Shown here: one piece after another, positions 1 to 64,000 of the stretch
Layout: each line of letters begins with the position of its first letter
Numbering within the stretch: position 1 is the stretch's first letter
Sequence record: PP496441.1
Reading direction: 5' to 3' (one strand)
Length of the DNA: 64,000 nt
Notes under the pieces: generated by a model
Database searches by the model: none
The model's input: the letters and a program-made list of their open reading frames with translations, nothing else
What the model was told of the DNA's origin: nothing
Position numbers and translations under genes: made by a program

Positions 1-11
1 TCAGTGCTGAC

Positions 12-407
12 GTGATCAAAGAAATAAATGCCATGAAGGCTTATATCTATCACCAGAAGGGTTTGATCGGCGGGCGACTTCCCGAACCAACCTTGCTGTT
101 ACGGGCACTGACCAACACTCTGGTATCCCATGCCGTGCGTGATCCATTCTTCAGTGGGCAGCGACATGATCAGACGTGTAGTGATACCCGGTTGCGCTTC
201 AATGCCCAACATGCCAAGGCACCGGAAGGGTCAGTAAAAGAACTGGCTGCGAAGTACGGGGTGTCGATCAGTGAGGTACGCCGTTTGAAAGCTGCGGGCC
301 AACTGCATACCCTCGGCCAGCCCACCGAACCCCAAACAGACAACACTGCTGCCGACGAACAGAAGGTAGCCCAAACCAAAGCCTTGCTTGAGAGCTTACT
401 GCCATGA
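12..407 (+). CDS. Hypothetical protein with C-terminal HTH-like segment (frame is open to the left edge, so the start is uncertain)
   Basis: 'SVKELAAKYGVSISEVRRLK' is helix-turn-helix-like; stop overlaps the next ATG (ATGA at 404-407). Confidence 0.6.
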   Translation: MIKEINAMKAYIYHQKGLIGGRLPEPTLLLRALTNTLVSHAVRDPFFSGQRHDQTCSDTRLRFNAQHAKAPEGSVKELAAKYGVSISEVRRLKAAGQLHTLGQPTEPQTDNTAADEQKVAQTKALLESLLP

Positions 408-1426
408 CAGATGCAACGTTGGACACGTACGGTGACCTGCTGGTTGAAAACGCCACCAAGATCGTTGCTGATTTCTTGGAGAACGTGATCACTCCGGTTA
501 CACTGGCGTTGGAGAAAGACTACCCGGCCAAGTTCAAAATCCTCAAGACCCGGTTGGCTCAAATGGCGGGCAGCGCAATGAGCCTTCCCGTAGCCGTTGT
601 GGCAATGCGTAACCTTCCGTTCTACGTGTTGCTGAGTTCACCGCGTCAGGTCAGTCACATCATCACTCTTGCCAAAGCCATGATGCCCGAAGGATTGCCG
701 TTGAAGGCTCTCGGGGCCAAGTACCACGAAGACGTTATTACCGCTCTGACTAGGGTACTGGTTGAACGTGGTGTAGGTGATATGTTTCTCGGCAATCGAA
801 TAGCTGATCTGCCCAAGTCGCCGGTAACGGAAGCCGAACGGAAGGAAGATCCATTCGCCAACGTAGATCACGACTCCGATCACGTGCATGAATTGAGCGA
901 GATGCTGTCTCCGGCTGGCGTCCCATGGTACATCTCCAACGACCGGATCAAAGCCGACCGCAAGGACGCAGGCGGTGCGATGGACGCTGCCATGGTGATG
1001 GTTAGCGAGCGCCACGCCAAACGACACCTGGTCGAGCTGGTGAACGCTGCGCTGCTATTCAAGCCGCCGGTCAAGCACCCGTACCCTATCTCGGAGTATT
1101 CCGCCGAAGATTGGTGGGTGAAAGAGATTGAGGGCATTGCGTCGTCTCTGGTGCCGTTGACTGCAGATCAGTACCGCGCTATCCACATCGCCCGGAACTT
1201 CGCCCGTCTGGTGTTCGACACCGTAGCGGCACCTAGCGATGACCAGATCGTTTATCAGTTCCGCTCGCGCTGGGAAAAGGAAGGAGAGTGGACTGACTGG
1301 ATGACCGCCCGGAAGGAAGATTTCGATACGCTAAAGAAGAAGTTCGCCGAAGACCTAGCCCTAAAGCTGTACGAGTTCCGTCTCCTGCGCGTTATTCCTG
1401 AGGTGATCAATGCCGACTCCAACTGA
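404..1426 (+). CDS. Hypothetical phage protein (340 aa)
   Basis: Long ORF coupled to neighbours by overlaps; no motif recognised. Confidence 0.7.
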   Translation: MTDATLDTYGDLLVENATKIVADFLENVITPVTLALEKDYPAKFKILKTRLAQMAGSAMSLPVAVVAMRNLPFYVLLSSPRQVSHIITLAKAMMPEGLPLKALGAKYHEDVITALTRVLVERGVGDMFLGNRIADLPKSPVTEAERKEDPFANVDHDSDHVHELSEMLSPAGVPWYISNDRIKADRKDAGGAMDAAMVMVSERHAKRHLVELVNAALLFKPPVKHPYPISEYSAEDWWVKEIEGIASSLVPLTADQYRAIHIARNFARLVFDTVAAPSDDQIVYQFRSRWEKEGEWTDWMTARKEDFDTLKKKFAEDLALKLYEFRLLRVIPEVINADSN

Positions 1427-1694
1427 ACAGACACTACCCACGGTCGCATCACTGGACGATATATCATCTAGTGGCACCTACCGGGTGGACTACACCATCG
1501 TTATGCAGATGAATTTCACCCCTGATTTCATGTCCCGCGTCAAGTTCATACGGGACATCATGGACTCGGAAACCAAGAAGCTGGTCTCTCAGCAGGTGGG
1601 ATTCGAAGACGGTAGCATCTTCACTCGTACCCACGGGGAAGATGGGGACTGGACGTATGGGCCGTGGGTGAAGGAGGTGTCAGATGTATCGTAG
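1410..1694 (+). CDS. Small protein resembling a stand-alone tail-fibre knob domain
   Basis: 'SLDDISSSGTY...GSIFTR...GDWTYGPW' follows the pattern of the knob modules in the 31254-35294 fibre. Confidence 0.5.
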   Translation: MPTPTEQTLPTVASLDDISSSGTYRVDYTIVMQMNFTPDFMSRVKFIRDIMDSETKKLVSQQVGFEDGSIFTRTHGEDGDWTYGPWVKEVSDVS

Positions 1695-1854
1695 CGCAGT
1701 GAAGTATAAAGACCACGGCTATCTTGCTCCGGGTAGCCGTGCGTTCGAACTCTACCACGACAAGTCTGACAAAGGCCACAAGTTGCTGGATCAGCACATG
1801 GCCGAGGTGGACGCCGCGTGGCGCAAACTGGAGGGACGCAAGAATGGAAAGTAA
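1684..1854 (+). CDS. Small hypothetical protein (56 aa), absent from the ORF track
   Basis: AAGGAGG RBS upstream of ATG 1684; translates MYRSAVKYKDHGYLAPGSRAFELYHDKSDKGHKLLDQHMAEVDAAWRKLEGRKNGK; fills the gap and overlaps both neighbours. Confidence 0.65.
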   Translation: MYRSAVKYKDHGYLAPGSRAFELYHDKSDKGHKLLDQHMAEVDAAWRKLEGRKNGK

Positions 1855-2290
1855 CAAGTTAAAGTCCCTCCTTCTTACGCAGCTGGTTGTCGTGTTGCTC
1901 ATCTCAGGCTACTATATGTTCACGGTCGGCCAGCACCGAAGTGAAGAGGTGATGCGATATGCCTCTATGGTGGATACCAGTGCCGACTCTGCTCGCCATA
2001 AGTCGAACTACTCGTACAACACATCTGGTTACTTCCGCGACGAAGAGACCAACGCTTTCTTTCGCGACGACATCTCGGACAAGCTGTATCGGGAGTTCGA
2101 AGCGGGAGGCAACAAGCCGATCCGGGTGAGCTGGCACTACAGCATCGACAAGCGAGAGCAGACTAGCATCGGCGTCTTCTACATGATGGGCGGCGTTATG
2201 TTAGAGGCCATTGCGATCATCATCCTGATCCATCTGACCATGGTGGCGTGGGCCAAGCACGTACGGGAGCGCAAATTTGATGTGGATTGA
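1844..2290 (+). CDS. Membrane protein with two transmembrane segments
   Basis: ATG 1844 preceded by GGAGGG; hydrophobic stretches near the N- and C-termini. Confidence 0.65.
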   Translation: MESNKLKSLLLTQLVVVLLISGYYMFTVGQHRSEEVMRYASMVDTSADSARHKSNYSYNTSGYFRDEETNAFFRDDISDKLYREFEAGGNKPIRVSWHYSIDKREQTSIGVFYMMGGVMLEAIAIIILIHLTMVAWAKHVRERKFDVD

Positions 2291-2663
2291 TTACGTCTGG
2301 GGTTACAAGCTGTTTGGTGGCCTGTACGAAACAGTGCGGGTCAAGTTCCAAAGCGAAGAGGCGGACAAACTGGATAACGTCTTCCTCAGTGAAACGGATG
2401 CCCGTAAAGCAGTCGAGACGTTGAACTACAAACGCATTCAAGGCGCCGTGACCTACTTGCACGCTCTAAATAAACTCGACACCGAATCGGTGCAGGGGGC
2501 GCAGGCTGTGTACAACGTGACCGCAGGGTATGGTGAACCCGACGCGTGTATAGACGGTTACGAAGATAGGTTGTTGCTCCGAGCCAAGACGTCATGTCTG
2601 ATTCGCTTTGACCGTCGCATCACTCAGAACTCACGCAACATTCCCTTTCCGGAGATCCTATGA
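2280..2663 (+). CDS. Hypothetical protein
   Basis: ORF overlapping both neighbours in the operon. Confidence 0.6.
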   Translation: MWIDYVWGYKLFGGLYETVRVKFQSEEADKLDNVFLSETDARKAVETLNYKRIQGAVTYLHALNKLDTESVQGAQAVYNVTAGYGEPDACIDGYEDRLLLRAKTSCLIRFDRRITQNSRNIPFPEIL

Positions 2664-3256
2664 ATTCTTACGAGATTAAAGAGGTACAGGTGGGTGTCCA
2701 TCGCAACAACCCAACCTTTAAGTTAATGCGGCGGATACCTAGTCATACGCATCGTGGACATATCATCTCGGATGAACAGTTCCGGGTTAAGATGGACACC
2801 ATTATGAAGATCTATCGGGCCAAGTTGTCCGAAGCTGAAGTGAATGCAAAGGTAGAGGAGGCTTGGATCAATACTCTAAACTTCAGTCTTCCCGATGTAG
2901 ACGGGGAATACCCGTGCCTGAAACTTACGGACGAGGAGATAGCTGCCCATCGTCGCGCTGATCCAGAATCGCGACGAGTGATGAAGTATGCCAATGAAGA
3001 GAATGGCAACTACAGTAACCAGTGCGCGCACTGTAGCTCTATGTTCATCGGCTACAAGGGGTTCGGTTCCTGCCAGCTATGCAGCGACCTTTTAACTTTT
3101 CGCCGAGACCAGCATGAGTTTGAGTTCCACGCTAAAGAGAACCTGGGGCTGAGCACGAAGAAGCTGGCGTCTGGGGAATACCAATCATTCGGTGCTCAGA
3201 TGGCGTGGGTTACCTGGCAGTACACTGGTGGCTACAACAGGGGTGGAAACAAATGA
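2660..3256 (+). CDS. Hypothetical protein with a CxxC...CxxC zinc-finger-like motif
   Basis: 'CAHCSSMFIGYKGFGSCQLC'; ATGA overlaps at both ends. Confidence 0.65.
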   Translation: MNSYEIKEVQVGVHRNNPTFKLMRRIPSHTHRGHIISDEQFRVKMDTIMKIYRAKLSEAEVNAKVEEAWINTLNFSLPDVDGEYPCLKLTDEEIAAHRRADPESRRVMKYANEENGNYSNQCAHCSSMFIGYKGFGSCQLCSDLLTFRRDQHEFEFHAKENLGLSTKKLASGEYQSFGAQMAWVTWQYTGGYNRGGNK

Positions 3257-3702
3257 GCGACGATAAAGATCGAGTAGTTGAAGACCGTGACTATCAACAG
3301 CCGGTCAACGTCGGCATCGTAGTTACTGACCCGCCAGAAGTTGGCACGGTAGACGGGCGTAAGATCGTCGTTGTCGGGGCCGGTAGTGGAGGATCTGTGT
3401 TCGGGTGTAGCCGCAGTGAAAGAATAAGTCCGGCTCGGCGCAGCATAGGGCTGGCCGTTGCAGCAATGGCTCTTGCTGGTTCCATGGCTATGCCGTCAAA
3501 CCGGGAATTCGAGCCTTCCCGCCGACGTAAAGCTGAACGCGTGGTACCTCGGGTGTTCCCCAAAGAGTGGTACATGGACGAGGGAGGTCACTACAAAAAG
3601 ACCCCGGTGACCGAGGACGATCATGCGGCCGTCTCCGCCGCCGAAGCCAAGCGCCAACGGAAAGCCAAGAAGCTTGCCGCCACCCAATCGAAGGAGTCCT
3701 GA
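3253..3702 (+). CDS. Hypothetical protein
   Basis: ATG 3253 overlaps the upstream TGA; basic C-terminus. Confidence 0.6.
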   Translation: MSDDKDRVVEDRDYQQPVNVGIVVTDPPEVGTVDGRKIVVVGAGSGGSVFGCSRSERISPARRSIGLAVAAMALAGSMAMPSNREFEPSRRRKAERVVPRVFPKEWYMDEGGHYKKTPVTEDDHAAVSAAEAKRQRKAKKLAATQSKES

Positions 3703-3704
3703 TC

Positions 3705-4133
3705 ATGGCACCGCAAAAGAAAGCCAAGCCTGCACCCAAGAAGACAGTCCCCGGTCGAGACGATGGCAAGTTCGTCGCTCGGCTAGGCGCCCTCCGTGAT
3801 CTGGTTGCCGCACGGGCCAAAGAACAAGGCGTCAGCATGAACACGTGGCTGGTCAGCGCAGTGGCTCAGGTCCTTGGCGTGGAAAAGGATGAAGATGGTA
3901 ATCAGTTGCTCCTGCCTCATCTTGGACAGACTCAGCCTCCGTTAGTACCCGGCATGACGGTACGCAACAAGAAGGCACCCTATCAGGTGTTCCAAATCAA
4001 CACGTTCTCCATCAGCCGATCCGTTGAAGCCGCGAAGCAGGTGGATCAGCGACCGTTCATCAAGGTGTACGGTATCGATCTTAAAACTGGTAAGGGCGTC
4101 TCAGCGCAGTTGAACGACGTGCAGGTGGTGTAA
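3705..4133 (+). CDS. Arc/HicB-like ribbon-helix-helix DNA-binding protein
   Basis: 'KFVARLGALRDLVAARAKEQGVSMNTWLVSAV' matches the RHH pattern; AAGGAG RBS upstream. Confidence 0.6.
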   Translation: MAPQKKAKPAPKKTVPGRDDGKFVARLGALRDLVAARAKEQGVSMNTWLVSAVAQVLGVEKDEDGNQLLLPHLGQTQPPLVPGMTVRNKKAPYQVFQINTFSISRSVEAAKQVDQRPFIKVYGIDLKTGKGVSAQLNDVQVV

Positions 4134-4134
4134 C

Positions 4135-4407
4135 ATGGGTACTCGGGCAGATGCATATCGCCAGCTCAATAAAGATATGACCAATACGTTGAACCGCCGC
4201 CAGCGTCTTGACCGAACCGTGGACATCCTGCTGCGAGCCCTTGGCGTGGACGACGATGCCGCCGACAAGATGTTGGACGAAGTACAGTCTTGTGACTTCC
4301 GGTCGATGGGGAAACTCCTGCAAGAGAAGTTCCCGGATAGCCCGGACATCGAATGGTGTCTGAAGACGCATCAAGGCTACGACACCATTCAAGTTGAGAA
4401 GTCCTAA
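4135..4407 (+). CDS. Hypothetical protein
   Basis: 90-aa ORF contiguous in the operon. Confidence 0.6.
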   Translation: MGTRADAYRQLNKDMTNTLNRRQRLDRTVDILLRALGVDDDAADKMLDEVQSCDFRSMGKLLQEKFPDSPDIEWCLKTHQGYDTIQVEKS

Positions 4408-4445
4408 TTACTGACTGATGATTCAACTCACTCAGGAAGATAGTT

Positions 4446-5126
4446 ATGACCATTGCACTCTCGAAGTTCGTTGTCACCACGCCGATGACCGCCAAGGTAG
4501 TTAAGGGTAAGAACATTGCCCTTACGGTCAAGGGTGACGATGCCTGTTCCCGTTGTGCGGAGTTCATCTCGGCCAATCCTGACGGTGAACTGGACCTGTT
4601 CGCACCCACCCATGGCGCAGCCACCGAGTCGGTACACAGAACTCGTACCGAACTGATGGAAGCAGATTACTGGGCTTTGGATTCTGCCGCCCACCACTGG
4701 TTGCGTATGGCGATGACCGTCAAGTGCGTAAACCAAGGCGGCAGGGTGGTTATCGGCCAGTGCCATGTGGAAGACAGCAACAACCCGCTGATCAAGATCT
4801 TCTGGGACAAGGAGTCCATCAAGATCGGTTTCCGTGAAAAAGAAACCGAAGAGCCGGTTACTACCACGGTATGTCGCGGTGTAGAACTAGGACAGCGGTT
4901 CACTCTGGCGCTGCACATCACCAAGGCGGGTAGCGTTTCCCTGACCGTATCCGTAGACGGCAAGAAGTACAACTTCACGGAGAAGATGGATCCAACGTGG
5001 AAAGACTTCGAGTTCAACTTCCATGCCGGCCTGTACAACCAGCTGGACTACTCGGACAAGGTCCCTACCACTGACTGCTCCCGTGCGACCATCCACACGC
5101 TGGACGTAGACCACGACGCAGCCTAA
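4446..5126 (+). CDS. Polysaccharide lyase family 7 (alginate lyase-like), no signal peptide
   Basis: PL7 motifs R(S/T)EL(R)E seen as RTELME, QIH as QCH, and YFKAGxYxQ as FHAGLYNQ, in the expected order and spacing. Confidence 0.85.
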   Translation: MTIALSKFVVTTPMTAKVVKGKNIALTVKGDDACSRCAEFISANPDGELDLFAPTHGAATESVHRTRTELMEADYWALDSAAHHWLRMAMTVKCVNQGGRVVIGQCHVEDSNNPLIKIFWDKESIKIGFREKETEEPVTTTVCRGVELGQRFTLALHITKAGSVSLTVSVDGKKYNFTEKMDPTWKDFEFNFHAGLYNQLDYSDKVPTTDCSRATIHTLDVDHDAA

Positions 5127-5224
5127 GCCCCACCAGCCGCCGCAGGCTGACTGATCCACTAGTGACTTGGACCATCGGTCCGGTTATCCGGTAGCGTTCA
5201 GCCTGCGAGCGTATACGCGCCCAC

Positions 5225-5272
5225 AAAAAAGCCCCACTCACTCGGCACTTGACCGGATGGTGGGGCTTTTTT
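5225..5272. terminator. Bidirectional intrinsic terminator between convergent genes
   Basis: AAAAAAGCCCCAC...GTGGGGCTTTTTT inverted repeat with A/T tracts on both sides. Confidence 0.85.
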
Positions 5273-5276
5273 CGTC

Positions 5277-8123
5277 TTACATGGTTACCAGAGTTACAAA
5301 CCGGTTGGACATTGCGCGAGCTGTCAGCAGAGTTGCCAGCAGTCCTGTGTCTGCCCGATACTTCAACACCACCTTGTACACTTTGCCCGGTGTCAGACCC
5401 GTCGCCACGTATTCCCAAGAGCAAGTAGCGGCAGTCGCCGAGTAGCAGCTTCTGTCGTCACTGGCCGCGAGCACAACCGTAGCACCTTCGGTCATTGTAA
5501 AACTGACCCGAGTACCTGCTGCACACTGAGCCCCGAAGGTCACCCGGATAATCCCGGACAGCCCACACGTTATCTGCGCAGTCGGCCCTACCGTGGTCAG
5601 ATCCACGAAGCCCACACTGAGAGTAGCCTCTGATGTGTTGAGCACAGCGTTGACCAGCGAGGTACTGTTCGGCGGAATGGCGTAGGTTCCATCTGCCTTG
5701 AGGAACTTGCCGGTGTCAGCAATCTTCGGAGCCGGAACCAGACCATGCTTGCCGTCGGCAGTTGCAGTAGATCCCACCATGTCGGCCAGCCCGGCCAGTA
5801 CGTTCGCCATGAAGGTGGAACTGTCCTTGACCGACATCAGGCTACGTCCGTAGTCCGTGGTCAGGAATGCCTTAACCGAACTCGCCAGCGCATCCCCCAT
5901 GAGCACAGCGTTCTCAGGAAGTGCCAACGCTGAGATGTTGCTAAGGACGGTAGCCTTGGCTTGATACCCTGACAGGTCGGGGGGTGCTACGACGGGTTGC
6001 CCACCTTCCAGTTCCACTGTGGTTACCTTGATGGCATTGTCCGGCAATGCAGGCTCCGTAACCAGCCCATTGGTTTCCGTACCTTTGCGCAGCTTGAACG
6101 TACCCGTCGTGTCCGCGTAGATCAAATCAATCCGTTGCTGACTGGTACCTGCTGCGGCAATCGTGAACGTCACCGAAGTACCGTTGATGGTGTAGGTATT
6201 TCCTTTTATCCGCCACTGGATCTGAGTGCCACTGCGCAGCGTCAGAGTCACGTTCAACCCCGTCTGTGTGACTTCCAGCGGAGTCAGCAATCCATCTGCC
6301 AGCCCAGCTTTCAACGCCAATGCCTGCGTGATAGTATCCAGTGCCTGCTGAACCGTCTTGGAGATAGGCTTGTCCGTGTCCGGCGTGTTGTCCACGTGGT
6401 CCAATCCGATGTTCGCACGCACCTGAGCTTTCTGGGCGTCAGCCAAGGTCTGGGCGTTATACCGAACCAGCTCGGTGATTCCCAGATTGGTACGTACCTG
6501 TGCACGCTGCTCCGCAGTTAACACCTGATCGGCGTCGTACCGGAGGAAGTACCCGGTCAGCAGGTCACGCAGCGACGGGCTGTCACCCAACCCCAGCATC
6601 TTCAGTCCGAAATCGCTGTAAGGTATATTGACGTTGCTACCGTCCAGCTTGAAGCCTAGGATCGTGGCGGGCGTAGTTCCCATCTTGGCGAGCGCATCCA
6701 GCACGTTACTCTTGGCTTGGAACCCCGATAGGTCCGGGGGCGTAACCATCGGTTGTGCACCTTCCACAAAAACCGAGGTGATACGAATGGTGCTATCCGG
6801 CAAGGCAGGTTCAACGGCAGTGACATTGGATTCCACGCCTTTGAGGACGTGCACAGTGCCGGTCGTATCCCCGTACAGGAGGTCGTATCGCTGCATGCCA
6901 ACGCCCGACGCGTCCAAGACAAAGGATACTGAAGGTGTAGGGGACGTGTAGGTAACTCCGTCGATCCGCCATTGCAGGTTGCTGCCGTTGTCACTCGCCA
7001 AGCCAATAAGCAGGCCATTGCTGCTGGTCGAGATTGGAGTCAGCAATCCATCCTGAAGGTCAGCCTTTCCGTCCAGCAAGGCGAGGATGTTGGACAACTG
7101 ATGCAGGACCGAGGTGGGGATCGGTTTGTCGATGTCCGCTGTGTTATCTACCTTATCCAGATGCAAGTCAGCCAGTGTTACAGCACCTGTCAGTCCATTG
7201 ATCGATGCGACGACCAGGCTGTCCTTGAGCCGGTCCCACCCTTCCCCGTTGGAGATAATCCAATCCCCAATCTGCCAGTCCTTGTTGCCGTCGATACTGG
7301 TAGATCCCGCCACCTTGACGATGTAATACAGACCCTTGTTCGCTGTGCTAGCCGCAGGCATGGCTGGCAAGTTCTTATCCGCATCCCACGTCCCCGCGTA
7401 CCGCAGGCTACCGAGAATGGATTCCGGAAGATAGGATAGGTCGATCTTACGATTGCTATCCAGTGGCACCAGCCCACCTGACTGACCCAGCAGAAGAGCG
7501 TCCAACTTGGCGTCCAAAGCCATCTGTTGCGGTAGGGATACAGGCTTCTGAGAATCGGGGATATTGCTTACGTGTTCCAGGCCCACGGCGGCGGGGGTCA
7601 GCACATCTAGCAGACGGTCGCCCCGAATGTACTGCCGGAAGGTACCCAACGGGATCAGGGAGCTGATATCTGGTGCTGTCACCTTACCCAAGTCCGCGAG
7701 GGTTCCGTCGGTGTACATCACCATCAGGTTACCCGCAGCGTTGATCATCGACGTGGAGATACCCCGTCCAGCAGACCCTTTGACCATACCCGCGTACTCT
7801 TGATCCCCGTTGGCGTAGGTGATCAGCAAGCGACCGTCAGCTGTAACTTGCGTTTTCTGCACCACCTTACCCGTGGTATCACTACCGGCATCCGAGGTGA
7901 GTTGATCCTGTGCTGTCAGGAAGGCCTCGTAGCTGGTCATCAAAGACGGACGTGAGCAGATCAACAGATTATGGTTGACCAACTTGGCGAGTTCTTTCCA
8001 GTTCTTGTCAACAACTGCTAAAGACACGTAGTACCACTCGTCTACGCGCATGCGTTTTCCATTGACCTGTACGTCTTGCTTCACATTCGGAAATTTCCGG
8101 AAGCCTACTAATACGTTATCCAT
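5277..8123 (-). CDS. Virion appendage (tail/head fibre-like) protein with a duplicated module of about 160 aa
   Basis: 'VDNT.D.DKP' fibre repeats, a 'GTWDA..N.P' module and an internal duplication; likely start ATG 8123 with AGGTG RBS. Confidence 0.7.
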   Translation of the reverse strand: MDNVLVGFRKFPNVKQDVQVNGKRMRVDEWYYVSLAVVDKNWKELAKLVNHNLLICSRPSLMTSYEAFLTAQDQLTSDAGSDTTGKVVQKTQVTADGRLLITYANGDQEYAGMVKGSAGRGISTSMINAAGNLMVMYTDGTLADLGKVTAPDISSLIPLGTFRQYIRGDRLLDVLTPAAVGLEHVSNIPDSQKPVSLPQQMALDAKLDALLLGQSGGLVPLDSNRKIDLSYLPESILGSLRYAGTWDADKNLPAMPAASTANKGLYYIVKVAGSTSIDGNKDWQIGDWIISNGEGWDRLKDSLVVASINGLTGAVTLADLHLDKVDNTADIDKPIPTSVLHQLSNILALLDGKADLQDGLLTPISTSSNGLLIGLASDNGSNLQWRIDGVTYTSPTPSVSFVLDASGVGMQRYDLLYGDTTGTVHVLKGVESNVTAVEPALPDSTIRITSVFVEGAQPMVTPPDLSGFQAKSNVLDALAKMGTTPATILGFKLDGSNVNIPYSDFGLKMLGLGDSPSLRDLLTGYFLRYDADQVLTAEQRAQVRTNLGITELVRYNAQTLADAQKAQVRANIGLDHVDNTPDTDKPISKTVQQALDTITQALALKAGLADGLLTPLEVTQTGLNVTLTLRSGTQIQWRIKGNTYTINGTSVTFTIAAAGTSQQRIDLIYADTTGTFKLRKGTETNGLVTEPALPDNAIKVTTVELEGGQPVVAPPDLSGYQAKATVLSNISALALPENAVLMGDALASSVKAFLTTDYGRSLMSVKDSSTFMANVLAGLADMVGSTATADGKHGLVPAPKIADTGKFLKADGTYAIPPNSTSLVNAVLNTSEATLSVGFVDLTTVGPTAQITCGLSGIIRVTFGAQCAAGTRVSFTMTEGATVVLAASDDRSCYSATAATCSWEYVATGLTPGKVYKVVLKYRADTGLLATLLTARAMSNRFVTLVTM

Positions 8124-8151
8124 TATACGCACCTATAACCGGATTGAAGAT

Positions 8152-8184
8152 AAAAAACGGGGAACCAGTTTAAGGGTTCCCCGT
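8152..8184 (-). terminator. Intrinsic terminator
   Basis: Minus strand ACGGGGAACC-loop-GGTTCCCCGT followed by a T tract. Confidence 0.8.
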
Positions 8185-8200
8185 GGGACTCAGATTAAGG

Positions 8201-10597
8201 TTAGATATGCTTGCGTGGAGCGAACTGGCCGATACGAACCACCGAGTCTTGAGCAACGTTCTGCGCGAAGTAAACGGTGACACGAACAGTCACCGCAGTC
8301 TCCGTGCCGTCCCACGTATAACGCTGAGTCTCCAGCGATGTCAATGGAACAACGGCTGGCAAGGTGTAAGGATCTACGTACTTGTCACCGTCTCGGAAGT
8401 AGAACACGGTCGATGCGGAGTTGACAGGTTTGGTTACCAGCACCTCAGCAGTTACTCCGAGAATACCGGACGTAGTACCGTCTACCCGAATCGCACCCAC
8501 CAGACTGAACACGTCGCCCACGGCCATGTTGGCAAGTGAGAAGGTAGTCGTCGGGGAGAACGCCAGATACGCGGCGGCTACACTAGGTGTACCCCCGAAC
8601 TGAATGACCTGGTATTCACCGGGACCGTCAGTACGTACCTCTTTGCTCCAGGTGGTAGTCAACCCGGTGAACGCCGAGCCAGCAGCCTTGAAGCCGGTCG
8701 CAACCACCGAACCTGCTGTGGGGTTGACCGAAGCCGTAGACATGTTCGAGGAACCGAGCAGCAACGGATTCGCGCCGAGAGATCCGGTCTTGTTAACCGC
8801 GCTGTAGAGGTCACCCGAGTCAACTGGCAGGTCAACTGGCAGGAACTCCAGTCTACGAACCAATGGCAGGTAGGGTTGAGCGAGCTTGAACGCACCTTGT
8901 ACGTGTGGGTGCAAGCCATCACGCAGGTCGGCTTCCACGATAGCGTCCCAGGTATTGACTACCGGAGTCCACTTCGACACCTCGTTGGTGATCCAGTTGT
9001 GCACTTCGATGTGATCTGCGAGGGCTTGGCCGGTAAGGACCTTATCACCAAAGCGAGGCGTCTCGTTACCCACGATAACGATCTTGCCAGCACGTTGCAG
9101 GCGGCGGATGATTGCCGTGATGTTACGCTTGGAATCACCTGCGGTCATTGCCGGGGCGGAAGCGGTACGGTCGTTGGTACTTCCGAGGAAGAACACGATA
9201 TCACCCACCGCAGCCGCAACTGCCTCGACACGTGCCAACATCTCAGCAGTGTTCTGGCCGCCGATACCGAAGTTCAGCGTGTAAGGCAACCGGATCACGC
9301 CGGTGAGCATGGCTACCCAGTTGTAGATACCATAGTTCTTGGTCGAGAATGCGGTGGACGATGCGGTTGCCGCTAGGCCTGTAACCGCGTGGTTCATCTC
9401 TGTACGGCTGTCACCAAAGAGGATAACTTCCCGGAGCAAAGGTCGGGACGGGAACACCAGCTTGTTCCAAGATCCATTGGATCGAGTGAACTGACCTGGA
9501 AGTGATGCACTCACATCCGAGATCAGACCGGATAGATCTGTTTTGCTTGCCAGCCCTACCAGATCTGTTCTACTCGCCAGATTAGCGATTTCGGTCTTGG
9601 TCGCAGCCCCTGACACGCCCTGACTCAGCGTACTGAGCGAGGTGGACAATCCGTTGATCGTGTTGATATCTTGAGTGCCGGTATGAGTACCCCGGTCACG
9701 CAGACTTGCATCGGTGTCGTTCTTGGTGGCTCCGACGGCAACGCCCGTGAGCTTGTCCTTGTCTGCGGTTACGTAAGCATTGGTATCAGGGTTGCTTTCG
9801 TACAGCGTCTTTACCTGGGAAGCTGTCACCGGGGTGGCGCTGCTGGAACTCAAGACCCATTTGTTGTCCGACGCGTCCCATACGTATCGGGCTACATCTG
9901 CGCCTGCAACGTCTACGTCAGCATAATTGCCTGCGACCGGCAGCGATACGCCTGCGGTGAGTGCGGACAGCGACGTGAACGTACCTCGGAACATCGGACC
10001 TTCGACACCCGCAAGCTTGGTCTTTTCCGCTGGGGTGAAGTTGGACTGGGACAGTGCATAGCCCGTCTGCTTTTCTACCTTGGTGTCCAACAAGTTCTGC
10101 AGGACGGCCCGAACGTAGGCATCGTCATAGTTGAACAGTTCGGCAAGCTTATTCTTCTGAGCCGCGTCGAAATCGTTGGTGGATAGCATCTTGCCGGGGA
10201 CTACGGCAACCGCACCGAGGTCAGCAGCCGTCTTCGGAATGTAGGGGGCATCAACCAGATCCCCGAACAACCCGGTGGTAGCCACCTTGGCGAGTCCGGG
10301 AATGTTACCCCCGCCACCGGAACCATCACCTGCCGCGACTGCCGCCGCTGTACTGGTGCTGATCGAGGGGTCCATGACCCGACGGTGGAACTCTTGAGCG
10401 TTGGAGTAGGAGAGGATCGAGTCTTCGGAGCAAACCAACAAGCCCCGTGCTACCTGAGTCCTCAACATCTCAAAGCTTTGCAGTACGAATTTTTCCGAAG
10501 GGTAGAAGAAATTACCCTCCGTCAAAGTAGTACCTTCGATGGACAGTCCCTTCGGGGCGGAGGCCGTTCGTTTGAAACCAATAGATGATGCTGCCAT
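8201..10597 (-). CDS. Virion appendage/tailspike-like protein with an SGNH/GDSL hydrolase domain
   Basis: SGNH blocks 'LFGDSRT', 'NFGIGG', 'GSTND' and 'DGLHP'; N-terminal half has fibre-like repeats. Confidence 0.8.
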   Translation of the reverse strand: MAASSIGFKRTASAPKGLSIEGTTLTEGNFFYPSEKFVLQSFEMLRTQVARGLLVCSEDSILSYSNAQEFHRRVMDPSISTSTAAAVAAGDGSGGGGNIPGLAKVATTGLFGDLVDAPYIPKTAADLGAVAVVPGKMLSTNDFDAAQKNKLAELFNYDDAYVRAVLQNLLDTKVEKQTGYALSQSNFTPAEKTKLAGVEGPMFRGTFTSLSALTAGVSLPVAGNYADVDVAGADVARYVWDASDNKWVLSSSSATPVTASQVKTLYESNPDTNAYVTADKDKLTGVAVGATKNDTDASLRDRGTHTGTQDINTINGLSTSLSTLSQGVSGAATKTEIANLASRTDLVGLASKTDLSGLISDVSASLPGQFTRSNGSWNKLVFPSRPLLREVILFGDSRTEMNHAVTGLAATASSTAFSTKNYGIYNWVAMLTGVIRLPYTLNFGIGGQNTAEMLARVEAVAAAVGDIVFFLGSTNDRTASAPAMTAGDSKRNITAIIRRLQRAGKIVIVGNETPRFGDKVLTGQALADHIEVHNWITNEVSKWTPVVNTWDAIVEADLRDGLHPHVQGAFKLAQPYLPLVRRLEFLPVDLPVDSGDLYSAVNKTGSLGANPLLLGSSNMSTASVNPTAGSVVATGFKAAGSAFTGLTTTWSKEVRTDGPGEYQVIQFGGTPSVAAAYLAFSPTTTFSLANMAVGDVFSLVGAIRVDGTTSGILGVTAEVLVTKPVNSASTVFYFRDGDKYVDPYTLPAVVPLTSLETQRYTWDGTETAVTVRVTVYFAQNVAQDSVVRIGQFAPRKHI

Positions 10598-10708
10598 AAT
10601 ACTCTCCAGTTCGGTCCTGATTACGTTGTATGTCTATACCACCTTTGATTAGGTGGGACGGAATGCCCGAAAACAGATCTGGGAAATAACGTCCTGATTC
10701 AACCTGGT

Positions 10709-10722
10709 ATGCGTGTAATTAG
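10709..10722 (-). promoter_or_regulatory. Candidate late promoter CTAATT-N4-GYAT
   Basis: CTAATTACACGCAT lies between a terminator and the SGNH gene; the same pattern occurs at 42254, 50535 and 60217. Confidence 0.5.
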
Positions 10723-10733
10723 GACTTTCAGAC

Positions 10734-10770
10734 AAATAAAAGCCCGCACGGCGGGGGCCAATGCGGGCTT
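10734..10770 (-). terminator. Intrinsic terminator
   Basis: AAGCCCGCA...TGCGGGCTT stem followed by TTATTT on the minus strand, just after the 10774 stop. Confidence 0.75.
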
Positions 10771-10773
10771 AGA

Positions 10774-11982
10774 TTATGCAGAGGGTACAGGATCCCAACT
10801 AACCTTGAATACTTTTCCGAGGTATTTGACAACCCGGCTGTAGTTCTTGGACTCGTCCATAATGCCGATCACGTAGTTGAGCACGTCACCCCGGATCTGT
10901 GACTGACTCCACGCTTGGGGTACACCTTTCATGTAGTCCTGTGCTGGACCTGGAATCCACTTGGCGCTGGCTGCGGAGTGCAACGTCAGGTTAGTAGCAC
11001 TCATCTCTGTCAGCTTGATCGCACCCAAGTCCCGGAGGACCAGCATCAAGGTGTTGATTGCCCGGTAGCTTGGCAGGTCCATATTGCGGCATACGCCTTG
11101 AACCGTGGCGAAGTCGATGAACTCATTGGGCTTGAACATTTCCGCAGGCTTAGGGTAATGATCGATAACCTTGAATGGTTCGTAGTACGGCCCCTTCTCA
11201 GTCTTAGGCGGTTCCTTTTCCATGGATCTAACCAGATCGTCGATAGCCTCCGGACACATTGAGTTCTCACGTCGCGGTTCGCTGACGATGGTTGCCAACA
11301 CCTTAGGGGCATCCCACTTGGCTGGCTCTTTAACTGACAACGGCGGCGATGGGTCAACGGCCAGCACTGGCGCTGGAACTTCCGGTTTGGCCGGGGTCAC
11401 CGGCTTCGCAGGCTGCGTTTTGGGCGGCTTTGCTGGTTTGGCCGGGGATTGTGTAGCTTTCGGCAGTTTGTTCAAGGCGGAGCGTTTCACGGGCTTGCGA
11501 GTGGCGAGCATGATGTCGAGCGTGTGCTTAGTCTCAGGACACTTGCATCCGTTCATCAGGTCCACGATGGTACTGATCGGCAGCACCATGCTCTCGGCTT
11601 GCACTTCGCCGTCAGGAATCTTGATCGGCTTGCTCTGGCCGGGCTGACGCACTATTTCGAAGTGCAGCAGGTTATCAGCCAGCCCCGGAATGTTGGCCCA
11701 GTACTCACAGACGGCTTTGATGTCATCGTGAGTTTTAGGCAGTTGAAGCAGGTGCTTACGAAGGGACGCGCCGGAATAGGTGAGCCCGCAAGACTTGAGT
11801 GCCGAAGCAATCTGCTCGAACGAGGCCCCATACGTACGCATCCTGACAATACCCGGTAATGCCTTGTCCAACAACAACTGTACTTCTTTTCTTATTTTGC
11901 GCGGTCCATCGTAGTCGTACTCTTCGGCCAGCTTTAGGAACTGGTCAAGATCAAACTGTGGTTTATCAGTTGTGTCTTTCAT
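10774..11982 (-). CDS. Hypothetical protein with a Pro/Lys-rich linker
   Basis: 402-aa ORF; possible N-terminal HTH ('ASFEQIASALKSCG'). Confidence 0.65.
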   Translation of the reverse strand: MKDTTDKPQFDLDQFLKLAEEYDYDGPRKIRKEVQLLLDKALPGIVRMRTYGASFEQIASALKSCGLTYSGASLRKHLLQLPKTHDDIKAVCEYWANIPGLADNLLHFEIVRQPGQSKPIKIPDGEVQAESMVLPISTIVDLMNGCKCPETKHTLDIMLATRKPVKRSALNKLPKATQSPAKPAKPPKTQPAKPVTPAKPEVPAPVLAVDPSPPLSVKEPAKWDAPKVLATIVSEPRRENSMCPEAIDDLVRSMEKEPPKTEKGPYYEPFKVIDHYPKPAEMFKPNEFIDFATVQGVCRNMDLPSYRAINTLMLVLRDLGAIKLTEMSATNLTLHSAASAKWIPGPAQDYMKGVPQAWSQSQIRGDVLNYVIGIMDESKNYSRVVKYLGKVFKVSWDPVPSA

Positions 11983-12035
11983 TTAGGGTAGTCTCAAAGT
12001 GGGGAGGAACCTACCCTCCCCTTGTTACGTACAGT

Positions 12036-13154
12036 TTATACCGGATGGTGATCAGGGTCTGTATCAGCGAGTGTCGTATCCTTGCTGAAGTCTTCATCTT
12101 CCGCAGGTGACGTGGGCACCTCCTCGGAATCATCCATAGTCCAGATTGGAAGGTCGGCCAGCGAGATGTACCGACGTTCCTGACGATCCCCACCGGAGCA
12201 GGCACTTCCCTTGCCTGCCATGCGAGGGTCATCTACGATGTCCACGTTCTTGGCACGGGCGTACGCGAACATCTTCTTGCCGAAATACTCGCCTGCGTAC
12301 ACGTTGGAAGTTTCTGGGAGTACGTCCACTGGACCACTATAGTTAAGGTGGTCCAGTAGTCGATACAGGGTGTAAGGATCGAGCACCCGAGCAGTCTCAT
12401 CCGTGATGACCAAGTTCATCTCACTCATGTAGACCCAATCCTTGGTAGTTGCCTCCAAGATGGCAATGGCGCGGGCAGGGGTAATATGGAGAAACTTTTT
12501 GAGCTCTTCATCCCCAACCCAAGCGTTGGTCAACCGATCAGGTGAGGAATCACCTTCACTCTCTTTGATGTGCAGGTTGAAGTTATTGAATCCCGTACTA
12601 AACCTATCGGCCCAGCGTGGATACCAGGTTCGCTCCAGCGCGTATTTGGTGTACAGATCAGGGAATACCCAGTGCGAAGGGTGGACGAGGTATCCGGTAG
12701 GGCTGTAGCCTAACGTGCGCTCCACGATCTCCGACATCAAGCAGCAGGTGAAACAGTGTTCCATCTTGCCGACGTCGGGGAGGAAGACCACATAACCGAA
12801 AGCGTTGCACTTGATCTCGGAAGGGTGGGAGTCCATACCAAGGCACTGGATGTGCGCCGGAATGTCTTTGGACTTGACCACATCCCGGTAGAAGGCTTCG
12901 GCCATGGCGACACTGGAGCCGATCAAGGTGAGCATCGCTACTTCCCCGGACACCGCAGCTTTCATCACTTCCGTTTCACGGATGGATCGGCATACTCTGG
13001 TCAATGCCATCTTGCTGTAGCTGTGTAGCAGGCCGCTCAGCGTGGCCGTGAACAGTGGCTCTGAATCAAGCAACACGAACTGCGACGCATCCTCGGGGAA
13101 GACGAGGGAGTGTGCAGATGATGGACGTACTTCTCTTGGTTTGATATAGCTCAT
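12036..13154 (-). CDS. Hypothetical protein
   Basis: 372-aa ORF; no motif recognised. Confidence 0.65.
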   Translation of the reverse strand: MSYIKPREVRPSSAHSLVFPEDASQFVLLDSEPLFTATLSGLLHSYSKMALTRVCRSIRETEVMKAAVSGEVAMLTLIGSSVAMAEAFYRDVVKSKDIPAHIQCLGMDSHPSEIKCNAFGYVVFLPDVGKMEHCFTCCLMSEIVERTLGYSPTGYLVHPSHWVFPDLYTKYALERTWYPRWADRFSTGFNNFNLHIKESEGDSSPDRLTNAWVGDEELKKFLHITPARAIAILEATTKDWVYMSEMNLVITDETARVLDPYTLYRLLDHLNYSGPVDVLPETSNVYAGEYFGKKMFAYARAKNVDIVDDPRMAGKGSACSGGDRQERRYISLADLPIWTMDDSEEVPTSPAEDEDFSKDTTLADTDPDHHPV

Positions 13155-13234
13155 TTGAGGTTTCCTGCGCCATTGCGCATGGGTGGGTGAAAGAGTGGCC
13201 TACGCATTGCAGGTCCACCCCGGTTGCTTCGGTG

Positions 13235-13525
13235 TTACTCGACCGATACTTTGACGAAGGTTACGCCGTCGTATTCCCGCAGTCGCTTGGTGAAGGACTC
13301 TGCAACTTCGGCCAACGGCACGAAGATCATGTCGCGGGCCACGGTCTCTACTGCGAAGAAAGACGCATCGGTGCGCACGTATACGCGATTGACCGCTGAT
13401 TTCGAGGACGACTCATCTTCGCACTCCGTACACACGGCAGTCGAAGATCGGAGCGTGATGGTATACGACTTCGTGCCTTCCGGCTCAAGCCCTTGACTAC
13501 TTCCTACCTCTTGGGTATCACTCAT
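13235..13525 (-). CDS. Small hypothetical protein (CxxC)
   Basis: ATG 13525 overlaps the end of recA; contains 'CTEC'. Confidence 0.55.
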   Translation of the reverse strand: MSDTQEVGSSQGLEPEGTKSYTITLRSSTAVCTECEDESSSKSAVNRVYVRTDASFFAVETVARDMIFVPLAEVAESFTKRLREYDGVTFVKVSVE

Positions 13526-15074
13526 CTTCGACTTCCTCTTCTTCCTCATCCAGCCCAGCGCCGGACAAGTGGTTGAAATACAACTCCAGTCCACGGCCCG
13601 AAGAAATCTGTGCGGCCAGCACTTCACGGATGTCGAAGTCTTTCACTTCCCATTCCGCTGTCAGTTCCTTACGCGCCTTGCCTTTGAACAGGACCAGTTG
13701 TTTCAGATCCTCCCACGTCAAGTCCAGCTCAGGGATCTGCTTGCTATCGGCGTGAAGGGTGAACGCCTTCATGTTGCCGGAAAGCTGACCGGTCATCCGC
13801 AGGTAGTACCACGTATCCCAGACAGGATCGAAGCCACGACCTTTACCGGTGGCGTCGCTGATCCACAAGCGCTGCCAGATTTCAAGGTTGTCAACCCCGT
13901 ACTTGTTCTTGATCGCCTTCATGTTGATGAAGCGGTAGGTATCCGTACCGGATGCACCAACGCTCGGCTCTTCCATCGTGGCGCCAGTGGCCGAGATGAA
14001 GTCCGGACAAACGCGAGGGGTCTGCATGATCCGGGCGCCCGTGGCGTGCTTGATCGCCATACCGCCAGGTTCGTAGTTCGGGTTGCCCATTCTCATACCC
14101 GGATTCTGACGAATCTGGTTAATCGACACCACGGTAGCCATCTTCTTACGGAGTCGGCCCCACACCTTCTTGATGTGTTTGGAGTGCATGCGCGCATCCA
14201 GAGCCATACCCCGGCTACCATCACCGTCTTCCCCTTCGTCTTCCTCGGTGGTCATCGAGGCGATGGAGTCGAGCAGGATCAGGCACTGCATCATGCCGCC
14301 GTTGGGCGACTTCATCCGCAGCTTGCCCTTGTAGATGGTGTACTTGCCCTTGAACTTGCTCATGTTCTCTTTGGTGCGGTCATACAGCAGATACCACTCG
14401 CCGTTGATATGCACCTTGTCGGGCAGCTGTTTCAGGATCGACGACATCACCTTGTAGAACTTCTCGCCCGAAGATTCGTTGTAGTAACGAATGCGAGGCG
14501 GGATGATGTAGTTACCTTTGTCGTCCTTCACGCCGAACATACGCTTCATGCTGATCTTGATGCCTTGAGCTTCGAGCATGTTGACGATGTAGTCTTCGGC
14601 ACCGGTGTTCTCATAGTCCCACCAAAAGGACATAGGAACGCCAGCCAAACAGATGGAACCCAACCACGACATCAGGTTGGTGGACTTGCCCGAGCCTTCT
14701 GGCCCTGAGAAGTTGTACCAGCCGCCGGGATAGATACCACCCGCCAGCATGAGATCGGTGCACAGCATCCCCGTGGACACTCGCCCTTCCCGGAGGATCT
14801 CCAAGTCCGATACGCCTTGGACGATGTTGAAGTGTTCCTCCACCTTGTCAATCATGGCGGTGACGCCCATCATGTCAAGGATTTCGTCTACCATGTCTTC
14901 GCGGGACTTGGCAGGTGGTTCAGCTTTTGCAGCGGCTGCTTTGTTGGCCCCACGCTTCGCGGGTACCTTGGCGTCCTCGATCAGCTTTTCCGCAAGTGCG
15001 CTGACCTTTTTCTTGGTTGCTACCGTCGCAGTCTTGACGGGTTTAGCTTTAGCTCTGGTAGTGGCTGCTGCCAT
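13518..15074 (-). CDS. recA: RecA/UvsX-like recombinase
   Basis: 'VSTGMLCTDLMLAGGIYPGG', Walker A 'GPEGSGKST', Walker B 'LLDSIA', 'SINQIR', 'PGGMAIKH'. Confidence 0.9.
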   Translation of the reverse strand: MAAATTRAKAKPVKTATVATKKKVSALAEKLIEDAKVPAKRGANKAAAAKAEPPAKSREDMVDEILDMMGVTAMIDKVEEHFNIVQGVSDLEILREGRVSTGMLCTDLMLAGGIYPGGWYNFSGPEGSGKSTNLMSWLGSICLAGVPMSFWWDYENTGAEDYIVNMLEAQGIKISMKRMFGVKDDKGNYIIPPRIRYYNESSGEKFYKVMSSILKQLPDKVHINGEWYLLYDRTKENMSKFKGKYTIYKGKLRMKSPNGGMMQCLILLDSIASMTTEEDEGEDGDGSRGMALDARMHSKHIKKVWGRLRKKMATVVSINQIRQNPGMRMGNPNYEPGGMAIKHATGARIMQTPRVCPDFISATGATMEEPSVGASGTDTYRFINMKAIKNKYGVDNLEIWQRLWISDATGKGRGFDPVWDTWYYLRMTGQLSGNMKAFTLHADSKQIPELDLTWEDLKQLVLFKGKARKELTAEWEVKDFDIREVLAAQISSGRGLELYFNHLSGAGLDEEEEEVEDE

Positions 15075-15093
15075 GGAGATTTACCTGCGTCGT

Positions 15094-15138
15094 AAATAAA
15101 AATGGGGCATCGACCAGCGAACCGGCAGATGCCCCATT
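15094..15138 (-). terminator. Intrinsic terminator
   Basis: AATGGGGCATC...GATGCCCCATT stem followed by a T tract on the minus strand. Confidence 0.8.
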
Positions 15139-15331
15139 AGGGTTGCGCAACAAGTCACCTGGACGACTTGCGACGCTTCGCTTTGACCGTACTCACCGCC
15201 TTGAAGCCGGGCTTATTGTAGTCCGGTCTGGCATCGGCGGCGAGGTTGAACAACCCCCCGCTGCTCGGGTCAAAGCCTTTGGCGGATCGGCCCTTTGGCT
15301 TACCGCCGCCGGACTTACCGCCGGCCTGCAG

Positions 15332-16135
15332 TCACTCGATGTCGAGTTCGATCTTCAGCTTTTTGGCCGCTTTGACGATCTTGTCCTTGCCCGCTTCGAC
15401 AACTTTCTCGACGATGGCGTCGGTGTCGTCCTTGCGGCCGATGGTGATCTTCAGCGCTTTGGCCAGCGACTTCAGTTCGTCTTCGTCCAGCTCTTCGAGG
15501 GCGTCTTGGAGTTCTTCTTCCTCCTCCTCTTCCTCCTCGTTTTCTTCTTCCTCTTCTTCGCCGTCGCCCAGTTCGATTTCCAGCTCTTCAGCTGCGTCAC
15601 GAACGTCGTCTTCGTCTTCTTCGAGGATCAGCGCGATGATCGCGTCTTCGTCGTCTTTCTTGCCGACTTTGATTTCCAGCTCTTTGGCCAGCGCTTTGAG
15701 GTCTTTCAGGGAAACTTCACCGAGTTCGGCTTCGAGGTCGCCTTCCTCTTTTTCGTCTTCCTCTTCCTCTTCCTCCTCGTTTTCTTCTTCCTCTTCTTCG
15801 GATTCCTCCAGTTCGAGGTCGATGTCCAACGCGTCGGCCGCGTCTTCGATGTCCGACTGGGACGCCGCTTCGGCCAGAGCTTCGGCCATGGCTTCTTCGT
15901 CAGCGCCCTTGGCGAACTTGACCTTCAGCTTCTTGCCCAGCTGCTTCAGCTCGTCTTCGTCCAGATCGGCCAGCGCTTCGATCAGTGCTTCCTTGTCGTC
16001 GCCCTTTTCACCGCCGCCTTCTTCGTCCAGCTCTTCCGCCAGTTCAGCGATTTCGGCGAATGCTGCCTTGGCCTTTTTGTCCTTGGTCGCTTCTGCTGCT
16101 GCTTCGGCCAGTTCGATGATTTTTTCAACAGACAT
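15332..16135 (-). CDS. Highly acidic protein with three helical repeats (Rho-N/HeH-like) joined by poly-Glu linkers; possible readthrough extension to 15155
   Basis: Three copies of 'L.ELDEDELK.LAK.LKI..GKKDD..AI...I.E'; duplicated E-tract DNA. Confidence 0.8.
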   Translation of the reverse strand: MSVEKIIELAEAAAEATKDKKAKAAFAEIAELAEELDEEGGGEKGDDKEALIEALADLDEDELKQLGKKLKVKFAKGADEEAMAEALAEAASQSDIEDAADALDIDLELEESEEEEEENEEEEEEEDEKEEGDLEAELGEVSLKDLKALAKELEIKVGKKDDEDAIIALILEEDEDDVRDAAEELEIELGDGEEEEEENEEEEEEEEELQDALEELDEDELKSLAKALKITIGRKDDTDAIVEKVVEAGKDKIVKAAKKLKIELDIE

Positions 16136-16233
16136 GGTACATCCTCTTTACGGGTAGGGTGCCAACTAAGGCTCTTTAATCAACGGGGCGCCGTTTGGCT
16201 CACCCCGTTATACGAATGATTTACAGCGGTCTT

Positions 16234-17322
16234 TCAGCGACGACTTGAACGCGAGGATCTTGTCGACGTTTTCTCTTTGTCGCGGCTGGTACGGCTGCTG
16301 CGTTCCGACCGGCTCGACGTTGATTTACCGGACTTCTCCGGCTTATCCGCTTTGGCTTTGGTCTTCTCGCGGCGGGAAGTACGCTCGGGCTTCTCTTCAC
16401 GGCTGCTGCTACGCTTGCTGCCTCGCAGTGGACGATCCGATTCACGCTTTCGCTTGCTGCCCCGGTCGAGATCCTTACCGGCCTTCCCTTCTTCTTCCTC
16501 GACGTCCTCAGCATCAGGAGCCTTGGATTCCAAACTTGCCACTTCCTTTACAGCATCTGCGTAGGACATTGGCTGGTCGAGATTACCGAGGATGTCCCAC
16601 TGCAGATACTTCTGCTCGGTACGGGACAGCGGAGTATGGCCTGTGCTGGAGTCCAGCTGCACGTCATACATATCCGACGCCGACTTCGCGTCTTTGTCGA
16701 AGGACACCAGAATGTCACGACCGAACTCGGGGTCACCCAGCGGCATGATCTGCACGCCCTGCTTGGTTTTAACCTTGTTGGTGTCTTCCAGCTTCTTGAT
16801 CTTGCCAGCGATACGGTCAGTAACCCGCATGACGCGAACCGGAGTCCACGAGGCGCTGTTGATGTTGTCCACGAAGCCGGTCTTCTTCTCGTTGGCCGAG
16901 GGCTCGGGGACACGCTTCGGCTCGCTGTCTTGCAGTTCCCGCACGATGACCGGTACGTAGTAGTACTTCTTGGTCTGCTTGGGGTTGCTGATTTCGGCGA
17001 ACGGGCAGTCAATGGTGGTGTCGAAGGTATCCGCGTCCCGGTCGAAGTTCAACGGGGTATGCGAGATATCGAACTCACCCTTCGGCGTAACGATCTTGAT
17101 CGAGTACACCACATCTGGAATCGGATCACCGACGATACGCACAGCGATGAAAGCACCACCTGGCGGGTATTCGATCATCTTCACTTTCTTGTTGAAGTAC
17201 ACCCGCTTGCCGCCGGTCTGGCCAGCATTGGTCGCACCGAAACCTTTACGAGCTGGGGCAGCACCAACGCTACCACCTCCGCCAGTACGGCTACGACCGG
17301 TTCTTGCACTGTCACGTGCCAT
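16234..17322 (-). CDS. gp32-like single-stranded DNA-binding protein with an RS/RE-rich basic tail
   Basis: Core pattern 'DCP...YY.PVIVR...VRV...DP..GRDI...YDV...PL' typical of phage gp32-like SSBs; adjacent to the recombinase. Confidence 0.7.
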   Translation of the reverse strand: MARDSARTGRSRTGGGGSVGAAPARKGFGATNAGQTGGKRVYFNKKVKMIEYPPGGAFIAVRIVGDPIPDVVYSIKIVTPKGEFDISHTPLNFDRDADTFDTTIDCPFAEISNPKQTKKYYYVPVIVRELQDSEPKRVPEPSANEKKTGFVDNINSASWTPVRVMRVTDRIAGKIKKLEDTNKVKTKQGVQIMPLGDPEFGRDILVSFDKDAKSASDMYDVQLDSSTGHTPLSRTEQKYLQWDILGNLDQPMSYADAVKEVASLESKAPDAEDVEEEEGKAGKDLDRGSKRKRESDRPLRGSKRSSSREEKPERTSRREKTKAKADKPEKSGKSTSSRSERSSRTSRDKEKTSTRSSRSSRR

Positions 17323-17381
17323 GGGACATCCTCTTTCGGTTAGCTTACATCCCGTATTTACAGGATCTGATTTGGGGTGGA

Positions 17382-17891
17382 CTATTTCGGATCTGAAACT
17401 GGCTGCATGTCCATCAATTTACCGGACACTAGCACGAACATCTCCAGAAAAGCGCGGGTGACCACGTTCTTCTTACGCTGGGACTCTTGAATCCGCAGCA
17501 TGGAGTTGAAGGTGGCCAGCCGCAACGATGCCGAGGCGCTAAGCGCTGCATCGAAATACTCGGTCAGAGCCATTCCTTCCAGAACCTTGAAAGGAACCCC
17601 GGTAGTCTTCCAATCAACGGGTAGGACCACGGAGTCTGCGTCGCCGTTATAATTAGGCCACCCCGGCTTGCCCAGGCTTGGAACGTATACCGAATCCTTA
17701 TCCAGACCGGACTTACCAATCTCGGATAGCACGCGGTCCACCTGCATGTCGAACCACGCCCGTAGCGTAGAATCCATGGCCTCGAACTGGGCAAGACTCA
17801 TAGTGGACAGGATCACCGGGGTCAGTACTGTCTCGTTCGTGAACACCGGCAGTTCTTTATCGAACGGTGAGCTCTCGTCGTTACTGAGCAT
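17382..17891 (-). CDS. Hypothetical protein
   Basis: ORF in the operon; no motif recognised. Confidence 0.6.
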   Translation of the reverse strand: MLSNDESSPFDKELPVFTNETVLTPVILSTMSLAQFEAMDSTLRAWFDMQVDRVLSEIGKSGLDKDSVYVPSLGKPGWPNYNGDADSVVLPVDWKTTGVPFKVLEGMALTEYFDAALSASASLRLATFNSMLRIQESQRKKNVVTRAFLEMFVLVSGKLMDMQPVSDPK

Positions 17892-18426
17892 CGTTGTTAC
17901 CTTTGGCGACGTGCATCAGATGCTGATCCCAGTTGTTCATAGTAGGGGAACTCTCATCCTGAGCCATGCTCGAATAGTCCACAAGCCCCTTCTTAGCCAC
18001 CCAGCTCCGGAAGGCTTCTACCGCAGGCGCTGCATCGTGACGGGCGCTGAGAGTGATAACTTCGTCACGGGTGGTCAGGAAGCCGAGGAAGTCCATGACT
18101 GCCATCTGAACCAGCTCGGTGCTGATACGCGCCTGATCCGGGTGCGGCTGGTAGTTCTGGCTGAACTGGGTCTTACCAATGACATCGAGCCGACGCTGAC
18201 CATGCTCATCCAGCTCTTTCTGCAAGCGGACCAGTCCGTCCAGTCCTGCATAACCTGGGTGTTCGGCGGCTTGTGCAGCGGAATCAATCGCGGTCTTGAC
18301 GGCTGCATGTTGATCTGGAGTCAGTTCCTCCACTTTGGCGTATGCGACGCCTGTGGTGTTCAGCTGCTTGATCTGATCTTCGGTCAGTTGCGCGCCCATG
18401 GAGGGGTAGTCTTTCTTGTCAGTCAT
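17881..18426 (-). CDS. Hypothetical protein
   Basis: ATG 18426 with GAGG RBS; no motif recognised. Confidence 0.6.
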   Translation of the reverse strand: MTDKKDYPSMGAQLTEDQIKQLNTTGVAYAKVEELTPDQHAAVKTAIDSAAQAAEHPGYAGLDGLVRLQKELDEHGQRRLDVIGKTQFSQNYQPHPDQARISTELVQMAVMDFLGFLTTRDEVITLSARHDAAPAVEAFRSWVAKKGLVDYSSMAQDESSPTMNNWDQHLMHVAKGNNDAQ

Positions 18427-18497
18427 TTCAGATGCCTCATTAGGGTAGGAACACCAGATGTCGTACAGTGGTGTGTGCATTGGGGTAGGGCCTTATG

Positions 18498-19457
18498 TCA
18501 GTCCAAGTTGAATGCTGACCTAGCATAACCAACTGGGTCTGCGTATACGCATAGTTGGTAGATGCGGTCCGTACTGTTCTGCTCCACGATAGCTTCCTCG
18601 TAAGACGGAACCGAAACCTCTTCCACCGAAGGATCGTCCATTCCCGTATACAGATTGGTTTGGCCCTCCCCTTCTACCGCTTCCACACTCGGGACGTAAT
18701 ACGCCAGCCCCAGGTAGTGGTTGAACTCGTTGCTGGTCTTGGCGTCCTTGACCCAAAACTCAAGGTAGGATGTGAACGTACCCTTACTGACCTTGTACTT
18801 GTTGATCGCCCGCAAGGTGGCCAGCATGTAGTTCTGGGCCATGTCGTTGATGTCCACCTTGATCTTGGACATCGTGACTTCCTTGCGCACCTTGGAGAAC
18901 AACCAGCGGCTGTACTTCTTGGCGATCAGCTTGCGCAACTCGTTGGCCAGACCATACCACATGATCACCTGACGCCGGGCTGACCATAGATCACGGTGAC
19001 CGGTATAGCGAACGCTGGCTTCGATCTCCGACTTGCTCCGTACCAGCGTGTGATAGTTCGCCTTGGTAGCGGACGCCAACTCAAGGCACACACCGTCATA
19101 GCCTTCCGTTCGTTCAAGGAAAGCCTCGATGATGGCATGGTACATGGTTCTTTCCAGCTGCATATCGAAGAACAGGGTCAGCTTTTCCTGTGGATCTTTA
19201 ACCGACAGGAACCCGGCCATCAGGGATACAACATCACCCCGTGAGAAGGAGGACAGCTTGCGGCGCTTGTTCATCATCTGCCACGACATGGTAGTGGCAA
19301 CCACCTCGTCGGCGATCAGCGTTGTTTGGAAGATGACCAGTAATGCCCGGCCAATGAGGTCATCAAGTAGGCCAAACATCTGTGCACTGGTCAGGGTGAG
19401 GTCGTATGGATTATTCTGCTTCATCCACGACATCACATCTTGATGGTGACCGGCCAT
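18498..19457 (-). CDS. Phage sigma70-like RNA polymerase sigma factor
   Basis: Region 2 'DINDMAQNYMLATLRAINKYKVSKGTFTSYLEFWVKDA' matches DLxQEGxxGLxxAxxKFDxxKGxxFxTYAxWWIR; no clear region 4. Confidence 0.75.
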   Translation of the reverse strand: MAGHHQDVMSWMKQNNPYDLTLTSAQMFGLLDDLIGRALLVIFQTTLIADEVVATTMSWQMMNKRRKLSSFSRGDVVSLMAGFLSVKDPQEKLTLFFDMQLERTMYHAIIEAFLERTEGYDGVCLELASATKANYHTLVRSKSEIEASVRYTGHRDLWSARRQVIMWYGLANELRKLIAKKYSRWLFSKVRKEVTMSKIKVDINDMAQNYMLATLRAINKYKVSKGTFTSYLEFWVKDAKTSNEFNHYLGLAYYVPSVEAVEGEGQTNLYTGMDDPSVEEVSVPSYEEAIVEQNSTDRIYQLCVYADPVGYARSAFNLD

Positions 19458-19466
19458 GACCTACTC

Positions 19467-19628
19467 CTAGTTGAGCGCTTTGAGTGATTTCTTCTTCTGG
19501 AAGTCATCCCACATCACGTCGTATTCTTCACGGGTGATACCCGGCTTGGCAATCTTGGCGATGTCCCAGAATTCTTCCTTAGTCATCAAAGACAGTTTTT
19601 CTGCGTCCTCTCCCGGTAACTTTTCCAT
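19467..19628 (-). CDS. Small hypothetical protein
   Basis: ATG 19628 (MEKLPGED...) coupled to the upstream stop. Confidence 0.5.
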   Translation of the reverse strand: MEKLPGEDAEKLSLMTKEEFWDIAKIAKPGITREEYDVMWDDFQKKKSLKALN

Positions 19629-19630
19629 GA

Positions 19631-20083
19631 TCAGTATCCTTTGGCCTTGATAGCCATAAGTAGGCGCAAGACGTGCTTGCATACCAGTGGAACCATCGAG
19701 GCGTTCTTGACGATGGGCTTCTCACCGTTGGAGTACACGATGTCGGCAGCACCTACTCGGTACAGCGCCACTTCCCACGTGAAGCAATGGTCTTCGCAGT
19801 CGCACTCCACCTTGATACCCGCAGCCCGGCTCACCTTGGAAGCACGGTCCAGCGCAGTGATCTTCACGCGGCGCTTCTGCGGGTTGGTGTTGATCCGGGT
19901 GCGACGACTCTTGGCCGTGCACTCGACGACGAGGTTACCCTCCTTGTCAACGGTGCGCTTCGGGGAATACAGGCGAACGTCACGGCTGCGCTCATACGTG
20001 TAAGGCATGTAGCGCGTTGTCTCGTTGATCAGCTTCTTGAGGGGCAATCCCTTCTTACTTTTTTGCTTTACTACGCTCGCCAT
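19631..20083 (-). CDS. SWIM zinc-finger protein
   Basis: 'ECDC...VCKH' CxC-(n)-CxH signature. Confidence 0.7.
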   Translation of the reverse strand: MASVVKQKSKKGLPLKKLINETTRYMPYTYERSRDVRLYSPKRTVDKEGNLVVECTAKSRRTRINTNPQKRRVKITALDRASKVSRAAGIKVECDCEDHCFTWEVALYRVGAADIVYSNGEKPIVKNASMVPLVCKHVLRLLMAIKAKGY

Positions 20084-21656
20084 CGCTCTGCTTCCTTCTC
20101 TTAGCAACCCGATCCCGCGCTTCCTTGGAAGCCTTCGAGCCACGTTTGGTTGAAGTACTGGATGCCTTGGTATGACCCTTCGGTGCCCCGGTCTTGGACT
20201 TCACGCCGTGCTTGACCTTGGCTACCGTGTCGGACTCGTAACGCTCCAGAATGCTGGTGATACGGTCACGTGCGTCTTCCTCGGTCATCTCCGGAACAGG
20301 AGCCCCGTTCTCGTCCAGCACCTGTGTTTCAGGAACTGCGCCGAACAACGACGAGGTCTTGCCGGGGCCAGTGGTCGGCAGCGAGTTCAGGAAGAAGGAA
20401 TACTTGTTCCGAGTCGCGTCGTAACCTACGTCCACTACGCTGTCGATCAGATCGTACAGCTTCATCGACTCACCCTTGCCGCCGCGAGTCTTCAAGTGAC
20501 CGTTTACCACCTCACGCACTTCCTTGTCGGTAGAGTTCATGATGATCTCAGTCATCGATGTCACAATCCGATTGTAGGTGTACATGTTGTGGTAGGCCAG
20601 CAGGAAGGTGGACACGTTGCCGCCAATCACGCTGAGAACGTCGGTGTACTTGATCGCGGTGCACACTGGGCAGTTGCACGGCAGATGGTTGAACGGGCTC
20701 GGGCTGTTCACCTTGTCGAACATCTTGAAGAAGCCCGGCGGGGTGCTGATGTGCTCTTGGAAGTAGTAGCCCTTGGATACCGATTCCTGCAACCACGTCG
20801 AGGCATCACTGGTGATCAGCGGGGCCAGCCCTTTCTTCGCCATGTAGATCAGTGGATAGACCAGCGAGAGCTTGGCGACACCGAGCATGTGGTACTGCTC
20901 GTATTTGCGACCGGTAACCATCTGCTGGATGATCTTGGCAATGGCGGTCATCTGGGTATCGTAATACGTACCACCCATGGCCAGACGAGTTATGTCGTCA
21001 CGCTCTACCAGTTCACGGTAGCGGCTTACTTCTTCCTGCGTGTTACCGTGGAAGATGTTCATCAGCTCCAAACTGGGACGCTTGTTCTGCATCATCAGTT
21101 CGGTGTTCGCAGCCTGCACTCGACCCAAGCGCTGATACAACTCTGGATCGTTGAAGTGCATCGGGATATCGAGCACGATACCGATGTCTGCATTGTTGTT
21201 GTACCACTGGATGATCTCCATCGGGTCTAGGTAGTCGAGACGACCCATACCGAGCTGGAAACCTCCGGAGTCCGCGACGATGTGTCTAGACTTGTCAGCG
21301 AATGCAGTCACGTCACCTTTACGAGTGTTGTGAGAGATACTATCTTTGTTGATGTGCTGGGTGTAGTTGACCATGTACTGGCTGACGCCCATGTCTCGCG
21401 CCGTCAGATCGTCAAACGCACTCATGTGATACATCTCGTCGAACGACCCATCTGCCCAGCGCGTGGACACAGCATGGTGGGTATTGGACACGATGAACAG
21501 GTCACGGTCGGGACACTTGAGGAAGATGTGGTTTCCGCCGATTTCCACTAAGTCGATCTTGTTGGGGTTCTTGGCGTAACGGACGTATACCGAAATGCCT
21601 CCATGCGCGGGGTAGAACACTCCAGCAGGCACCAGTTTGAATTGACCAGGCGTCAC
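20055..21656 (-). CDS. tRNA-guanine transglycosylase (TGT)/DpdA-like base-exchange enzyme
   Basis: 'ADSGGFQ', 'VLDIP', 'FHG', 'AMGG', 'HMLG', 'SDASTW', and Zn site 'CNCPVC...HN'; basic C-terminal tail. Confidence 0.85.
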   Translation of the reverse strand: MTPGQFKLVPAGVFYPAHGGISVYVRYAKNPNKIDLVEIGGNHIFLKCPDRDLFIVSNTHHAVSTRWADGSFDEMYHMSAFDDLTARDMGVSQYMVNYTQHINKDSISHNTRKGDVTAFADKSRHIVADSGGFQLGMGRLDYLDPMEIIQWYNNNADIGIVLDIPMHFNDPELYQRLGRVQAANTELMMQNKRPSLELMNIFHGNTQEEVSRYRELVERDDITRLAMGGTYYDTQMTAIAKIIQQMVTGRKYEQYHMLGVAKLSLVYPLIYMAKKGLAPLITSDASTWLQESVSKGYYFQEHISTPPGFFKMFDKVNSPSPFNHLPCNCPVCTAIKYTDVLSVIGGNVSTFLLAYHNMYTYNRIVTSMTEIIMNSTDKEVREVVNGHLKTRGGKGESMKLYDLIDSVVDVGYDATRNKYSFFLNSLPTTGPGKTSSLFGAVPETQVLDENGAPVPEMTEEDARDRITSILERYESDTVAKVKHGVKSKTGAPKGHTKASSTSTKRGSKASKEARDRVAKRRKQSDGERSKAKK

Positions 21657-21680
21657 TGCGCGTACTCCTATGTAAGGGTT

Positions 21681-21715
21681 AAAAACCCGCGTCCCAGTTT
21701 CCCAGAACGCGGGTT
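21681..21715 (-). terminator. Intrinsic terminator
   Basis: AACCCGCGT...ACGCGGGTT stem followed by a T tract on the minus strand. Confidence 0.75.
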
Positions 21716-21749
21716 GGTTACACGCTATTTACAGGCGTGTTGGCCCTAC

Positions 21750-22328
21750 TTACTTCGAGTCGGCAGCTTTGGCTTCCTTCTTGGCTTCCTTTTCGGCAGC
21801 ATCGGAATCAGCCTTGGTGAAGATCGCTTGGATCAGGTGTGCGGCCGCGCGTGGGTTGTGCGAGTTGCGCTCCAGAATCGTACGGATCTCTTGCAGGCTG
21901 GCGCCAGCGCCCGACTTGCCGGAAGTGGACTTCGCGCCCTCGTCGTGAGCATTGATCTCGACGGCGTGGAGTTCGTCCTTGGTCAGCAGGGTCAGGCCGT
22001 TGGCTTGAACGTAGCGGTCTACGACCAGCTTCGTGTCGGACTCAGACAGGTCCTCCGGGTCGAACGACTTGAGCATGGGGTCAGTACTGACTTGACCTTC
22101 AACGTCGGAACCGATAACCTTGTCGGCAGTGGCCAGGTCTTCCGGGGTGGCTTTGTCTTTCGCAGCCGCTTGACCTGCACCGCCGGTATCGACCGCGCTC
22201 GCATCGGAAGAAGTGGAAGGAGTGGGCTTGGCCGAGGTTTCAGACTTGGCAGCGGTTTCCTTCGCTTCGGTGGTCGCTTTGGTTTTGGTCTTTTCTTCGG
22301 CAGCAGGTTTCGAGGATTTAGCAGTCAT
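21750..22328 (-). CDS. Hypothetical Ala/Lys/Thr-rich protein
   Basis: ATG 22328 with AGGAG RBS; low-complexity termini. Confidence 0.7.
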   Translation of the reverse strand: MTAKSSKPAAEEKTKTKATTEAKETAAKSETSAKPTPSTSSDASAVDTGGAGQAAAKDKATPEDLATADKVIGSDVEGQVSTDPMLKSFDPEDLSESDTKLVVDRYVQANGLTLLTKDELHAVEINAHDEGAKSTSGKSGAGASLQEIRTILERNSHNPRAAAHLIQAIFTKADSDAAEKEAKKEAKAADSK

Positions 22329-22409
22329 GGTGAATCTCCTAACATTGGAATTACCACCCAAGAGGCCTCTCGGTGTGGGATGTTGCAGTGCAGCACTTGC
22401 GGTAGACGG

Positions 22410-23507
22410 TTACTCCGGGTTCCGGTCGAAGCCTTTGCCGCGCATGGCGGTGAAGCTCTTCTCAACCAGCCGGTGGATCGATTTCGGCAGCTTCTCACCC
22501 ATGGCGTACCAGCGCACGGCTTCACAGAAGAATTCCGATGGGTTCTTCTGGCTGTACTCACCGATAGGTGATTCCATGATGTTGACCGGCAGGTCAGTGG
22601 TCGGCCACACGGCGTCGGGCACCAGATTGCCGGACAGGAGGATGTTCAGCTTCTCCTCATCCAGATAGTGGTTCTCGCCGACGTACGTGATGATCGCTGC
22701 CAGAGCCGCTTCATCTTTCTCGTTCATGCTGGCGTAGGCCAGTTCGGTGTTGCCCTTCTTGATCAGCGTACGCACGATTCGATCCAGCTGCTTCTTAGAC
22801 GCCGTGTCTTCGATTACGTACTTGTGGTACTCGCTGATCCAGAGTGCCTGAATGGAATCAGGCATCAGTCGGCTCATCAGTCCGTGGGCGAACTCATGCG
22901 CAACCAGATGCTGCACGTAGTTGACGTTCTGAGCTTCCTTCGGTCGCAGGCGAACACGGTCCATTGGCTCTTTCGCCATGTTCACCGTGGTGTAGTCGCC
23001 GTCGTATTTACCTTTCGGCTCATGCAGCTCGATGCGCAGCGGGAAGATAGCGTCCAGCCCCCAGCCTTTGTACTGCTCGTACACCTTGTCCAGCCCGGTC
23101 ATCAAACCTTTGAAGCTGGCTTCGTCCAGATCGGGGATGTAGCTGAACACCGGACCGTAAGGCTTGTCGTCGAAGCTGTCGTGGCGCAGCAGAATGGTGC
23201 AACCGTAGACGCTGCCCGGCTCGGGGCGTGGGCCAAGGTTGAGGATGACTTGAGCGTGCGGGACACGGGTGAGCATCTCGTCGTCCAGCTCGTAGTCTTC
23301 CGACTTGTTCAACGCACCCAAGTCGGCGCCGGTGACTTCGGAACCTTTGAGGCTGTACACGCGCAAGGCCAGCTTGCGGTACTTGGTCTCACCGCCCTCG
23401 TCATCATTCTTGGCCGACTTGCTGATCTTGACGATCACGATATCCCCGGCGTTGACCGGGACCAACGGCACCTCTGGAGCTGCCTTATTACGGTCTTTCT
23501 TTTTCAT
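22410..23507 (-). CDS. Zincin-like metallopeptidase-domain protein
   Basis: 'VAHEFAHGL' HExxH plus downstream 'EYSQKNPSEFFCEA'. Confidence 0.7.
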   Translation of the reverse strand: MKKKDRNKAAPEVPLVPVNAGDIVIVKISKSAKNDDEGGETKYRKLALRVYSLKGSEVTGADLGALNKSEDYELDDEMLTRVPHAQVILNLGPRPEPGSVYGCTILLRHDSFDDKPYGPVFSYIPDLDEASFKGLMTGLDKVYEQYKGWGLDAIFPLRIELHEPKGKYDGDYTTVNMAKEPMDRVRLRPKEAQNVNYVQHLVAHEFAHGLMSRLMPDSIQALWISEYHKYVIEDTASKKQLDRIVRTLIKKGNTELAYASMNEKDEAALAAIITYVGENHYLDEEKLNILLSGNLVPDAVWPTTDLPVNIMESPIGEYSQKNPSEFFCEAVRWYAMGEKLPKSIHRLVEKSFTAMRGKGFDRNPE

Positions 23508-23526
23508 CGGTAGGGTCTCTTGCGGA

Positions 23527-23814
23527 TTAAAGGTTGGCAGCGAGTAGTTCGCAGAACTGCTGCACGGTTAAGTACTGGGCCTCGGACTGCTTGACCAGTT
23601 CACTGACCAACTTATCTGGAACGTCACAAGCAATGCCTTCGTAGTCCTCCAATGCCATGGCAAACTCTACCCAGTCCAGCGAGTCAAGGCCCATATCGAT
23701 AACCAGTGTGTCTGGCTGGGCCATGTAAGGAGCGGTGTTAACGTTCAACCTCGGTGTGGGCAGCGCGTGCAGACATTGGATGACAGCAGATGTTACAACA
23801 TTGATGTGAAGCAT
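23527..23814 (-). CDS. Acyl carrier protein (ACP)-like
   Basis: 'PDT...DMGLDSLDWVEFAMALED..GI..DVPD...LTVQQ' aligns with the ACP signature DLGxDSLDxVELxMALEE, with the Ser intact. Confidence 0.85.
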   Translation of the reverse strand: MLHINVVTSAVIQCLHALPTPRLNVNTAPYMAQPDTLVIDMGLDSLDWVEFAMALEDYEGIACDVPDKLVSELVKQSEAQYLTVQQFCELLAANL

Positions 23815-23876
23815 GTATCTTACCTATGACGAATACGAACAAACCCGCCAGACAGTAGCCTAGCGGGTGCTGGGGT

Positions 23877-24497
23877 TTAGTTTACCGCGACTTCAACCTC
23901 GGGTGCTTCCGGGATCGCATTGTCTCGGATACGGGCCGCCCAAGGCTTGTCAGCGAACGTGCCCCGTTTAAGGTGAAGGTGCGGCAGGATCGGATCAGGG
24001 ATTGCCTGATTGGGCAGCAGCGTCGTCTCGATGCGCTTTCCATTACGCTTGCGGGCGCCCAGCTGAAAGATGTACGTTGGGACTCGACTGCCCGCCACCA
24101 CCTTCGGGAACCTGCTATTCAGGGTAAGCTGATGTTCTACGTCTTTTGCTTGATGCAGGAACACTACACCGACCAGGTTGGGATTCGCCAAGATGACGAC
24201 ATCCCGTTTGACCCCGGCCAGCTTGTTGTACTCTTTACCGTCAGCCCGGTACGCAATCTCACACGGCTCGGACATATCGCCCCACGGCATCTCCACGCCG
24301 ACCGGATCGTTCCCCAACTCATCCAGACAGTATGAAGCGGCATGGGTTTCAGCACCTCGGCAGCGGCTGTTAATGATCGCCACCTCCTTCGGGTCGAGTC
24401 CCATGTGCTGAATCACAGAGTTCAAGCATGCAACCATCAAAGGATAGGTCGTGAAACCATAATCCCCGATCACGGCGATCAGCTTCTTATCGGACAT
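23877..24497 (-). CDS. SLOG-family (YspA/DUF2493-like) protein
   Basis: 'KLIAVIGDYGFTTYPLM...IINSRCRGAETHAASY' follows the pattern 'vaitGsR.f.dy...ivsGgArGAD.lA..y'. Confidence 0.65.
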   Translation of the reverse strand: MSDKKLIAVIGDYGFTTYPLMVACLNSVIQHMGLDPKEVAIINSRCRGAETHAASYCLDELGNDPVGVEMPWGDMSEPCEIAYRADGKEYNKLAGVKRDVVILANPNLVGVVFLHQAKDVEHQLTLNSRFPKVVAGSRVPTYIFQLGARKRNGKRIETTLLPNQAIPDPILPHLHLKRGTFADKPWAARIRDNAIPEAPEVEVAVN

Positions 24498-24544
24498 GGT
24501 AGTGCTCCTACAGGTAGACTTATGGGTAGTGTTGACCCATTTAA

Positions 24545-25207
24545 TTAGTAGGTATAACGGGGAGCTGCCGGAGTCTCAGGAACGACCAGTTGGTGCGTAG
24601 GGAAGAGCGAACCGATCACAATGCGGAAGTACTGGCCTTCGCCGCACTCCGGGATGTTGAACGACATGAAGAACTTGCCGTCGTCCTTGTCGGTGCCGCT
24701 TTCCAGCCCCATGTCTTCCCAGCGCAGGATCTTCTGAGCTTCTAGATACTTGGTATCGGCGATCTCCACGATGGTGACTTCGCGCAGCATGGTCATCAGG
24801 CTGGCGCTACCCCGCAGTGCCTTGAGTGGCAAGCGGTAGTACTCGTAGCACAGATCGTTGAGCACCTTGAGGAACGTCACGTCGCTTACCTTGGGCAGCT
24901 TGGTGAAGTCCACCGTGTGAGAGTAACCTTGTGAACCGAGCTTGCCGCTGACGTTGCGAGACATAACAATCTCCCGTTGTGACATTCCCTTGTGGATTTT
25001 AGCCAAGGCTTCCCGAACGTCGTCCTGCGCATCACGGGCGGCTTGCTGCGCCTCGGTCAGCGGCTTGTGATGATGGCCGCGACGAGAGCTGGCGTGCTGG
25101 AAGGCGTCGTTGTTGGACGCGTTGTGCTGAGTGCGGTATGCCGGGGTAGGTGCTGGAATAGTCATGGTCTTGTTCCTATAGGTTGCGGACTTTAATGAGG
25201 TTGCCAC
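24545..25207 (-). CDS. Hypothetical protein
   Basis: ORF in the operon; start uncertain. Confidence 0.6.
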   Translation of the reverse strand: MATSLKSATYRNKTMTIPAPTPAYRTQHNASNNDAFQHASSRRGHHHKPLTEAQQAARDAQDDVREALAKIHKGMSQREIVMSRNVSGKLGSQGYSHTVDFTKLPKVSDVTFLKVLNDLCYEYYRLPLKALRGSASLMTMLREVTIVEIADTKYLEAQKILRWEDMGLESGTDKDDGKFFMSFNIPECGEGQYFRIVIGSLFPTHQLVVPETPAAPRYTY

Positions 25208-26276
25208 TGGATGCGGCGATTAACATGGTCTTGGTTAGCCCTCGCTTGCTGAAGCACAAATCGTCTTCGGCCAGCGGGCAGCTGAAATAATCATTCTTCA
25301 TTATCTCGTCGTGATCCGCCTTGCAGTGGCAGGGACGCAACTTTTCGATCTTGTCGAATGTGGTCAACAATACTGATTTACTGCGAACTTTCAACAAGTC
25401 CCTCCAGAGCTCCCATCCCAGCTCATATTCTGCCATGAGTTTTCGCAGTTGGCGCTTCTCTTTATCTGGCAGGATATCACCCACAATAACGCGGCGATGG
25501 AAGTTGTCTCGGGTGATGTAGATCAGCATCCAGCCTTCAATGACGATGTTGTGCATCATCTCAAGCAGCACGATGTACGACTTGATCTGGGGCACGTTGG
25601 CTTTGGCCGGGAATACGCCACCTTCTTTCTGGTGCTTCATCACCTTGTAGCTAGACGTGGTCTTGTAGTCGATCACGTAGTACTTGCCGTCGAGCCAGAG
25701 CAGTCCGTCGGTGTGACCCGTGATGTTCTTGCCATATCGAACTGCCAGTTCTTCATAGCGGAAGAACTTGTGACCACACTTGACGCACTTGCCGGGATGG
25801 GGCGAGAACTCGTGGTTGTGTTTACACTTCTTGCAGTAGTAGTCGCCGACGATGGCCCGCTTGAGGCCCTTCATAAATTTCTGGCGACTCAGCTTCTTCT
25901 TCGTGGCTGTATCAAGGACCTTGGCGTTACGGCGTGCTGAATCTCCCATGGCGAATGGGGTCAGGCTGACAGCGTGCTGGAACGTCTCGTGCACCGCCGT
26001 ACCGATGGACGTATAAAAGCCACCACCGACAACTTCTTCCTCACGTTCCATGACCAGACCGCTTTCCAGTGTGGCGATGGCGTGATAGATCGGGCAGAAC
26101 GGGAATGAACTGGGGTGAAGGTCCATTACCCGTGTTTCAGACATATGGCGAACGTCCGTGACTTTGCACGCCTCCGCCATGATGCGTTCCATTTCCTTGA
26201 GCGCATCGGCCATAGGGCCGGACACCACCTGATGCCTGCTCACTAACCCGATGTTTGCTTTTCCGAAACCTTTCAT
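25176..26276 (-). CDS. Cas4/RecB-like PD-(D/E)xK exonuclease with a zinc ribbon
   Basis: 'HPSSFPFCP', 'GTAVHE', 'GHTDG', 'IDYKTT', a C-terminal Cys cluster and internal CKKC/CVKC. Confidence 0.8.
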   Translation of the reverse strand: MKGFGKANIGLVSRHQVVSGPMADALKEMERIMAEACKVTDVRHMSETRVMDLHPSSFPFCPIYHAIATLESGLVMEREEEVVGGGFYTSIGTAVHETFQHAVSLTPFAMGDSARRNAKVLDTATKKKLSRQKFMKGLKRAIVGDYYCKKCKHNHEFSPHPGKCVKCGHKFFRYEELAVRYGKNITGHTDGLLWLDGKYYVIDYKTTSSYKVMKHQKEGGVFPAKANVPQIKSYIVLLEMMHNIVIEGWMLIYITRDNFHRRVIVGDILPDKEKRQLRKLMAEYELGWELWRDLLKVRSKSVLLTTFDKIEKLRPCHCKADHDEIMKNDYFSCPLAEDDLCFSKRGLTKTMLIAASSGNLIKVRNL

Positions 26277-26339
26277 GGGGTACTCTTTTAGGTCGGGTAA
26301 ATGTTCGATAATTATGGGCTATTTACCGAGGTAATGGCA

Positions 26340-27458
26340 ATGGCCAGCCACGTCAAGCAAGATTATGCAGCGATCAGTGCGGCGCACCGTACGATCCTGC
26401 GGGAGATCGAAAGAATCCCAGGTCGCAAGAAACACAAGCCGACCAACATCGAGATTCAGTGCCCGTTCCACCCCGGAGACAATACGCCGTCCTGCGGCAT
26501 TTATATAGGCACGGGCGGCACGCTACCCCTAGGTTGGTTCTACTGTTTGGGTTGTGGTGCCAAAGGTCCGTGGAATAAGCTGGCCGAGAAGTTGAAGCTG
26601 CAAACCATTGCAAGGTCTGATACCAAACGGGACAGTGCCTCCGTATCCAGTACGGAAATGGATCGGGCCAGATTGAAGTGTATGGGCGCTGACAAGACCG
26701 GGGTGGATCAGTATGCCAGTGTGATGCGTCTGGGAATGCCTAAGCCGTTCGACAGGCCCCAGTGGAGGGGTATCAGTGGCGCCTTGATGAGGGACTTGGG
26801 TGCACAGATAGCGGTGGATACGACCAGCAAACGACTGCGGGAGGTACTGCTACTGCCACTAACTCTATATGGGGAATTGGTTACCGTCATCAAGGCAGCG
26901 ATGTACAAAGTGAAGGGTGACCTGAGCTATGTCGTGTATGACGAAGCAGATACCAAGACGAAAGGGTTGTTCGGCTTCGACCTAGTGGTGGATATGCTGA
27001 ACAAAGGCAAGTATCAGTGGGTGGTGCTGGTGGAAGGTCAGCGGGACGCATTGCGCCTGATTCAGTACGGCATCCCGGCCATCGCCATCCTTGGCACCCA
27101 GAGCTGGACAGCGGAGAAGCGTGACCTGCTGGTGGGATTGGGTACAGGTGTGGCAGTGATGATGGACGGTGACCCGGCAGGTGTGGCAGCGGCTAGGAAG
27201 ATCATGCCGGACTTGCGCCGTCTAACAGAAGTCCGGGAAATTGATCTGATGCCGTTGACCGAGGAATTCGGACAGAAGGTGGACCCCGGCAACATGCCCA
27301 TCTGGAAAATCAAGGAGCTGCAGGCGCTAAATGTCAGCAGCCGTAAACTTCGGGGGCGCAGAGTTCCCCGGTACAGTCGCAGGCAGGAACGTGTCGATAA
27401 GCAAACACGTCAAGGCCAAGTTAATCGATATCAAGTTGAACTGGAGCAGTCAGAATGA
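26340..27458 (+). CDS. dnaG: DNA primase (CHC2 zinc finger plus Toprim)
   Basis: 'CPFH...TPSC...YCLGC', 'LVEGQRDA', 'MMDGDPAG'; GAGG RBS 8 nt before ATG 26340. Confidence 0.88.
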   Translation: MASHVKQDYAAISAAHRTILREIERIPGRKKHKPTNIEIQCPFHPGDNTPSCGIYIGTGGTLPLGWFYCLGCGAKGPWNKLAEKLKLQTIARSDTKRDSASVSSTEMDRARLKCMGADKTGVDQYASVMRLGMPKPFDRPQWRGISGALMRDLGAQIAVDTTSKRLREVLLLPLTLYGELVTVIKAAMYKVKGDLSYVVYDEADTKTKGLFGFDLVVDMLNKGKYQWVVLVEGQRDALRLIQYGIPAIAILGTQSWTAEKRDLLVGLGTGVAVMMDGDPAGVAAARKIMPDLRRLTEVREIDLMPLTEEFGQKVDPGNMPIWKIKELQALNVSSRKLRGRRVPRYSRRQERVDKQTRQGQVNRYQVELEQSE

Positions 27459-28459
27459 AACGTAGTTCATGGGGTGCCATCTTTCGCTACACGTGGGCGG
27501 ACATGTTCAAGGGCATGGGGCCAGATTGGGCTCGTACGTGGAAAGACATACACGGGAGTATATACGGACCCAATACGCCACTTACGTGGGTTCTTAAGGC
27601 GATCATCACGGTGATGATCATCTTAGTGTCCATGGTGGTGTTCGTTATCCCCTTGATGATCACCGTATTCTTTGGTAACCTTTGGGAGAACTACAGACGG
27701 TTCCGGACTCCAGACATGCACTATGCTGCCGGTCGCCGTACGAGAAGAAAGCTTGATCTCCTCCTTCGTGCGTATAACGTCTTAGATGTAGATAGGCAGA
27801 AAGGAACTCGGCCAATGATACGAGACGTATCCTTCGATCCTTTCTGGGGTGACTTCATTCGTCGCTGGATCTCAGTAGCCTCCGATAAACGTGTGAGTTA
27901 CGACCATATCCCCAAACCGGATGCGTCCGGGGTCATTCCAGCTGTGCGCCCGCTTGTGCATAACGCTGCAGGCGGGGCTTCCGACATTCCGGTGTCCCAA
28001 CGTACCGTTCCACGCATATCGAAGCGCCTGCGTCGTCCTGTGAAGCTCGTTCCCGTGTCCGTGAATGTCACGACGGTGGGAGGTGAGAGTTGTCCGATTG
28101 GGCACAACTGGACAATCACGGAAGAGATTGTTGCAGGTAGGGTGTCGCCGGGTGTCGAAGTCAAGATCGGCCGCATGTACAGGGAACCCGAGGGAGAGGA
28201 AGTCAAAACTGCACAAGTCCCTTTCAAAGCCGGGGAGACGTGGATTGATCCTAGATCAATTCCGCGAGCTTACTCTATGTCAGCTGTGGGAGGTAGTGGT
28301 AGAGGTATAGTTAACGGAACCCCTTTGGATTCTCAATCCCGACCCAGCTATTATATCGGAGGTGGCCGCTGGACTTACGACTATGCGGAAGCGATCCGGT
28401 TCAAGCTGTTCTTTGAGGAACTGGTAAAAGATTTGGTTAATGTAATAATTGAGCAATAA
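27455..28459 (+). CDS. Hypothetical membrane-anchored protein
   Basis: Hydrophobic segment 'AIITVMIILVSMVVFVIPLMITVFFG'; ATGA overlap with primase. Confidence 0.6.
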   Translation: MKRSSWGAIFRYTWADMFKGMGPDWARTWKDIHGSIYGPNTPLTWVLKAIITVMIILVSMVVFVIPLMITVFFGNLWENYRRFRTPDMHYAAGRRTRRKLDLLLRAYNVLDVDRQKGTRPMIRDVSFDPFWGDFIRRWISVASDKRVSYDHIPKPDASGVIPAVRPLVHNAAGGASDIPVSQRTVPRISKRLRRPVKLVPVSVNVTTVGGESCPIGHNWTITEEIVAGRVSPGVEVKIGRMYREPEGEEVKTAQVPFKAGETWIDPRSIPRAYSMSAVGGSGRGIVNGTPLDSQSRPSYYIGGGRWTYDYAEAIRFKLFFEELVKDLVNVIIEQ

Positions 28460-28522
28460 GAAATAAAAACCCCCAAGCAATCTCGGACATAGCGCCGGGG
28501 GCTTGGGGGTTTTTATTTCTTA
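28457..28522. terminator. Bidirectional terminator with perfect 22-bp arms
   Basis: TAAGAAATAAAAACCCCCAAGC-N22-GCTTGGGGGTTTTTATTTCTTA between convergent genes. Confidence 0.88.
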
Positions 28523-28966
28523 CTTGACAGCTCCGCCGACAATTGCGGCCGCAGGGCTGTACTTCGCCATCGGGTCTTCCGGCAAGGGAACGTCTTTGCA
28601 CTGGTCCTCCTTGAGGTCACGCCGGTAGTAGCACAGGAGTACCTTGTCCGACTTGATGTACCCCATGATCGATTGCAGATTGACACCCATGCTCAGGTAG
28701 TCCTGCCATGACAGTGCCACGAACGTGGTCTTTCCGTCAGCGACTTGCTTCTCGAACTCATCGATGTTCTTGTCGCTGACCACTTTCCACGTGACCGACT
28801 TAAGGCTTAGCGCTTGCTGCCTTGGTGGATGGAACTGGGGTATTACTCCCGCATCTTCCGCCGGTTGCACATTGGAGGTCGTTGAGCACGCTGTTAGAAG
28901 CATTGTTAATACGACGCTCAACAAGGGTAGGCTTCTTACGTACGACTTCTTCAGTCTTTTTATCAC
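28520..28966 (-). CDS. Outer-membrane spanin (o-spanin) lipoprotein
   Basis: Lipobox 'LLTAC'; overlaps the upstream i-spanin-like gene in another frame. Confidence 0.75.
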   Translation of the reverse strand: MIKRLKKSYVRSLPLLSVVLTMLLTACSTTSNVQPAEDAGVIPQFHPPRQQALSLKSVTWKVVSDKNIDEFEKQVADGKTTFVALSWQDYLSMGVNLQSIMGYIKSDKVLLCYYRRDLKEDQCKDVPLPEDPMAKYSPAAAIVGGAVK

Positions 28967-29303
28967 GGTGACTCTCCAATTTATCGGTAGCGGTTTCTTT
29001 CTCGCTGCGGATGATGTTCAACTGTTCGTTGACCGCGTTGGCAAAGAGCTGGGTAGACGTGGCGGACGTTTGCAGCCGGGAGATCTGGAACGCGGCTTGA
29101 CCCAGTTGCAGGTCACGTTGCGCGATAGTTCCCGCCTGCTTTTGGTTTTCTTCCTGAAGATGATACACCACTAGAATGCTGGCACCCAGTAGCGTTGCCA
29201 GAACAAGCGTAACCCCGATCATCACCTTGCCCAGCATTGAACCGATAAGGCTCTTGCTGCCGGTAACCACCGCTTCCTCCACGGTATCGATCACGTTACT
29301 CAT
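28800..29303 (-). CDS. Inner-membrane spanin (i-spanin)
   Basis: N-terminal transmembrane segment then coiled-coil; C-terminal Cys residues; overlaps the lipoprotein gene. Confidence 0.72.
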   Translation of the reverse strand: MSNVIDTVEEAVVTGSKSLIGSMLGKVMIGVTLVLATLLGASILVVYHLQEENQKQAGTIAQRDLQLGQAAFQISRLQTSATSTQLFANAVNEQLNIIRSEKETATDKLESHRDKKTEEVVRKKPTLVERRINNASNSVLNDLQCATGGRCGSNTPVPSTKAASAKP

Positions 29304-29616
29304 TGGTAGGATCTCTAGTTATGATTACAGATGGGGGAGGGCCATTGTCGAACTTCCCGTTAGGTCCGGTTTCCACGTAGAACTTGAAATAGGCCGCAGC
29401 AGAGCCGACGGTGGCAGCTAAGATTGCAGCAGCCCCCAGCCCATCCATAGACGACGCCTTCATCCAGTTGATAACATCAAATGACAGCTTCATCCAGAAG
29501 AACAGCAGCAGGATGGGGAAGATCCGCCATGCGACCATGATGTATTGCACGTGGTCCACGAAAGACCTGAACCACGGATTTAGTTGTTGCGGATCAGGTT
29601 TCTGTGACGAAGCCAT
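29296..29616 (-). CDS. Holin-like protein with two transmembrane segments
   Basis: Two hydrophobic helices; located between the amidase-like gene and the spanins. Confidence 0.55.
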   Translation of the reverse strand: MASSQKPDPQQLNPWFRSFVDHVQYIMVAWRIFPILLLFFWMKLSFDVINWMKASSMDGLGAAAILAATVGSAAAYFKFYVETGPNGKFDNGPPPSVIITRDPTNE

Positions 29617-30088
29617 ACGGCACCCCTTGCAGTGTTTGAACTAGCGCTTGTACATCGAAGCAGGGACTCTCAGTCGGTGGCTGTCCTTCCACCTGGGGAT
29701 GTTCCTTGGCCCCGCGTATCTCCGTGAGAGGAATCCTGTACTTGCTGACCAAACTGTCCAGCAGATAGCACAGCGATTCCTTTTGCACCGGCGTGAAGTT
29801 GTCCACCCACTCGCCTTTGTTGTTCAAGCCCCCGATCAAGCAGATACCCAAGTTGCCCTGAGCCTTGTTCGGGGTGTGCATGCCGATCGATCTGTCGTCC
29901 CGGCCATTGATCACGTTCCCGTTAGGAAGTATCAGGTAGTGAAAGTCAATGAACAGTCCGGTGTGTGAACACTTGCGCTTCGGGTCTGACTGGCAGGACT
30001 TCATAGTCTGGGAGTTCAGGAATTCAAGCCATGAGAACCCCGTCATCTTTTCAGTCCCGGAGCAATGGATTGTTACCTCTGAGATCAT
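29594..30088 (-). CDS. T7-lysozyme-like N-acetylmuramoyl-L-alanine amidase fold with a degenerate active site
   Basis: 'TIHCSGT', 'HYLILPNG.V..GR', 'GICLIGG...FTP.QK.SL..LL', 'PCFDV'; several catalytic positions are substituted. Confidence 0.8.
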   Translation of the reverse strand: MISEVTIHCSGTEKMTGFSWLEFLNSQTMKSCQSDPKRKCSHTGLFIDFHYLILPNGNVINGRDDRSIGMHTPNKAQGNLGICLIGGLNNKGEWVDNFTPVQKESLCYLLDSLVSKYRIPLTEIRGAKEHPQVEGQPPTESPCFDVQALVQTLQGVPYGFVTET

Positions 30089-30555
30089 TATAACTCCCCT
30101 TGTAGCAATTGGCGGGTGTTGCCAGTCTTCCCGGTCAAGCCAAGGTTCTTAGTGAAGAAATCGAACAGGACTTTGCCCGTGACCGCGTGGTTCTTAGGCA
30201 TAACTTCCACCCCGTTCTCGCGAAGGCACTCGGAGATGAGTTCGAAGCAGTACCACCTGTCCTTGGAGTGAATGTGCAGGAACCACAAGGCGATCCCGAG
30301 GAAGTCGTACTTACGGCCTCTGTTCCGTAGCAAGAATTCCTTGGCATCCATCTGTGGGAAGTCGAACACCATGATGGTGCGATCCATCTCATGCTCCGGG
30401 AACGTGTTGATGTCGAGGTGACCCCGAGCCATGTTCGAGTCCCAGACTTCGTCTCCCTGCACAATGGACGCATGCGAAACAGGATAGCCTGTGCCGATAC
30501 TGACAGCCATCGATGCGATATCGTAGACATAGGCTTGATGAAGAATAACGCGCAT
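30088..30555 (-). CDS. Permuted papain-like (YiiX/YaeF, NlpC/P60-related) enzyme
   Basis: His in 'SHASI', 'GRKYDF', and Cys in 'WYCFEL'. Confidence 0.7.
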   Translation of the reverse strand: MRVILHQAYVYDIASMAVSIGTGYPVSHASIVQGDEVWDSNMARGHLDINTFPEHEMDRTIMVFDFPQMDAKEFLLRNRGRKYDFLGIALWFLHIHSKDRWYCFELISECLRENGVEVMPKNHAVTGKVLFDFFTKNLGLTGKTGNTRQLLQGEL

Positions 30556-30640
30556 GATCCTAACCTTCCCTTTTGAACTGACTTACTGGTACCTGTATGA
30601 TGTCGCGGATTGGGATAGGCAATCCTTTGCCTGTTCTTGC

Positions 30641-31201
30641 TTACCAGACGATAACGTTCAACTCTTCCCGAGTTCCTGCCACTTTGATCTGGTTTTCCAG
30701 CTGATCCTTCCGGACTAAGGTATCCAGTATAAAGGCTTTGGCATCTTGCCCCACCTTTTGAATCTGGTCCTTGTTGTGCATCCGGTACTGACTCACGTTG
30801 TCCGAATCGGTGCACCAGAACGGAGTCTGCCAGTTGTCATCTTTACTCAACAGCGAATCCACGACGGATGCTGTCAGGTTGGCCTGATCCGTAACCTTGG
30901 ACGGGTACGTGTAAGACTTACCCAGCGCCGTGCTGACAAAGCCACTGGTGATCGCCACGGCACACGCCTTGGCAATGATGTCCAGCTTGTTCTCTCGCAA
31001 CAATTCCACGTCGATCATCTCAACGGGGGTAAGAGGTGCTTCGAACTGACCAGAACGGTATGTCCATCCCACTTGAACAGGTGAATCATCGCGAAGGCGT
31101 TGAAGTGTTCGGTTTGCTTCAGGTTTCCAATCGGATATACCATCCCACATCGCAATAGATTCCACGACGCCCTTGTAGATTACTGCGTAGTTGTCACTCA
31201 T
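30641..31201 (-). CDS. Tail fibre assembly/chaperone-like protein (DUF4376-like C-terminus)
   Basis: Immediately downstream of the fibre gene; 'GFVSTALGKSYTYPS...DQANL...W'. Confidence 0.7.
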   Translation of the reverse strand: MSDNYAVIYKGVVESIAMWDGISDWKPEANRTLQRLRDDSPVQVGWTYRSGQFEAPLTPVEMIDVELLRENKLDIIAKACAVAITSGFVSTALGKSYTYPSKVTDQANLTASVVDSLLSKDDNWQTPFWCTDSDNVSQYRMHNKDQIQKVGQDAKAFILDTLVRKDQLENQIKVAGTREELNVIVW

Positions 31202-31253
31202 TGTATCTCCTTAACTGGGCCGAAGCCCAGTTATCTAACTTGGGTATTGAGGG

Positions 31254-34200
31254 TTACCACTGGAGGAAGATTACGCCTGCTTTACCCGCGCTGCCGTTCC
31301 CGCCTTTTGCCGCGCTGACGTTGGCGTAGTTCTGGCGAGTATACGCACCGCCACCGCCACCGCCACCTGCACCGTAACCAATCGAGGCTGACCCGTTGCT
31401 ACCCGGACCGTTGGCCTGACGACCACCACCACCGCCCGTACCCCAAGGAGTACCTGCACCTGCACCGCCCGCGCCGCCCAGATACAAGCCGGGGGCGTCT
31501 TGTCCGTCGGTAACACCGGGAACAAGGCTAATACCGCCTGCGCCCGAAGCGGTGCCACCTACTGAACCACGTGTACCTCCACCTAGGGTAAGAAGTGTGG
31601 TAGATCCGAGTTTGAACGTGGTAGCACTACCGTTACCCCCTTGCAGACCTGCACCCGCCTCACTACCTACCACACCTTGGGCCAAAGCCGGGCCACCATT
31701 ACCGCCTGCGCCACCGCCACCGATGGTAATGGTATAGGTGCTTCCCGGTACTACCGTGATCGGAGTAAGAACTGCATACGTACCACAACCACCACCCGAA
31801 CCCCCACCTGAGCCACTGTCTGAGGCGCCACCGCCCCCCGCACCACCGCCACCGCCACCGCAACCCGAAAGGTAAACAGTGGTCACACCTGCTGGACACA
31901 ACCAAGAGCCACTAGCAGTAAACGTCTGAACGCCGGTGAATTGCCCGATCATGTCTTGCGGCGCTACGATCGAACCCCGGTCAACGATCCAGTAGGAGGT
32001 GCCACTTGTTGCCAGCTCCAATGTCTCCAGTGGTTGCATGGTGATCTGCTGCACCGAACCAGAGTCACTGATGGTTGCACCGGACGGAGCTACAATCGTC
32101 TGAACCGTGGAAGTCGGGTTGCGGAACACGAAGGTTGCACCCGGAAGCAACGTGGTAGGATCGGGGAGCGTTACTGTGATACCACTACCCGCCAGGTTCA
32201 ACCAGTAGCCGGAATGCGAGACGTCCAACGTGATGCTAGCGGATACCCCGACACCGACACCTTTAAACTTACGCGACTGCGAGAAGTTCAAGTTCTGTGC
32301 ATAGGCCGTGTTAGCCAGACGAGTGCTGTTGTCCGTGGTAGGTGGTGTAGGTGCGGTCGGAGTTCCGATTAATGAAGGCGAGTCAGTGGCTACCGCCTCG
32401 TTCCACGCAGTCCAGTTTCCACCTGCCTGACTCCGCCAGAACATCCTGTTGTTGGAGTTAAGAGCAGTAGCAATCTGTAGGCAACCCCCACCGTTGTAAG
32501 GTACCACGATGACTGAGAAGTTAGACGAGATCGGAATGTTGGCCGTGGTAGACTGAGCGCGGTACAAGCCACCCAATACAGCCTGGTTCATGTCGTTGCC
32601 GGTGACGATGTTGCTGACCAGCGTGCCCAGGCCCCATGCTGCCAACTGGTTCTGAACGAACGCGGTGTTAGCGATGGTCAGGTCGGTATCACCCAGCGCA
32701 GCTGTAGGGGCCTGCGGGTCACCAGTGAATACCGGAGAATCTGTAGTAGCCAGTTCTTTCCATGGGAACCAGGCACCATCATGCTTGACCCGCGTGAAGG
32801 TACGGTTGCGGCCCGACGGGAAGATCGAGCTGGCGTACTGCGTTACTCGAAACGCCCCAGGTACACCAATGGTGATCAGGGTGAAGGCTACTGCTGTCGT
32901 ACCCGCAACACCCAAGAGTGGACGGTTGTAGGTAGTCGAGTTGGTTTCCGTACCTTCGGCCTTAACGAAGGAGTTCAACGGGGCGTCGTTGAAGTTCAGA
33001 GTGTCGCCGCTGATCGCGGAACCACCCAACCCAGATGCACCCATCAAACCTTGCACGAAAGCGGTGTTGGCAATACTCAGGTCGTTGTCTGCCAACGATG
33101 CTGTAGGAGCCTTTGGATCGCCAGTGAACGTCGGCGAATCCAGGCTTGCAATTTCACGCCATTGCGACCATTGAGTAACGCTGTTTACCTGCCCGTTGGA
33201 CACCCGCTGGAACATGCGGTTGTTAGCCTGCGGCATGAAAATCTGCTGGGTGTAATACAGAGCGTTAGTGGCAACAATCACAACGCCGGACAGATAGTTC
33301 ACGCCGTTGATCGTGATAGTCGAACTAACCTGATACGTACCACCCTCGGTTAGCGTACCAACGTCGGCAACAGTATCGTCCATGTCTGACGTACCAATAC
33401 CGTACCGCGCCAAGACATTTCGGACGAAGTTCGTGGTAGCAACCGAGGTATCGTTATCCGTGGTTACCGGCGTAGGAGCCTTAGGATCCCCAGTGAAGAC
33501 CGGGGAGTCCAGCGCTGCGAACTCTTTCCACCCACCCCACGAATTCGACGCACGAACACGCCAGAAGATGCGGGTAGGGTTCAACGGTGATGCCCAGATC
33601 TGCAACGCGGCGCTGCCATCCCCAAACGGGGTATGGATCATCAGGCCGTTAGACGCAATCGGAACACCGGTGGCAGTGGTAGAGGAGTTGTAGTAGAAAC
33701 CACCTGCACCCACGGCGTTAAGGTCTGTGACGTTCGCAGCATTCGGCGTACCGATACCGAACAGGGCCATTGCTGCTCTTACGAACGCAGTGTTTGCCAC
33801 CGAGGTATCTATGTCACCTGCCGCTGCCGTCGGGGCCTTGGGGTCGCCCGTGAACGTCGGCGAGTCAATCGTCGCCTTGGTAGCAATCAGGTTGTTCATC
33901 GTGGTTGCGAAGTTGGGATCGTCTCCCAGTGCCGCAGCCAGTTCGTTCAAGGTGTCCAATGCTCCCGGCGAAGAGTCGATCAGCGCAGCAATCGCCAGCT
34001 TCACGAAGGCCGTGGTAGCAACCGAGTTGTCATTATCTGTAAGCGGCGGAGTTGGTGCCTTGGGATCACCAGTGAACGTCGGACTGTTGATCGGTGCGTA
34101 CGCCGTCAGGTCAACTCGGGTACTGCTTACGAGTTGGAAGCTCGCCCCGTCGTAGAACACGTCATGCACCTTACCTACCGACAGCTCGCCGCCTGTGAGG

Positions 34201-35294
34201 GCATCCGTACCATTGGACGTAATTGCCTTGGCGCCCAAACTGTTCAGGTTCAGGGTAGCTGCACCGGTGTTGGCAGTAGCAACCTTGAGCTGAAAGCGCT
34301 GGCCTGCTGCGTAGCTGGTGAACGCTTGCCCGAATGCACCCGCTGTCGGGATGCTGTAGGTCAGTACGTTGGCACTCGGCTGACCTACCTGACCGAGGTA
34401 AGTGAGTCCGGCACCGCGTTGAGCCGCAGTCTTGACGAAGCCCGCGTGAGTGGCATCGTCTACCACACGCCAGCCAGTCGTGGCGTTGACGTACTGATAG
34501 CCTCGCACCCCATTGATCGATTGGATGTAGTCAGATCCAGTCACAATGCCTTCGAACGCTTGGCCCGCTGCCGCTGTGATCTTGATCGGATACAGGTTGG
34601 AGTTGGCCGAGTAGTCGCCAACAAACACCAGGTCACCAACCCGGCCTTGTGGCAGGGCTACCGAAGGTGCGGCAATACTGTTGGTGTTGTTGACCCACAA
34701 CATCTCGCCGTTGTTGACGGGCAAGGCCGTGGCGATAGCTACCGCGACCCGGCTGTTACCGAAGCCGCCGACACCCATCTGACCTACAGCCAGTTGAACG
34801 TCCCACGATGCACCGTTCCAGATGAACCGGTAGTCTGCGTAGGGGGTTGCCATTACGAAGTTCGGCAGACCGCCGACAGCGACGCCGTTACCCGAGATGG
34901 TCACCGGATACGTACCGATGGTGCCCCCGGTTACCTGCACACGGACCGCATCGCCGACGACCAGAGCAGTACGCTTGGTGGCATCAGACTGGTTAGGAAT
35001 CTGCTTGTCAGTAGGTAGCAGCATGGTTACAGGGTTGAGCAAAGCCTGATGCTGGTACATGCCGTTGGCGAACAACAGGGTGTTGTTGTCCGAGCCGTTG
35101 GTCTGAAGCAGTGTCAGATAGGCACCCATGGCTTGCTGCAACATCTCGGTGCTTTGGTACAAGCTATACAGCGGCCTGTTCAGCACACCTTCCGTGGGTA
35201 CGGGCGGTTCTTGAATCGAACCGTCAGCATGCTCGCCGTCTTTAAACCAGCCGACCAGTGCCTTTGGAATGAATTTGAGTAAGTTATTAGCCAT
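31254..35294 (-). CDS. Long tail fibre protein
   Basis: Six 'SP.FTG.P.APT...D.D.S.ANTAFV' repeats, four knob-like inserts and a Gly-rich C-terminal domain. Confidence 0.9.
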   Translation of the reverse strand: MANNLLKFIPKALVGWFKDGEHADGSIQEPPVPTEGVLNRPLYSLYQSTEMLQQAMGAYLTLLQTNGSDNNTLLFANGMYQHQALLNPVTMLLPTDKQIPNQSDATKRTALVVGDAVRVQVTGGTIGTYPVTISGNGVAVGGLPNFVMATPYADYRFIWNGASWDVQLAVGQMGVGGFGNSRVAVAIATALPVNNGEMLWVNNTNSIAAPSVALPQGRVGDLVFVGDYSANSNLYPIKITAAAGQAFEGIVTGSDYIQSINGVRGYQYVNATTGWRVVDDATHAGFVKTAAQRGAGLTYLGQVGQPSANVLTYSIPTAGAFGQAFTSYAAGQRFQLKVATANTGAATLNLNSLGAKAITSNGTDALTGGELSVGKVHDVFYDGASFQLVSSTRVDLTAYAPINSPTFTGDPKAPTPPLTDNDNSVATTAFVKLAIAALIDSSPGALDTLNELAAALGDDPNFATTMNNLIATKATIDSPTFTGDPKAPTAAAGDIDTSVANTAFVRAAMALFGIGTPNAANVTDLNAVGAGGFYYNSSTTATGVPIASNGLMIHTPFGDGSAALQIWASPLNPTRIFWRVRASNSWGGWKEFAALDSPVFTGDPKAPTPVTTDNDTSVATTNFVRNVLARYGIGTSDMDDTVADVGTLTEGGTYQVSSTITINGVNYLSGVVIVATNALYYTQQIFMPQANNRMFQRVSNGQVNSVTQWSQWREIASLDSPTFTGDPKAPTASLADNDLSIANTAFVQGLMGASGLGGSAISGDTLNFNDAPLNSFVKAEGTETNSTTYNRPLLGVAGTTAVAFTLITIGVPGAFRVTQYASSIFPSGRNRTFTRVKHDGAWFPWKELATTDSPVFTGDPQAPTAALGDTDLTIANTAFVQNQLAAWGLGTLVSNIVTGNDMNQAVLGGLYRAQSTTANIPISSNFSVIVVPYNGGGCLQIATALNSNNRMFWRSQAGGNWTAWNEAVATDSPSLIGTPTAPTPPTTDNSTRLANTAYAQNLNFSQSRKFKGVGVGVSASITLDVSHSGYWLNLAGSGITVTLPDPTTLLPGATFVFRNPTSTVQTIVAPSGATISDSGSVQQITMQPLETLELATSGTSYWIVDRGSIVAPQDMIGQFTGVQTFTASGSWLCPAGVTTVYLSGCGGGGGGAGGGGASDSGSGGGSGGGCGTYAVLTPITVVPGSTYTITIGGGGAGGNGGPALAQGVVGSEAGAGLQGGNGSATTFKLGSTTLLTLGGGTRGSVGGTASGAGGISLVPGVTDGQDAPGLYLGGAGGAGAGTPWGTGGGGGRQANGPGSNGSASIGYGAGGGGGGGAYTRQNYANVSAAKGGNGSAGKAGVIFLQW

Positions 35295-35364
35295 TTAAAG
35301 AATCCCTGAATCAGTGGTGGCTGTACATCTGAGGAGCCTAGGCCTTAGGCGAATATGATTGGGA

Positions 35365-35961
35365 TCAAGCAAACACAATCGTCCACCTTAGGACTAACTT
35401 GCGCTGGTTGGTCTTGACCAGTGCGGGGAACGTCTCGCGGCAAAACAGGTTGCCGTTGGTGCAAAACATCCCTGCTTCGGTATACGCCAGACCAGCCGAC
35501 GGCGTGGTGGGGTTGTTACCTTCGGACTTGTCAATGACCAGCGTGTACTGAACCTGGGTCTCGCTGCCGGTCGGCTGATACGTGTAGTCTTTCGGATCGA
35601 CCGACGTGTTGAAGAGCTTGCTGAACACCGTGGAAGATACGTCCAGCAGGCCAACGTCAGTTTCTTTCGGCGCAACCGGGGTCATAATGTCGCCGGTGGT
35701 CAGGTTGTGACCTTTGGTGCCGAACTTGAACGACGCAATGGAATAGGCTGCATCTGCTGACGCCAGCAAATGGGCCAGCGCCTTGGCACCGAGCGTTACC
35801 ACGAGGTTGGGTTTGAAGTGCACCAGTCGAGTGATACCGTCTTCCTCGATGTACGCTTCCACCTGACCACGGCACTTGATTCCCTCAGCCTTGTCCATGC
35901 CGATACCCGTTTCCATTGCTGCGATGGCCTGAATGGCTTCTACGGTCTGATGCGTGCTCAT
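35365..35961 (-). CDS. Baseplate/tail fibre attachment protein
   Basis: 'NLVVTLG...LAHLL...F.FGT', 'EAGMF...LFCRETFP.L.K' pattern; lies between wedge and fibre genes. Confidence 0.65.
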   Translation of the reverse strand: MSTHQTVEAIQAIAAMETGIGMDKAEGIKCRGQVEAYIEEDGITRLVHFKPNLVVTLGAKALAHLLASADAAYSIASFKFGTKGHNLTTGDIMTPVAPKETDVGLLDVSSTVFSKLFNTSVDPKDYTYQPTGSETQVQYTLVIDKSEGNNPTTPSAGLAYTEAGMFCTNGNLFCRETFPALVKTNQRKLVLRWTIVFA

Positions 35962-37154
35962 GTGGTCTCCTCAGCTGGGGCATAGTCTACCCATTCAGCG
36001 TTAATATAATCGTGTGCGTAGATGTTGGAACCACCGATCCACTTGCCTTGGGTTGCCGGGGTTGCTCTCACTACATCGGGATTGTTGATGTAGAACCCAC
36101 CGATGACCGGCATGCCTCGCCCATTACGACTTGGCTCGCTGATATTGGTGACGATCTCACCTGCGTCGAATTCTAGCACTGACAGCGAAGACGAAGGAAT
36201 CGCCGGTTGCGTTATCAATACCTCAATGTCGAAGTCTAAAGTAAGCTCTAGGGCCTTGATGCGGGGTTCAACCACGTCATGGTAGCTTTCGATTGAATTA
36301 GCATCGAGGTACTTTTTGACGATATCCCGGAAGTCCGCACCGTAGAAGTCCATCTCGTACTTGTCGTACCAGCCGTCCAAGGCATTGATCGGTTTGTTCC
36401 GATGGTGGCCTCCGATAGTCGGGTAGGGGTACGGCAGCGGTGCACCCTGACCGATGAAGAAGCCGCCTATATCGAACGGCGGGTACGGGTAGTCTCGCAG
36501 CTTGCCGACACGAAACGGCTGGCGGATGTCTTCGTTGATTTGTTCCTCGATGTCTTCCGTGAAAGGAACAATGTCTTTGATGTTGACGCCCAGTTTGAAG
36601 CCGATGATGTTGGAGCAGACCCACATGAACTCTCGGGCCAGCACCAGCAACTGTGCTTCGGTCAGCAGGTCAGGGGCGGACGTAGGGGAAGCCTCAAGTC
36701 CGATCAGGATCTCGCAGTTGTTCAACCCAACCAGCTCCGGGTCATCTGCCCACGCCACACCGTTGGCGGTTTGCAGTTCGATCTCCCGCTGAACCCGCGT
36801 ACCTTCGTAGATAATCGCACCAATGCCCAGCAGGCGGAGGATGAACACCAGTCCACGTGACGTACCTTTCAACCGGTAGATCATGCGAGTGACGCCGACC
36901 AACGATCGGTCTTCAATGGCAGCACCGGCGGCACTCAGGATGCGCTTGATCTCATCCGCACCAAACTCGTCTGCGCCGATGCCCGGATCATAGGCGTCAC
37001 CTTGAATGTTGAACCGGTCTACCATCTCCTCCACGTTCGCATAGTGGTTGGTCAGCGAGATGAAGTCCATGATCGCTGCCACTTTCTGGAACACAGGGTG
37101 ATTACGTTGTTGTTCTGGAACCAGCTGAATGCTTGGTAGGATCTCCATAGCCAT
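35958..37154 (-). CDS. Baseplate wedge protein (gp7/gpI-like)
   Basis: 'IYRLKGT.RGL..IL.LLG' tail-I-like motif; gene position. Confidence 0.65.
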   Translation of the reverse strand: MAMEILPSIQLVPEQQRNHPVFQKVAAIMDFISLTNHYANVEEMVDRFNIQGDAYDPGIGADEFGADEIKRILSAAGAAIEDRSLVGVTRMIYRLKGTSRGLVFILRLLGIGAIIYEGTRVQREIELQTANGVAWADDPELVGLNNCEILIGLEASPTSAPDLLTEAQLLVLAREFMWVCSNIIGFKLGVNIKDIVPFTEDIEEQINEDIRQPFRVGKLRDYPYPPFDIGGFFIGQGAPLPYPYPTIGGHHRNKPINALDGWYDKYEMDFYGADFRDIVKKYLDANSIESYHDVVEPRIKALELTLDFDIEVLITQPAIPSSSLSVLEFDAGEIVTNISEPSRNGRGMPVIGGFYINNPDVVRATPATQGKWIGGSNIYAHDYINAEWVDYAPAEETT

Positions 37155-37157
37155 GGT

Positions 37158-38642
37158 TTAATCCTCTGTAACGACGGTGTAACCCGTTGAGAGATCACCG
37201 TCATCAGGCCCAAAGTTAGCCAACTGGGTTTCGTCCGTGGTGAAGGAAACGTTCAACTCTCCGGGAATGAAGTACTGGTAGAAGCGCAACTTCTTATCCT
37301 TGATCGGGGTCTTGACATACACCCGAGTAACCTTGTCCAGTTTCTGCCCAATACCGCCGGTGAAGAACGTCCCACCCAGCTTGTAGCATTGGGCCAGACG
37401 TTGCTTGGCGATAGCAGCTTCCAGCGCCGTGGTGTCGGCCGTCTTATCGATTACCAGTACCAGCTCAAGGTCAACTCGTACCGCAACCGAATCGATCCAC
37501 ACAATGCCTTCAGCACTGATTTTGAACTTGGCCAGATAGTCCAGCAAGGCCAGCTCTTCAAGCGGGGACAGGGAATGGGTATCGTCGAACAGGTAGGCGA
37601 TGGCGCACCGGCAGCAACCTTCCTGCTTGCCGTCGTCCCACGTACCCCCAGCAACTTCACAGGCTTCCTTGCTCCACTTGTCATCGAGGTTGCATTCACC
37701 CCGGTGGAACTTGGCATCGATCATACCTGGGTACGACTTCACCAGAGCTTCGTGATCGCTCGGGGTCACCATACGCCTTTGAGTTGAGTGGTACGCCGGG
37801 GCCAGTGTAGCTATCTTTTCCAGTGTGTCAGCGGGGTAAAACGGGGTGGACGTCTCGATGGCTTGCGGCGTCATAAAGCCTGAATCCAGCGACACCTTGG
37901 GCAGCGTCAGGTTGAAGCTTGCCAGCACACGGGTATCTACCACCCGCAAATAGGACAATGACACCTTACCGTTGAATGGCAACCGGTAGCCGATGGCCCC
38001 GTCACCTGATTTCAAGGCCAGCGCGTCGGGAAGGGTAGCTACAGGCAACGCACCTTCGTACATGTCGTCGGTGAACTTGCTGGTCGGAACCACCTGATCC
38101 TCAACCGTTACCTGAACGAAATTGTTGTCCACGGTCATTATGTCTTCGACAGGAATCACGAACGTGTAGAAGTCTGTGTCGGAGTCCACGAACGTTTCAA
38201 TGGTCTCCCACGTGCCCAGTAGCAAGGTAAGTTTGTGCGTACCGACTGCAAGATACTGGGACTCTCGCAAGGAAAGCGGTTGGCTGTCAACGTAGCCGAA
38301 CGGCACTTCTCGCAGGAAGTAATTCGCTTTCGTAACCTGAACCGTGACGTCGATGGTCATAGCTGTACACCTGTTGACCGGGTAGTCAAGGTGATACGCG
38401 ATGTTCAGGATCGTGCTCTGAAGTTTTGCGGTGACCAGCGAGCGTTCCCGTAGCAGGGACATACTGTGGAAACGCAAAAATGTCCCCAGGCCAGCAGCCA
38501 ATTCCTTGACAACCGTACCTGTGGACATGCTGAAGTAGTCTTTCCACTTTGCTGCGTCGTCTTGACCGTCCAGAAATGTATTCAGGTCGTCCAAGATCGT
38601 AGCTTGGGAAATGCGGCTGGGATCAATGATGGTGGTGCCCAT
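37158..38642 (-). CDS. Baseplate wedge protein (T4 gp6/gpJ-like)
   Basis: 'A.L.STILNIA..L.Y', 'AP.Y.STQ.R.VT..D...L'; GAGGA RBS before ATG 38642. Confidence 0.8.
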   Translation of the reverse strand: MGTTIIDPSRISQATILDDLNTFLDGQDDAAKWKDYFSMSTGTVVKELAAGLGTFLRFHSMSLLRERSLVTAKLQSTILNIAYHLDYPVNRCTAMTIDVTVQVTKANYFLREVPFGYVDSQPLSLRESQYLAVGTHKLTLLLGTWETIETFVDSDTDFYTFVIPVEDIMTVDNNFVQVTVEDQVVPTSKFTDDMYEGALPVATLPDALALKSGDGAIGYRLPFNGKVSLSYLRVVDTRVLASFNLTLPKVSLDSGFMTPQAIETSTPFYPADTLEKIATLAPAYHSTQRRMVTPSDHEALVKSYPGMIDAKFHRGECNLDDKWSKEACEVAGGTWDDGKQEGCCRCAIAYLFDDTHSLSPLEELALLDYLAKFKISAEGIVWIDSVAVRVDLELVLVIDKTADTTALEAAIAKQRLAQCYKLGGTFFTGGIGQKLDKVTRVYVKTPIKDKKLRFYQYFIPGELNVSFTTDETQLANFGPDDGDLSTGYTVVTED

Positions 38643-38658
38643 ACGTTCCTCGAATCGG

Positions 38659-39042
38659 TTAGGAGGCTGGGCGTTTAAGATCGCCGCCAACGGAATAGTT
38701 ACCGTCTAAGCCTTGGATGTAGAAGTTCAGCTGGACGTAATACATCTGGGCGTCCATGTAAGGGATAACCGAAGACGACTTCATGTCCAACCGGAGGCGG
38801 GGTTCATACTTCTGAATGCCCCCGATGAAGTGAGCCATGATCATCGAGGCCGTATCGGAATTGATGGGCTCGAATAATAGGTCTCGAAGATCGGGATCGA
38901 TGTCAGGACGAAACAATCGCTGCTTCTGCCCGGTGTTCATCAAATTGTCCAGCGCCTGATAAACCGCTGACTCATTGAACTGGAGCGGAAGCCCAGACAA
39001 TGGATCGTTGCTCAAGTCGCTGTAGAGTACCGTGATCGCCAT
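38659..39042 (-). CDS. Baseplate wedge gp25-like protein
   Basis: 'AVYQALDNLMNT...QRLFRPD...LLFEP...I.KYEPR' gp25 pattern. Confidence 0.85.
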   Translation of the reverse strand: MAITVLYSDLSNDPLSGLPLQFNESAVYQALDNLMNTGQKQRLFRPDIDPDLRDLLFEPINSDTASMIMAHFIGGIQKYEPRLRLDMKSSSVIPYMDAQMYYVQLNFYIQGLDGNYSVGGDLKRPAS

Positions 39043-39177
39043 AGTCCGGCTCCAGCGTGCCGCCCGTATACGCTCACAGGCGGGGTTTACGTGATGAGTG
39101 GTTAAATGGTACGTCCCGATAAATAACGAGCCCGCCTGCCGCCGCTGGGGGCCGTTACAGTTCAACCTGATTCCACG

Positions 39178-39678
39178 TCAGTTCTTGCCGCGTAGTTCCA
39201 GTGTGCTCGCCGACGAAGCCGTCGGAAAGAACTCTACTACAGGGTCTCCCTTGGAATCAGTGAAAAGCCGCTCCGGTAGATTAACCTCAGGGATTGTCGT
39301 TGCAGCGTTGGACGCCGCTGACGGAGATAAGCTACTGGGAGGTGGAACGGCTACCATTTTTTCCTTGTCGTCTCCTTCCTTACTTCGGGAGGAGTTGAAC
39401 CTGCTATACAACTCGCTGATTTGACTCTGTTGATTTCGGAACTGCTCCGTGGTTTCCCGGTTGAACTTGGTCTGGGTAGACACGAAGGAGATTACCGTCT
39501 TCTTCAAAGCATCGATGTCAGCGCTAACAGGAGCCTGCTTGGCATAGCGATCTTCCACAAAGAAATACATGGAGAACAACGCAATGACAATGGCTATTAC
39601 TTGGGTAGGCGAGAGACGGATGGCAGAAACTTCTGTGTTAGGAGAAGGTGTGCCTCCGCTTGCGGGTTGACCAGCCAT
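39178..39678 (-). CDS. Hypothetical membrane protein (single transmembrane segment plus coiled-coil)
   Basis: 'VIAIVIALFSMYFFV' hydrophobic helix. Confidence 0.55.
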   Translation of the reverse strand: MAGQPASGGTPSPNTEVSAIRLSPTQVIAIVIALFSMYFFVEDRYAKQAPVSADIDALKKTVISFVSTQTKFNRETTEQFRNQQSQISELYSRFNSSRSKEGDDKEKMVAVPPPSSLSPSAASNAATTIPEVNLPERLFTDSKGDPVVEFFPTASSASTLELRGKN

Positions 39679-39716
39679 ACTACCGTCCTCTACAGGCCAT
39701 CAGGCAGTGGGTTAGC

Positions 39717-40724
39717 TCAGGCGAGGAATCTGTGTAAGCCCGAGGAATATTTGTTCAGGTACATGGTCATCACCTTATTGGACGCGGTGGTGGCTCGGTT
39801 ACCTGATCGGTTAAACGACATATGCAACCAAGGTCGGTTCCCGTGCTCAAAGATGAACTGGTCATAATTGATGTTGTCTTTGACCCAATTGGCACGATCC
39901 CAATATTCTTGATTGCTAATGCCGGGCCACTGTACATCGATGGCTTGTCCCGTCTCATGCTGGGACCTACCATTCTGCTGTGTACGGAAACCGGAGTTGA
40001 AGGAGAAACCTGGGTAGGCGTCCCACAACGGTTCCAGTATATGCTCGGCCAATGCCTTGAGGTTGCAAACTATCTCCTGTTCCGTCAAGCCCCGTTGAGC
40101 CTTGATGGTGTGAGGGAAAGCAGTCTTGATCGATACGTTAGCCAACGTAAACCTTGCGGATAGACGCAGCCCGTAATCCAGCGGTAGAGTAATCATGGCG
40201 CAGTCAGTGATAGGTGTAACTCGGTCCGGCGGGGGCACCTTGTTCTCTTCCTGTGCGGGTGTGTCTATTGGCGGTGGCGGTGAAGTCTGGGGTGCCGGTG
40301 GATAACTCTGCTGCGGAGTACCGGGACTGGTCTCGTATTCATCAGCGAAAGCGTCGTAACCGGCAGTCCGAATAAGCTTGGCTGCATTCTCAGGGCTGTT
40401 CTGATCCACCGGAATAATAGTGGCAGCGATAATCTCCACCTTACCCTTATCCGATGTACCGTCACCTACCAGCACAGTAGGTGAGCCTGTCATGGGTGCG
40501 TCATTGTCTTGGAACCCGTCACCCAGTCGGGCAACTGGTAGTCCGTTGGTGAACACCGTGGCACTCCCAACTCTTTGCGAAGTAGGTCCGGGTGGGCCAA
40601 TCCAGGTATCGCTGACCCGTACAACAGGGAAGCCATTGACCATGTGATTCGGGGATCCAGACACTGCCACCCGTTTAGCGTTTGACAAGTCTGGGCCTTG
40701 CCGGGCCACTGGTTTCAATGCCAT
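39717..40724 (-). CDS. PAAR-like spike-tip protein fused to a peptidase M15 domain
   Basis: N-terminal PVARQG/PVVRVSD/PVARLGD repeats; Pro-rich linker; 'NSGFR', 'SQH..GQAID' and 'WLHMSF'. Confidence 0.8.
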   Translation of the reverse strand: MALKPVARQGPDLSNAKRVAVSGSPNHMVNGFPVVRVSDTWIGPPGPTSQRVGSATVFTNGLPVARLGDGFQDNDAPMTGSPTVLVGDGTSDKGKVEIIAATIIPVDQNSPENAAKLIRTAGYDAFADEYETSPGTPQQSYPPAPQTSPPPPIDTPAQEENKVPPPDRVTPITDCAMITLPLDYGLRLSARFTLANVSIKTAFPHTIKAQRGLTEQEIVCNLKALAEHILEPLWDAYPGFSFNSGFRTQQNGRSQHETGQAIDVQWPGISNQEYWDRANWVKDNINYDQFIFEHGNRPWLHMSFNRSGNRATTASNKVMTMYLNKYSSGLHRFLA

Positions 40725-40733
40725 GTGCCCACC

Positions 40734-41372
40734 TTAAGGGTTGTCCTGAATCATGCCAGCCTTACGAGTCTCGATACCGATGGTGTTGGTATCCTTAGCT
40801 CCTTCTACATTCTCAGCCAGATTGCCTTTGACCAGTACCGCGCTGTCACCCACCACTTGCCGTGAGAAGTTCCTGCCGACAACCTCGATCAAGTCCCGCT
40901 TGGCAGTTCTGATGATGTCACCGTCGTTGGTGAATACTTCCTTACTGCCGGTGTGGTGGATGAACGTCACCTCACCACTGGTCAGGTCCGTGATCCACTG
41001 GTTACCAGACGCATCAATCTGGCCGTAAGTGGTCGGGTAGTTGGTGCCCGACACATCCGTCTGCTGCGTGCCCGCCGACTTCCAGAACCCCGTATATACT
41101 GGGAAGTGGGGATCTTGGCTGGGGAACTCGATGATCAGTTCAGATCCGACGATAGGCACTCCGAAGGAACTGGTGCCACCTCCGCCACCCTGATCAGCAG
41201 GAACCTGAGCGTAGCACCATGGCAGGGAATCCACGTCTCCGTCGATGAACGGCGGAATGCGACACTTCACCCGTGAGATGCCACGTGGGTCTTGGTTGGT
41301 GACCACGATGCCTTTGAGCGGCTGATCGAAGAACCGCCGGGGTTTCATCACTTGATTGATAGAAAAGAGCAT
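40734..41372 (-). CDS. Short gp5/gpV-like baseplate spike (OB fold plus beta-helix)
   Basis: 'DPRGISRVKCRIP', 'VPIVGSEL.IEF...DP..PVY.G'; no lysozyme domain. Confidence 0.82.
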   Translation of the reverse strand: MLFSINQVMKPRRFFDQPLKGIVVTNQDPRGISRVKCRIPPFIDGDVDSLPWCYAQVPADQGGGGGTSSFGVPIVGSELIIEFPSQDPHFPVYTGFWKSAGTQQTDVSGTNYPTTYGQIDASGNQWITDLTSGEVTFIHHTGSKEVFTNDGDIIRTAKRDLIEVVGRNFSRQVVGDSAVLVKGNLAENVEGAKDTNTIGIETRKAGMIQDNP

Positions 41373-41390
41373 GGAAACCTCTCGTGCCGG

Positions 41391-42212
41391 TTAGAAATAT
41401 TCCGGCTTGAACTGCTCGATCTGAACCGCGAATTCCTTTTTCAACTTCTCCTGACGATCCTGATCTTCCATCACGATGATGTGGCGACGGATCTTCGAGC
41501 ACGCGGTCAAGTCACCGGCAGCACGTTCCAGGTCACGGGCGTAATCCTCAAGCTCGCTGATCTGTTTATCCAGCTTGAACGTGGTCTCACCCTTCACATA
41601 CTTCTGGATGTAGAACTTGCGCATCTGCTTGTCGTACAAGCTGCGGTAGGTCTTCTCGTATTCCGCCAGCGCATCCGCCGGTTTCATTTTGAGCGGACCT
41701 TTACGCACCTTGTCGGTCTTGATGGTATGAACGGTGTCCTTCGTTTCCACCTGCTTGATCGTCGGGATCAGCGGATTGTTCTTGTCCGCTTTGGTTTGCG
41801 TAGGAATCTGCGCTTTAGGCTTTTCCTTGGCAACCTTGACGGTGGTGTCTACCTTTGGCCGTGCACGACCGAGGAAGCCAGCAACATCATCTGCGCTAAC
41901 CCACTTCGGCAGTTCCTTGACCGGCAAGGCAGTCTTGCGCACCTTATTGCTGGTGCACTTGCCCAGTACCCACTTGCGGGTGGCCGGGAACTCTGCGACT
42001 TCGCCGTCGTCGAAGCGGATGAACAAAGTCTTGTCCGCCACGCTGCGTTTGGATACGGTGCCGATGAAGATCAGCGGGTCTTGCTTCTTGCCGTCGTAGT
42101 TGATAACGAGCCGGTCACCTTTCTTGAATTCATCAATCAGGGCTGACGTTTCGATCTCTTGCTTGTCGTGCGACGACGTAGAGCGGGCCGGGTTAAGAGT
42201 CCGAATGCTCAT
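41391..42212 (-). CDS. Hypothetical protein with an N-terminal Tudor/SH3-like domain
   Basis: 'KKGDRLVINY...FIGTV...IRFDDGEV'. Confidence 0.6.
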   Translation of the reverse strand: MSIRTLNPARSTSSHDKQEIETSALIDEFKKGDRLVINYDGKKQDPLIFIGTVSKRSVADKTLFIRFDDGEVAEFPATRKWVLGKCTSNKVRKTALPVKELPKWVSADDVAGFLGRARPKVDTTVKVAKEKPKAQIPTQTKADKNNPLIPTIKQVETKDTVHTIKTDKVRKGPLKMKPADALAEYEKTYRSLYDKQMRKFYIQKYVKGETTFKLDKQISELEDYARDLERAAGDLTACSKIRRHIIVMEDQDRQEKLKKEFAVQIEQFKPEYF

Positions 42213-42253
42213 TATTTTCTCCTGTTCGGGCGCTGTGCCATGTCATTCAAATC

Positions 42254-42267
42254 ATGCCCATAATTAG
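42254..42267 (-). promoter_or_regulatory. Candidate late promoter CTAATT-N4-GYAT
   Basis: CTAATTATGGGCAT about 40 nt upstream of ATG 42212. Confidence 0.5.
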
Positions 42268-42280
42268 GCCTTTTGCGTGT

Positions 42281-43444
42281 TTAGCGAACGTTGCCTTTGA
42301 TGGCAGCTGGCGCTTCCCGACTCATCTCAACCCGAGTAACCATATCGCCGTTGACGATCCGTCTTGCTACCATGTTGACCAAGTACATCCCGGTATACGT
42401 CTCCGAGGTTTGCTTGTTCTGGTTATTAACCTCAAGCTCATCATCCTTGAACAGTACCAGATCCAGCAGTCGCACCGGATAGAACTCGTTCTTGAACGAC
42501 ACGTCCACCGTACAGGCGGAGTAGCTGCACAGATAGTTCAAGTTGTTGATGTAAGACTCGTTATACCGGGCGTGCACGTTGTCCCCTGCAAAGGAGTTCG
42601 GCACTCGGCGAATCTTTACATCCGCGTTCCGGCCCAGTGTCTTGGACGCGGCGAGCAGTGTTGATACCGTACTGCTCTTACCGATGCTACCCCCACTGTC
42701 CAGGTTATACTCCAGCGTTTCCAGACCGTACCCGGCGAACTGATTCAGCAGGCCGTTGGACAACTGGATCGTGTACTCACCTTGGATAGGGATTTGTACG
42801 CTTGCTGCCTTTTGTTCTGGCGAGGATGCCCCATAGTTGAAGATGTAGGCCGGAGCCAAGCTCAACATGGACTTCAGACTGCGGAACCGGAAGATGGAAT
42901 CCGACGTGATGCCGATCAGAGGAACGTTGTTCAGCCCCACGTCAGTGCGCAGCCAGGTGCTGTTGACGAACGCACGGTCTGTCGTGTACGGTTGAATCCA
43001 CTTCATCTTGTCCACGGACGCGGGCAGATTGGTGTCGAACTTCATGTTGTTCCGTTGGGCAACCCCGGCCATCACCTCGACACCCGACATCAGCTTGGTG
43101 ATCTGCTGGTGGCAGTCGTTCACATAAGACGGATGGTACGCCAGCCCGGACAGGTTGAACACATACTCCGACTGACCATTCCGTTTTACCTTGGGGTTCA
43201 GAATCCAAAGGCGATAGTCCATCATGTTGTCCGCTGTCCGACCAATGGAGATCGTCAGCGGATTGCCTTCGTTCATGTTGTACATCACTTCCTTGTTGCT
43301 AGTTGAGAACGTCATCTCGAACTGTGGAAGCTCGCCCCCGGCACGTTCGATGATCTGGAAGTCAGTGAGCTGATCCCCGGACAAGAAGTCCTTGATGGTG
43401 CCGATGGATGCCGAGAGTCGCCACTGACCGTTAACGCCGATCAT
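42281..43444 (-). CDS. Baseplate hub protein (gp27/gpD-like)
   Basis: Size, position and beta-rich pattern ending 'Y.G.YLV..V.R'. Confidence 0.65.
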   Translation of the reverse strand: MIGVNGQWRLSASIGTIKDFLSGDQLTDFQIIERAGGELPQFEMTFSTSNKEVMYNMNEGNPLTISIGRTADNMMDYRLWILNPKVKRNGQSEYVFNLSGLAYHPSYVNDCHQQITKLMSGVEVMAGVAQRNNMKFDTNLPASVDKMKWIQPYTTDRAFVNSTWLRTDVGLNNVPLIGITSDSIFRFRSLKSMLSLAPAYIFNYGASSPEQKAASVQIPIQGEYTIQLSNGLLNQFAGYGLETLEYNLDSGGSIGKSSTVSTLLAASKTLGRNADVKIRRVPNSFAGDNVHARYNESYINNLNYLCSYSACTVDVSFKNEFYPVRLLDLVLFKDDELEVNNQNKQTSETYTGMYLVNMVARRIVNGDMVTRVEMSREAPAAIKGNVR

Positions 43445-43830
43445 AATGGAGAACTCCCGTAGGACGTGGTAGGCACACCTGAAGACTTCAGCGGCTTGAG
43501 TCGGAAGTACAAGTCTTCCAAGTCAGATAGGCGGAAGTAGTTCATCACGGTGCCCACCTTCAGCTCGGTGAACAGGCACTTGTTGTTGTAGTGCATCAGC
43601 AAGGCCCAATAGTCCACGGAGCCGTAGATGGTATAGGACAAGAACTCAGGGTGGTACTCATCTTCCGCACCGACCAGCAGTGTGCCTGCCTTTTCCAACA
43701 GCGATACCTGCTTGAGGAATACACTGCTCAGGGGGTCATACATCTCAACCCCACCGGCGCTGACCGTCTGGATGAATTTCTCCAGATCGTAGCGGCCATC
43801 ACCTTTTCCTTCGTCAATGATGAAACCCAT
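43441..43830 (-). CDS. Baseplate gp53/gpX-like LysM-type protein
   Basis: 'HPEFLSYTIYGSVDYWALLMHYN' matches the RPDxIS..xYG...YW.I...N pattern. Confidence 0.75.
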   Translation of the reverse strand: MGFIIDEGKGDGRYDLEKFIQTVSAGGVEMYDPLSSVFLKQVSLLEKAGTLLVGAEDEYHPEFLSYTIYGSVDYWALLMHYNNKCLFTELKVGTVMNYFRLSDLEDLYFRLKPLKSSGVPTTSYGSSPL

Positions 43831-43838
43831 GACTCACC

Positions 43839-44714
43839 TCAATTAAGCTTGGCCGCGCCGGAAGTCAATAGGTCCTTCAACTGCGCTGTGGTCTTGGTGC
43901 CTATTGCGGTGGCACTGGCATAAGACTTATCGAACTCAGATGATATCTGAGCCAGCCGTTGCTGATTGGTAAGCGAAGGGGTTGCGGCGGCAACGGCTGG
44001 CGCAGAGGCTGTAGCCGTGATGCTGGACAGCAGACCCAACCCTACGTCGCGGAAGAAGGCGAGGAACTCTTGATCGGAAACCAGACGGTACGGTTGCACC
44101 GTCAGGGAACCTGTGGCGTACAGCGGCGTGCCGTCAACGGTGACTGCCTGCGAGAATTCGAAGTTGGCATCCACCAAGATCAGGTTGGTGGCGCGGAACC
44201 ACTGCCCGATCTCCAGCGTCCACGTACCCTGCGCTTCGGACTTACCAGAAGGCAAGTATCCGCCCGGCGGGGTGAGGAATGCCGAGAGGAAGGAATCTAC
44301 GCCTACCTTTTCGTTCTTACCTTCACCGATCCGAGGATACAAGTAGCTTTGCAGCTTGGCGGACTTTAGGTGGACGGGTTCCTCACTCTCGTTGTACCGC
44401 ACGATAGCCACCTGAAGTGGGAACGTCGGGCGCTGTGTGCCGTTCCAGGTAGACACCGTGTTGAGCAGCGTCTTAATTTGGAAGGTCTTGAAGTCCGTAC
44501 CGAAGGCGATGTTGGTCGCCGTGGTCAGCTCCGTGAGCTTCTGGGACTTGTCGTTGAAGAATTGTTCAAATGGACTCTCATAGTTGGCCGAAGAGTTGAT
44601 ACCGAACGGCGCTGTGATGATGCACTTGAACTGATAGAGGTCTAACTGGTGGGAGAGGCGAATCGTATGATCCGCACTCCCCATCAGCGCAGCGTAATCT
44701 AAACCGGCGCTCAT
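43839..44714 (-). CDS. Tail tube initiator/baseplate protein (gp48/gp54-like)
   Basis: Located directly downstream of the tape measure gene; tube-like beta pattern. Confidence 0.5.
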   Translation of the reverse strand: MSAGLDYAALMGSADHTIRLSHQLDLYQFKCIITAPFGINSSANYESPFEQFFNDKSQKLTELTTATNIAFGTDFKTFQIKTLLNTVSTWNGTQRPTFPLQVAIVRYNESEEPVHLKSAKLQSYLYPRIGEGKNEKVGVDSFLSAFLTPPGGYLPSGKSEAQGTWTLEIGQWFRATNLILVDANFEFSQAVTVDGTPLYATGSLTVQPYRLVSDQEFLAFFRDVGLGLLSSITATASAPAVAAATPSLTNQQRLAQISSEFDKSYASATAIGTKTTAQLKDLLTSGAAKLN

Positions 44715-44723
44715 GGTATCCCC

Positions 44724-47700
44724 TTAGAAGGATGAATTGTTGACCATCATCACCATAATGTCATCGATGTTCTTGGCCGCTTTGGTCGTACCATTACCAG
44801 AGTTGCTGCCCCCACCACCGGATTGAACCACTTGTGGTGCAGGTTGCTCTTTAACCGCATTGGTGGTACGGTCCTGTGTCTGAATGAGTGCTGCCGTCTG
44901 TGCAGTCTGCAACTGCGACTTGCTCTCATTGAGATTGCTGCGTGCGGAACCAACGTCCTGCAGGTTGCTGTTGGCTGCACTCAGGGACTTGAACTCACCT
45001 GTGACAAGGGGTGCCGAAGATTCTACTGGCTTGATCATCGACAGGCGTTGTGCTGGTTCGGTCAGGACACCTTTGCTAACCTGGGGGTCCAGCATCACTG
45101 CCGGATCGGTAGGCTTGCTCTGGGTGATAGGAACCGGACCCGTAATGCCTTTGGTTGCCGACATTGGCTGATTAGCCGCAGGCGTGGACACAGTGGTGGC
45201 TGGAAGCGGAGTAATGCCTGGAATGAATGGCGTGGTAGGTGCAGCGTCGCCTTTAACCGGTACGTCGGTAGCCGGGCCAGCCTTGCCGATAGCCAGTGGC
45301 GCTATTACCTTGCCGTTGGTATCCACCTTTGGTACGGTCATGGACGTACTGATCGCAGCATCCACCTTGTTCTTCATATCCTTGCTGTACTTCTGGTTGT
45401 TCTCCGTACCATTCCAGGCGTCAAGCATTTCGATGTCGGAGATCTGACCTTGGTAGCCTTCCTGACGGAACACTGCCTTGGCAATCGCCATCATCGTCGG
45501 CTGGTCGTTAGGATCCAGCTTCTGGTTTGGATCGATACCGGTTTCCTTCGAGACGGCCGTGACATAGCCACTGGTATCGTTCTCGTTCGGCGGTGTCAGC
45601 TTGTTGACCAACTGCTTCAAGGTCATGCCTTCCGCAGACACGTGCTTGCGCGCCAGTTTGAACCATGCCCTAGCACCGTGCACGACAGTATCGAACTTCT
45701 CGAAGCCACCTTCCTGACCGACTTCACCTACCCACTGGTTCTTGTCGCTGGCCCGGATGTTACCTGGGTTGAAGTTCCGGGTTGCCAGTGTGGCTTGTCC
45801 TTTGAGTGGCCCAGAACCGGAACCCTGATACGATACGCTCTGATCCAGCGTACCCGGCTGCGGCAGAACAGGAATGGCTTGTCCCTTGATGTTCGGCGAT
45901 GCGCTGAAGTCTTCAGCGGGGCTGGATACGGACTGTTCTTTGTCGAACCAGTTCATCGGGTTGATGCGGGTTGCCAGATCCTTGGCTTTCTGCACCATAT
46001 CTGCAATACGGTTCGGGTTGCTGAAGAAGTCGATGGCCGCACCGATGGCGATACCCGTCGGGCCAAAGATTGCACCCTTTAGTCCACCCTCACCAAGGTA
46101 ATCCTTAGCGGTGTCCAGCATGTTCGTGCCGAGCTTGGTCACAGAGTCCAGTGTACCCGATGCTAGATCCTGTACCGACTTCCAGCCTTCCGTACCCCAC
46201 GTTGTGACAGTATCCCAGCCTTTGCTTAGGCCGGTCATCATGTCATTAGTGAAACCTTCCATGTACTTCGATGCTTTGTCCAGGCCACCCGCTACAGTGT
46301 CGGTGACGAACTTGGATGCAGGTCCCAGTACATTGGTAACCTTGTCCAGTCCCGCATAGATGTCTTTGGTGTCGATCAAGCCGAACGACAACCCCGAGGC
46401 AATAGAGGACAGTGCCGCTTGAGACTTCTGACCGAACGTGGCTTCTTGACCCGGCTTCAACCCGGCGATGTCTGAGGCGTTATTCCAACCGTCGAACCCA
46501 TCGTAGGCCGCCATCGCAGCGATACCGATAGGACCTAAGAGTTTGCTGGCGCCGGAAAGCAGCCCTCGACCCGCCAGCCGTGCTACCTTACCCCCAGCTT
46601 TGGCTAAACCCACGCCTCGGCTGGCAAGCTTACCCGCACGCGTGGCTGGCCTTGGCCGGGCCGACGGGACGTGGGGCTCACCAGCAGATGGACCAGTTGG
46701 ATGCGGCGTAGAAGAGTTACGAGGACGAACCGATCCGGTGGCTGTATCCAGAACCGCGTCAATGTTGTCATCTGTTTGGTCACGACCACGACGCAGGCCA
46801 ACCAGACTGCCAATAGCCCCGGCACCAGCACCTACAAACGCTGCCATCTTGCCGACGCGACCGGTAGCGAAGCGGCCAACACCTTTGGCAGCACGCCCCA
46901 GACGACTGCCACCCCGAGCAGCTCCTTCCGCTGTACCCCTTGCAGCTCCTTTGCGCGCAGCACGGCCTGTGAGGATAGCCGAGCCAGCGGCACCCAGACC
47001 ACCCACGATACCGTCGGACAATCCTAGAGCAGCGTCGAAGTTACCCAAGCCTAGAGCATTGAGCAAGCCAGAGATTGCGGTGGACGCTACGCCTTTACCA
47101 GCAGCAACGATGCCGGGGTTGCGAACGAAGCGATCACTCAGCTTGTTCTTTTGCAGCCCAGACTCTACGTCGCCGTGATCCAGCAACGACTCATCGAACT
47201 TCTCGTTCAACTCTTTCAGGTTGAATACGATCTTTTCGTCAGTAGTGTCAGACTGAACTTTCTGCAAGATGTTGGCAACTTTCTTGCTGGTGTGAGCATT
47301 CAGCTTACCGTCTGCCCGAAACGCTTTCTGCATAGCCACCACTTGCGCAGCGAATTGCGGAATGGCAGACAGCTGTTTGATCACACCTTGCATCGCATCC
47401 TTGCGTTCATTCAGGCTACCGTTCTTCAACGTCTTGATAGCACCCGCGATGTCCGCGTCTACTGACTGGCGTTGGAATGCAACCTTCTCATATCCCTTGA
47501 GCATGGTTGCAATCTGAGCGTATTCCTTCTCCGAGATGTCGCTGTTATGCGACAGGAGCTTCTCGATGTCCTTTAACTGCGGGTTCTCTTTCAGCTGGCG
47601 CGACTGGCGCAGGAAGCCAACGGTCTCCCCCGCAATGGTGCTCCGGTAGTTCTTACCCAGTCGGCGGTCCGTGATACGATCAGTCATCTGGCTGACGACT

Positions 47701-48239
47701 TTGTTGCTGTCTACGTGCGCAATCGGAGCAACCGCTTTGAGATCGATAGCTACCGCTTTGGCAGACTCGACAACGGCGTGTGCCTGATCAGAGTCAACCG
47801 ACTTCCGGTTCAACACATCTTCGTACAGCTTGCGCTCGGGACCGGACCGGAACTTCTGAAGACGCTCCAGTGCATCCATCTGGTCCTGAATGGTCTTTTG
47901 CAGGGACTCATCACCCTGCTTCTGAGCCTTCTTCATCTGCTTCATCAGTTCCAGCTGGGTCTTGCTGTAATCCAGCAGATCCGACTGGTTGCTCACCGAG
48001 TCCAGAATGGTGGTCAACTGATCGTGTAAACCTTTACCCATGAGGAAGGTGGGCACCATGGATTTCATGGCACGCTTGAGCACGTCAACGCCTTCCGTGA
48101 AAGCACTAGAGGCCAATGCGTTTGACCGCTCGGCCATCTTGAGTTGCTTTTCACTCATCTTGTCCCGATCAATGGAACTCGGGTCGATGTTGTTACTCTT
48201 GAGGATGTCTAGGTACGTTTCATTGATTAGGGTCGGCAT
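44724..48239 (-). CDS. Tape measure/baseplate-hub protein with a lysozyme-like domain
   Basis: 1171 aa, helical and G/A-rich; 'RNFNPGNIR...F..F.T...G.RA...PPNENDT..YV..V...G' domain; lies downstream of the chaperone gene. Confidence 0.8.
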   Translation of the reverse strand: MPTLINETYLDILKSNNIDPSSIDRDKMSEKQLKMAERSNALASSAFTEGVDVLKRAMKSMVPTFLMGKGLHDQLTTILDSVSNQSDLLDYSKTQLELMKQMKKAQKQGDESLQKTIQDQMDALERLQKFRSGPERKLYEDVLNRKSVDSDQAHAVVESAKAVAIDLKAVAPIAHVDSNKVVSQMTDRITDRRLGKNYRSTIAGETVGFLRQSRQLKENPQLKDIEKLLSHNSDISEKEYAQIATMLKGYEKVAFQRQSVDADIAGAIKTLKNGSLNERKDAMQGVIKQLSAIPQFAAQVVAMQKAFRADGKLNAHTSKKVANILQKVQSDTTDEKIVFNLKELNEKFDESLLDHGDVESGLQKNKLSDRFVRNPGIVAAGKGVASTAISGLLNALGLGNFDAALGLSDGIVGGLGAAGSAILTGRAARKGAARGTAEGAARGGSRLGRAAKGVGRFATGRVGKMAAFVGAGAGAIGSLVGLRRGRDQTDDNIDAVLDTATGSVRPRNSSTPHPTGPSAGEPHVPSARPRPATRAGKLASRGVGLAKAGGKVARLAGRGLLSGASKLLGPIGIAAMAAYDGFDGWNNASDIAGLKPGQEATFGQKSQAALSSIASGLSFGLIDTKDIYAGLDKVTNVLGPASKFVTDTVAGGLDKASKYMEGFTNDMMTGLSKGWDTVTTWGTEGWKSVQDLASGTLDSVTKLGTNMLDTAKDYLGEGGLKGAIFGPTGIAIGAAIDFFSNPNRIADMVQKAKDLATRINPMNWFDKEQSVSSPAEDFSASPNIKGQAIPVLPQPGTLDQSVSYQGSGSGPLKGQATLATRNFNPGNIRASDKNQWVGEVGQEGGFEKFDTVVHGARAWFKLARKHVSAEGMTLKQLVNKLTPPNENDTSGYVTAVSKETGIDPNQKLDPNDQPTMMAIAKAVFRQEGYQGQISDIEMLDAWNGTENNQKYSKDMKNKVDAAISTSMTVPKVDTNGKVIAPLAIGKAGPATDVPVKGDAAPTTPFIPGITPLPATTVSTPAANQPMSATKGITGPVPITQSKPTDPAVMLDPQVSKGVLTEPAQRLSMIKPVESSAPLVTGEFKSLSAANSNLQDVGSARSNLNESKSQLQTAQTAALIQTQDRTTNAVKEQPAPQVVQSGGGGSNSGNGTTKAAKNIDDIMVMMVNNSSF

Positions 48240-48249
48240 GGCCTGTTAC

Positions 48250-48451
48250 CTATTTCCGCTGGATCAAACTGGAGAGCATCTTCAACATGTTAGCGTTGCG
48301 GTCAGCCTCCTCTTTGAGACGGATCGTTAACAGGTTGTTCAGCTTCACCAGTCTGTCGTACGGCATAAATTGAATGTGGAAGGCATCAACTATCCCTTCC
48401 GCGGCCAAATCGCAAGCCATTTTTAGAAGTAGGCGTGGCTCCACGAAAGGG
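48250..48451 (-). CDS. +1-frame C-terminal extension of the tail assembly chaperone (GT-like segment)
   Basis: Overlapping frame without a convincing RBS or ATG, entered at CCC_TTT_CGT (48443-48451). Confidence 0.6.
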
Positions 48452-49393
48452 TGTGACAAGCATCGAGTCCTCCTTCACCTCGACACGAACATTTTTGATG
48501 ACCCGTTCAATGAACTGCGGATAGAAGTTCTTTTGACCTTCCTCTTTCTCCGCTTCCATTTTTACCCAATCTTCGTTGAGCACTTTCTCTTTGACCGGGA
48601 CGATCAAGTCCGAGATACCGTGGTAGAGCATGGTATCGATGGCCGTCAGCATCATCATCCGCTCGCCTGTGGCGTCGGCCACCAGCTTCAACATGGGCTC
48701 AAGGTCCTGATCACTGCCCAAAGCCAACCATGCGTGAGCCTGATTGATATCCTTGCGAACTTCTTCCGGGACATTGAGGTAGGCCAGATGCTGGCGCAGA
48801 GTGACCGGCATGAACTCGATGCTCTGCATGCGACCACTGATCTCAGTATCGAGAATGATCGGCAACTCTACGGTGAGTTCATCGAATTCCAGCTGAGATG
48901 CACGCATGATGTGGTGACATTCTACCTCATCCACCACGAAGGACAGCTGCACCTCTTCCGTACCCATGGTGGAGAACTTGCGGTACATCGCGATGCAGAT
49001 GAAGTCACCCATAGTCAGGTCGAGTGGATCGATCCCGGTGGCAGTAATGCCGTCGAGAATGTGCATGAACCGCTCAATCTCGGAGAACCGCCCTTCACTG
49101 ACCGTTTCAATCTCGGCAAACGTGTAGGGACGGTAAGACACCGTGACGCCCGCCGGGTAGGGGCGGAACTGGCTCGGCAGTTCCTTCATCTGGAACCACG
49201 GCACGTCCACTTCTTCAGTGGTGAGCTTCTGAGGGGGCAGTGGCTCGGGTGCTGCTTGCATCATGGAGGCCAAGCTTACTGCATCACCATCCACGGAGTC
49301 TTGATCAACGTCGCCCCAATCAAGGCTTTCCTTCTTAGGGTCGGGCGTATCCGCCTGCCGTTGGTGTGGGGGAATGGGGTTCTGGGTGAACAT
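48386..49393 (-). CDS. Tail assembly chaperone/baseplate hub assembly protein (G-like)
   Basis: 'LPSQFRPY...RPYT..EI...', 'LT.GDF..IA.YR'; immediately upstream of the tape measure gene. Confidence 0.7.
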   Translation of the reverse strand: MFTQNPIPPHQRQADTPDPKKESLDWGDVDQDSVDGDAVSLASMMQAAPEPLPPQKLTTEEVDVPWFQMKELPSQFRPYPAGVTVSYRPYTFAEIETVSEGRFSEIERFMHILDGITATGIDPLDLTMGDFICIAMYRKFSTMGTEEVQLSFVVDEVECHHIMRASQLEFDELTVELPIILDTEISGRMQSIEFMPVTLRQHLAYLNVPEEVRKDINQAHAWLALGSDQDLEPMLKLVADATGERMMMLTAIDTMLYHGISDLIVPVKEKVLNEDWVKMEAEKEEGQKNFYPQFIERVIKNVRVEVKEDSMLVTPFRGATPTSKNGLRFGRGRDS

Positions 49394-49420
49394 TATGGTG
49401 ACCTCATTTATAGGTAGGGT

Positions 49421-50503
49421 TTAGCTGAAGAACTGACCGATACTCGTCTTGGCTGACTTGTAGCCACTGGCTACCTGGTTTGCACCGCTGTTGATAGCGT
49501 TGTTCGCGGACTGCGAGATTCCACTGGTGGCGCTGTCGAACTTGCTGGAGACGGCACCGATGGCGCTGGTGTAGGCATTGCTGACATCGTTCTGCAACGT
49601 AGTCAAGCCGGTGGAGATGCGGTCGATGGCGCTGTTGGCCGTGCTACTCAGCCCCGCAGCACTCTTGAGCAAGCTGGTCGCCGTGCCGGATGGATCCAGG
49701 TCGCTACGGGTTGCACCCGGCGAACCTATCACCTCAAGCTTGAGCACATACTGGCTCAGGTCACCCTGCGACTTGCCGGAGAAAGTTAGCGTACCCGACG
49801 GAACTACCTTGTACGGACGAATCTCCACGGTGTCCTTTTGCCGGGACATCTTCTTGATGTACAGCATCTTGTACGCATCACCCATAGGCACGATGCGACC
49901 ACCTGATCCGCCGATGTTCTGGTTCATCCACGTGGTGAAGTAGTTGAACAGACTATTGACATGATCGTCCAAGAAGACAATCTGGATCGACATGGCATGC
50001 GTACCTTCCATGATGGTAATCGTGGTCGGCCCCATCTGGAAGTCACGGGTGGTTACGTGCGCAGCGTCTTCCTCGATATCAATGACTGGAAGCCAAGACT
50101 GGAAGTACGAGGGCAGCGCATTAGCGTCGGCCAACTTGATGTCCCAGAGCTGATCAGTGTTCCACTCCACCTGTTGCAAGTCCAGTACGTTCTGCAAGTA
50201 GCCGGAGTGTGCCGGGATAGGAGGTGACGCATTGGCGTAGTTGCCGATGCTGCCTTGGAACAGTCCGAGGGACGTAAGCCCGCTCTTGATGGCTCCCAGT
50301 GAAAGGGAGTTGTCACCTGTGAGTCGATACAACTTGTCGTTGATCTTTTGTTCAACGTAGCCACCCAGCCGACTCTGAATGGTGTTGCCAATTATGCCTG
50401 TTACCGCGCCAAGTGATCCACTCTTGCGATAGGTACTGATTGCCTCGATACCCGTAGTGAATGCCCCCAGCGCGCTATTGGTCTTTAGACTGAAAAGGCC
50501 CAT
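49421..50503 (-). CDS. Tail tube-like/baseplate protein
   Basis: GAGGA RBS before ATG 50503; tube-like core 'W...LWDIK...I.F.DD....F..W...'; flanking low-complexity Ser/Ala/Thr segments. Confidence 0.55.
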   Translation of the reverse strand: MGLFSLKTNSALGAFTTGIEAISTYRKSGSLGAVTGIIGNTIQSRLGGYVEQKINDKLYRLTGDNSLSLGAIKSGLTSLGLFQGSIGNYANASPPIPAHSGYLQNVLDLQQVEWNTDQLWDIKLADANALPSYFQSWLPVIDIEEDAAHVTTRDFQMGPTTITIMEGTHAMSIQIVFLDDHVNSLFNYFTTWMNQNIGGSGGRIVPMGDAYKMLYIKKMSRQKDTVEIRPYKVVPSGTLTFSGKSQGDLSQYVLKLEVIGSPGATRSDLDPSGTATSLLKSAAGLSSTANSAIDRISTGLTTLQNDVSNAYTSAIGAVSSKFDSATSGISQSANNAINSGANQVASGYKSAKTSIGQFFS

Positions 50504-50534
50504 ACCGATATCCTCTTGTATGTAGCGGCGGCGC

Positions 50535-50548
50535 ATACACGTAATTAG
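50535..50548 (-). promoter_or_regulatory. Candidate late promoter CTAATT-N4-GYAT
   Basis: CTAATTACGTGTAT lies between a terminator and the start of the tail gene cluster. Confidence 0.5.
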
Positions 50549-50575
50549 CGTAAGGGCTTAGTTGCCACACAGACG

Positions 50576-50611
50576 AAAAAAGCCCGCGCAGCTTGTGGGC
50601 CGGGCGGGCTT
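50576..50611 (-). terminator. Intrinsic terminator
   Basis: AAGCCCGC...GCGGGCTT stem followed by a T tract on the minus strand. Confidence 0.78.
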
Positions 50612-50632
50612 GAGGTGATGCAAGTACTTGGT

Positions 50633-51124
50633 CTAGCGTTTGCTGAGCAGCCCCATGATTGCCAGTAGTCGATCCTTCGTCGTGGCTTCGCCTGATGCGA
50701 TTGGGGGCGTTTCCGGGGTTTCCTCCACCGCTGATACGTCCAGCGGGGTGATCACGTCGCCTGCGGCTTCCTGCGTCGGCTCCGGTACATCGGCCACGGC
50801 CAGCGCATCGACCCACGTTGAATCTGCGGGACCACGTTGCACGTCCCGGCCAGTCAGATCCACATTGGTTGCGACGATGAGTTGATCGTCTTGGGCGTCA
50901 ACTGCCCCGCCCTTCTTCATGGACAGCACCGAAATGATCTCCTTGACCAGCAGTACGTCATTCAGGTTGATTTGCTTGGGGTAGCGTTGCACACTCTTAC
51001 TTCTCATGTAGGCCACGTAAGCGCGAGTGGTAGGTGCATCCCACACACCAGGTTCATAATCGTCGTGCAGCAGACCACGGCGTATGAACGCCCGCTGCAC
51101 CTTGGCTAGCAAGGCGGTATCCAT
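50633..51124 (-). CDS. Protein with an N-terminal peptidoglycan-binding-like domain
   Basis: 'VQRAFIRRG......GVWDAPTTRAYVAY' resembles PG_binding_1. Confidence 0.55.
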   Translation of the reverse strand: MDTALLAKVQRAFIRRGLLHDDYEPGVWDAPTTRAYVAYMRSKSVQRYPKQINLNDVLLVKEIISVLSMKKGGAVDAQDDQLIVATNVDLTGRDVQRGPADSTWVDALAVADVPEPTQEAAGDVITPLDVSAVEETPETPPIASGEATTKDRLLAIMGLLSKR

Positions 51125-51145
51125 TCAACAGTTCCTCTTGGTAGG

Positions 51146-51175
51146 CAGGGTGGATGGGAATTCCCATCCACCCTG
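51146..51175. repeat. Perfect 30-bp palindrome with no spacer
   Basis: CAGGGTGGATGGGAA|TTCCCATCCACCCTG. Confidence 0.95.
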
Positions 51176-51184
51176 TATCACGTG

Positions 51185-54100
51185 TTACGCCACCTCACGC
51201 AGCTTCCACTTGGTTTCGGCCTTGACTGCTTTCGCCAGTGCCCGACCGGCAGCAGCCTCGCTGATCTTGCCGAGGTCTGTGTTGCCGTCCTGCGTTTCGA
51301 GTACGTAGCCAGCCTTGGTCTTGACCAGTGCAATGAAGCGCGTGCCAGACTTGGTTTGGAAGCGACGGATCGTCTTGCCGGTTACTTCGGTGTTCACCTT
51401 GGCAGCGGGTGTACGCTTCTTCGTGCGCAGCGTCAGCGACTTGATCGTTTCCATGACCTCGTCGTAGTTGCCCACACTTACACCTGAACGCACGATGGCG
51501 TCCAGTTCTGCCTTGGCTTCCGCCTTGCTGTTCGACAGGATGAACCACTCGCTGTCCGAAGACTCCCACTTGACCGTAGGAACGATAACCTTGCGACGCA
51601 CCTGTACAGCCGATGGTTGCTTAGTCATGTCTACCAAGATCCAGCATTCACCTTCGTAGAACATCACGTATGGACGCAGTTCACCTTTCGGCACCGCGCG
51701 CTTGCGGTCCAGGTGGAAGTTGCGAACGTCGGTGTCGAGTGCAGCCTCGAAGTTCAGGAGTCGGCGCTTGCCTTGTGTGAACGCGGCTAGTGCGGATTCC
51801 AGATCTTTCAAGTAGCGCGGCTGAACCTCGAAGTTCTCTTTCAGCTTGTCGATGACGCTGGACAACGCCCGATAGGTCGGCACGATTGCATAAATGAACT
51901 TCCCGGTCTCGCGGAAGCCCAACTGCGTAGCCATCTTGTCCGTGACATCCGGGTCTTCGCGATCCAATGCCAGCTGGATCATGTTGTTCAACACACCTGG
52001 GTACACGTAGATCTCACCATCAAGATCACGGTTACGTTCCACCACGGCTTTCTTGACCGGGGCATCCGGGATCGGCGCGGGTGCGTCTTCCGGTTCCTCG
52101 GTGTCGTCTTCCTCCGGTTCCTCTACCACTGGATCGGATTCAGGCGTCGAGTACTGGGTGGCGCGTTCCGGCATGCCCACCATCTCTGCCAGTCGCTGGC
52201 GTACGGGCACCTTGTTCGGCTTGAGGATCACGAACACCGCCAGCTTGTTAACCGAGACCGTGCCGATTTCCTTGATCTTCACCTTGAGGGTGTTTTTCCC
52301 GGAGCTGATAACCTCTCCATCCCCGTACTCGGTGTGAACCTGCAAACCTTTCATGTCGGCTTCATCAGCCGTCAAGTCATTGTCTGCCAGCCAGTCGGAT
52401 ACCGGAATGATACCCAGCGCGTCTGTGAACGGCAGCTGCATGTTCGAGGTGTACGGCACCGTGATCAGCGCGGAGCCCGGCAGGTTACCCGCTGTCGGAA
52501 TCTCCTTGGCTTTTGTTGGGCCGTCGTACGTCTTGAGAAAGTCGGCGTATTCATCCCGGCGGATCTTGGTGTACTGCCCGTAAGCATCTACGTAGCTGAA
52601 CAGCGAACCCTGATCGTCTTCCGAACCGAACTTGTTGGCGTCCATGATCGAATCAAGAGTCATGCTGACCAGCGGCAGGTTAGGCAGCTTGTCGTAACGA
52701 GCGTCCGACGCCTGGAAGCGAACCATCGTCAAGAGCTTCGACATCATCCGTGCCGTCTTGGTCACGTCGATAGTGCCGTCGGCAATGATGCGGTCGAAGA
52801 AGATCTTGCTGCGTGCACCATACTTGTTCTTCGGGTCGGGGCGGTTGAGTCGCGACTGCCCTTGTTCGAATTCCCCCGGCGACCATACCGAGTCCGTCGA
52901 GATCAAGCGGTTGACGAACTGGAAGTTGTGGCCTGTGTTCAGGGATGTCTCAACCCCGATCAAGCCGATGATACTGTCATCCTTCTCGAACTTTGGCAGC
53001 AGCTTGTCCTTGTCTGCGGCGTAGTACAGGATAACCTTCTTCTGGAGGTCAGGTGGAAGCGATGCGTGCAATGCCTGAGCCGATGCCACATACGCACAGA
53101 AGATCAGCACCTTGCCGTTCGTTTTGTCGCGGCTGTGCTCATCGAACAACCGGATGATCTCTTTGGCTTTCGGGCTGATACGATCCGAGCCCTGCAATAC
53201 CTTGTCACCAACCTTATCGTGCGCCGGTGCCGAGATGAACATTTCCAGTCGCTGCAAGTACGGACGCAGCAGCATCTCGATGTTGGCGACGTTTTCCTCA
53301 CCTTCATCCGACGCTTTCAGTTTCTTCATCAGATCCGCATCGGCCATGATGGCTTCGACGGCATCATTCAGAATGTCCTGATAAACGGCCATCTGTTTCT
53401 TCGACAGCGACACCTTGTGGAACGTCTCAGTGGCCGCTGGCAACAATGCTGCCCACTCCCGCCGGGACACACGCACGTAGTCTGCTGCGCTGTTCATCTG
53501 GGTACGCACGTCACGCTCGGCGTTGTTCTTCCAGCTGAGCGGTTTCCCTTGGAACGTCTCGGCAGCGTACCGCTCGATGAAGTCCTTCTTGGAACCGAAC
53601 GTCGATGGCGACATGATCGAGAACTGACCTGCCGCATCCGTCAGTTGCCCGTGCACGTAGGTACCTGTGGTCTGACGGAGGTTATCCGACAGGGTGGCCT
53701 GCGCCCGTACCGAGGAAGATCGTGCACTGTCCAAGTTGGCCAGATACTGCGATTCGTCCATGGACAAGTAGATCCACTCGAAGCGGCGCATCAGCTCTGA
53801 GTTGTTCGACAGGATCAGATCGGTGTTGCCGTACTGAATGCTGTACTGCCCGTTCTTGGGGAAGTCGAAGTCACACAGAACCAACGTGTTGACCGGCGCG
53901 TTGTAGATCAAGTTGTACATGTAGTCGTGACCGTAACGGTTGATCACGTCTGTGGACAGCACAATCACGTTGACCGAACCTTGGGTCAAGTAAGTGATGT
54001 CCTCGATGTAGTTCTTGATCAGGTTCTTCGGGCACATCATCAGCGGACGCTTCTGCTGCTGGCCTTTCAGATCGCCACGCTCGTAATACTGACCGAGGGT

Positions 54101-56935
54101 GTACAGGCAGTCCAACACGTTCATCAGCGTCTTACCGCCGCCCGCATCCACGTGGTCAACCTTCTTGTCCGGCTGGCGCTGACCCGACACAATGGGTCGG
54201 ATCTGGTGAGCCAGTGCGGAGAAGTCGGAACGGATGAACGGAACCGGTGACACTTCCGTCTCGTCGTTGACCTTGACCGGGTTCAGCGAATACTTCGCCT
54301 GCTTGGCCGCTACTTGGGACTTCAGTTCGTCCTTGGCCGACTGGTCTGCATACTTCGCCATGGCAAAGATAGAAGCCACACCTTGCATACGACTGGTGAC
54401 CGACAACACGTTACTGGTGCCGATGGCCTTCGGATCGCTGAGGACCTTGAACAACGCGTCCGTACCGTCTTGCATGGCTTCGACCGCAATACGGCCAATG
54501 CCTCGGAGCATAGGGATATTGGAATCCGCAGTCAGATGGCTGAGTCGCAGGTCCTTATACACCTCTTCGAACGGGTAATCGCCAATGTCGATGTCCCGAT
54601 CAACCAGACGCTTCGACAGCGAGGACACGGATTGCAGCACCTCGTGGATAGTTGGGTTGCCCCCAGCCGGGAACAGGAAGTCTTGAACGCTCTCACCCAG
54701 CACGTCAGTCACTGTGGGGGGTACGTCGAAGTCACCTTCCTCGAAGTAATCCGTAACCTTCTTGCCCTTGTAGTTCAACCACGCGGTCAGCGAGTTACGC
54801 AGGTAGCCGAACGACAGCGACTTGGGCGCAACATACTGTTCCAATGTCTTGCTGTATTCCATGACGCTGGCCGGGGAATAAGCCGAGACGTCATACGTGA
54901 CCAGTCCACCAGACGAAGTGGTGTAGCTGAGGATGTCCGCGCCCCAGTCAGTGAAGATGTAGTAGGAGCGTAGACGGCCTTGAGCGAATTGCTTGATAAC
55001 CAGATTATCCGTCTTGGCGTTGTCCGGGATCATGTACTGGTTCTGGATGCTGATCTCAGGAGTTTCCTGACCCTCAACCTCTTTGAACTTCGCTTTGACG
55101 CCACCCATGCCCACGTCTTGGCGGGTGTATTCGTTGTCTGCGAAGGCACCGCGATACGAATCCTCGATGGCCTTCTCGTACTGCGCAACGATCTGTGGAT
55201 CAGCGGTGGGCACGAACACCAGGTCAGCATCGGGACCAACCATCATCTGGTCACCGTTCAAACGCGAACGCTGCGGCATTGCGCGGGTATCTGCGATTGC
55301 CTTGCCCACGGCACGATAGAACGATGCATCTGTCTTGGCGAACGAGTACTGCGCGTCAGTCATCTGATACGCCCACTCGGCCACGTCAACCGGGGCGGGT
55401 GGAGAGTGCTGAGTCACGAACGCAGCCACGTCTTCCGAGATAGTGAACTCGGAGAAAGCAACAACCTCGGCGTCACCTGCCTCACCGATGTTAGACAGAC
55501 GACACATGAACGAGCGGGACTTCAGACGCGCCATCGCATCCTTGTAGTCCGCCTTGTCTACCACGTCAGTCTGCAGTGACGGTGGCACTGGCATCTTGTT
55601 GGACGTCAACCAGCCATTGAGGCGGGTCATCGGCGTGTTTTCCAGAAGCCAGTTGATGAAGTCAACCGGTGCCTTTGGCATGGTTGGTTCTTCCGGTGCG
55701 CCCGCAGTCAGGTTGCCGTCCAGCCCCCGGTACGCATGGTTCCAGTTCTTGAGCAGGCGCTCTAGAATCTTGCCGCCGACTTCCTGCCGCACTTTTTCAA
55801 AGGACGGTTTGTCTTCCTTCGAATAGGCGAAGATGATCTTGGCGACCATGCTCTCGTTGACATCAGACCAGTTGTTGTCGTAGTCCAGATCTTCGATGCG
55901 ATACTTGCGCAGCACATCTAGCTGTTGCTGGTTGGTGAAGCTGCAATACATCACGTTCTCACCAAGAGTACGACGCACGTACGGCATCTTACCGGCGGTG
56001 CCCGTGCCATTGAGGAAGCTTACCTCATTGGTGCTTTGTACGCCTGCATCACCACGGGGTGGTGATACTTCGATCAGCAGGTTGAGCCCACCAACCAGTT
56101 CCTTCAACCCATCTTTCTCGAAGGCGAAGTCGTTCTCGCCCATCAAGATTTCCTTGTCGATGAACGGACTGTTCAACGCAGATTTGAAGTTGACAGGAAT
56201 GCGCAACCGCATCTGGCGAGTCATGTCGTCCAACGCCAGCGGATCTTCCATGAACTTGCCCAGTGCAGTCTTGAGCAGTTCCAGTTGGCTGGTCATCAGT
56301 GCGTCGACCTTGGTCTGCATCCGGCTACGCTCGTCCAGCGGCAGATACACCATGGCATTTTGCAGGATCTTAACACGCGGGACAACGTAGGCCATGTCGA
56401 TTCTGCTTTCGACGCAAATGCCGATTGCGTCAAGCATCTCAGGGACCGAGAATCCGGGGATGCGGGACTCTTTGACGTTGCTGCCCATGGCCGGGATAGC
56501 CAGCGTGAAGTCACCTCGACCATTCGCCGTCACCTTGGTATACGGCGCCAGCGTACGCATGCCTTCCGACATCTCGTCCCACTTATCAGCCTTGATCGTA
56601 GCACGGTTGGCACGGAAGGAGGCCGGAGGGTTAACACCGTAGTCCTTGAACTCCAGGCTTTCCTTCATGTCCTGCAACAGACGCTTGCCGTTGTCGAACA
56701 ACTTCGGCAGCTCGGTCTCGAACAAGTTCGGTACCTTGGACAGTTCGTCCATCAGCGATGCGCCGCCCACGGACAGAACAGCGTACGCCATGCTGTGCAG
56801 GTCACCCAGCTTGTAGTCGTACGTTGCTTCGTAGTCTTCAGGCTCTTCAACCGGCTCGGCCAATGGTGCTGCCAGCGAGCGTAAGCGTTCCGTCTCTTCC
56901 GGGGCGCGACTACGCCGTTTTGATTTCTTGCTCAT
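51185..56935 (-). CDS. Giant SNF2-family (SF2) helicase/ATPase-domain protein
   Basis: Motif I 'DAGGGKT', Ia 'MCPKNL', II 'MDESQ', III 'TGT', and V/VI 'LNTGHNFQ...DSVWSP...EQGQSRLNR'; about 1916 aa. Confidence 0.85.
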   Translation of the reverse strand: MSKKSKRRSRAPEETERLRSLAAPLAEPVEEPEDYEATYDYKLGDLHSMAYAVLSVGGASLMDELSKVPNLFETELPKLFDNGKRLLQDMKESLEFKDYGVNPPASFRANRATIKADKWDEMSEGMRTLAPYTKVTANGRGDFTLAIPAMGSNVKESRIPGFSVPEMLDAIGICVESRIDMAYVVPRVKILQNAMVYLPLDERSRMQTKVDALMTSQLELLKTALGKFMEDPLALDDMTRQMRLRIPVNFKSALNSPFIDKEILMGENDFAFEKDGLKELVGGLNLLIEVSPPRGDAGVQSTNEVSFLNGTGTAGKMPYVRRTLGENVMYCSFTNQQQLDVLRKYRIEDLDYDNNWSDVNESMVAKIIFAYSKEDKPSFEKVRQEVGGKILERLLKNWNHAYRGLDGNLTAGAPEEPTMPKAPVDFINWLLENTPMTRLNGWLTSNKMPVPPSLQTDVVDKADYKDAMARLKSRSFMCRLSNIGEAGDAEVVAFSEFTISEDVAAFVTQHSPPAPVDVAEWAYQMTDAQYSFAKTDASFYRAVGKAIADTRAMPQRSRLNGDQMMVGPDADLVFVPTADPQIVAQYEKAIEDSYRGAFADNEYTRQDVGMGGVKAKFKEVEGQETPEISIQNQYMIPDNAKTDNLVIKQFAQGRLRSYYIFTDWGADILSYTTSSGGLVTYDVSAYSPASVMEYSKTLEQYVAPKSLSFGYLRNSLTAWLNYKGKKVTDYFEEGDFDVPPTVTDVLGESVQDFLFPAGGNPTIHEVLQSVSSLSKRLVDRDIDIGDYPFEEVYKDLRLSHLTADSNIPMLRGIGRIAVEAMQDGTDALFKVLSDPKAIGTSNVLSVTSRMQGVASIFAMAKYADQSAKDELKSQVAAKQAKYSLNPVKVNDETEVSPVPFIRSDFSALAHQIRPIVSGQRQPDKKVDHVDAGGGKTLMNVLDCLYTLGQYYERGDLKGQQQKRPLMMCPKNLIKNYIEDITYLTQGSVNVIVLSTDVINRYGHDYMYNLIYNAPVNTLVLCDFDFPKNGQYSIQYGNTDLILSNNSELMRRFEWIYLSMDESQYLANLDSARSSSVRAQATLSDNLRQTTGTYVHGQLTDAAGQFSIMSPSTFGSKKDFIERYAAETFQGKPLSWKNNAERDVRTQMNSAADYVRVSRREWAALLPAATETFHKVSLSKKQMAVYQDILNDAVEAIMADADLMKKLKASDEGEENVANIEMLLRPYLQRLEMFISAPAHDKVGDKVLQGSDRISPKAKEIIRLFDEHSRDKTNGKVLIFCAYVASAQALHASLPPDLQKKVILYYAADKDKLLPKFEKDDSIIGLIGVETSLNTGHNFQFVNRLISTDSVWSPGEFEQGQSRLNRPDPKNKYGARSKIFFDRIIADGTIDVTKTARMMSKLLTMVRFQASDARYDKLPNLPLVSMTLDSIMDANKFGSEDDQGSLFSYVDAYGQYTKIRRDEYADFLKTYDGPTKAKEIPTAGNLPGSALITVPYTSNMQLPFTDALGIIPVSDWLADNDLTADEADMKGLQVHTEYGDGEVISSGKNTLKVKIKEIGTVSVNKLAVFVILKPNKVPVRQRLAEMVGMPERATQYSTPESDPVVEEPEEDDTEEPEDAPAPIPDAPVKKAVVERNRDLDGEIYVYPGVLNNMIQLALDREDPDVTDKMATQLGFRETGKFIYAIVPTYRALSSVIDKLKENFEVQPRYLKDLESALAAFTQGKRRLLNFEAALDTDVRNFHLDRKRAVPKGELRPYVMFYEGECWILVDMTKQPSAVQVRRKVIVPTVKWESSDSEWFILSNSKAEAKAELDAIVRSGVSVGNYDEVMETIKSLTLRTKKRTPAAKVNTEVTGKTIRRFQTKSGTRFIALVKTKAGYVLETQDGNTDLGKISEAAAGRALAKAVKAETKWKLREVA

Positions 56936-56945
56936 GGATTGCACC

Positions 56946-57422
56946 TTACTTGACTAAGCCGTTGTTGTTGACCAGTAGATCCCAGTACGGAATCGGCGGG
57001 GTGATCTTGCGGCGCTGGAAGAAAACCAGAATGGTCTTGGCCACCTTGATGCGGTCGTAGGGCTTCAACCCTTCGATGAGCGTGGGACCGTACAGCGTCT
57101 CCGCCAGATTGCTCGCTTCCCGATCCGTGTAGCCATCGAGGTTGGTGCCGATGACCGTACACAATCGATCAACTGGCATGTCCAAACCTTTTTCGTACAG
57201 CTGGACGTGCATCTCGTTGATCTGCCCGCGAAGACGACGCAGCGTGTTGTACAACTGCGTGATCTGCTGGGCGTTGAGCTGGGGCACGTCCATGGTGCCT
57301 GAATCATCGGCGCCGGGGATAGGGGCCACCAGATTCTCAGCGATGGTCACATCCTTGATCAGCCTGTCGTACTGGTCAAGCATGGTGACGCTGATACTCT
57401 TGATTCCTTTACCTTTGTTCAT
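56946..57422 (-). CDS. Hypothetical protein
   Basis: AGGAG RBS; no motif recognised. Confidence 0.6.
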   Translation of the reverse strand: MNKGKGIKSISVTMLDQYDRLIKDVTIAENLVAPIPGADDSGTMDVPQLNAQQITQLYNTLRRLRGQINEMHVQLYEKGLDMPVDRLCTVIGTNLDGYTDREASNLAETLYGPTLIEGLKPYDRIKVAKTILVFFQRRKITPPIPYWDLLVNNNGLVK

Positions 57423-57469
57423 ACTAGTGCTGCTCCTACTCTCGAATTGGCATGTGTCAATACGGCTAT

Positions 57470-57880
57470 TTACCGTTTGTTTTGCCGTGCGATCTTCTTC
57501 CGCTGCTCATCTTTATATAGGTGACCATGCAGGAAATTCTTGGAATGACACGCGGGGCATAACGGGATCAGGTTGGACTTGCTGTCGGTGCCGCCACGGG
57601 ATGCCTGCTTGATATGGTGCAGCGCGAGCCGCCCACCGTCAGGGATCTTGCTCTGGTGAGTGCCACAGCGACCGCAGCAGTTGTTGAAGACCGCTTTGAC
57701 TTCCTTCTTACGATCCTTCCACTCGTCCGTCTTGAGCCCACCCAAGTACGTTGCCTTCTTGGCTCGCTTGACGATACCGGTCTTGCTGATACCCGAACCA
57801 GTCGATGGGCGTGCTATCTTGATGCCCGGCTTGCCCGGCTTACGGGGGCCATTGATCCGGGCACGGGGCGGCGTTTTCAT
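57470..57880 (-). CDS. HNH endonuclease
   Basis: 'CGRCG...LHHIK..SRGG.D..SNL..LC..CH'. Confidence 0.88.
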   Translation of the reverse strand: MKTPPRARINGPRKPGKPGIKIARPSTGSGISKTGIVKRAKKATYLGGLKTDEWKDRKKEVKAVFNNCCGRCGTHQSKIPDGGRLALHHIKQASRGGTDSKSNLIPLCPACHSKNFLHGHLYKDEQRKKIARQNKR

Positions 57881-57883
57881 AGC

Positions 57884-58633
57884 TTACTCCAGAAACGATT
57901 TCAAGTCAACATTGATCTTCCCGTACATTTCCTCGGTCTTTTTGCCCATGTCGCGGAAACATTGCAGCACGGCATCTTCAACCTTGGCCCAGCGCTTGTC
58001 CTTGATATGCGGTGCCAGTGCAGTCTTCAGCATGTTGGCCTGACTCACGTACATGTGCGCGAAGCCAATGAAGATCGGGTACATAACCTTCTCGCTGATG
58101 TTGGCCGCTAGATTGCTTTGCTCCTGATTAGCCTGCATATCGTTGATCAGCTCTCGGATCGAGTTGATCATGGCATTCAGAGAGTAGACAGCGGACTGTG
58201 AGCCTTCCGTGTTCCTCACCCGGAGTTCGAGAATGGGCACCATGTCAATCAAGGTGATCAACATGCGTACCTGGAACATGGAAAAACCCCGATCTTTTTC
58301 CTCAGCGGACGAGATCAGGGACATAATCTTATTTGAGTCAGTACCGAAGATCGACTCCAGCATATCCGGGTCAACTTCCAGCTCACCACCTTCCGCCATG
58401 GAAGTTTTCATCTTAACCAAGTAGTCCCGCAATTCATCCGGGTTCTTACTGGACACGGCGTCAACCCCAGTGAACCCGCAAGAGTCACACACAGGGTCAT
58501 CGTTGAGTATCTCGGAGGACAACTCATCTGGTGCACGGCATTTGGTACACCGGCACTTGTATGTATCTTTGGTCAAAGTCTTCACGACACGGAACGCGCC
58601 GTAGGTGGCCTTCACCTTGATTGGATCAGCCAT
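57884..58633 (-). CDS. Zinc-ribbon plus helical protein (weakly reminiscent of a small terminase subunit)
   Basis: 'CRCTKC...CDSC' followed by an all-helical region; the terminase similarity is a pattern impression only. Confidence 0.45.
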   Translation of the reverse strand: MADPIKVKATYGAFRVVKTLTKDTYKCRCTKCRAPDELSSEILNDDPVCDSCGFTGVDAVSSKNPDELRDYLVKMKTSMAEGGELEVDPDMLESIFGTDSNKIMSLISSAEEKDRGFSMFQVRMLITLIDMVPILELRVRNTEGSQSAVYSLNAMINSIRELINDMQANQEQSNLAANISEKVMYPIFIGFAHMYVSQANMLKTALAPHIKDKRWAKVEDAVLQCFRDMGKKTEEMYGKINVDLKSFLE

Positions 58634-59033
58634 GGTTGAGCACCTCTAATACATTCACGGTAGACAGGAAGTGTTTGGTCGGCGGGTTGGTCTGGAACAA
58701 ACGAAGCATCTGCGGCTGGATCCAAAGGAACCTGTCGTGTTCATCGTTCAAAGTGATGGGTGGCACATGAGTCAGATTAATCAGGACGTACACCCGGTCG
58801 GCATCCAGCTTATCCGCCTTGATGCGTTTCCACGGCTCGCTCTTGATCGTGTGCCAGCCCAACTCCTCTGCCAGTTCCCTGCGCAATGCGACCGCTGCCT
58901 TCTCCCCCGAGTCCAACCGACCACCGGGGAGATTCCACGTTCCTGCGTTATTCACCTTAGCGCTGCGGCGTGCCAGTAGCACATCGCCTGTTGCAGTGTT
59001 TCGAATGATGGCGTACACGCCGCGCTTTTCCAT
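58626..59033 (-). CDS. NUDIX hydrolase
   Basis: Nudix box 'GGRLDSGEKAAVALRRELAEELG'. Confidence 0.92.
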   Translation of the reverse strand: MEKRGVYAIIRNTATGDVLLARRSAKVNNAGTWNLPGGRLDSGEKAAVALRRELAEELGWHTIKSEPWKRIKADKLDADRVYVLINLTHVPPITLNDEHDRFLWIQPQMLRLFQTNPPTKHFLSTVNVLEVLNHG

Positions 59034-59039
59034 ACCTAC

Positions 59040-60188
59040 TTATCCTTGACGTGAAGCCCATGCTTCCAGAATCTTTTCCGCTTGCTCCGCTACATCACCT
59101 GCAAACTTCGGATTGGGTTTCTGTTGCTTCGAGCTCTTGACAGCCCACTGACCAATCTGAATCGTAGGACACGCTGGAACACCGGTCTCTTGGGTGGAGG
59201 CCATGAGTTGTGCAAACTCGACTGTCCCATTTACTGCTTTGTTCAAGACGTCACGTGCGAAGCTGTTCAGACGCTCCGCTGAAGCAGTGCCGGCCTTGAA
59301 CGCCATGGTGACGATGAACGACGTAGTGCTCTTGTCCACCGCGATGACAAGCGGCAGGGTATCCGTGATGCTACCCGAGGCGCTGGAAGCCGTAATGCGC
59401 TGCACGTCACCGCTGGCCAGACCCTTGAGTGCGTCCAGCTCTTTCTTGCCGAGCGAAGTCATGGCCGCTTTGATCTTGTCAAGGCTGGTGTAATCTTCGA
59501 TGCGGAACGTGGACTTGTCTTTCAGCAGGGTGAACTCCTTGCGGAATCCGGTCTTGGAGCCGATGTAGATGGCGAACGTGTCGTCTTCGTACGAACGGTA
59601 CACCGCGTAGTTCTTGTCGCCGGGGTCTGCGAAGAAGAACTGGTGAATGACACCCCGCGCCGAGTCCAGCGTGCCCTTGGCGACTTCCTTGAACTGCAAC
59701 GTCTTGACCAGTTCGGAGAACGCCTTGCGCAGCTTGCCGTACGTACTGTCTTCATCGCCGTACAGAATGAACACGTCTTTGCCGTTGGGGCTGGCCTTCA
59801 CCTTGTCCAATCCGAGCGATTCGGTGAGCTGATCCACGTAGCGTCTGACCACGGTGCTGCGGCCAGTGTCCGGGTTGAGCTTCTCGAAGTCCTCCGGCAC
59901 TACCCACTTGGAGAGCTGGCTGGCCGGGATCGGTTTGGTACGGGCGGTGAGAATGGCAGCGCGGCCGATGATGCCAGACATATTCATCATGGCGTAGTAC
60001 ATTGCCACGTCATCATCGTCGAACAGCACCTTAATGCTGTCTTTGCCCCGGTACTTGGAAAACTCTGTGATCACCACAGTGTAGTAATACGGGTCGCTCT
60101 TATCACCGTAGTTGACGATGATGCGGTCATTGATCTTTACGGGTGGGAGAGCCGCGGCCACCACGATTTCTGCATGTACTAGGGGCAT
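59040..60188 (-). CDS. Hypothetical protein with an N-terminal Tudor/SH3-like domain
   Basis: 'KINDRIIVNYGDK.DPYYY..VI...KVLFDDDDV' is paralogous to the 41391-42212 domain. Confidence 0.6.
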   Translation of the reverse strand: MPLVHAEIVVAAALPPVKINDRIIVNYGDKSDPYYYTVVITEFSKYRGKDSIKVLFDDDDVAMYYAMMNMSGIIGRAAILTARTKPIPASQLSKWVVPEDFEKLNPDTGRSTVVRRYVDQLTESLGLDKVKASPNGKDVFILYGDEDSTYGKLRKAFSELVKTLQFKEVAKGTLDSARGVIHQFFFADPGDKNYAVYRSYEDDTFAIYIGSKTGFRKEFTLLKDKSTFRIEDYTSLDKIKAAMTSLGKKELDALKGLASGDVQRITASSASGSITDTLPLVIAVDKSTTSFIVTMAFKAGTASAERLNSFARDVLNKAVNGTVEFAQLMASTQETGVPACPTIQIGQWAVKSSKQQKPNPKFAGDVAEQAEKILEAWASRQG

Positions 60189-60216
60189 GATTTATTACCT
60201 TGAGTTGCGTGTCCAC

Positions 60217-60230
60217 ATGCGTTAAATTAG
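60217..60230 (-). promoter_or_regulatory. Candidate late promoter CTAATT-N4-GYAT
   Basis: CTAATTTAACGCAT about 30 nt upstream of ATG 60188; overlaps the upstream TAA. Confidence 0.45.
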
Positions 60231-60775
60231 ACAGGCGGGAAAGTGAAGGCCGTGTGGCGGGTTACTTCAGAGCCACTGGCATTGATGGCGTCATCGATGA
60301 ATGACAAGACCTCCCAGTCACGGTCTTCCGCGTACCGGGTCAGCGTGATTCGGGCCAGGTCGGGGAGGGACACCGGTGGACATTCAACCTCACGCAGTGG
60401 ATCCGTTTGGGACACTGCACCCTGTAGCTCGTCAACCACCATCACGACGCCTGTGATGTTACCGCTGGCGTGCATGTTCAGCAGGATATCTACTAAGGTG
60501 CCTATGACGCGTGCCTGATCGTCTCGGTCCGCCATCAAAGCCATTACCACGTTGCCGTAGGTTTCAGGGATCGACAGGTTCCACACGGTGTCCAGCGGGT
60601 ATGCCGGGGTAGGATCGATCAGCAGGTCAGCGTCCACTCGATCTAGATCGATGCGAAACTGCGGCATGTTAGGCAGCGCTACCGTGGCCTGCATTTTGTT
60701 GGGCGCCTGCAGTGTCCAGCTCCACTGCAAGGGCTCGAAATAGGACAACACAACCTGTTTGGCTTGTTTAATCAT
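60227..60775 (-). CDS. Hypothetical protein
   Basis: GAGGTG RBS before ATG 60775. Confidence 0.6.
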   Translation of the reverse strand: MIKQAKQVVLSYFEPLQWSWTLQAPNKMQATVALPNMPQFRIDLDRVDADLLIDPTPAYPLDTVWNLSIPETYGNVVMALMADRDDQARVIGTLVDILLNMHASGNITGVVMVVDELQGAVSQTDPLREVECPPVSLPDLARITLTRYAEDRDWEVLSFIDDAINASGSEVTRHTAFTFPPV

Positions 60776-60797
60776 TGGAATGTCACCTCGCACATAC

Positions 60798-60829
60798 AAA
60801 AATGGGGGATGAACGTGTCATCCCCCATT
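60798..60829 (-). terminator. Intrinsic terminator
   Basis: Perfect 12-bp stem AATGGGGGATGA/TCATCCCCCATT followed by a T tract on the minus strand. Confidence 0.85.
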
Positions 60830-60852
60830 GGGTGCTTCGTCTGCGCTACCGA

Positions 60853-61125
60853 TTAACGGTCGCCCAGTTTGATCTTGACTGGAGCACCAACCTTGCTACG
60901 TTTGCGAGTGACGCGCAGGTCACCCTTGGCTTTCCGCGAGCGGCGAACCTTGGCCCGTTTCAGGATCTCGGACTTGTTCTTGCGGTAGTACTGCTTGCTC
61001 GCCAGCTTGCGGGCAGCTTTGTTCTTGCGAGCTTCCATCAGCGCCTTTTTGCGCTCAGCGGCAGTACGGGGTTTGGTACGACGGGTCAGGCCATTGCCTT
61101 TCAGCTTCAACCGTTTCATAGCCAT
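60853..61125 (-). CDS. Small, extremely basic (Lys/Arg-rich) protein, possibly DNA-condensing
   Basis: Composition dominated by K/R/A; GGAGAG RBS; followed by its own terminator. Confidence 0.75.
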   Translation of the reverse strand: MAMKRLKLKGNGLTRRTKPRTAAERKKALMEARKNKAARKLASKQYYRKNKSEILKRAKVRRSRKAKGDLRVTRKRSKVGAPVKIKLGDR

Positions 61126-61141
61126 GGTGGTATCTCTCCAG

Positions 61142-63121
61142 TCAATTGATTCCGTACTTTTTGATAAAAGCGGAATAAGGGGTTTTATCGCCTTCGAAGG
61201 AATTGACCTTCGAGTTACTTGCCCCGTCTTTGTAGATCAGGGTCGTGGTAAGGTTCGCGCTGAACGGCCCAATGACGCCGCCGTTCTTCACGATGAACTC
61301 GTTTACCTTGCTGTCCCTTACACCGGTCAAGTAGAAGCGCTGACCTTTGAACAACTGGGACGCCACCCGAACCTTCTTCGGTGGCTTCGGCAACACGTAC
61401 GTCAATCCAGCCTTGGTATACGCCATGAAGGCCGTCATGAAGGCCGGAAGTGCTGCAATGAACTGATCCGCACGCTTAGGTCCGAATCCATCCAGTTCCG
61501 CCAGCTTTTCCCGCAATGCCTCACGGGAAGCTTTGGTCCGCTGCAAGCCCGTAGGATCACCCAGGCTCAACGCTGCCGGTTTCAGCAGTGTGAGTCCCAT
61601 CCCGTGGCCGAACGCCCCGCTGGCGACCATTAGGTCGGCTAGGTCAACGTCCACCACACAGTCGGCCAGCGCCGCAACGAACTTCTTAGCCGTCGGGGCA
61701 CCGAAACCAGCTTGCTCGACCAGCTCTTTGGCGAACCGGATCGGGGTTTTGGTCACTTTACGAATTAGGCCCTGTACGCCGCCAACGTCCATGTACTCTA
61801 GCATAGCGTCAAACGTGGCTTCCTTGAACCCTTCCAGGCCGAGCGTCACGAAGAAGAACGTCATGGACTTCGTAAGCTGTTGCTCTCCGCTACCAATGGT
61901 GCGGATGTTAACCCCGTTCTCATCCCAGTCGTACGACCCCGACTTGGGCAGATCGGCTTTACGTGCGGGGGTGACCACACCTGTGATGTAGGGGATCACG
62001 TCACCAGACCGGACTAGGGTGATGACGGCGCCTTTCCCTATCTTGTTGTCCTTTATGAACTTGGCGTTATGCCCTGTGGCCCACGTAACTTTGACACCCG
62101 CCAGTCGTACGGGAGTTATCTTGACGCGGGGCTTGAGCGTCCCGTATCTTGATTCGTTCCACTGGACTTCCTCAACAGTTGCTGTTGCCACCTCGGACAT
62201 CAGTGCGGACTTGAAGGCGAACTGATAGTCCGGGTTACCTGAACCCGAGGGGACACGACCCACCTTGGTCGTGGACACGATGATGCCGTCCATCTCGTAT
62301 ATCGACTTCTTGCGGCGGTCCAACAGGTAATCGGTCAGCTCATTGACATCCAGTCGCAGTACCTTCTTGACCATAGGGATCAGGAAGCCCATTGCCTTGA
62401 GTTTGGCGAACTGCTTGTCCACGTCCATGGCAGGCTTGACGATCTGGTACATGACCACTTTGATCTTCTTGCCCTTGAACACCGGCGGAATGATCTTGCT
62501 ATTCGCGGCACCGGCCACCAGATTGCGGGGGTTGGCGAAGTCGTCCTTGAACTGCTCGAAGGTGGCCACCGGCATGATCAGCTCACCCCGACCTTGCCAG
62601 CCATTGGGGATCGGCGGCAGTTCCAAATAAGGTGCCACGTGGCTGATGTCCAAGCCTTGATTCCCGTCGCCACGGGTGTACAGCTCCGGCTTCTTAGGAT
62701 TGGTTGTTCCCTTGATACCGATGGAGATGCCGTCCAGCTTGTCCGACAGCACGTAGGGGCCTGGGTTAGCTACCGCCCAGCGCAGGATGGACTTCTCGTC
62801 CAGATACTTGTTCATGCTGCCCATGCCGAACGGTAGTGACGTCTTGTTCAGCTCGTTGGATTTCGAACCCACCTGATACAGCTTCTTGTCCACGGTGAGG
62901 ATGACGGCCTCGAACTTGTCGAACTCTGCATCCGTCACGACAGGCACACCGGCGTAGTATGCGTCTTTCAGCAGTAGGTAGGCATCGGCCAGCTGCTTCT
63001 TGGGCACGGACTTCGCCGCTTCCACCTGCATGGCTTTGTTAGCCATGTGGATGATACCTAACACGAAATCTTTCAGTTCTTGGCGACCTTTCTTGGTGCC
63101 TATGGTGAACTTGGTCGCCAT
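61142..63121 (-). CDS. ligA: NAD-dependent DNA ligase
   Basis: Domain Ia 'YY...P..TDAEFD', 'SDKLDG', 'YTRGDG..G.D', 'RGE', 'NPRN..AG', 'DGII', 'AFK', OB fold and C-terminal BRCT. Confidence 0.93.
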   Translation of the reverse strand: MATKFTIGTKKGRQELKDFVLGIIHMANKAMQVEAAKSVPKKQLADAYLLLKDAYYAGVPVVTDAEFDKFEAVILTVDKKLYQVGSKSNELNKTSLPFGMGSMNKYLDEKSILRWAVANPGPYVLSDKLDGISIGIKGTTNPKKPELYTRGDGNQGLDISHVAPYLELPPIPNGWQGRGELIMPVATFEQFKDDFANPRNLVAGAANSKIIPPVFKGKKIKVVMYQIVKPAMDVDKQFAKLKAMGFLIPMVKKVLRLDVNELTDYLLDRRKKSIYEMDGIIVSTTKVGRVPSGSGNPDYQFAFKSALMSEVATATVEEVQWNESRYGTLKPRVKITPVRLAGVKVTWATGHNAKFIKDNKIGKGAVITLVRSGDVIPYITGVVTPARKADLPKSGSYDWDENGVNIRTIGSGEQQLTKSMTFFFVTLGLEGFKEATFDAMLEYMDVGGVQGLIRKVTKTPIRFAKELVEQAGFGAPTAKKFVAALADCVVDVDLADLMVASGAFGHGMGLTLLKPAALSLGDPTGLQRTKASREALREKLAELDGFGPKRADQFIAALPAFMTAFMAYTKAGLTYVLPKPPKKVRVASQLFKGQRFYLTGVRDSKVNEFIVKNGGVIGPFSANLTTTLIYKDGASNSKVNSFEGDKTPYSAFIKKYGIN

Positions 63122-63132
63122 CTAGATCGTCC

Positions 63133-63717
63133 TTATATGGGAATGGTGTCTATGTCAGCGAACCGCTGCATGCACCACTTGACGTAGGGTTTTACCTGCT
63201 CTGGCCATCGCTTCGTATACCCACGGGCGTACAACTCTACCATGCCGGGTACAGCCTCATAGTAGTTGCCGAAGGGATACACATCGAAGTTCTTGAGTTT
63301 CAAGCCGAGCAGCTGCATCAGTAATTTACCGTTCTGGATAGTCGTGGCATACGCCGGATTATCGTAGGTAAACCCCTTACGCCACTCGGTGAACTTCGGG
63401 TCTTGCGGGTTCTGGCCGAGCAAGGACAGCAGCAGGTCCCCGCTACGCAGTTGTTGCAGTGTCGTCCCTTCCTTCTCCAGCAGTGCGTGCGTACACTCAT
63501 GCAGCAAGGTGGCCCAAGCTTTCGGCTCGGTGAAGAAGGAGTCCCGGAGTAAGCAGGTGCCGCCGGTGAATGAAGCGGTAGGCTGGCCGTTGCCCGGAAT
63601 CAACGTGAAGGTGTGAGTCCGTGCATAACCGTAGACGGGCGCCCGCATGTTCTGCGGCATCTTATCGATGATCTTCAGTAACGCCGAGTTGTCAACCTCT
63701 TTCCCGCTTCGATCCAC
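63133..63717 (-). CDS. HExxH-containing hypothetical protein (zincin-like)
   Basis: 'LLHECTHALL'. Confidence 0.55.
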   Translation of the reverse strand: MDRSGKEVDNSALLKIIDKMPQNMRAPVYGYARTHTFTLIPGNGQPTASFTGGTCLLRDSFFTEPKAWATLLHECTHALLEKEGTTLQQLRSGDLLLSLLGQNPQDPKFTEWRKGFTYDNPAYATTIQNGKLLMQLLGLKLKNFDVYPFGNYYEAVPGMVELYARGYTKRWPEQVKPYVKWCMQRFADIDTIPI

Positions 63718-63722
63718 CGTCG

Positions 63723-64000
63723 TTACTTTGGGACCTCGGCAACCTCCATCAGGTGTGCCACTTCCGCAAAGTTCTCAGCGCTAGACAGAGCCGACATGCG
63801 TTCCCGGTACAACTGAATCTCGATGGGTTCCTCCAGCTCTTTCAGGAACTTTTCCAACTTGGTCTTGAACCGCTCAGTGTACGGCTTCTGAATGGTGATG
63901 TGTGCCTTGTAGTCTGGGAACGTCGGCGCCGCACCGATACCCAGTAGCTGGTTGTGCAGGTCAGTCAGTTCCTTGCAGTTGACCAGCAGGACCAGAGTGT
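63723..64000 (-). CDS. acb1: Acb1/T4 57B-like 2H phosphoesterase (anti-CBASS nuclease), 5' end outside the window
   Basis: My translation: 'TLVLLVNCKELTDLHNQLLGIGAAPTFPDYKAHITI...', matching the Acb1 pattern LVL...L...H......GA...F.DY.PHITL. Confidence 0.72.
   Translation of the reverse strand, partial: TLVLLVNCKELTDLHNQLLGIGAAPTFPDYKAHITIQKPYTERFKTKLEKFLKELEEPIEIQLYRERMSALSSAENFAEVAHLMEVAEVPK

Follow-up and report, generated by a model that had tools for sequence, protein, structure and literature searches.

The Pseudomonas putida jumbo phage vB_PpuM-Pori-4 carries a putative surface-polysaccharide attack locus in which a PL7 lyase and an SGNH-esterase tail fibre may act jointly on alginate, a reading to which we give even weight; the gene identities at the locus are assigned with high confidence. 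The analysis covers one stretch of 64,000 nucleotides (the window; bases 62001-126000 of PP496441.1, matched at 100% identity) of a 202.6-kb genome, and the P. putida host is a soil bacterium rather than mucoid P. aeruginosa. The original prediction described a lyase gene on the plus strand facing two tail-fibre genes on the minus strand across a shared terminator, the whole bounded by an identical 13-nt element. The convergent layout, the gene identities and the terminator stand (Table 1), the pairing of the two enzymes gains support, and the 13-mer as a cassette boundary falls.

Table 1. Features of the Pori-4 lyase-esterase locus and further instances of the upstream motif, in window coordinates
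Feature	Position	Strand	Remarks
Small ORF Pori4_00090, 90 aa	4135-4407	+
13-mer copy 1, candidate promoter element	4399-4411	+	core CTAATTAC at 4404-4411, 34 nt before lyase ATG
Predicted PL7 alginate lyase, 226 aa	4446-5126	+	PF08787; catalytic domain only
Bidirectional intrinsic terminator	5225-5272	both	A6-stem-loop-T6; common to lyase and 948-aa fibre genes
Tail-fibre protein, 948 aa	5277-8123	-	PHROG minor-tail and tail-fibre matches
Terminator-like hairpin	8157-8184	-	between SGNH fibre and 948-aa fibre genes; -18.7 kcal/mol, z -3.85
Predicted SGNH-esterase tail fibre, 798 aa	8201-10597	-	PF13472, phrog_6102
N-terminal attachment region and shaft of 798-aa fibre			aa 1 to about 380
SGNH domain of 798-aa fibre	8888-9445		aa about 385-570
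Conserved C-terminal beta-sandwich of 798-aa fibre	8204-8845		aa about 585-798
13-mer copy 2, candidate promoter element	10715-10727	-	core CTAATTAC at 10715-10722, 117 nt before SGNH ATG, directly after terminator
Intrinsic terminator of gene 10774-11982	10740-10770	-	-22.1 kcal/mol, z -4.46; 13-mer copy 2 immediately after
Gene before SGNH fibre gene	10774-11982		terminator at 10740-10770
Motif instance CTAATTAA	24541-24548	-	upstream of Pori4_00109
Motif instance CTAATTAT	42260-42267	-	48 nt upstream of Pori4_00128, baseplate region; conserved in Peetri
Motif instance CTAATTAC	50541-50548	-	after terminator, upstream of Pori4_00134; kept in Peetri, flanks changed

The lyase and the two fibres

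The lyase ORF matches PF08787 (Alginate_lyase2) at 3.6e-38 and is assigned to phrog_31475 (5e-57). Its motifs RTEL (R67), QCH (Q105, H107) and FHAGLYNQ (Y197) consist of residues that are invariant across our alignment (A5), and the catalytic motifs align with those of PA1167 of P. aeruginosa (PDB 1vav), although this best match among PDB entries is weak (3.5e-12) and alginate activity is predicted from sequence. PA1167 and A1-II' of Sphingomonas (PDB 2cws) belong to the same Pfam family, are of similar size and, like the Pori-4 protein, consist of a single beta-jelly-roll catalytic domain with aligning RxEL, QxH and AGxYxQ motifs. Unlike these two, the Pori-4 lyase is phage-encoded, carries the QCH and FHAG motif variants and sits in the small branch phrog_31475. 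We found neither a virion-attachment domain nor an obvious signal peptide in the 226-aa protein, from which we infer that it is probably a soluble protein freed at lysis; the ORF is a bare catalytic domain, which makes the soluble lyase of the original prediction plausible. The GenBank label of this gene is "hypothetical protein".

Between the convergent lyase and 948-aa fibre genes, a hairpin with an A-run on its 5' side, a T-run on its 3' side and 13-nt inverted arms reaches -27.2 kcal/mol on one strand and -30.4 kcal/mol on the other (z -4.5 and -4.4), as expected of a shared bidirectional terminator. No recognisable enzyme domain was found in the 948-aa fibre, which contains an internal duplication of about 252 aa, with a 17-nt direct repeat in its gene at 6280 and 7036. 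Residues 6-63 at its N-terminus resemble the N-terminus of the SGNH fibre (BLASTP E 2e-4), a weak similarity pointing to an attachment region common to the two fibres.

The 798-aa protein is predicted to be a fibre that ends in an intact SGNH esterase and a beta-sandwich, together forming the phrog_6102 module. PF13472 (GDSL_2) matches aa 394-568 (5.7e-14) and phrog_6102 matches aa 385-796 (9.6e-87). All four SGNH blocks are present, namely GDS (395-397), the Gly block, GSTND (N475) and DGLH (D560/H563), and all are invariant within the family of the fibre. The esterase module could be modelled with low confidence only (pLDDT 53.7), and Foldseek searches with this model returned GDSL hydrolases and CBM-like sandwiches. 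In GenBank the protein is labelled "lipase".

Attachment of this SGNH protein to the virion, as originally proposed, fits its fibre architecture and an N-terminus common to two other appendage proteins. One is the 948-aa fibre; the other, Pori4_00227 (E 6.5e-10), is a second, different SGNH fibre located 116 kb away. Moreover, a homologue of the esterase module, gp053 of phage phiPsa374, is a virion protein by LC-MS/MS (PMC9796965). It shares 34% identity with the Pori-4 SGNH and C-terminal module over aa 385-793, and its gene adjoins a tail-fibre gene. Unlike the Pori-4 fibre, gp053 and the other phrog_6102 proteins of P. syringae phages, annotated "lipase" or "SGNH hydrolase", are about 400-450 aa long, lack the long N-terminal shaft and have no lyase nearby.

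The tailspikes of E. coli phage G7C (gp63.1) and of Pectobacterium phages PP99, Q19 and PP47 likewise join a virion-attachment part at the N-terminus to an SGNH esterase. As with these tailspikes, the surface polysaccharide would be modified rather than cut, and the catalytic blocks of the Pori-4 protein are intact. Neither gp63.1 nor any solved SGNH tailspike, however, showed a detectable sequence relation to the Pori-4 fibre, whose C-terminal beta-sandwich is different. O-antigen is the substrate of the G7C/PP99-type tailspikes, none of which has a lyase for that polymer as a partner.

Pairing in other phages and the likely polysaccharide

When co-occurrence was checked in other phages, members of phrog_31475 and phrog_6102 were found less than 2 kb apart in three further lineages, represented by AH02 and by two uncultured contigs. 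The two genes are adjacent in AH02, just before the holin gene, and the esterase there has no fibre part; in L020/L021 the lyase lies 1.8 kb from the esterase, and in L027 the next gene after the lyase encodes a fibre that bears the phrog_6102 module. Identity among the linked esterases is only 26-43%, so the linkage spans deep divergence; were the genes placed at random, such distances would have a combined probability of roughly 0.005. Because the two families are neighbours in at least three other lineages, they probably serve one substrate. Accessory surface-active genes tend to cluster anyway, however, and adjacency therefore overstates coupling. No SGNH gene lies near the lyase in Psa21, in L026 or in a contig of a Cygsa01-like T4-type phage; in phiK7A1 the two genes are 40 kb apart, and most phages bearing phrog_6102 have no lyase nearby. 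On balance, functional coupling of the lyase and the esterase is for us an evenly poised proposition.

We tentatively name alginate as the esterase substrate, at slightly below even confidence. Acetylation of alginate blocks most lyases, and the esterase fibre would remove O-acetyl groups from the mannuronate of Pseudomonas alginate, so that the lyase could cut. The N-module of PsmE from P. syringae, a predicted SGNH hydrolase and the sole reported alginate deacetylase, likewise removes alginate O-acetyl groups so that a second activity can act (PMC4444821). It differs from the Pori-4 esterase in being bacterial, in being fused to an epimerase instead of having a lyase beside it, and in serving alginate maturation rather than attack.

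Less probably, the two proteins are independent tools: the SGNH fibre would be a receptor-binding protein with deacetylase activity on the O-antigen of LPS or on some other glycan that varies between strains, the lyase would separately handle alginate, and their proximity would reflect the phage habit of pooling fibres and enzymes directed at the host surface in a single variable locus. To our knowledge, all characterised phage SGNH tailspikes deacetylate O-antigen or capsule and none alginate; G7C gp63.1 and PP99 are precedents for action on O-polysaccharide. The G3 phages are unsuccessful on mutants in wbpL and wbpM, and O-antigen is therefore an essential receptor; the laboratory P. putida that they infect is not expected to be mucoid. 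Dependence on LPS also holds for phiPsa374, with its homologous virion SGNH protein. Between Peetri and Pori-4 the lyase is 85% identical and aa 1-345 of the SGNH fibre are conserved, whereas the C-terminal module is only about 24% identical; among the G3 phages, Peetri alone lyses P. syringae B728a as well. The second SGNH fibre of Pori-4, far from the lyase, and the many phages with phrog_6102 and no lyase fit separate roles as well. Against this stand the recurrence of the same family pair less than 2 kb apart in three more lineages and the AH02 esterase, which has no fibre part and sits beside the lyase ahead of the lysis genes. In addition, the phrog_6102 module, almost confined to Pseudomonas phages, keeps 52-56% identity from phages of P. 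putida to those of P. syringae pv. actinidiae, two hosts whose O-antigens are expected to differ.

It is quite unlikely that the PL7 protein cleaves some other uronic-acid polymer of the host, for example a glucuronan-like or other exopolysaccharide. PL7 does include a few lyases of non-alginate substrates, the YFKAG motif has His where Lys is usual, and the PL7 branch to which the protein belongs is small and isolated: among 1.84 billion representatives searched, 214 clusters match at E<=1e-3 and only 5 at E<=1e-30. Its closest solved relatives, however, are alginate lyases with all catalytic residues aligned, one bacterial-looking relative adjoins the gene of an AlgE-type mannuronan epimerase, and the known phage hosts are all pseudomonads of alginate-making species.

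A short motif upstream of lyase, esterase and virion genes

The 13-mer AAGTCCTAATTAC does occur exactly upstream of both the lyase and the SGNH gene, in inverted orientation. An exact 13-nt repeat is not unusual in this window, which contains 161 maximal exact repeats of at least 13 nt and in which chance alone would give about 43 inverted 13-mer pairs. Copy 1 is partly coding: positions 4399-4407 form the last two codons and the stop (AAG TCC TAA) of the preceding small ORF. Amme-1 and Peetri have an extra 309-bp gene with the same ending, GTTGAGAAGTCCTAA; Lauda and Aura have AGATCCTAATTAC at the site of copy 1, and Peetri has ACCACCTAATTAC at the site of copy 2. Across relatives the invariant part of the 13-mer is CCTAATTAC only.

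It is the 8-nt core and where it is placed, not the 13-nt identity, that go beyond chance. Exact CTAATTAC occurs eight times in the first 200 kb of the genome, and five of these sites are intergenic, at most 150 nt upstream of a start codon and in gene orientation (binomial P about 1e-6). The 7-mer CTAATTA is among the most enriched in oriented upstream regions (21-fold), with 9 of its 13 occurrences upstream of nine different genes, 33-118 nt away and always gene-oriented. These sites have the form CTAATTA(C/T/A), and four of the nine directly follow a terminator. Besides the lyase and the esterase fibre, seven other genes carry the motif, including several head, baseplate and fibre genes. 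CTAATTA is kept at orthologous Peetri sites where the flanks differ, a YAT trinucleotide lies 3-4 nt downstream at most sites, and no conserved -35 element accompanies them.

We interpret CTAATTA as probably a regulatory or promoter element, and most likely as a promoter element common to head, baseplate and fibre genes. It may be a -10-type element, perhaps read with the phage sigma factor that Pori-4 encodes. T4 gp55 is a region-2-only phage sigma factor whose late promoters (TATAAATA) have no -35 element. Like these, the Pori-4 motif is short, A+T-rich, orientation-specific, without a -35 partner and upstream of virion genes, and both phages encode their own sigma factor. Unlike the T4 late promoter, the Pori-4 motif reads CTAATTAY and marks only nine sites; many structural genes, that of the major capsid protein among them, have no motif, and some have sigma70-like promoters instead.

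An improbable alternative is that CTAATTA is no promoter but is bound by a transcription factor of the phage, or acts as a signal at the RNA level, such as a processing site. The palindromic TAATTA core, the variable distance to the start codon and the restriction to a subset of structural operons, with sigma70-like promoters at some structural genes, are compatible with such a role. The strict orientation relative to the gene, the four sites immediately behind terminators, the downstream YAT and the missing -35 partner, as in promoters of region-2-only sigma factors, argue instead for a promoter.

There is only a very slight chance that the 13-mers are the ends of a discrete cassette, whether as a pair-specific operator, read by a dedicated regulator, or as recombination or mobility sites: the copies are exactly identical, inverted on both sides of the block and the sole non-hairpin repeat of at least 13 nt in the window with both copies outside our greedy ORF model, and an Arc-like ORF lies two genes upstream, but the core stands before seven other genes and always oriented with its gene, relatives differ in the five flanking bases (at copy 1 in Lauda and Aura, at copy 2 in Peetri), copy 1 includes nine coding bases, four extra shared nucleotides are expected by our own reckoning about once in seven among nine sites (36 pairs), the lyase elsewhere moves alone or with a homing endonuclease and not as this block, and target-site duplications and recombinase genes are absent. 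This reading is already largely refuted, and the 13-mer was rejected as a bounding inverted repeat or pair-specific signal, its core being present genome-wide at nine genes and its flank identity not being kept in relatives.

For the promoter reading, the 4-5 additional identical bases of the two 13-mers would be coincidence. The co-regulation of lyase and esterase that the original prediction put forward holds loosely, through membership of a common motif class, and not as control specific to the pair. Under the promoter reading, several head, baseplate and fibre genes of the phage would share one expression class with the lyase and the esterase fibre.

Enzymes and fibres of the Pori-4 locus

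The window is 100% identical to bases 62001-126000 of PP496441.1, Pseudomonas putida phage vB_PpuM-Pori-4 (Pori-4). Pori-4 is a 202.6-kb jumbo myovirus placed in the G3 genus cluster of the CEPEST collection, and its isolation host is P. putida PaW85/KT2440 without prophages and toxin-antitoxin loci (bioRxiv 10.1101/2024.03.26.586772). Mucoid P. aeruginosa biofilm, the setting implied in the original prediction, is not borne out, the host being an environmental P. putida. The lyase-fibre block is present in eight close relatives (95-97% identity) and in the more distant Peetri (84%), the sole G3 phage for which lysis of P. syringae B728a is reported (bioRxiv 10.1101/2024.03.26.586772).

The product of gene 00091, labeled 'hypothetical protein' in GenBank, matches PF08787 with 132 bits against a curated cutoff of 29.7, covering profile positions 2-225 of 225. 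Its catalytic motifs (R67-T-E-L, Q105-C-H107, and Y197 in FHAGLYNQ) can be aligned to those of PA1167, which together with A1-II' is its nearest solved relative, both being alginate lyases. RTEL, QCH, and AGLYNQ are invariant among close relatives in our lyase alignment (A5). By profile match and complete catalytic motifs, we assign this product to the PL7 alginate lyases, consistent with the plus-strand lyase predicted here. It belongs to a small PL7 branch, phrog_31475. A word-based search gave only three clusters of homologues; a full HMMER scan of 1.84 billion representatives yielded the larger set, still only 214 clusters at E 1e-3. A peptide-pattern search of IMG/VR for the lyase found nothing, and profile searches of genome contigs with A5 and with the esterase alignment (A4) found no relative in either case.

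Two minus-strand appendage genes with PHROG tail matches face the lyase in the convergent layout anticipated. The 798-aa fibre, labeled 'lipase' in GenBank, matches PF13472 with 53.4 bits (curated cutoff, 32.9), and its SGNH blocks (GDS 395-397, FGIGG, GSTND with N475, and DGLH with D560 and H563) do not vary among 10 family members. Since the Ser, Gly, Asn, and Asp/His blocks are all intact, the forecast of an intact SGNH hydrolase in one appendage gene holds. The C-terminal half (aa 385-796) is phrog_6102, a module nearly confined to Pseudomonas phages, chiefly those of P. syringae. The phrog_6102 member gp053 of phiPsa374 is an abundant virion protein (PMC9796965), and phiPsa374 infection is LPS-dependent. 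Foldseek matches of a low-confidence model of the module (mean pLDDT 53.7) give no more than hints: GDSL acylhydrolases for the first domain, at a target-normalized TM of ~0.6, and carbohydrate-binding-module-like sandwiches for the second. A PDB sequence search with the fibre protein returned no match, including no detected homology to G7C gp63.1, and the family profile gave only generic SGNH matches.

The esterase fibre has PHROG fibre matches, and its N-terminus directly matches no known adaptor domain. This N-terminus is weakly similar to that of the 948-aa fibre (aa 6-63, E 2e-4), and the first 113 aa of the esterase fibre match the start of Pori4_00227 (E 6.5e-10), annotated 'hypothetical protein', which has a GDSL_2 domain at aa 346-524 (4.3e-12). 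This N-terminal part thus occurs in three Pori-4 proteins, of which two are SGNH esterases from different families. Peetri has no 00227 gene at that position. The first 345 aa of its esterase fibre are ~90% identical to those of Pori-4; its C-terminal esterase module is of the same family but only distantly related (~24% identity), and its lyase is 85% identical. A segment of ~252 aa is tandemly duplicated inside the 948-aa fibre, with repeated blocks running from VDNT.D.DKPI to PPDLSG(F/Y)QAK, and a DNA repeat lies inside the gene for this fibre (6280-6296 / 7036-7052).

Features of the Pori-4 locus and of compared sequences (window coordinates unless a record or L-number, our handle for a compared sequence, is given)
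Feature	Coordinates	Strand	Notes
PL7 alginate lyase (00091)	4446-5126	+	PF08787 full-length domain, 3.6e-38
Tail fibre, 948 aa	5277-8123	-	Tail-fibre and minor-tail PHROG matches; without enzyme domain
SGNH-esterase tail fibre, 798 aa (00093)	8201-10597	-	GDSL_2 PF13472
Second SGNH esterase appendage, 544 aa (Pori4_00227)	PP496441.1 188647-190281 = L010:38647-40281		Outside the window, 116 kb away
GGTAAATR site	17355-17362	-	Many more elsewhere in the genome
GGTAAATR site	21726-21733	-
GGTAAATR site	26296-26303	+
GGTAAATR site	26320-26327	-
Lyase locus of Cygsa01-like T4-type contig (ENA k141_53280, 161.5 kb)	L011:10001-11511		70%-identical lyase alone, opposite strand
Lyase relative with its two neighbours in a bacterial-looking sequence	L025:4134-8991		40% identical; beside AlgE-type epimerase

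A G+C-rich A6-hairpin-T6 element with a strong fold on both strands separates the convergent lyase and 948-aa fibre genes, bearing out the bidirectional terminator proposed for them. Terminator-like hairpins also lie between the two fibre genes and ahead of the second 13-mer copy. Elsewhere in the window (28457-28522), convergent genes close to the primase region are separated by a perfect 22-nt inverted repeat, TAAGAAATAAAAACCCCCAAGC, which makes a further bidirectional terminator. The 'intergenic' stretches 21426-21749 (324 nt) and 15075-15331 (257 nt) are unlike spacer DNA; small ORFs missed by the annotation may lie in them.

Upstream motifs

The 13-mer AAGTCCTAATTAC occurs exactly as described, at 4399-4411 (+) and 10715-10727 (-). 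The window contains 161 maximal exact repeats of at least 13 nt, and ~43 inverted 13-mer pairs are expected from simulations with matched composition, so that an exact repeat of this length carries little weight by itself. In copy 1, bases 4399-4407 supply the final two codons and the stop codon of an ORF at 4135-4407. Amme-1 and Peetri have an additional 309-bp gene, distinct from this ORF, whose end is likewise GTTGAGAAGTCCTAA. In both phages it follows the 00090 orthologue and precedes the lyase, and alignment length indicates it in Voja-6 and KoPa-5 too; it is precisely absent from Pori-4, Lauda, SKa-4, and Aura. Comparison of window 4390-4411 with L003:1590-1925 and L002:2690-3020 suggests that it was lost from Pori-4 at a GTTGAGA microhomology; since the junction lies inside this microhomology, the upstream Pori-4 ORF would end with the lost gene's final codons. 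Lauda and Aura have AGATCCTAATTAC at copy 1 and Peetri has ACCACCTAATTAC at copy 2, which leaves CCTAATTAC as the only core invariant at both sites across relatives.

CTAATTA is among the top-enriched 7-mers of oriented upstream regions in the first 200 kb of Pori-4 (21-fold). Of its 13 occurrences, nine are found 33-118 nt ahead of a start codon and point the same way as the gene, which is unlikely by chance. They precede 00003 (between terminase and portal), 00009 (head module), 00091 (lyase), 00093 (esterase fibre), 00109 and 00134 (hypothetical proteins), 00128 (baseplate region), 00155 (Holliday junction resolvase), and 00227 (second SGNH fibre), the last as CTAATTAT 36 nt before the start codon. 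Four of the nine are directly 3' of an intrinsic terminator, and most have a YAT trinucleotide 3-4 nt downstream; no conserved -35 partner was found among the nine. Orthologous sites in Peetri retain the motif despite altered flanks or a different downstream gene, and among the Pori-4 genes is one for a sigma factor that matches region 2. CTAATTA is thus a recurrent, orientation-specific upstream motif kept in relatives, as a promoter element would be, and these properties point to a regulatory element, most likely of the promoter -10 type. It is absent at the major capsid gene and other structural genes, some of which have good sigma70-like promoters instead, and is not the sole signal for structural genes.

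Both 13-mers are instances of this motif, and their extra 4-5 matching bases are coincidental: by our reckoning, 36 site pairs would give one such extension about one time in seven. The proposal that the 13-mer bounds a cassette or acts as a signal specific to the pair fails, because the core stands before seven other genes and the flanks vary in relatives. A mobile cassette bounded by inverted repeats was rejected on the same grounds and for want of a recombinase. A sigma70 promoter at copy 1 (TTGAGA-17-GATGAT, 9/12 matches) was rejected because copy 2 shows nothing equivalent.

GGTAAATR forms a second class of upstream motif: 15 of the 35 occurrences of GGTAAAT fall in oriented upstream regions, and the genes that follow act mainly in replication and nucleotide metabolism. 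Some copies lie inside the spacer of TTGACA-N17-CATACT sigma70-like promoters (record 60232+ and 153417-). Together, CTAATTAY and GGTAAATR give an initial map of candidate regulatory signals in a new genus of P. putida jumbo phages.

Lyase-esterase linkage across lineages

The expectation that the two genes co-occur in other phages stands in part: they are linked in four lineages, and linkage is not universal. In the nine G3 phages, the lyase is convergent with the fibres, and the esterase gene is ~3 kb away. In AH02 (P. koreensis, 39 kb), the lyase is followed immediately by a phrog_6102 protein of 433 aa, full-length and lacking any fibre part, and the holin comes just after the pair. Three uncultured sequences of ~37 kb (L020/L021/L022) carry the lyase, four small genes, and a 421-aa phrog_6102 protein (1.4e-100), with 1.8 kb between the two. 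In another uncultured sequence, L027, a 600-aa protein combining a fibre shaft with phrog_6102 (2.9e-75) directly follows the lyase, with further fibre genes and a second SGNH protein downstream. Megablast retrieved no cultured relatives for L020 or L027, whose GC content (56-57%) is compatible with Pseudomonas phages.

Other lyase loci are arranged differently. In phiK7A1, both genes are present 40 kb apart; in Psa21, the lyase lies among tRNA genes; and in the sequences L026 and L028, there is no SGNH gene within 8 kb of the lyase. The k141_53280 lyase lies between neck genes and gp23 (capsid) and is followed by a homing endonuclease (phrog_655), which suggests possible endonuclease-assisted spread of the lyase gene; this phage is 82% DNA-identical to P. 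syringae phage Cygsa01, which has an SGNH gene and lacks the lyase. Three IMG/VR loci viewed from the esterase side showed no lyase within 10 kb. The idea that the genes are unlinked outside the genus, drawn from Psa21, phiK7A1, and the T4-like contig, was dropped given the linkage in AH02, L020, and L027.

Lyase-linked esterases are mutually only 26-43% identical, so the association is old or repeatedly formed. A crude combination of distances in four complete or long genomes gives P ~0.005 under random placement, a value that overstates the linkage because it ignores the tendency of surface-active accessory genes to cluster. In L025, the lyase relative is flanked by an AlgE-type epimerase-like protein (beta-helix and RTX repeats) and an alpha/beta-hydrolase, and these may form another alginate-modifying trio; this context agrees with the predicted beta-elimination activity of the lyase on alginate. 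Small Arc/HicB-like DNA-binding ORFs occur just upstream of the lyase at window 3705-4133 (+), L026:7336-7512, and L028:1508-1684. A conserved module of Arc-like ORF, small ORF, and lyase was rejected, as the Pori-4 ORF has no BLAST-level homology to those of the unrelated L026 and L028; the resemblance may be coincidence.

Proposed function of the enzyme pair

Acetylation is the main reason that bacterial alginate resists most lyases, and the sole reported alginate deacetylase, the N-module of PsmE, is a predicted SGNH enzyme (PMC4444821). Both points make lyase-esterase cooperation on acetylated alginate reasonable. In the reading that we rank first, the phrog_6102 esterase would deacetylate alginate, taking O-2/O-3 acetyl groups off its mannuronate residues, and the phrog_31475 lyase would then cut the polymer. 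That the two form a conserved, hitherto unrecognized Pseudomonas-phage module against O-acetylated alginate, with the de-O-acetylase either free or built into a fibre, is a tentative proposal to which we give somewhat less than even probability. Comparative linkage partly supports the two-enzyme hypothesis, and its recurrence is indirect backing for phrog_6102 as a putative alginate de-O-acetylase. The lyase often has an esterase nearby and the reverse is rare, which fits a lyase that benefits from deacetylation; the same asymmetry also fits an esterase family that is simply commoner.

If the esterase instead acts on O-antigen, the locus would be a host-range region of the ordinary kind, with several fibres and a lyase as accessory. 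Mutants in wbpL and wbpM resist the phages of the CEPEST collection, four named species excepted (bioRxiv 10.1101/2024.03.26.586772); G3 phages therefore require LPS O-antigen, the essential receptor of Pori-4. Characterized phage SGNH tailspikes act on O-antigen, Pori-4 has its second esterase fibre elsewhere in the genome, and most phrog_6102 carriers are without the lyase. A literature search on P. putida O-antigen structure and acetylation was unproductive.

Phage depolymerases, phage SGNH deacetylases, and esterase-plus-lyase synergy are known precedents for the two-enzyme idea, and our literature search found no paper on a phage alginate deacetylase. If the alginate reading is true, phrog_6102 would provide the first such phage enzyme and the second of any origin after the PsmE N-module. 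Alginate acetylation is a practical obstacle for lyases against Pseudomonas biofilms, and phrog_6102 deacetylases paired with the lyase would be a ready-made natural enzyme pair for the acetylated polymer. Combining an esterase with a backbone-cleaving enzyme is a logic known in plant cell-wall degradation, of which these phages would offer an example. A widespread Pseudomonas-phage 'lipase' family, found in dozens of genomes, would thereby gain a function.

Follow-up and report, generated by a model that had tools for sequence, protein, structure and literature searches.

A conserved UGA stop codon followed by a conserved in-frame tail suggests translational readthrough in an acidic-protein gene of Pseudomonas putida jumbo phages and distant relatives

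In Pseudomonas phage vB_PpuM-Pori-4 (PP496441.1; 202,632 bp, host P. putida), the gene for a strongly acidic protein ends in a TGA codon, after which the same reading frame stays open for a further 58 codons before it closes at a second TGA. Is this segment translated, and if so, is it a C-terminal extension reached through the first stop or a product in its own right? We examined a 64,000-nt stretch of the record, here called the window, in which a position becomes a record position by adding 62,000. The genes in question form a block on the minus strand, in the order sigma factor, two small genes, SSB, acidic gene, a 257-nt unannotated gap and a UvsX-like recombinase, and the features discussed below are collected in Table 1. 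The acidic gene begins with the ATG at 16133–16135 and occupies 15332–16135 when its TGA is included. An earlier reading of the same DNA, made without database searches and called here the sequence-only reading, had proposed UGA readthrough at this place. The 58 open codons, the second stop and the terminator that it described agreed exactly with ours, including the translation.

Pori-4 and its siblings are cluster G3 jumbo myoviruses of the CEPEST collection (PMC7616413), and the paper that describes the cluster G3 phages (PMC7616413) mentions neither the acidic gene nor any recoding. The nine P. putida phages, Pori-4 among them, are 93–100% identical, with values of 93–98% for the eight siblings over 3.9 kb. 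The tail segment carries no GenBank annotation in any of the 11 records, siblings and more distant phages taken together.

Table 1. Features of the acidic gene, its in-frame extension and its neighbors in Pori-4 (window positions).
Feature	Position	Strand	Basis
SSB, upstream neighbor, with long basic C-terminal tail	16234..17322	-	annotation; phrog_15004, E 8.8e-34
Shine-Dalgarno-like AAGAGGA, 6 nt 5' of the acidic-gene ATG	16142..16148	-	read from sequence
Acidic protein body, Pori4_00098, annotated as 'hypothetical protein', 267 aa	15335..16135	-	ORF list, GenBank annotation
First stop TGA, +4 base C, proposed to be leaky	15332..15334	-	identical in nine siblings; TGA at the same place in GR11A, GR7B, L022 and L023
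In-frame extension, 58 codons, pI about 11.2	15158..15331	-	ORF, composition, alignments
Gly/Lys-rich linker, extension residues 1–19	15275..15331	-	four- and seven-tail alignments
Conserved linear motif, extension residues 20–41	15209..15274	-	four- and seven-tail alignments
Polybasic C-terminal end, extension residues 50–58	15158..15184	-	alignments; a Lys/Arg run ends the tail in every lineage
Second stop TGA	15155..15157	-	sequence; kept in nine P. putida phages
Terminator-like hairpin and T run, 11-bp stem, 16-nt loop	15094..15138	-	read from sequence
UvsX/RecA-like recombinase, downstream neighbor	13518..15074	-	Pfam RecA, E 6e-15; annotation

The layout of the gap itself was informative. 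In each locus, the gap 3' of the acidic gene is the longest one, and the tail fills it up to a terminator. In Pori-4, a hairpin (15138 to 15101) lies 17 nt past the second stop and about 25 nt ahead of the UvsX start codon (ATG at 15072–15074, minus strand). It was found by reading; the automated scan accepts only loops of 8 nt or less. The hairpin and its T run are nearly invariant across the nine P. putida phages, and L010, L011 and the metagenome contigs L022 and L023 have an analogous hairpin and T run 3' of the second stop. In every tail-bearing lineage the extension stops just ahead of such an element. Judged by its form, the element resembles an intrinsic terminator and would close the transcription unit of the SSB and acidic genes before the UvsX gene.

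The product that the segment would encode is unlike the protein that precedes it. The acidic body has a pI of about 4.05, with 107 Asp and Glu against 33 Lys and Arg, whereas the 58-residue extension contains 14 Lys and Arg, 10 Gly and only 3 Asp and Glu. The same opposition holds across the lineages described below, with pI values of 4.0–4.4 for the bodies and 9.8–11.2 for the tails. The extension is predicted to be disordered, without regular structure, and neither Pfam, PHROGs nor a PDB sequence profile gave a family above threshold for it. The gene-like, GC-ending codons that had been noticed in the segment were borne out: its GC3 is 0.79 and its codon-usage log-odds score is 0.344, near the mean of 0.364 for real genes of this phage, while the other five frames all score negative and, of the chunks taken off-frame from real genes, only 5.6% score as highly as the tail. 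The length of the open frame is another matter. The probability of 58 open codons is 0.11 with the base composition of the window and 0.19 with that of the segment itself, so that, taken alone, the open frame is weak evidence and does not go beyond chance. A genome-wide null distribution of post-stop open lengths was unusable, because many of the long values are produced by a next gene in the same frame; the successor of the portal gene, which occupies such a long post-stop frame, has its own ribosome-binding site and ATG. Apart from cases that run into the next gene, the frames of the neighboring genes stay open for 0–27 codons past their stops.

We then turned to the relatives. The TGA, the open frame and the second stop are present in each of the nine P. 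putida phages. Their tail alignment varies in 13 of 174 columns, 7 of which are third codon positions. Between Pori-4 and Peetri there are five synonymous and three non-synonymous differences in the tail (dN/dS 0.18), and the tail is more similar at the protein level (97% identity) than the acidic body (87%). For this pair, the signal of selection is suggestive only, at low power.

More distant relatives were found in two ways. When the 58-residue tail was compared with 2.3 Gb of phage DNA by tblastn, the only non-self matches were in GR11A and GR7B, two phages of Vibrio coralliilyticus. The scores were poor (E about 8–9), but both matches fell in the stretch without annotation that separates an acidic repeat gene from recA, both were in frame with the acidic gene, and in both phages that gene ends in TGA. 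The gene order is that of Pori-4: sigma, SSB-like, acidic gene, gap, RecA. The metagenome contigs L022 and L023 were reached through UvsX homologues in a large protein collection and have the layout SSB, acidic gene, TGA, in-frame tail, stop, terminator, RecA. In L022, UvsX is 53% and SSB 39% identical, and 79 in-frame codons follow the acidic-gene TGA; in L023, UvsX is 49% identical and contains an intein, and 41 in-frame codons follow. The tails are 58, 50, 44, 79 and 41 codons long, and all of the frames are open.

Pairwise BLASTP comparisons indicated that these tails are homologous, with E values of 9e-8 for Pori-4 and GR7B, 7e-12 for L023 and GR7B and 0.012 for Pori-4 and L022. In an alignment of the tails of Pori-4, Peetri, GR11A and GR7B, 16 of 58 columns are invariant. 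In the motif at residues 20–41, 11 of 22 columns do not vary; the motif residues that the alignment tool lists for this stretch are P22, S24, G25, G26, F28, N29, A31, D33, A34, D37, N39 and P41. With seven tails, G25, G26, A34, K50 and K55 remain invariant. Between GR11A and GR7B, dS is 1.3 (saturated) and dN 0.22, giving a dN/dS of 0.17, and the differences fall at the three codon positions in the ratio 9/5/17. Here, too, the tail is better conserved (77% identity) than the acidic body (60%). We count the tail as coding on the grounds that the tails are homologous, that dN/dS is about 0.17–0.18 with an excess of third-position changes, and that the frames remain open despite changes in length. 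By these measures purifying selection acts on the tail in the reading frame shared with the acidic gene, and the synonymous bias that the sequence-only reading had put forward as a check on the downstream frame is present.

The first stop is as constant as the frame that follows it. TGA occupies the site in 13 of 13 sequences (the nine P. putida phages, GR11A, GR7B, L022 and L023), and neither a sense codon nor another stop was found there in these 13 sequences from four deeply diverged lineages. A sense codon in relatives would have pointed to a sequencing error or a recent nonsense mutation in Pori-4; instead, the TGA is kept in the siblings and in three distant lineages. Neither of the outcomes that the sequence-only reading had named as refuting readthrough, a sense codon here or an unconserved frame downstream, was observed. 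A single substitution would be enough to give another stop codon, and with dS at saturation no such change has appeared at the site. Nor is TGA simply the prevailing stop: in the four AT-rich loci it ends 3 of 25 neighboring genes, yet it ends the acidic gene in all four, and in L022 and L023 no other gene of the locus ends in TGA. The second stop, by comparison, is TAA in the AT-rich lineages, in the form of a tandem TAA TAA in GR11A and GR7B. In two related lineages that lack a tail, L024 (UvsX 46% identical) and L025 (UvsX 42%), the stop of the acidic gene is a TAA that sits right at the terminator. Taken together, the comparison of genomes shows the stop, the frame and the tail peptide to be conserved and selected across four deep lineages.

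Efforts to extend this set were unsuccessful, and the arrangement is known from four lineages only. Scanning IMG/VR with UvsX alignments and proteins added no tail-bearing relative, a degenerate DNA pattern of the shared tail motif matched nothing in IMG/VR, and tblastn with the GR7B and L022 tails returned no further phage records. A word-indexed search with a profile of the acidic protein was swamped by low-complexity words. Two metagenome pattern matches (L020 and L021) were rejected as chance matches in bacterial contigs. The distant UvsX relatives PaBG, HRDY3, NCTB, JA13, L029, L030 and L031 have no tail; in these, SSB adjoins RecA, or there is an unrelated small gene.

What the tail would be attached to is less well defined. 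An AlphaFold2 model of the acidic body (mean pLDDT 79) consists of an N-terminal helical hairpin and three four-helix modules (helix-helix-loop-helix-helix), and the three modules, which are SAP/HeH-like, are separated by disordered poly-Glu linkers. Pfam gave only sub-threshold matches, to Fan1_SAP (13.3 bits against a cutoff of 27) and DUF7440, and remote relatives of the body have SAP and Rho_N matches just under the Pfam cutoff; the helical modules of the model fit these SAP/Rho_N-type matches. No PHROGs match was above threshold, the PDB sequence profile found nothing, and Foldseek gave no significant fold match (E > 1). A full HMM search of 1.84 billion representatives yielded 21 proteins with acidic SAP/HeH-like repeats, several of them fused to a DUF669 domain; the tail motif is absent from all 21. 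The only full-length look-alike of the acidic protein, P0032, was rejected, as it lies in another gene context with no gap 3' of the gene. Within the tail-bearing set, the bodies of Pori-4 and L022 can be aligned (E 1e-7), but those of Pori-4 and GR11A cannot (BLASTP E 9.5). Because the bodies cannot be aligned by BLASTP, the orthology of the Vibrio acidic genes rests on synteny, architecture and the tail.

In its make-up of acidic repeats and linkers, the body resembles the fusions of DUF669 with acidic SAP/HeH repeats (P0045, P0043 and P0037) and the acidic C-terminal tails of SSB proteins. The acidic gene adjoins the SSB gene, whereas other phages attach such repeats covalently to a DUF669 domain; the Pori-4 module is a separate protein, and the DUF669 fusions lack the tail motif. 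A functional analogy between the body and these proteins may be drawn, but by inference only.

The TGA-C context to which the sequence-only reading had drawn attention is present in Pori-4, but it is not what the lineages share: the base at +4 varies among C, A and G from one lineage to another, and is never T. In Pori-4, T is the commonest base after TGA (31 of 82), and T after TGA is reported to reduce readthrough in bacteria (PMC5289835). The GC-rich stem that had been proposed to begin shortly downstream could not be upheld, since its arms are not reverse complements and instead share a direct repeat. The minimum-energy fold at this place has only 5–6 bp of pairing, and folds of 76–91 nt around the Pori-4 stop are no better than those of shuffled sequences (z = −0.18 and −0.39). 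The stem was also rejected as a stimulator in view of its alteration in Peetri and the lack of a counterpart in other lineages. No stimulatory structure is shared among the folds of six sequences (z 0 to −1.7), no nucleotide context common to the lineages was found beyond a UGA not followed by U, and Rfam has no RNA family match in the region. In the absence of a conserved structure or context, the level of readthrough may be no more than the basal leak of the host.

The conserved tail does not have to be joined to the acidic protein. It could be made as a separate small protein, by re-initiation or from a non-canonical start, and phage proteins of 30–50 residues are common. In GR11A, codon 11 of the tail is an ATG behind AAGGG, and in GR7B codon 9 is a GTG. 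However, the in-frame starts of GR11A, GR7B and L022 are at differing places, with none common to the lineages, and the L023 tail is without any in-frame ATG, GTG or TTG. There is none before the motif in the Pori-4 group; in Pori-4 itself the first possible position is codon 27, and no Shine-Dalgarno-like run could be seen by eye, in keeping with the statement of the sequence-only reading that the segment lacks a start and ribosome-binding site of its own. The Gly/Lys/Asn-rich character of the tail begins at the first codon past the TGA in every lineage of the seven-tail alignment, and a separate protein would leave the constant upstream TGA unexplained. Given that there is no shared start, that the tail has its character from the first codon and that the stop is always TGA, we prefer readthrough and regard a separate gene as quite unlikely. 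Frameshifting need not be invoked, as both segments are in the same frame.

If the tail is a C-terminal extension, the UGA might be decoded efficiently rather than leakily, through a suppressor tRNA, a change in release factor or a late change of code, so that, at some stage, the extended form would predominate. Other large phages are known to recode stop codons, and GR11A and GR7B share a single tRNA-like gene. In the 202,632 bp of Pori-4, on the other hand, there is neither a tRNA nor a tRNA-like gene, and TGA serves as a normal stop, ending 82 of its 193 long ORFs (42%); the frames behind neighboring stops soon close, as described above, and the loop of the Vibrio tRNA-like gene contains no UCA triplet. 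We consider efficient decoding very unlikely. In the tRNA-like gene of GR11A and GR7B, a conserved loop of 17 nt replaces the anticodon loop, and the stems show compensatory changes.

The segment might also not be translated at all, but represent either a C-terminus that has been decaying since an old nonsense mutation or a conserved non-coding element, such as a 3' UTR or a small RNA. In favor of this, the entire interval between the acidic gene and UvsX is highly conserved among the siblings, terminator included, and an open frame of this size occurs by chance in 11–19% of cases. Between the Pseudomonas, Vibrio and metagenomic lineages, however, the protein is conserved without conservation of the nucleotides, with the low dN/dS and third-position excess given above and a frame that stays open through lengths from 41 to 79 codons. 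By an arithmetic estimate from GC values, the chance that the frame would be open in all four lineages is about 1e-5. With RNA folds that are no better than shuffles in addition, an untranslated segment is highly improbable.

Selenocysteine insertion through a downstream SECIS hairpin and the SelB system of the host can practically be set aside. UGA does encode Sec, and in L010 and L022 a hairpin of some sort can be drawn after it (z about −1.6), but no hairpin is common in position or shape (z 0 to −1.7) or matches Rfam, none of the relatives has the Cys that usually pairs with Sec among selenoprotein relatives (all tail-bearing sequences have TGA, and the tail-less ones simply end), and predicted structures place the site where a poly-acidic end meets a Gly/Lys linker, not in a folded redox site.

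We therefore return to readthrough. It is likely, in our judgment, that the acidic gene and the 58 codons form one coding unit with a deliberately leaky UGA, a case of programmed readthrough; the sequence-only reading had already proposed probable UGA readthrough with two isoforms. Its support is the conservation of the stop and the tail; that the stop is bypassed by readthrough, in a minor fraction of events, is inferred, and there are no protein data, whether from peptides, ribosome footprints or immunoblots; the paper on these phages (PMC7616413) reports none. Among the points against it are that the second stop of the Pseudomonas group is again TGA and that the Vibrio phages carry the odd, unexplained tRNA-like gene described above. 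According to this model, most ribosomes would terminate at the first stop and release the 267-aa acidic protein with its SAP/HeH-like repeats, while a minority would decode the UGA with a near-cognate host tRNA, possibly tRNA-Trp by analogy with the RNA coliphages, and continue to the second stop to give a protein of about 326 aa. The added disordered tail would begin with a Gly/Lys linker, continue with a conserved motif of some 20 residues and finish in a stretch rich in Lys and Arg. Its function is more weakly inferred still: it may be a linear docking motif combined with a polybasic nucleic-acid anchor, by which a small share of the acidic protein would be tethered either to DNA or to a partner in replication or recombination. 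The suggestion of the sequence-only reading that the tail can bind DNA or self-associate is likewise conjectural. Such a partner is proposed on account of the position of the acidic gene between SSB and UvsX.

In a more elaborate version, the leaky UGA would be a tuned dosing device, the level of which would be set in the Vibrio phages by their own tRNA-like RNA with its 17-nt loop. A few per cent of an abundant, SSB-associated acidic protein would then gain the docking peptide and polybasic anchor, and this tailed minority might seed or localize assemblies on DNA. If true, a dsDNA phage would encode its own site-directed modulator of how a stop codon is decoded, but we consider this a long shot.

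Programmed stop-codon readthrough is textbook knowledge for RNA viruses, and the RNA-phage paradigm needs no RNA structure. In phage Q-beta, a UGA leak of about 5% produces the A1 readthrough protein (PMC7026636, Table 1). As proposed for Pori-4, an in-frame UGA divides a major product from a C-terminally extended minor one, no suppressor is encoded by the phage, and the ratio presumably depends on how a near-cognate host tRNA competes with release factor 2. No sequence relationship between the two is known, and the settings differ: Q-beta is a 4-kb ssRNA phage in which readthrough affects a virion protein and adds a folded domain, whereas Pori-4 is a 200-kb dsDNA myovirus in which a non-structural-looking replication/recombination gene would gain a short disordered tail. 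A bacterial example listed in the same review is sacB of Bacillus subtilis (PMC7026636, Table 1), where a stop is likewise read through in bacterial-type translation and the properties of the protein are changed; sacB is a cellular gene, and the table gives no evidence of a deeply conserved extension.

The programmed −1 frameshift of the tail assembly chaperones (G/GT) and other frameshifts of dsDNA phages are a further point of comparison (PMC5009743). There, too, one mRNA yields a fixed ratio of a short and a C-terminally extended protein. G/GT changes frame at a slippery site, however, while the Pori-4 tail is in the same frame, needs no slippery site and requires that a stop be decoded. 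Stop-codon-recoded phages reassign TGA or TAG throughout the genome by means of suppressor tRNAs. Pori-4 would resemble them as a large phage in which a stop is read as sense, but it differs in that a single site is concerned, TGA is otherwise an ordinary stop and no tRNA is encoded. For bacterial systems, a recent review names little more than the extended coat protein of RNA coliphages and a single Bacillus gene (PMC7026636), and we found no case in a tailed dsDNA phage in the reviews and full-text literature searched. The setting appears to be undescribed: the phage is a dsDNA jumbo phage, the gene is not a virion gene, the extension is short and disordered, and the conservation spans phages of two host genera.

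If the model is correct, large phages use stop-codon readthrough as well as frameshifting. The locus would provide a natural, structure-free UGA context in which the level of the leak could be studied in two hosts other than E. coli, and it would draw attention to a kind of coding sequence overlooked by gene callers. The conserved short peptide, by inference, probably docks onto a partner in replication or recombination.

The C-terminal end of the Pori-4 SSB is a long, basic tail rich in Ser, Arg and Lys, with no acidic tip. Alternating acidic and basic blocks were found at the ends of the SSBs of the Vibrio phage GR11A and of PaBG, HRDY3, NCTB and JA13, which are more distant UvsX relatives and lack the extension. 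In the latter four phages, the separate acidic gene is absent and the SSB gene adjoins RecA directly. At L029, the locus of another distant UvsX relative, neither the acidic gene nor the extension is present, and the protein encoded upstream of RecA (L029 1-103) looks like it carries a conventional SSB tail tip, because its translated sequence finishes with Ile-Pro-Phe after an acidic stretch.

In the window, a GC-rich hairpin that lacks a clear T run was spotted, by eye only, at about 16182-16209 (-), within the 98-nt gap that extends from the SSB stop to the ribosome-binding site of the acidic gene. The acidic gene and its tail are also overlapped by an opposite-strand ORF that is the antisense of a gene rich in GAA/GAG and contains no stops. 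Its codon-usage score is negative across the tail, and no record carries an annotation for it.

Coordinates of the features discussed in this part
Feature	Location	Strand	Remark
SSB gene	window 16234-17322	-	compared with L012-L015 and L010 (GR11A locus)
Opposite-strand ORF, 358 codons	window 15143-16219	+	overlaps acidic gene and tail
Portal gene/next gene junction	L016 5233-5262 (PP496441.1)		TGA-C stop
tRNA-like gene, GR11A	L033 19743-19826 = MT366761.1 69743-69826		annotated tRNA-Cys
tRNA-like gene, GR7B	L036 301-384 = MT366760.1 111562-111645		unannotated
Intein-interrupted UvsX/RecA	L023 453-3962; also proteins P0006, P0011, P0025

The TGA-C at the end of the Pori-4 portal gene is followed by an open 24-nt gap and then by the next gene in the same frame. 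This arrangement looks ordinary, since the downstream gene is equipped with a GGAG-type ribosome-binding site and an ATG of its own.

The Vibrio phages GR11A and GR7B, which share the TGA and tail, each have a single tRNA-like gene, which scores 56 bits against the tRNA model of Rfam and has 17 nt in place of the anticodon loop. Between the two phages, both sides of six stem pairs have changed with pairing kept, and the 17-nt loop is nearly unchanged. ARAGORN could not assign an anticodon to the GR7B gene.

Inteins that carry LAGLIDADG homing-endonuclease domains interrupt several UvsX/RecA homologues of the Pori-4-related phage clade; in the metagenome contig L023, the N-terminal part of UvsX/RecA was called as a separate 272-aa ORF by the gene caller.

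Four other phage proteins from the homology searches (P0045, P0043, P0037 and P0029) have an N-terminal DUF669 domain fused to acidic SAP/HeH-like repeats resembling those of the Pori-4 acidic protein. This fusion suggests that the acidic module acts jointly with a DNA-binding partner.

Follow-up and report, generated by a model that had tools for sequence, protein, structure and literature searches.

Acyl carrier proteins (ACPs) of large phages have already been described, an ACP having been detected in the virions of Erwinia jumbo phages, with phage ACPs annotated as auxiliary metabolic genes (AMGs) (PMC7760394), while freshwater jumbophages carry 'ACP modules', again with phage ACPs annotated as AMGs (PMC13573597). 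The members known so far, such as those of phrog_5934, RSL1, PhiXhv-12, HRDY3, BCSR5, Yersinia fHe-Yen9 and Erwinia Eneladusvirus, are small orphans without a phage-encoded phosphopantetheinyl transferase (PPTase), as is the protein described here, and the annotated ones of jumbo phages are often found among replication genes. Such orphans are scattered through large phages and routinely labelled AMGs, none of them having a demonstrated role. The present gene belongs to Pseudomonas phage vB_PpuM-Pori-4 (PP496441.1, genome of 202,632 bp), a jumbo myovirus that infects P. putida and belongs to genus cluster G3 of the Estonian CEPEST collection (Brauer et al. 2024, PMC7616413). The window, meaning the whole stretch of 64,000 nucleotides that was analysed, corresponds to bases 62,001-126,000 of this record, and eight sister phages are 92-99% identical to Pori-4 over the region.

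The gene Pori4_00108 (WYW01980.1) occupies positions 23527-23814 of the window on the minus strand, coding for a protein of 95 amino acids with a net charge of -10 and a pI of about 4.05, deposited in GenBank as 'hypothetical protein'. A preliminary description had proposed a phage-encoded ACP with an intact phosphopantetheine-accepting serine, which is borne out by PF00550, phrog_5934, the ACPs of the PDB and the predicted fold, the sequence GLDSLD being present as residues 42-47. The attachment motif D44-S45-L46-D47 is encoded at 23674-23685 (minus strand), with TCG at 23680-23682 for Ser45, and this serine aligns with the serine column of nine other ACP-like domains. Helix II, predicted by the AF2 model to comprise residues 45-59 (SLDWVEFAMALEDYE, 23638-23682, minus strand), is the acidic helix used in recognition and looks more canonical than any other part of the protein, keeping the acidic pattern D47/E50/E56/D57, of which D47, E50 and E56 are invariant in an alignment of 10 ACP-like sequences. 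In established ACP work, this pattern is tied to PPTase and client docking.

Regarding the family assignment, the match to PF00550 is marginal, reaching 21.3 bits for a cut-off of 20.8 (E 3.3e-4), or 20.7-21.5 bits in a six-frame search. The signature, earlier called clear, stands as a match to the ACP family but is only marginal by Pfam, at 0.5 bit over the cut-off. The phrog_5934 profile, 'acyl carrier protein', matches with an E of 4.4e-7, and phmmer against the PDB returned ACPs only, the best being that of Helicobacter pylori (E 1.2e-5, residues 10-78). The four-helix structure expected of an ACP is also what AF2 predicts (pLDDT 65), with helix II beginning exactly at Ser45, and all 50 of the top Foldseek matches to this model are ACPs. 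An all-against-all VIA search over 48,161 chains, independent of Foldseek, gave carrier proteins for nearly all of its top 50, the best match having a Z of 7.0 and an rmsd of 2.9 Å over 73 aligned residues. The fold-search scores are middling and the model is moderately confident, and all of them agree on the ACP family. As judged from its sequence and predicted fold, Pori4_00108 is a genuine, highly diverged type-II acyl carrier protein.

The comparison of Pori-4, Peetri, Illi-2 and Aura points to a real gene under strong purifying selection: omega is about 0.06-0.10, and although dS between these four sister phages reaches 0.6, none of them departs from GLDSLD. The serine motif is kept in Pori-4 and in eight of eight sister phages, with no acidic residue at the attachment site in any of them, and the Aura protein is identical to that of Pori-4. 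In addition, the annotated start codon is supported by the first 30 codons, which behave like coding sequence (10 synonymous versus 3 non-synonymous codon differences).

Among the fatty-acid-synthesis (FAS) models, TIGR00517 of NCBIfam matches Pori4_00108 with an E of 5.5e-6 and 26.2 bits, under its equivalog cut-off of 70.45, and the other AcpP models (the equivalogs NF002148-51) score 14-25 bits for cut-offs of 66-106. Because it falls far below the AcpP equivalog threshold, the Pori-4 protein is best described as a diverged, specialised ACP and not as a copy of the host AcpP. The regions of loop I-II and helix III are extended, as seen in the alignment and in the AF2 model, and the helix III-IV region seems longer than that of bacterial ACPs in one small alignment. 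The possibility that the gene is an AMG topping up the host AcpP pool, then sustaining fatty-acid and lipid synthesis over an infection cycle of more than 3 h, agrees with best profile matches to FAS-type AcpP families, with PDB matches to FAS ACPs and with the usual annotation of phage ACPs (PMC7760394, PMC13573597). However, this role is regarded as quite improbable, considering the score of 26 bits for a 70-bit cut-off, the nearest alignable ACPs, which share only 30-40% identity over part of the length, the extended loop I-II and helix III regions, and the loss of the gene from a close relative (L024, below). The host ACP is moreover among the most abundant proteins, which also counts against a supplement of this kind.

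Almost no close kin of the Pori-4 ACP emerged when databases of 5.8 and 1.84 billion proteins were searched by sequence. A word-index protein search returned the query itself only, with a profile adding just two Vibrio phage proteins; phmmer against 1.84 billion representatives gave eight matches below 1e-3, none of them close; pattern scans of IMG/VR with the ACP family and with the neighbouring peptidase found nothing; and tblastn over 50,697 phage records found the ACP in nine sister phages only.

The ACP gene sits inside a block of replication and DNA-metabolism genes, which runs from a primase (on the minus strand) through a Cas4-like nuclease, two or three small genes, a SLOG-like gene, the ACP gene and an HExxH 'peptidase' to a DpdA-like TGT and, further on, a sigma factor. 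This block, with its ACP, is common to Pori-4 and to the Vibrio coralliilyticus jumbo phages GR7B and GR11A. The upstream neighbour (23877-24497, minus strand, 206 aa) has a weak SLOG or 'GTP-binding domain' similarity, and between it and the ACP gene lies a G+C-rich, terminator-like hairpin (23843-23868, minus strand) of 11 pairs followed by the T-rich TTGTTCGTAT; four phages have exactly the same stem, and the spacer behind it varies. Downstream, the HExxH 'peptidase' gene (22410-23507, minus strand, 365 aa, phrog_17197) begins 19 nt after the ACP stop, the same junction measuring 3 nt in GR7B and overlapping in GR11A, and the two genes are probably co-transcribed in Pori-4.

The name 'peptidase' is defined solely by the HExxH motif, in which H204 and E205 are invariant among nine homologues; a nine-sequence profile against the PDB and scans with Pfam and NCBIfam gave nothing beyond this motif, and the AF2 model of the protein is unusable (pLDDT 37). 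The family is present in RSL1, PaBG, Lu11, HRDY3, PhiXhv-12, BCSR5, the Vibrio phages and others. By analogy with the ACP subunits of mitochondrial complex I, mycobacterial EmbAB and MmpL5, the Pori-4 protein could be an obligate subunit of the HExxH protein encoded next to it, with a structural or regulatory role, as Pori-4, GR7B and GR11A all have the ACP gene followed by the peptidase gene, the hairpin precedes the pair and the structural neighbours of the model include ACPs bound as accessory subunits. However, the peptidase lacks an adjacent ACP in L024, Lu11, HRDY3, PhiXhv-12, PaBG, RSL1 and BCSR5, PaBG having no ACP at all, and this wide distribution argues against an obligate pair. The whole block is also syntenic, so the adjacency is inherited and not independent evidence, and a subunit role of this type is considered very improbable.

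The DpdA-like TGT gene of the block (20055-21656, minus strand) is accompanied in the same genome by a preQ0 pathway, comprising two QueC-like genes, a QueE-like gene and a GTP cyclohydrolase, located at 159017-161345, 194422-195393 and 197362-198102 of PP496441.1, outside the window and 75-115 kb from the TGT gene. The TGT and preQ0 genes together are consistent with 7-deazaguanine DNA modification. The start given in GenBank for the TGT-like gene is 77 codons downstream (456 aa) of that of the 533-aa open reading frame (ORF), and the longer form is probably correct, because its alignment with the Vibrio phage homologues of 529-538 aa spans about 530 residues, at 49-50% identity. Also outside the window, at 161347-170876 of PP496441.1 (L026:6347-15876), there are seven consecutive genes coding for 305-694 aa without a Pfam or PHROG match, after which comes a radical SAM enzyme whose C-terminal domain is of the lysine-2,3-aminomutase type, the whole adjoining the QueC-like genes; the seven genes and the radical SAM enzyme may form an uncharacterised modification pathway.

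The positional orthologues of the ACP in the two Vibrio phages differ at the attachment site: GR7B (QJT70969.1, annotated acpP) keeps DSLD, and GR11A_00145, which scores below the Pfam threshold, reads LDDLD, with aspartate in place of serine. The ACPs of Pori-4 and GR7B share 39% identity over 57 aa, a level comparable to the 35% of the neighbouring peptidases, and the ACPs of GR7B and GR11A share only 33% over 43 aa, for flanking genes at 62-80%. The accelerated divergence of the GR11A copy together with its loss of the serine fits the relaxation of a Ser-dependent function. A metagenomic relative of the Pori-4 group much nearer to it than the Vibrio phages, L024 (Logan ERR13715691 contig, 3288 bp), has the same gene order with no ACP, the SLOG-like gene directly abutting the peptidase, at identities to Pori-4 of 63% for the peptidase, 80% for the Cas4-like nuclease and 61% for the SLOG-like protein, so that the locus resembles the outcome of a natural deletion or the state before an insertion. 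The ACP gene is therefore an accessory element of a conserved block: two deep lineages keep it with its serine, one has a degenerate or altered copy, and one has lost it.

No recognisable partner enzyme of an ACP is encoded by the phage. Six-frame profile searches of the whole 202,632-bp record found a single PP-binding domain and no PPTase (PF01648), AMP-binding, ketosynthase, malonyl/acyl transferase, PlsC-type acyltransferase or SDR reductase domain, the control genomes having given positive results. The absence of FAS, PKS and PPTase genes, first noticed in the window, is accordingly a property of the entire genome. The sole acyltransferase-like gene, Pori4_00176, is a generic GNAT far from the ACP and has no conserved counterpart in the related Vibrio phages. 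Many of the ORFs of Pori-4 are unannotated, 156 of the 244 called also being without a Vibrio-phage homologue, and a novel, unrecognisable ACP client may be among them. A phylogenetic profile of genes present in Pori-4 and GR7B and absent from GR11A gave only seven candidates and no convincing client, as the five that were scanned had only QueC-like and N4 gp49-family domain matches and two are probably ORF calls on the wrong strand.

This pattern extends to other viruses, as a search of five further jumbo phages, ACP-bearing or related, likewise gave no PPTase. A neighbour census of 80 viral ACP loci from IMG/VR showed no recurrent partner family and no lipid or polyketide enzymes, the scanned neighbours including DnaB, an RNase H-type exonuclease, a tail-spike-like protein and unknowns. 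Orphan status is thus the rule among viral ACPs, because their neighbours are heterogeneous and without enzymes of lipid or polyketide synthesis.

PF00550 domains are present in PhiXhv-12, HRDY3 (two), Lu11, RSL1 and BCSR5 and absent from PaBG, and in the IMG/VR sample the serine is kept at 79 of 80 loci, the lone exception (L076) having glutamate, which suggests that the attachment site is generally under selection in phage ACPs. Where the serine has been replaced, the substitute is acidic in four of four viral domains: aspartate in GR11A_00145 (L005:4592-4921) and in Lu11 gp353 (L014:1480-1974, minus strand), and glutamate in a Lu11 protein of 241 aa (L017:1003-1728, minus strand) and in the IMG/VR protein L076:2347-3222. 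The rest of helix II is intact in these domains, and an alignment of ten domains shows that the flanking D, L and D and the glutamates of helix II are kept where the serine is lost, in GR11A and in the two Lu11 proteins. Lu11 gp353, which scores 26.4 bits on PF00550, above the Pfam cut-off, corresponds in position to the Ser-bearing ACPs of HRDY3. The change from AGC in GR7B to GAC in GR11A takes two substitutions, and that from TCG in HRDY3 to GAT in Lu11 takes three. An aspartate or glutamate at this site could mimic the phosphate charge, and the ACP-like proteins compared are all very acidic, with net charges from -10 to -27.

The preliminary description had offered two functions, a donor loaded by the host and a decoy of host ACP clients, and these are the two leading readings. 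In the reading that we favour, with about as much for it as against it, a host transferase converts the Pori-4 ACP to its holo form, which then serves a phage-specific client. The reading is favoured because Pori-4, its sisters and GR7B all conserve the serine as well as helix II, and because viral ACPs generally retain the serine. As neither Pori-4 nor the five other jumbo phages carry a PPTase, the loading must be done by the host. The apo-ACP made after infection would be converted to the holo form by a host phosphopantetheinyl transferase, and the holo-ACP would serve the phage-specific client as a dedicated carrier or docking subunit, presumably not acting as an ACP of bulk fatty-acid synthesis. 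The gene would be an accessory module, co-expressed with that of the downstream HExxH protein. Pseudomonads are reported to lack AcpS and to rely on one transferase of the Sfp type (PcpS), so that the loading enzyme in such a host is probably of this type and the host AcpS mentioned earlier is probably the wrong enzyme. Against a host-loaded carrier, the serine is changed to Asp or Glu in otherwise well-preserved domains (GR11A, the two Lu11 proteins and L076), which argues for some phage ACPs functioning arm-free; no partner enzyme family was found in the Pori-4 genome; the gene is dispensable, being absent from L024, whose peptidase is 63% identical; and the AF2 model is only moderate at a pLDDT of 65, with middling fold scores.

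The second of the leading readings, which is possible but rather doubtful, is an arm-independent mimic or decoy of ACP, whose acidic helix II would dock onto a host or phage ACP-binding protein, titrating or redirecting it with no acyl load. Such a mimic might target a lipid-synthesis enzyme, SpoT or the host transferase; MukB, which had also been named as a target, does not fit this host, as to our knowledge it is not expected in Pseudomonas. Helix II is the best conserved part of the Pori-4 ACP, the remainder being very diverged, and the phage has no recognised client or loading enzyme. The replacement of serine by aspartate in positional orthologues through changes of two or three substitutions, the acidic nature of all four non-Ser viral domains, consistent with a phosphate-mimicking charge, and the strong acidity of the ACP-like proteins point the same way, Lu11 gp353 especially, with its well-preserved helix II. 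Published work also describes the overproduction of apo-ACP as toxic to E. coli and SpoT as a binding partner of ACP. On the other hand, the serine is kept in the Pori-4 group, in GR7B and in 79 of the 80 sampled viral ACPs, and the aspartate variant of GR11A is the fastest-diverging copy and may simply be decaying.

A broader form of the docking idea, which is unlikely on the present evidence, would make the ACP-like proteins of the group mimics of holo-ACP and not carriers, with helix II binding a host client (SpoT or an enzyme of lipid or lipid A synthesis), Asp or Glu acting as a permanent mimic of the phosphodiester charge and the Pori-4 copy being still modifiable; it could underlie the (p)ppGpp dependence of Aura. 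The latent period of this sister phage is lengthened on a (p)ppGpp-null host, an effect also seen in unrelated podoviruses of the collection (PMC12814882). As the podoviruses share it, the ppGpp dependence of Aura is not specific evidence for a mimic or for a link between the ACP and SpoT, although it makes such a link testable.

For telling the favoured carrier from the mimic, nature supplies controls: phages in which the serine is kept, phages in which it has become Asp or Glu, and a relative in which the gene is lost. P. putida PaW85/KT2440 and the CEPEST G3 jumbo phages form a culturable pair with host genetics and natural variants, making the role of the ACP directly testable.

Compared with the known systems, the Pori-4 protein resembles AcpP (TIGR00517; PDB 4zjb, 8jfn and 1acp) in its four-helix layout, in the DSLD serine that opens helix II, in its length of less than 100 aa and in the acidic helix II, its best profile and PDB sequence matches being AcpP families. 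It differs from AcpP in a longer loop between helices I and II, in extra sequence between helices III and IV, in being encoded by a phage without FAS genes and in the 26 bits that it reaches for a cut-off of 70. Bacterial 'extra' ACPs, such as P. aeruginosa PA3334, R. palustris RPA2022 and AcpM, are likewise diverged, slightly longer and not devoted to bulk FAS, and the structural neighbours of the Pori-4 model include them; however, they adjoin dedicated enzymes, and the Pori-4 ACP has no recognisable one beside it.

Among phage proteins, GR7B AcpP and GR11A_00145 share the position in the block and the longer helix III-IV region, although at an identity of only 27-39%. Relative to the annotated phage ACPs, the Pori-4 copy lies at another locus, was not recognised in the GenBank annotation and is much more diverged, with 21 bits on PF00550 where the stand-alone ACPs of the group reach 38-58 and the Ser-less domain of Lu11 reaches 26, and it is not detectably nearer to them than to bacterial ACPs. 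Phage ACPs are already catalogued in PHROGs, and the Pori-4 gene is a previously unannotated and unusually diverged member of them.

Follow-up and report, generated by a model that had tools for sequence, protein, structure and literature searches.

Probable +1 frameshifting at a conserved UUU_C site in a putative tail assembly chaperone gene of large bacterial myoviruses

In the window studied here (the whole stretch of 64,000 nt analysed from sequence record PP496441.1), a gene termed G adjoins a tape-measure-like gene directly and is overlapped at its 3' end by a second open frame, T, lying in the +1 register. A +1 join of G and T by whatever means appeared highly probable from the sequence comparisons reported below, and the particular reading preferred here, a +1 slip of the P-site tRNA-Phe from UUU to UUC at CCC_UUU_CGU yielding a fused product GT, hardly less so. 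According to this model, a small fraction of the ribosomes translating G would slip one base forward at the site, the last 19 residues of G would be exchanged for a 64-residue helical T domain, and a minor 380-aa GT would be made alongside an abundant 335-aa G, at a rate of probably a few percent. By analogy with lambda (PMC5009743; this and the other papers are cited here for those sections of their text that were available), G would coat the tape measure protein and the T domain of GT would recruit the tail tube. No 3' structure would be required. When TTTC is read as a single step, the predicted product is the 380-aa GT with the junction (tryptic) peptide ...EDSMLVTPFVEPR, a peptide that is identical for UUU-to-UUC and for CCC-to-CCU slippage. 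The features of the locus are the following.

48386..49393, minus strand: G, 335 aa, frame-0 product, putative tail assembly chaperone of the gp26/gp51 family (PF12322-related), based on the ORF, homologues, profile and model
48443..48451, minus strand: predicted +1 shift site CCC_UUU_CGU, based on TTTC in 51/52 clusters and codon statistics
48448-48446, minus strand: predicted P-site UUU, re-pairing on UUC at 48447-48445
48250..48447, minus strand: T, 65-codon +1 frame FVEPRLLLKMACDLA...IQRK*, predicted to form the C-terminal domain of GT (380 aa)
48386..48442, minus strand: putative dual-coding overlap, frame-0 tail GATPTSKNGLRFGRGRDS* above +1 EPRLLLKMACDLAAEGIV
48409-48404, minus strand: conserved TTT GGC, encoding F-G (frame 0) and L-A (+1)
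48469..48475, minus strand: internal SD-like AAGGAGG, 20 nt upstream of UUU and 9 nt upstream of the +1 TTG
48457..48459, minus strand: TTG in the +1 frame, not conserved, from which free T might start independently in the window genome
48475..48477, minus strand: TGA, nearest upstream +1-frame stop, limit for entry into the +1 frame
44724..48239, minus strand: tape-measure-like gene with lytic domain, 1171 aa, ATG at 48239

G, the site, T and the tape-measure-like gene were all located on the minus strand of the window. An initial annotation of this DNA, in which the strand was unstated, had described frame 0 as reading CCC TTT CGT GGA with a stop 18 codons later. This was borne out on the minus strand, where G reads ...ATG CTT GTC ACA CCC (48451) TTT (48448-48446) CGT (48445-48443) GGA..., followed by 18 codons and TGA (48388-48386), its C-terminal end being ...EDSMLVTPFRGATPTSKNGLRFGRGRDS*. 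The further statement that the +1 frame continues as ...IQRK to the tape measure gene was equally accurate: the frame is open between TGA 48477-48475 and TAG 48252-48250, its translation RRTRCLSHPFVEPRLLLKMACDLAAEG...IQRK* includes ...PFVEPRLLLKMACDLAAEG...IQRK, and it ends 10 nt before the ATG at 48239. The -1 frame meets a stop 8 codons past the site. The 9-mer CCC_TTT_CGT was seen twice in the window against 0.40 expected, and 7 of 100 shuffles reached two copies; by itself the 9-mer is within chance in the window, whereas its conservation among relatives is far beyond it. Among 25 window genes, TTT was rare in-frame (51 of 493 Phe codons) and CGT was the commonest Arg codon (189 of 609). 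A search for tRNA genes in the window found none. T carried no annotation in phages Illi-2 and Peetri, and in the GenBank records examined it was either unannotated or assigned a false start.

Relatives of G were gathered without reference to the motif, either from the similarity of their proteins or with peptide patterns taken from the N-terminal half, which avoids circularity. A profile search recovered 403 of them at E <= 0.001. The 103 complete loci, including the window, formed 54 clusters at 70% identity, of which 52 were counted; the two left out were a fragment (L141) and the RF2-type Carin-5, treated separately below. Dropped before counting were 18 of 157 G matches that ended before the 3' end of the gene, as well as 36 pattern-found loci. 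The site of one cluster, L113, was assigned by hand to its PF codons. A motif-based scan, in which 38 of 69 loci proved to be G homologues, was excluded from all statistics as circular, and a contig scan gave one marginal 24-residue match that was not used. The clusters ranged from 31 to 60% in GC; they are related by descent, and the P values given here overstate their independence.

Conservation of the site in relatives had been proposed in the initial annotation as a check, and TTTC was indeed found there in 51 of the 52 distantly related clusters. The site Phe codon was TTT in 51/51 cases, against 30.9 expected from the usage of each gene (log10 P -12.8), whereas two control columns of conserved Phe mixed TTT and TTC (20:9 and 18:11). 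Likewise, the site Arg codon was CGT or CGC in 49/49 cases (15.3 expected), the A-site codons among the 52 clusters being CGT 43, CGC 6, CAA 1, CAT 1 and TCA 1. P-F occupied the site column in 141 of 150 protein homologues and was followed by R (125), H (6), C (5), P (2), L (2) or Y (1), never by K, E, D, G or A; all of these residues are encodable by pyrimidine-initial codons. The exception to TTTC was Vibrio phage Va2, with CCC TAT TCA at the aligned position and a TTT_C one codon earlier (TTT CCC TAT). P-F-R in frame 0 together with F-V in +1 forces TTT_CGT, and codon conservation alone leaves the exact slip codon unfixed.

The Pro codon of the site is relevant here, as the shift might take place one codon earlier through tRNA-Pro slipping from CCC to CCU (or in tandem), with the same GT as product. 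CCC was enriched (38 of 52 clusters, 9.9 expected), it is among the slippery +1 codons (PMC10885494), and Va2 retains CCC_U, not TTT_C, at the aligned codon. Yet the remaining 14 clusters displayed CCG (7), CCT (5) or CCA (2), all of them keeping TTT_C, and CCC may act from the E site, like UCC in PA-X (PMC3498833). Since CCG and CCA cannot re-pair in +1, these codons point to Phe as the slipping tRNA, and a slip on Pro is quite improbable. The slip on Phe has precedents, tRNA-Phe pairing better on UUC than on UUU (PMC3498833) and UUU_Ynn being +1-prone in bacteria (PMC5009743); according to the available text of the PRFect paper, no general forward-shift motif is known (PMC10885494). The initial interpretation as a +1 shift with a Phe slip from TTT to TTC thus found support in the conservation of CCN_TTT_CGY codons among homologues collected independently of the motif. 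A hungry-codon stimulus is unlikely since CGU is not rare in the phage.

Protein conservation switched from frame 0 to +1 at the site, the +1 frame being coding from there and not before. In the 45 in-register clusters, codon -3 upstream of the site had an entropy of 1.01 in frame 0 against 2.40 in +1, and codon +7 one of 0.92 in +1 (L36/M5/I4, with all six Leu codons) against 2.96 in frame 0. All 52 clusters were free of +1 stops from codon -1 to codon +43, whereas only 3.7% of 44-codon +1 windows inside G were stop-free; the -1 frame was closed within 26 codons in all clusters but one. T measured 44-79 codons across clusters and ended near the start of the next gene in most loci. Comparison with T of Peetri revealed 8 synonymous and 3 non-synonymous codon changes. 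The predicted model of T was a three-helix structure (pLDDT 93) for which a fold search returned generic helical folds only; T members gave no PHROG match at E 0.01 and no convincing Pfam match.

The tail of G in frame 0 had been called 'non-protein-like' in the initial annotation. This description did not hold, since the tail displays a conserved I/L-x-F-G motif, whose F is kept in 126 and whose G in 129 of the 150 homologues. In the other frame, codon +14 was TTG in 42 of the 52 clusters (42/45 in-register), this +1 Leu being forced to TTG because I-x-F-G is kept in frame 0. The retention of I-x-F-G suggests that the overlap is dual-coding and that G has its own selected C-terminus. The conserved TTT GGC was also considered as a second shift site and rejected: the +1 frame is already conserved ahead of it, and its own conservation is accounted for by dual coding.

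As an alternative to frameshifting, T could be a separate small gene overlapping the end of G and starting at TTG 48459, ATG 48420 or TTG 48408. The absence of a convincing RBS or ATG claimed initially was confirmed for the internal ATG 48420, which has no SD (+1.7 kcal/mol), but not for TTG 48459, which is preceded at 9 nt by AAGGAGG (duplex with the anti-SD of -11.7 kcal/mol). Some free T (69 aa) may, on this sequence, be made from that TTG in the window genome. An SD-like run is enriched beyond amino-acid demand throughout the family (35/52 clusters), codon +14 is frequently TTG as just described, and stand-alone small proteins of similar predicted shape occur, e.g. P-HM1 'Gp51' (E 2.6, not significant), all of which would suit a separate gene. 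Yet start positions varied among the 52 clusters, so T was judged to have no conserved GTG or TTG start. ATG, GTG and TTG were all missing up to codon +7 in 10/52 clusters and up to +13 in 9/52; an SD-preceded start no later than +7 was present in 15/52 at a cut-off of <= -4 kcal/mol and in 12/52 at <= -6. With starts missing or SD-poor in so many clusters, separate initiation cannot be the mechanism of the family. Moreover, the nearest +1 stop lay 2-3 codons upstream of Pro in 17/52 clusters, including several whose SD is among the strongest (L085, L089, L102, L114, L127, L144 and L011). The TTG at +14 mostly lacked an SD (7/43 at <= -4.7) and is forced by F-G over L-A, and the conserved +1 residues +1, +2 and +7 are located upstream of the ATG and TTG candidates. 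A separate gene would also leave the 51/51 TTT unexplained, the site being non-coding in +1 for downstream starts. Independent initiation, named initially as a possible refutation, therefore met with a divided answer, namely a TTG with a strong SD in the window and no conserved T start among the 52 clusters, and a separate T gene is improbable as the general explanation.

The SD-like run itself (<= -7 kcal/mol) was found 12-25 nt (mode 17) before UUU in 35/52 clusters, compared with 28% of synonymous shuffles and 7.7% of control windows. Its mean was -7.9 against -5.6 +/- 0.3 in synonymous shuffles, and seven control offsets displayed no excess. Such a run may modulate the rate of the predicted +1 shift. 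Known SD stimulators have spacings of 3 nt (+1) and 9-14 nt (-1) (PMC5009743), and the present spacing fits neither the former nor, mostly, the latter. A 3' RNA stimulator was rejected, the mean z for +9..+69 being -0.2, with values under -2 in 4/52 clusters. If the run acted like the -1 stimulators (PMC5009743), its position 12-25 nt upstream would pull backwards, and a -2 ribosomal shift, as in Mu, would reach the same frame as a +1 shift; transcriptional slippage might also make the join. Against these, no re-pairing is available 2 nt back (tRNA-Phe on CCU, CGU or CAU; tRNA-Arg on UUC), the site has no long homopolymer, and the cassette of the sister lineage presented below is of the textbook +1 type. 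Both ways of making the join are highly improbable.

A last alternative, that a sequencing error or recent deletion has split a single gene into G and T, has nothing in its favour beyond the geometry and is of negligible probability. The same split was found in Illi-2, in Peetri and in all 52 clusters, a conservation that refutes it. The search for a fused ORF in relatives, which had been named initially as a refuting outcome, gave none among 152 proteins (the best match, E 0.002, was a 154-aa fragment) and none among 7,997 longer candidate proteins, the latter result being weak evidence.

The +1 join seemed to be kept through a change of signal, as a sister lineage of G homologues possesses a +1 cassette of the RF2/prfB type. 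This lineage comprised Cobetia phage Carin-5, Yersinia phages YerA41 and GN1, Ralstonia phage RP13 and contig L190, matching the G family profile with E values from 7e-21 to 2e-9. P-F-R was absent from it, and all five G genes ended in SD-3 nt-(CUU/CCU/CCC)-stop-C, namely AGG GGG TAC CCT TGA C, AGG AGT TAT CCC TAG C (two phages), AGG GGG TAT CTT TGA C and CGG GGG TAT CCC TAA C. The cassette of RP13 matches the E. coli prfB site in every letter. At these loci, 40-45 +1 codons were open up to the next gene and the -1 frame was closed within 7. The five loci formed one group in the tree (99/99), on a long branch. Their T did not score against the T profile (best E 0.11), and its equivalence to T rests on position and length. 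Their gene ends follow the RF2 design of SD, 3 nt, shift codon, stop and C (PMC5009743). The 27 viral loci matching an RF2-type 16-mer contained no G homologue, and further scans added one contig only.

Concerning the identity of G, a hypothetical protein of Pseudomonas phage vB_PpuM-Illi-2 shares 99.7% identity with that of the window, and identities of 89-99.7% were seen in five further such phages. The group to which Illi-2 belongs, CEPEST G3, is described as jumbo myoviruses of P. putida (bioRxiv 10.1101/2024.03.26.586772), and the word "frameshift" is absent from the available text of that paper. Hosts of G-family myoviruses extended from Thermus to Pseudomonas, Vibrio, Rhizobium, Acinetobacter and E. 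coli. At the family level, 87 of 147 aligned G homologues matched PF12322 (T4_baseplate) at E <= 0.001, whereas G of the window alone had no match to this profile, and Pfam and PHROG scans of window G alone and window T alone gave nothing useful. By hhalign, the G family matched the N-terminal region of the T4 gp51 family over 89 columns (prob 88.7, E 2.6e-6); the profile comparison with gp26 alone was weak (prob 27). Both gp26 and gp51 were named hub assembly chaperones by Leiman et al. (PMC3004832).

The predicted model of G (pLDDT 84) suggests a chaperone-like fold and resembles predicted structures of viral 'baseplate hub assembly' proteins. A comparison with 48,161 solved chains gave YqbN (3klu, Z 5.2, rmsd 4.7, 85 aligned) as the top match. 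The HK97 tail assembly chaperone 2ob9 also reached Z 5.2 (rmsd 4.5, 77 aligned), and 3fgx reached Z 4.3; YqbN and 3fgx are presumably tail chaperones. Z values below 8 are weak, and these matches to solved chaperones (Z 5.2 over 77-85 residues) are modest. Searches of PDB sequences and of the PDB with Foldseek gave no match. The 1171-aa gene downstream matched PHROG 2276 (tape measure) with E 2.1e-18 over residues 660-951 and PHROG 873 (endolysin) with E 1.5e-33, and its counterpart in Illi-2 is annotated as endolysin; its size and position suggest a tape-measure role. In Vibrio, Rhizobium, Acinetobacter, Escherichia and Cobetia phages, the gene order was sheath-tube-X-G-T-large tail gene, the latter usually annotated as lytic. 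The sheath and tube genes of the window are not adjacent to G and are located elsewhere. Position, family and fold, taken together, argue for G being a tail assembly chaperone, in line with the initial proposal of a GT-equivalent.

It is conceivable, if somewhat doubtful, that the PA-X-type UUU_CGY is a universal +1 cassette also obeyed by bacterial ribosomes. A large myovirus family would then use it, tuned by an SD about 17 nt upstream, for setting the ratio of G to GT; the signal would be swappable for the RF2 type, and T4-type gp26/gp51 chaperones would take part in a G/GT scheme. If this is true, the swap would couple the stoichiometry of tail chaperones to the activity of host release factors, and the sister cassette would act as a +1 switch responsive to stop codons within a gene for phage morphogenesis. 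The PA-X-type signal has so far been characterised on eukaryotic ribosomes, and the phages cultured on P. putida, a harmless and tractable host, make its unaided function in bacteria testable, together with the nature of its stimulus where CGU is not rare; the same phages also open a test of the role of gp26/gp51-type proteins. The annotation of T, missing or given a false start, is corrected as well. In the literature covered, which leaves most subscription journals outside, no description of the shift of the G family or of an RF2-type chaperone cassette was found.

Documented tail-chaperone shifts are -1 or -2, with T4 listed as an exception (PMC5009743); the present case would be a +1 version in a chaperone of the T4 gp26/gp51 family, a likely +1 being on record for HSTV-2. 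The locus shares with lambda gpG/gpGT (see also P2 E/E+E' and Mu, -2; PMC5009743) a chaperone gene immediately followed by the tape measure gene and a short overlapping second frame without conserved start, the window having a non-conserved TTG with an SD. G of the window may also share the fold of the HK97 chaperone, to which its model is matched with a weak Z of 5.2. Unlike the lambda system, T lies in +1 behind a single-tRNA UUU_C with no X_XXY_YYZ heptamer of the -1 kind, and G proteins of the window type measure about 250-335 aa and belong to the T4 gp26/gp51 family of a myovirus.

T4 gp26/gp51 (PMC3004832; PF12322) are related to the present family through the profile of G and the 'baseplate hub assembly' models, but in T4 they are two separate, divergently transcribed genes. 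T was not significantly similar to the C-terminal extension of gp51 in profile-profile comparison (prob 0.1), a forced global alignment with the gp51 C-terminus was in register with a score of 2.6 among decoys of 1.1-8.5, and the match of the T model to P-HM1 Gp51 (TM 0.66/0.79) was not significant (E 2.6). For the tail chaperone of Halorubrum myovirus HSTV-2, a shift that is 'very likely +1' was described (PMC5009743). Compared by description only, it resembles the window in that a +1 shift is predicted for the tail chaperone of a myovirus, but it comes from an archaeal virus. The RF2/prfB cassette has in common with the window the +1 direction and is present as a cassette type in the sister lineage; the window differs from it by a sense A-site codon and an SD 20 nt upstream.

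The likeness proposed in the initial annotation was to influenza A PA-X, where a +1 shift at UCC_UUU_CGU occurs at about 1%, as shown by mass spectrometry (PMC3498833). This likeness was upheld for the UUU_CGY core, which is common to PA-X and the PA-X-like sites of amalgaviruses, fijiviruses and CBPV (PMC3498833), and extends to F-R in frame 0 over F-V in +1, to the lack of a 3' structure and to a CC-containing E-site codon before UUU. It did not extend to the E-site codon itself, CCN instead of UCC, nor to the bacterial ribosome and the SD-like run upstream. The A-site CGU is likewise abundant instead of rare by phage codon counts, so that the pause at the A site proposed for PA-X has no counterpart here. 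As the proteins are unrelated, the likeness to PA-X would be convergent.

A Shine-Dalgarno-like (SD-like) run was encountered 12-25 nt 5' of the UUU of the shift site in 35 of the 52 clusters of homologues of the tail-chaperone gene G, an enrichment exceeding what the encoded amino acids require. In the window, an in-frame ATG (48463) lies 5 nt downstream of this run, and a short frame-0 peptide initiated there could be a candidate product.

48469-48475 (-), SD-like run of the window, equivalent position also in relatives

The sister lineage displayed an RF2/prfB-type +1 cassette at the ends of its G homologues (five loci), organized as SD, 3 nt, CCU/CCC/CUU, stop and C. At each of these loci an unannotated +1 frame of 40-45 codons extends to the next gene. 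Since UGA, UAG and UAA all occur among the cassette stops, the release factor sensing them would, as read from these sequences, differ from phage to phage.

L081:3017-3032, cassette of Carin-5
L218 and L219:2239-2254, cassettes of GN1 and YerA41
L220:2236-2251, cassette of RP13
L190:2236-2251, cassette of a contig

Variant shift sites were also recorded. In Vibrio phage Va2, UUU_C (or CCC_U) is shifted one codon upstream of the aligned position and the +1 frame comprises 79 codons. Loci L113 and L129 displayed CCC TTT CAA and CCC TTT CAT, together with a longer spacer to the conserved helix of T, the +1 frame overlapping the end of G. A second copy of CCCTTTCGT in the window is consistent with chance occurrence.

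L010:3150-3160, aligned site of Va2, TTT CCC TAT TCA
26958-26966 (-), second CCCTTTCGT copy, antisense to a plus-strand ORF

The G homologue of phiLo has the site CCG TTT CGT and a +1 frame of 67 codons; the next annotated genes are small, none being an obvious tape measure gene. The RHph_TM39 homologue has six identical relatives, and there T is annotated as a gene of its own starting at an internal ATG, a separate annotation likewise found in L004-L006.

L011:2474-3220, Thermus phage phiLo, annotated 'DNA methylase'
L007:2468-3253, Rhizobium phage RHph_TM39, annotated 'peptidase domain-containing protein'

The family alignment contains four Cys columns (Cys in 116-119 of 150 homologues). In the majority of homologues two CxxC pairs are conserved; window G (48386-49393) has neither. 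Its structural matches map to two distinct regions (63-146 and 179-260), which suggests a duplicated chaperone domain.

Two genes upstream of G were noted as well.

51185-56944, SNF2-type helicase gene (1919 aa), immediately upstream of the tail module
49421-50503, 360-aa gene without clear family, preceding G

The 360-aa product displayed a weak tape measure PHROG match at its C-terminus; relatives carry at this position a gene of 160-270 aa, tube-like by annotation in Carin-5. In relatives, sheath and tube genes stand in the place that the helicase gene occupies here.
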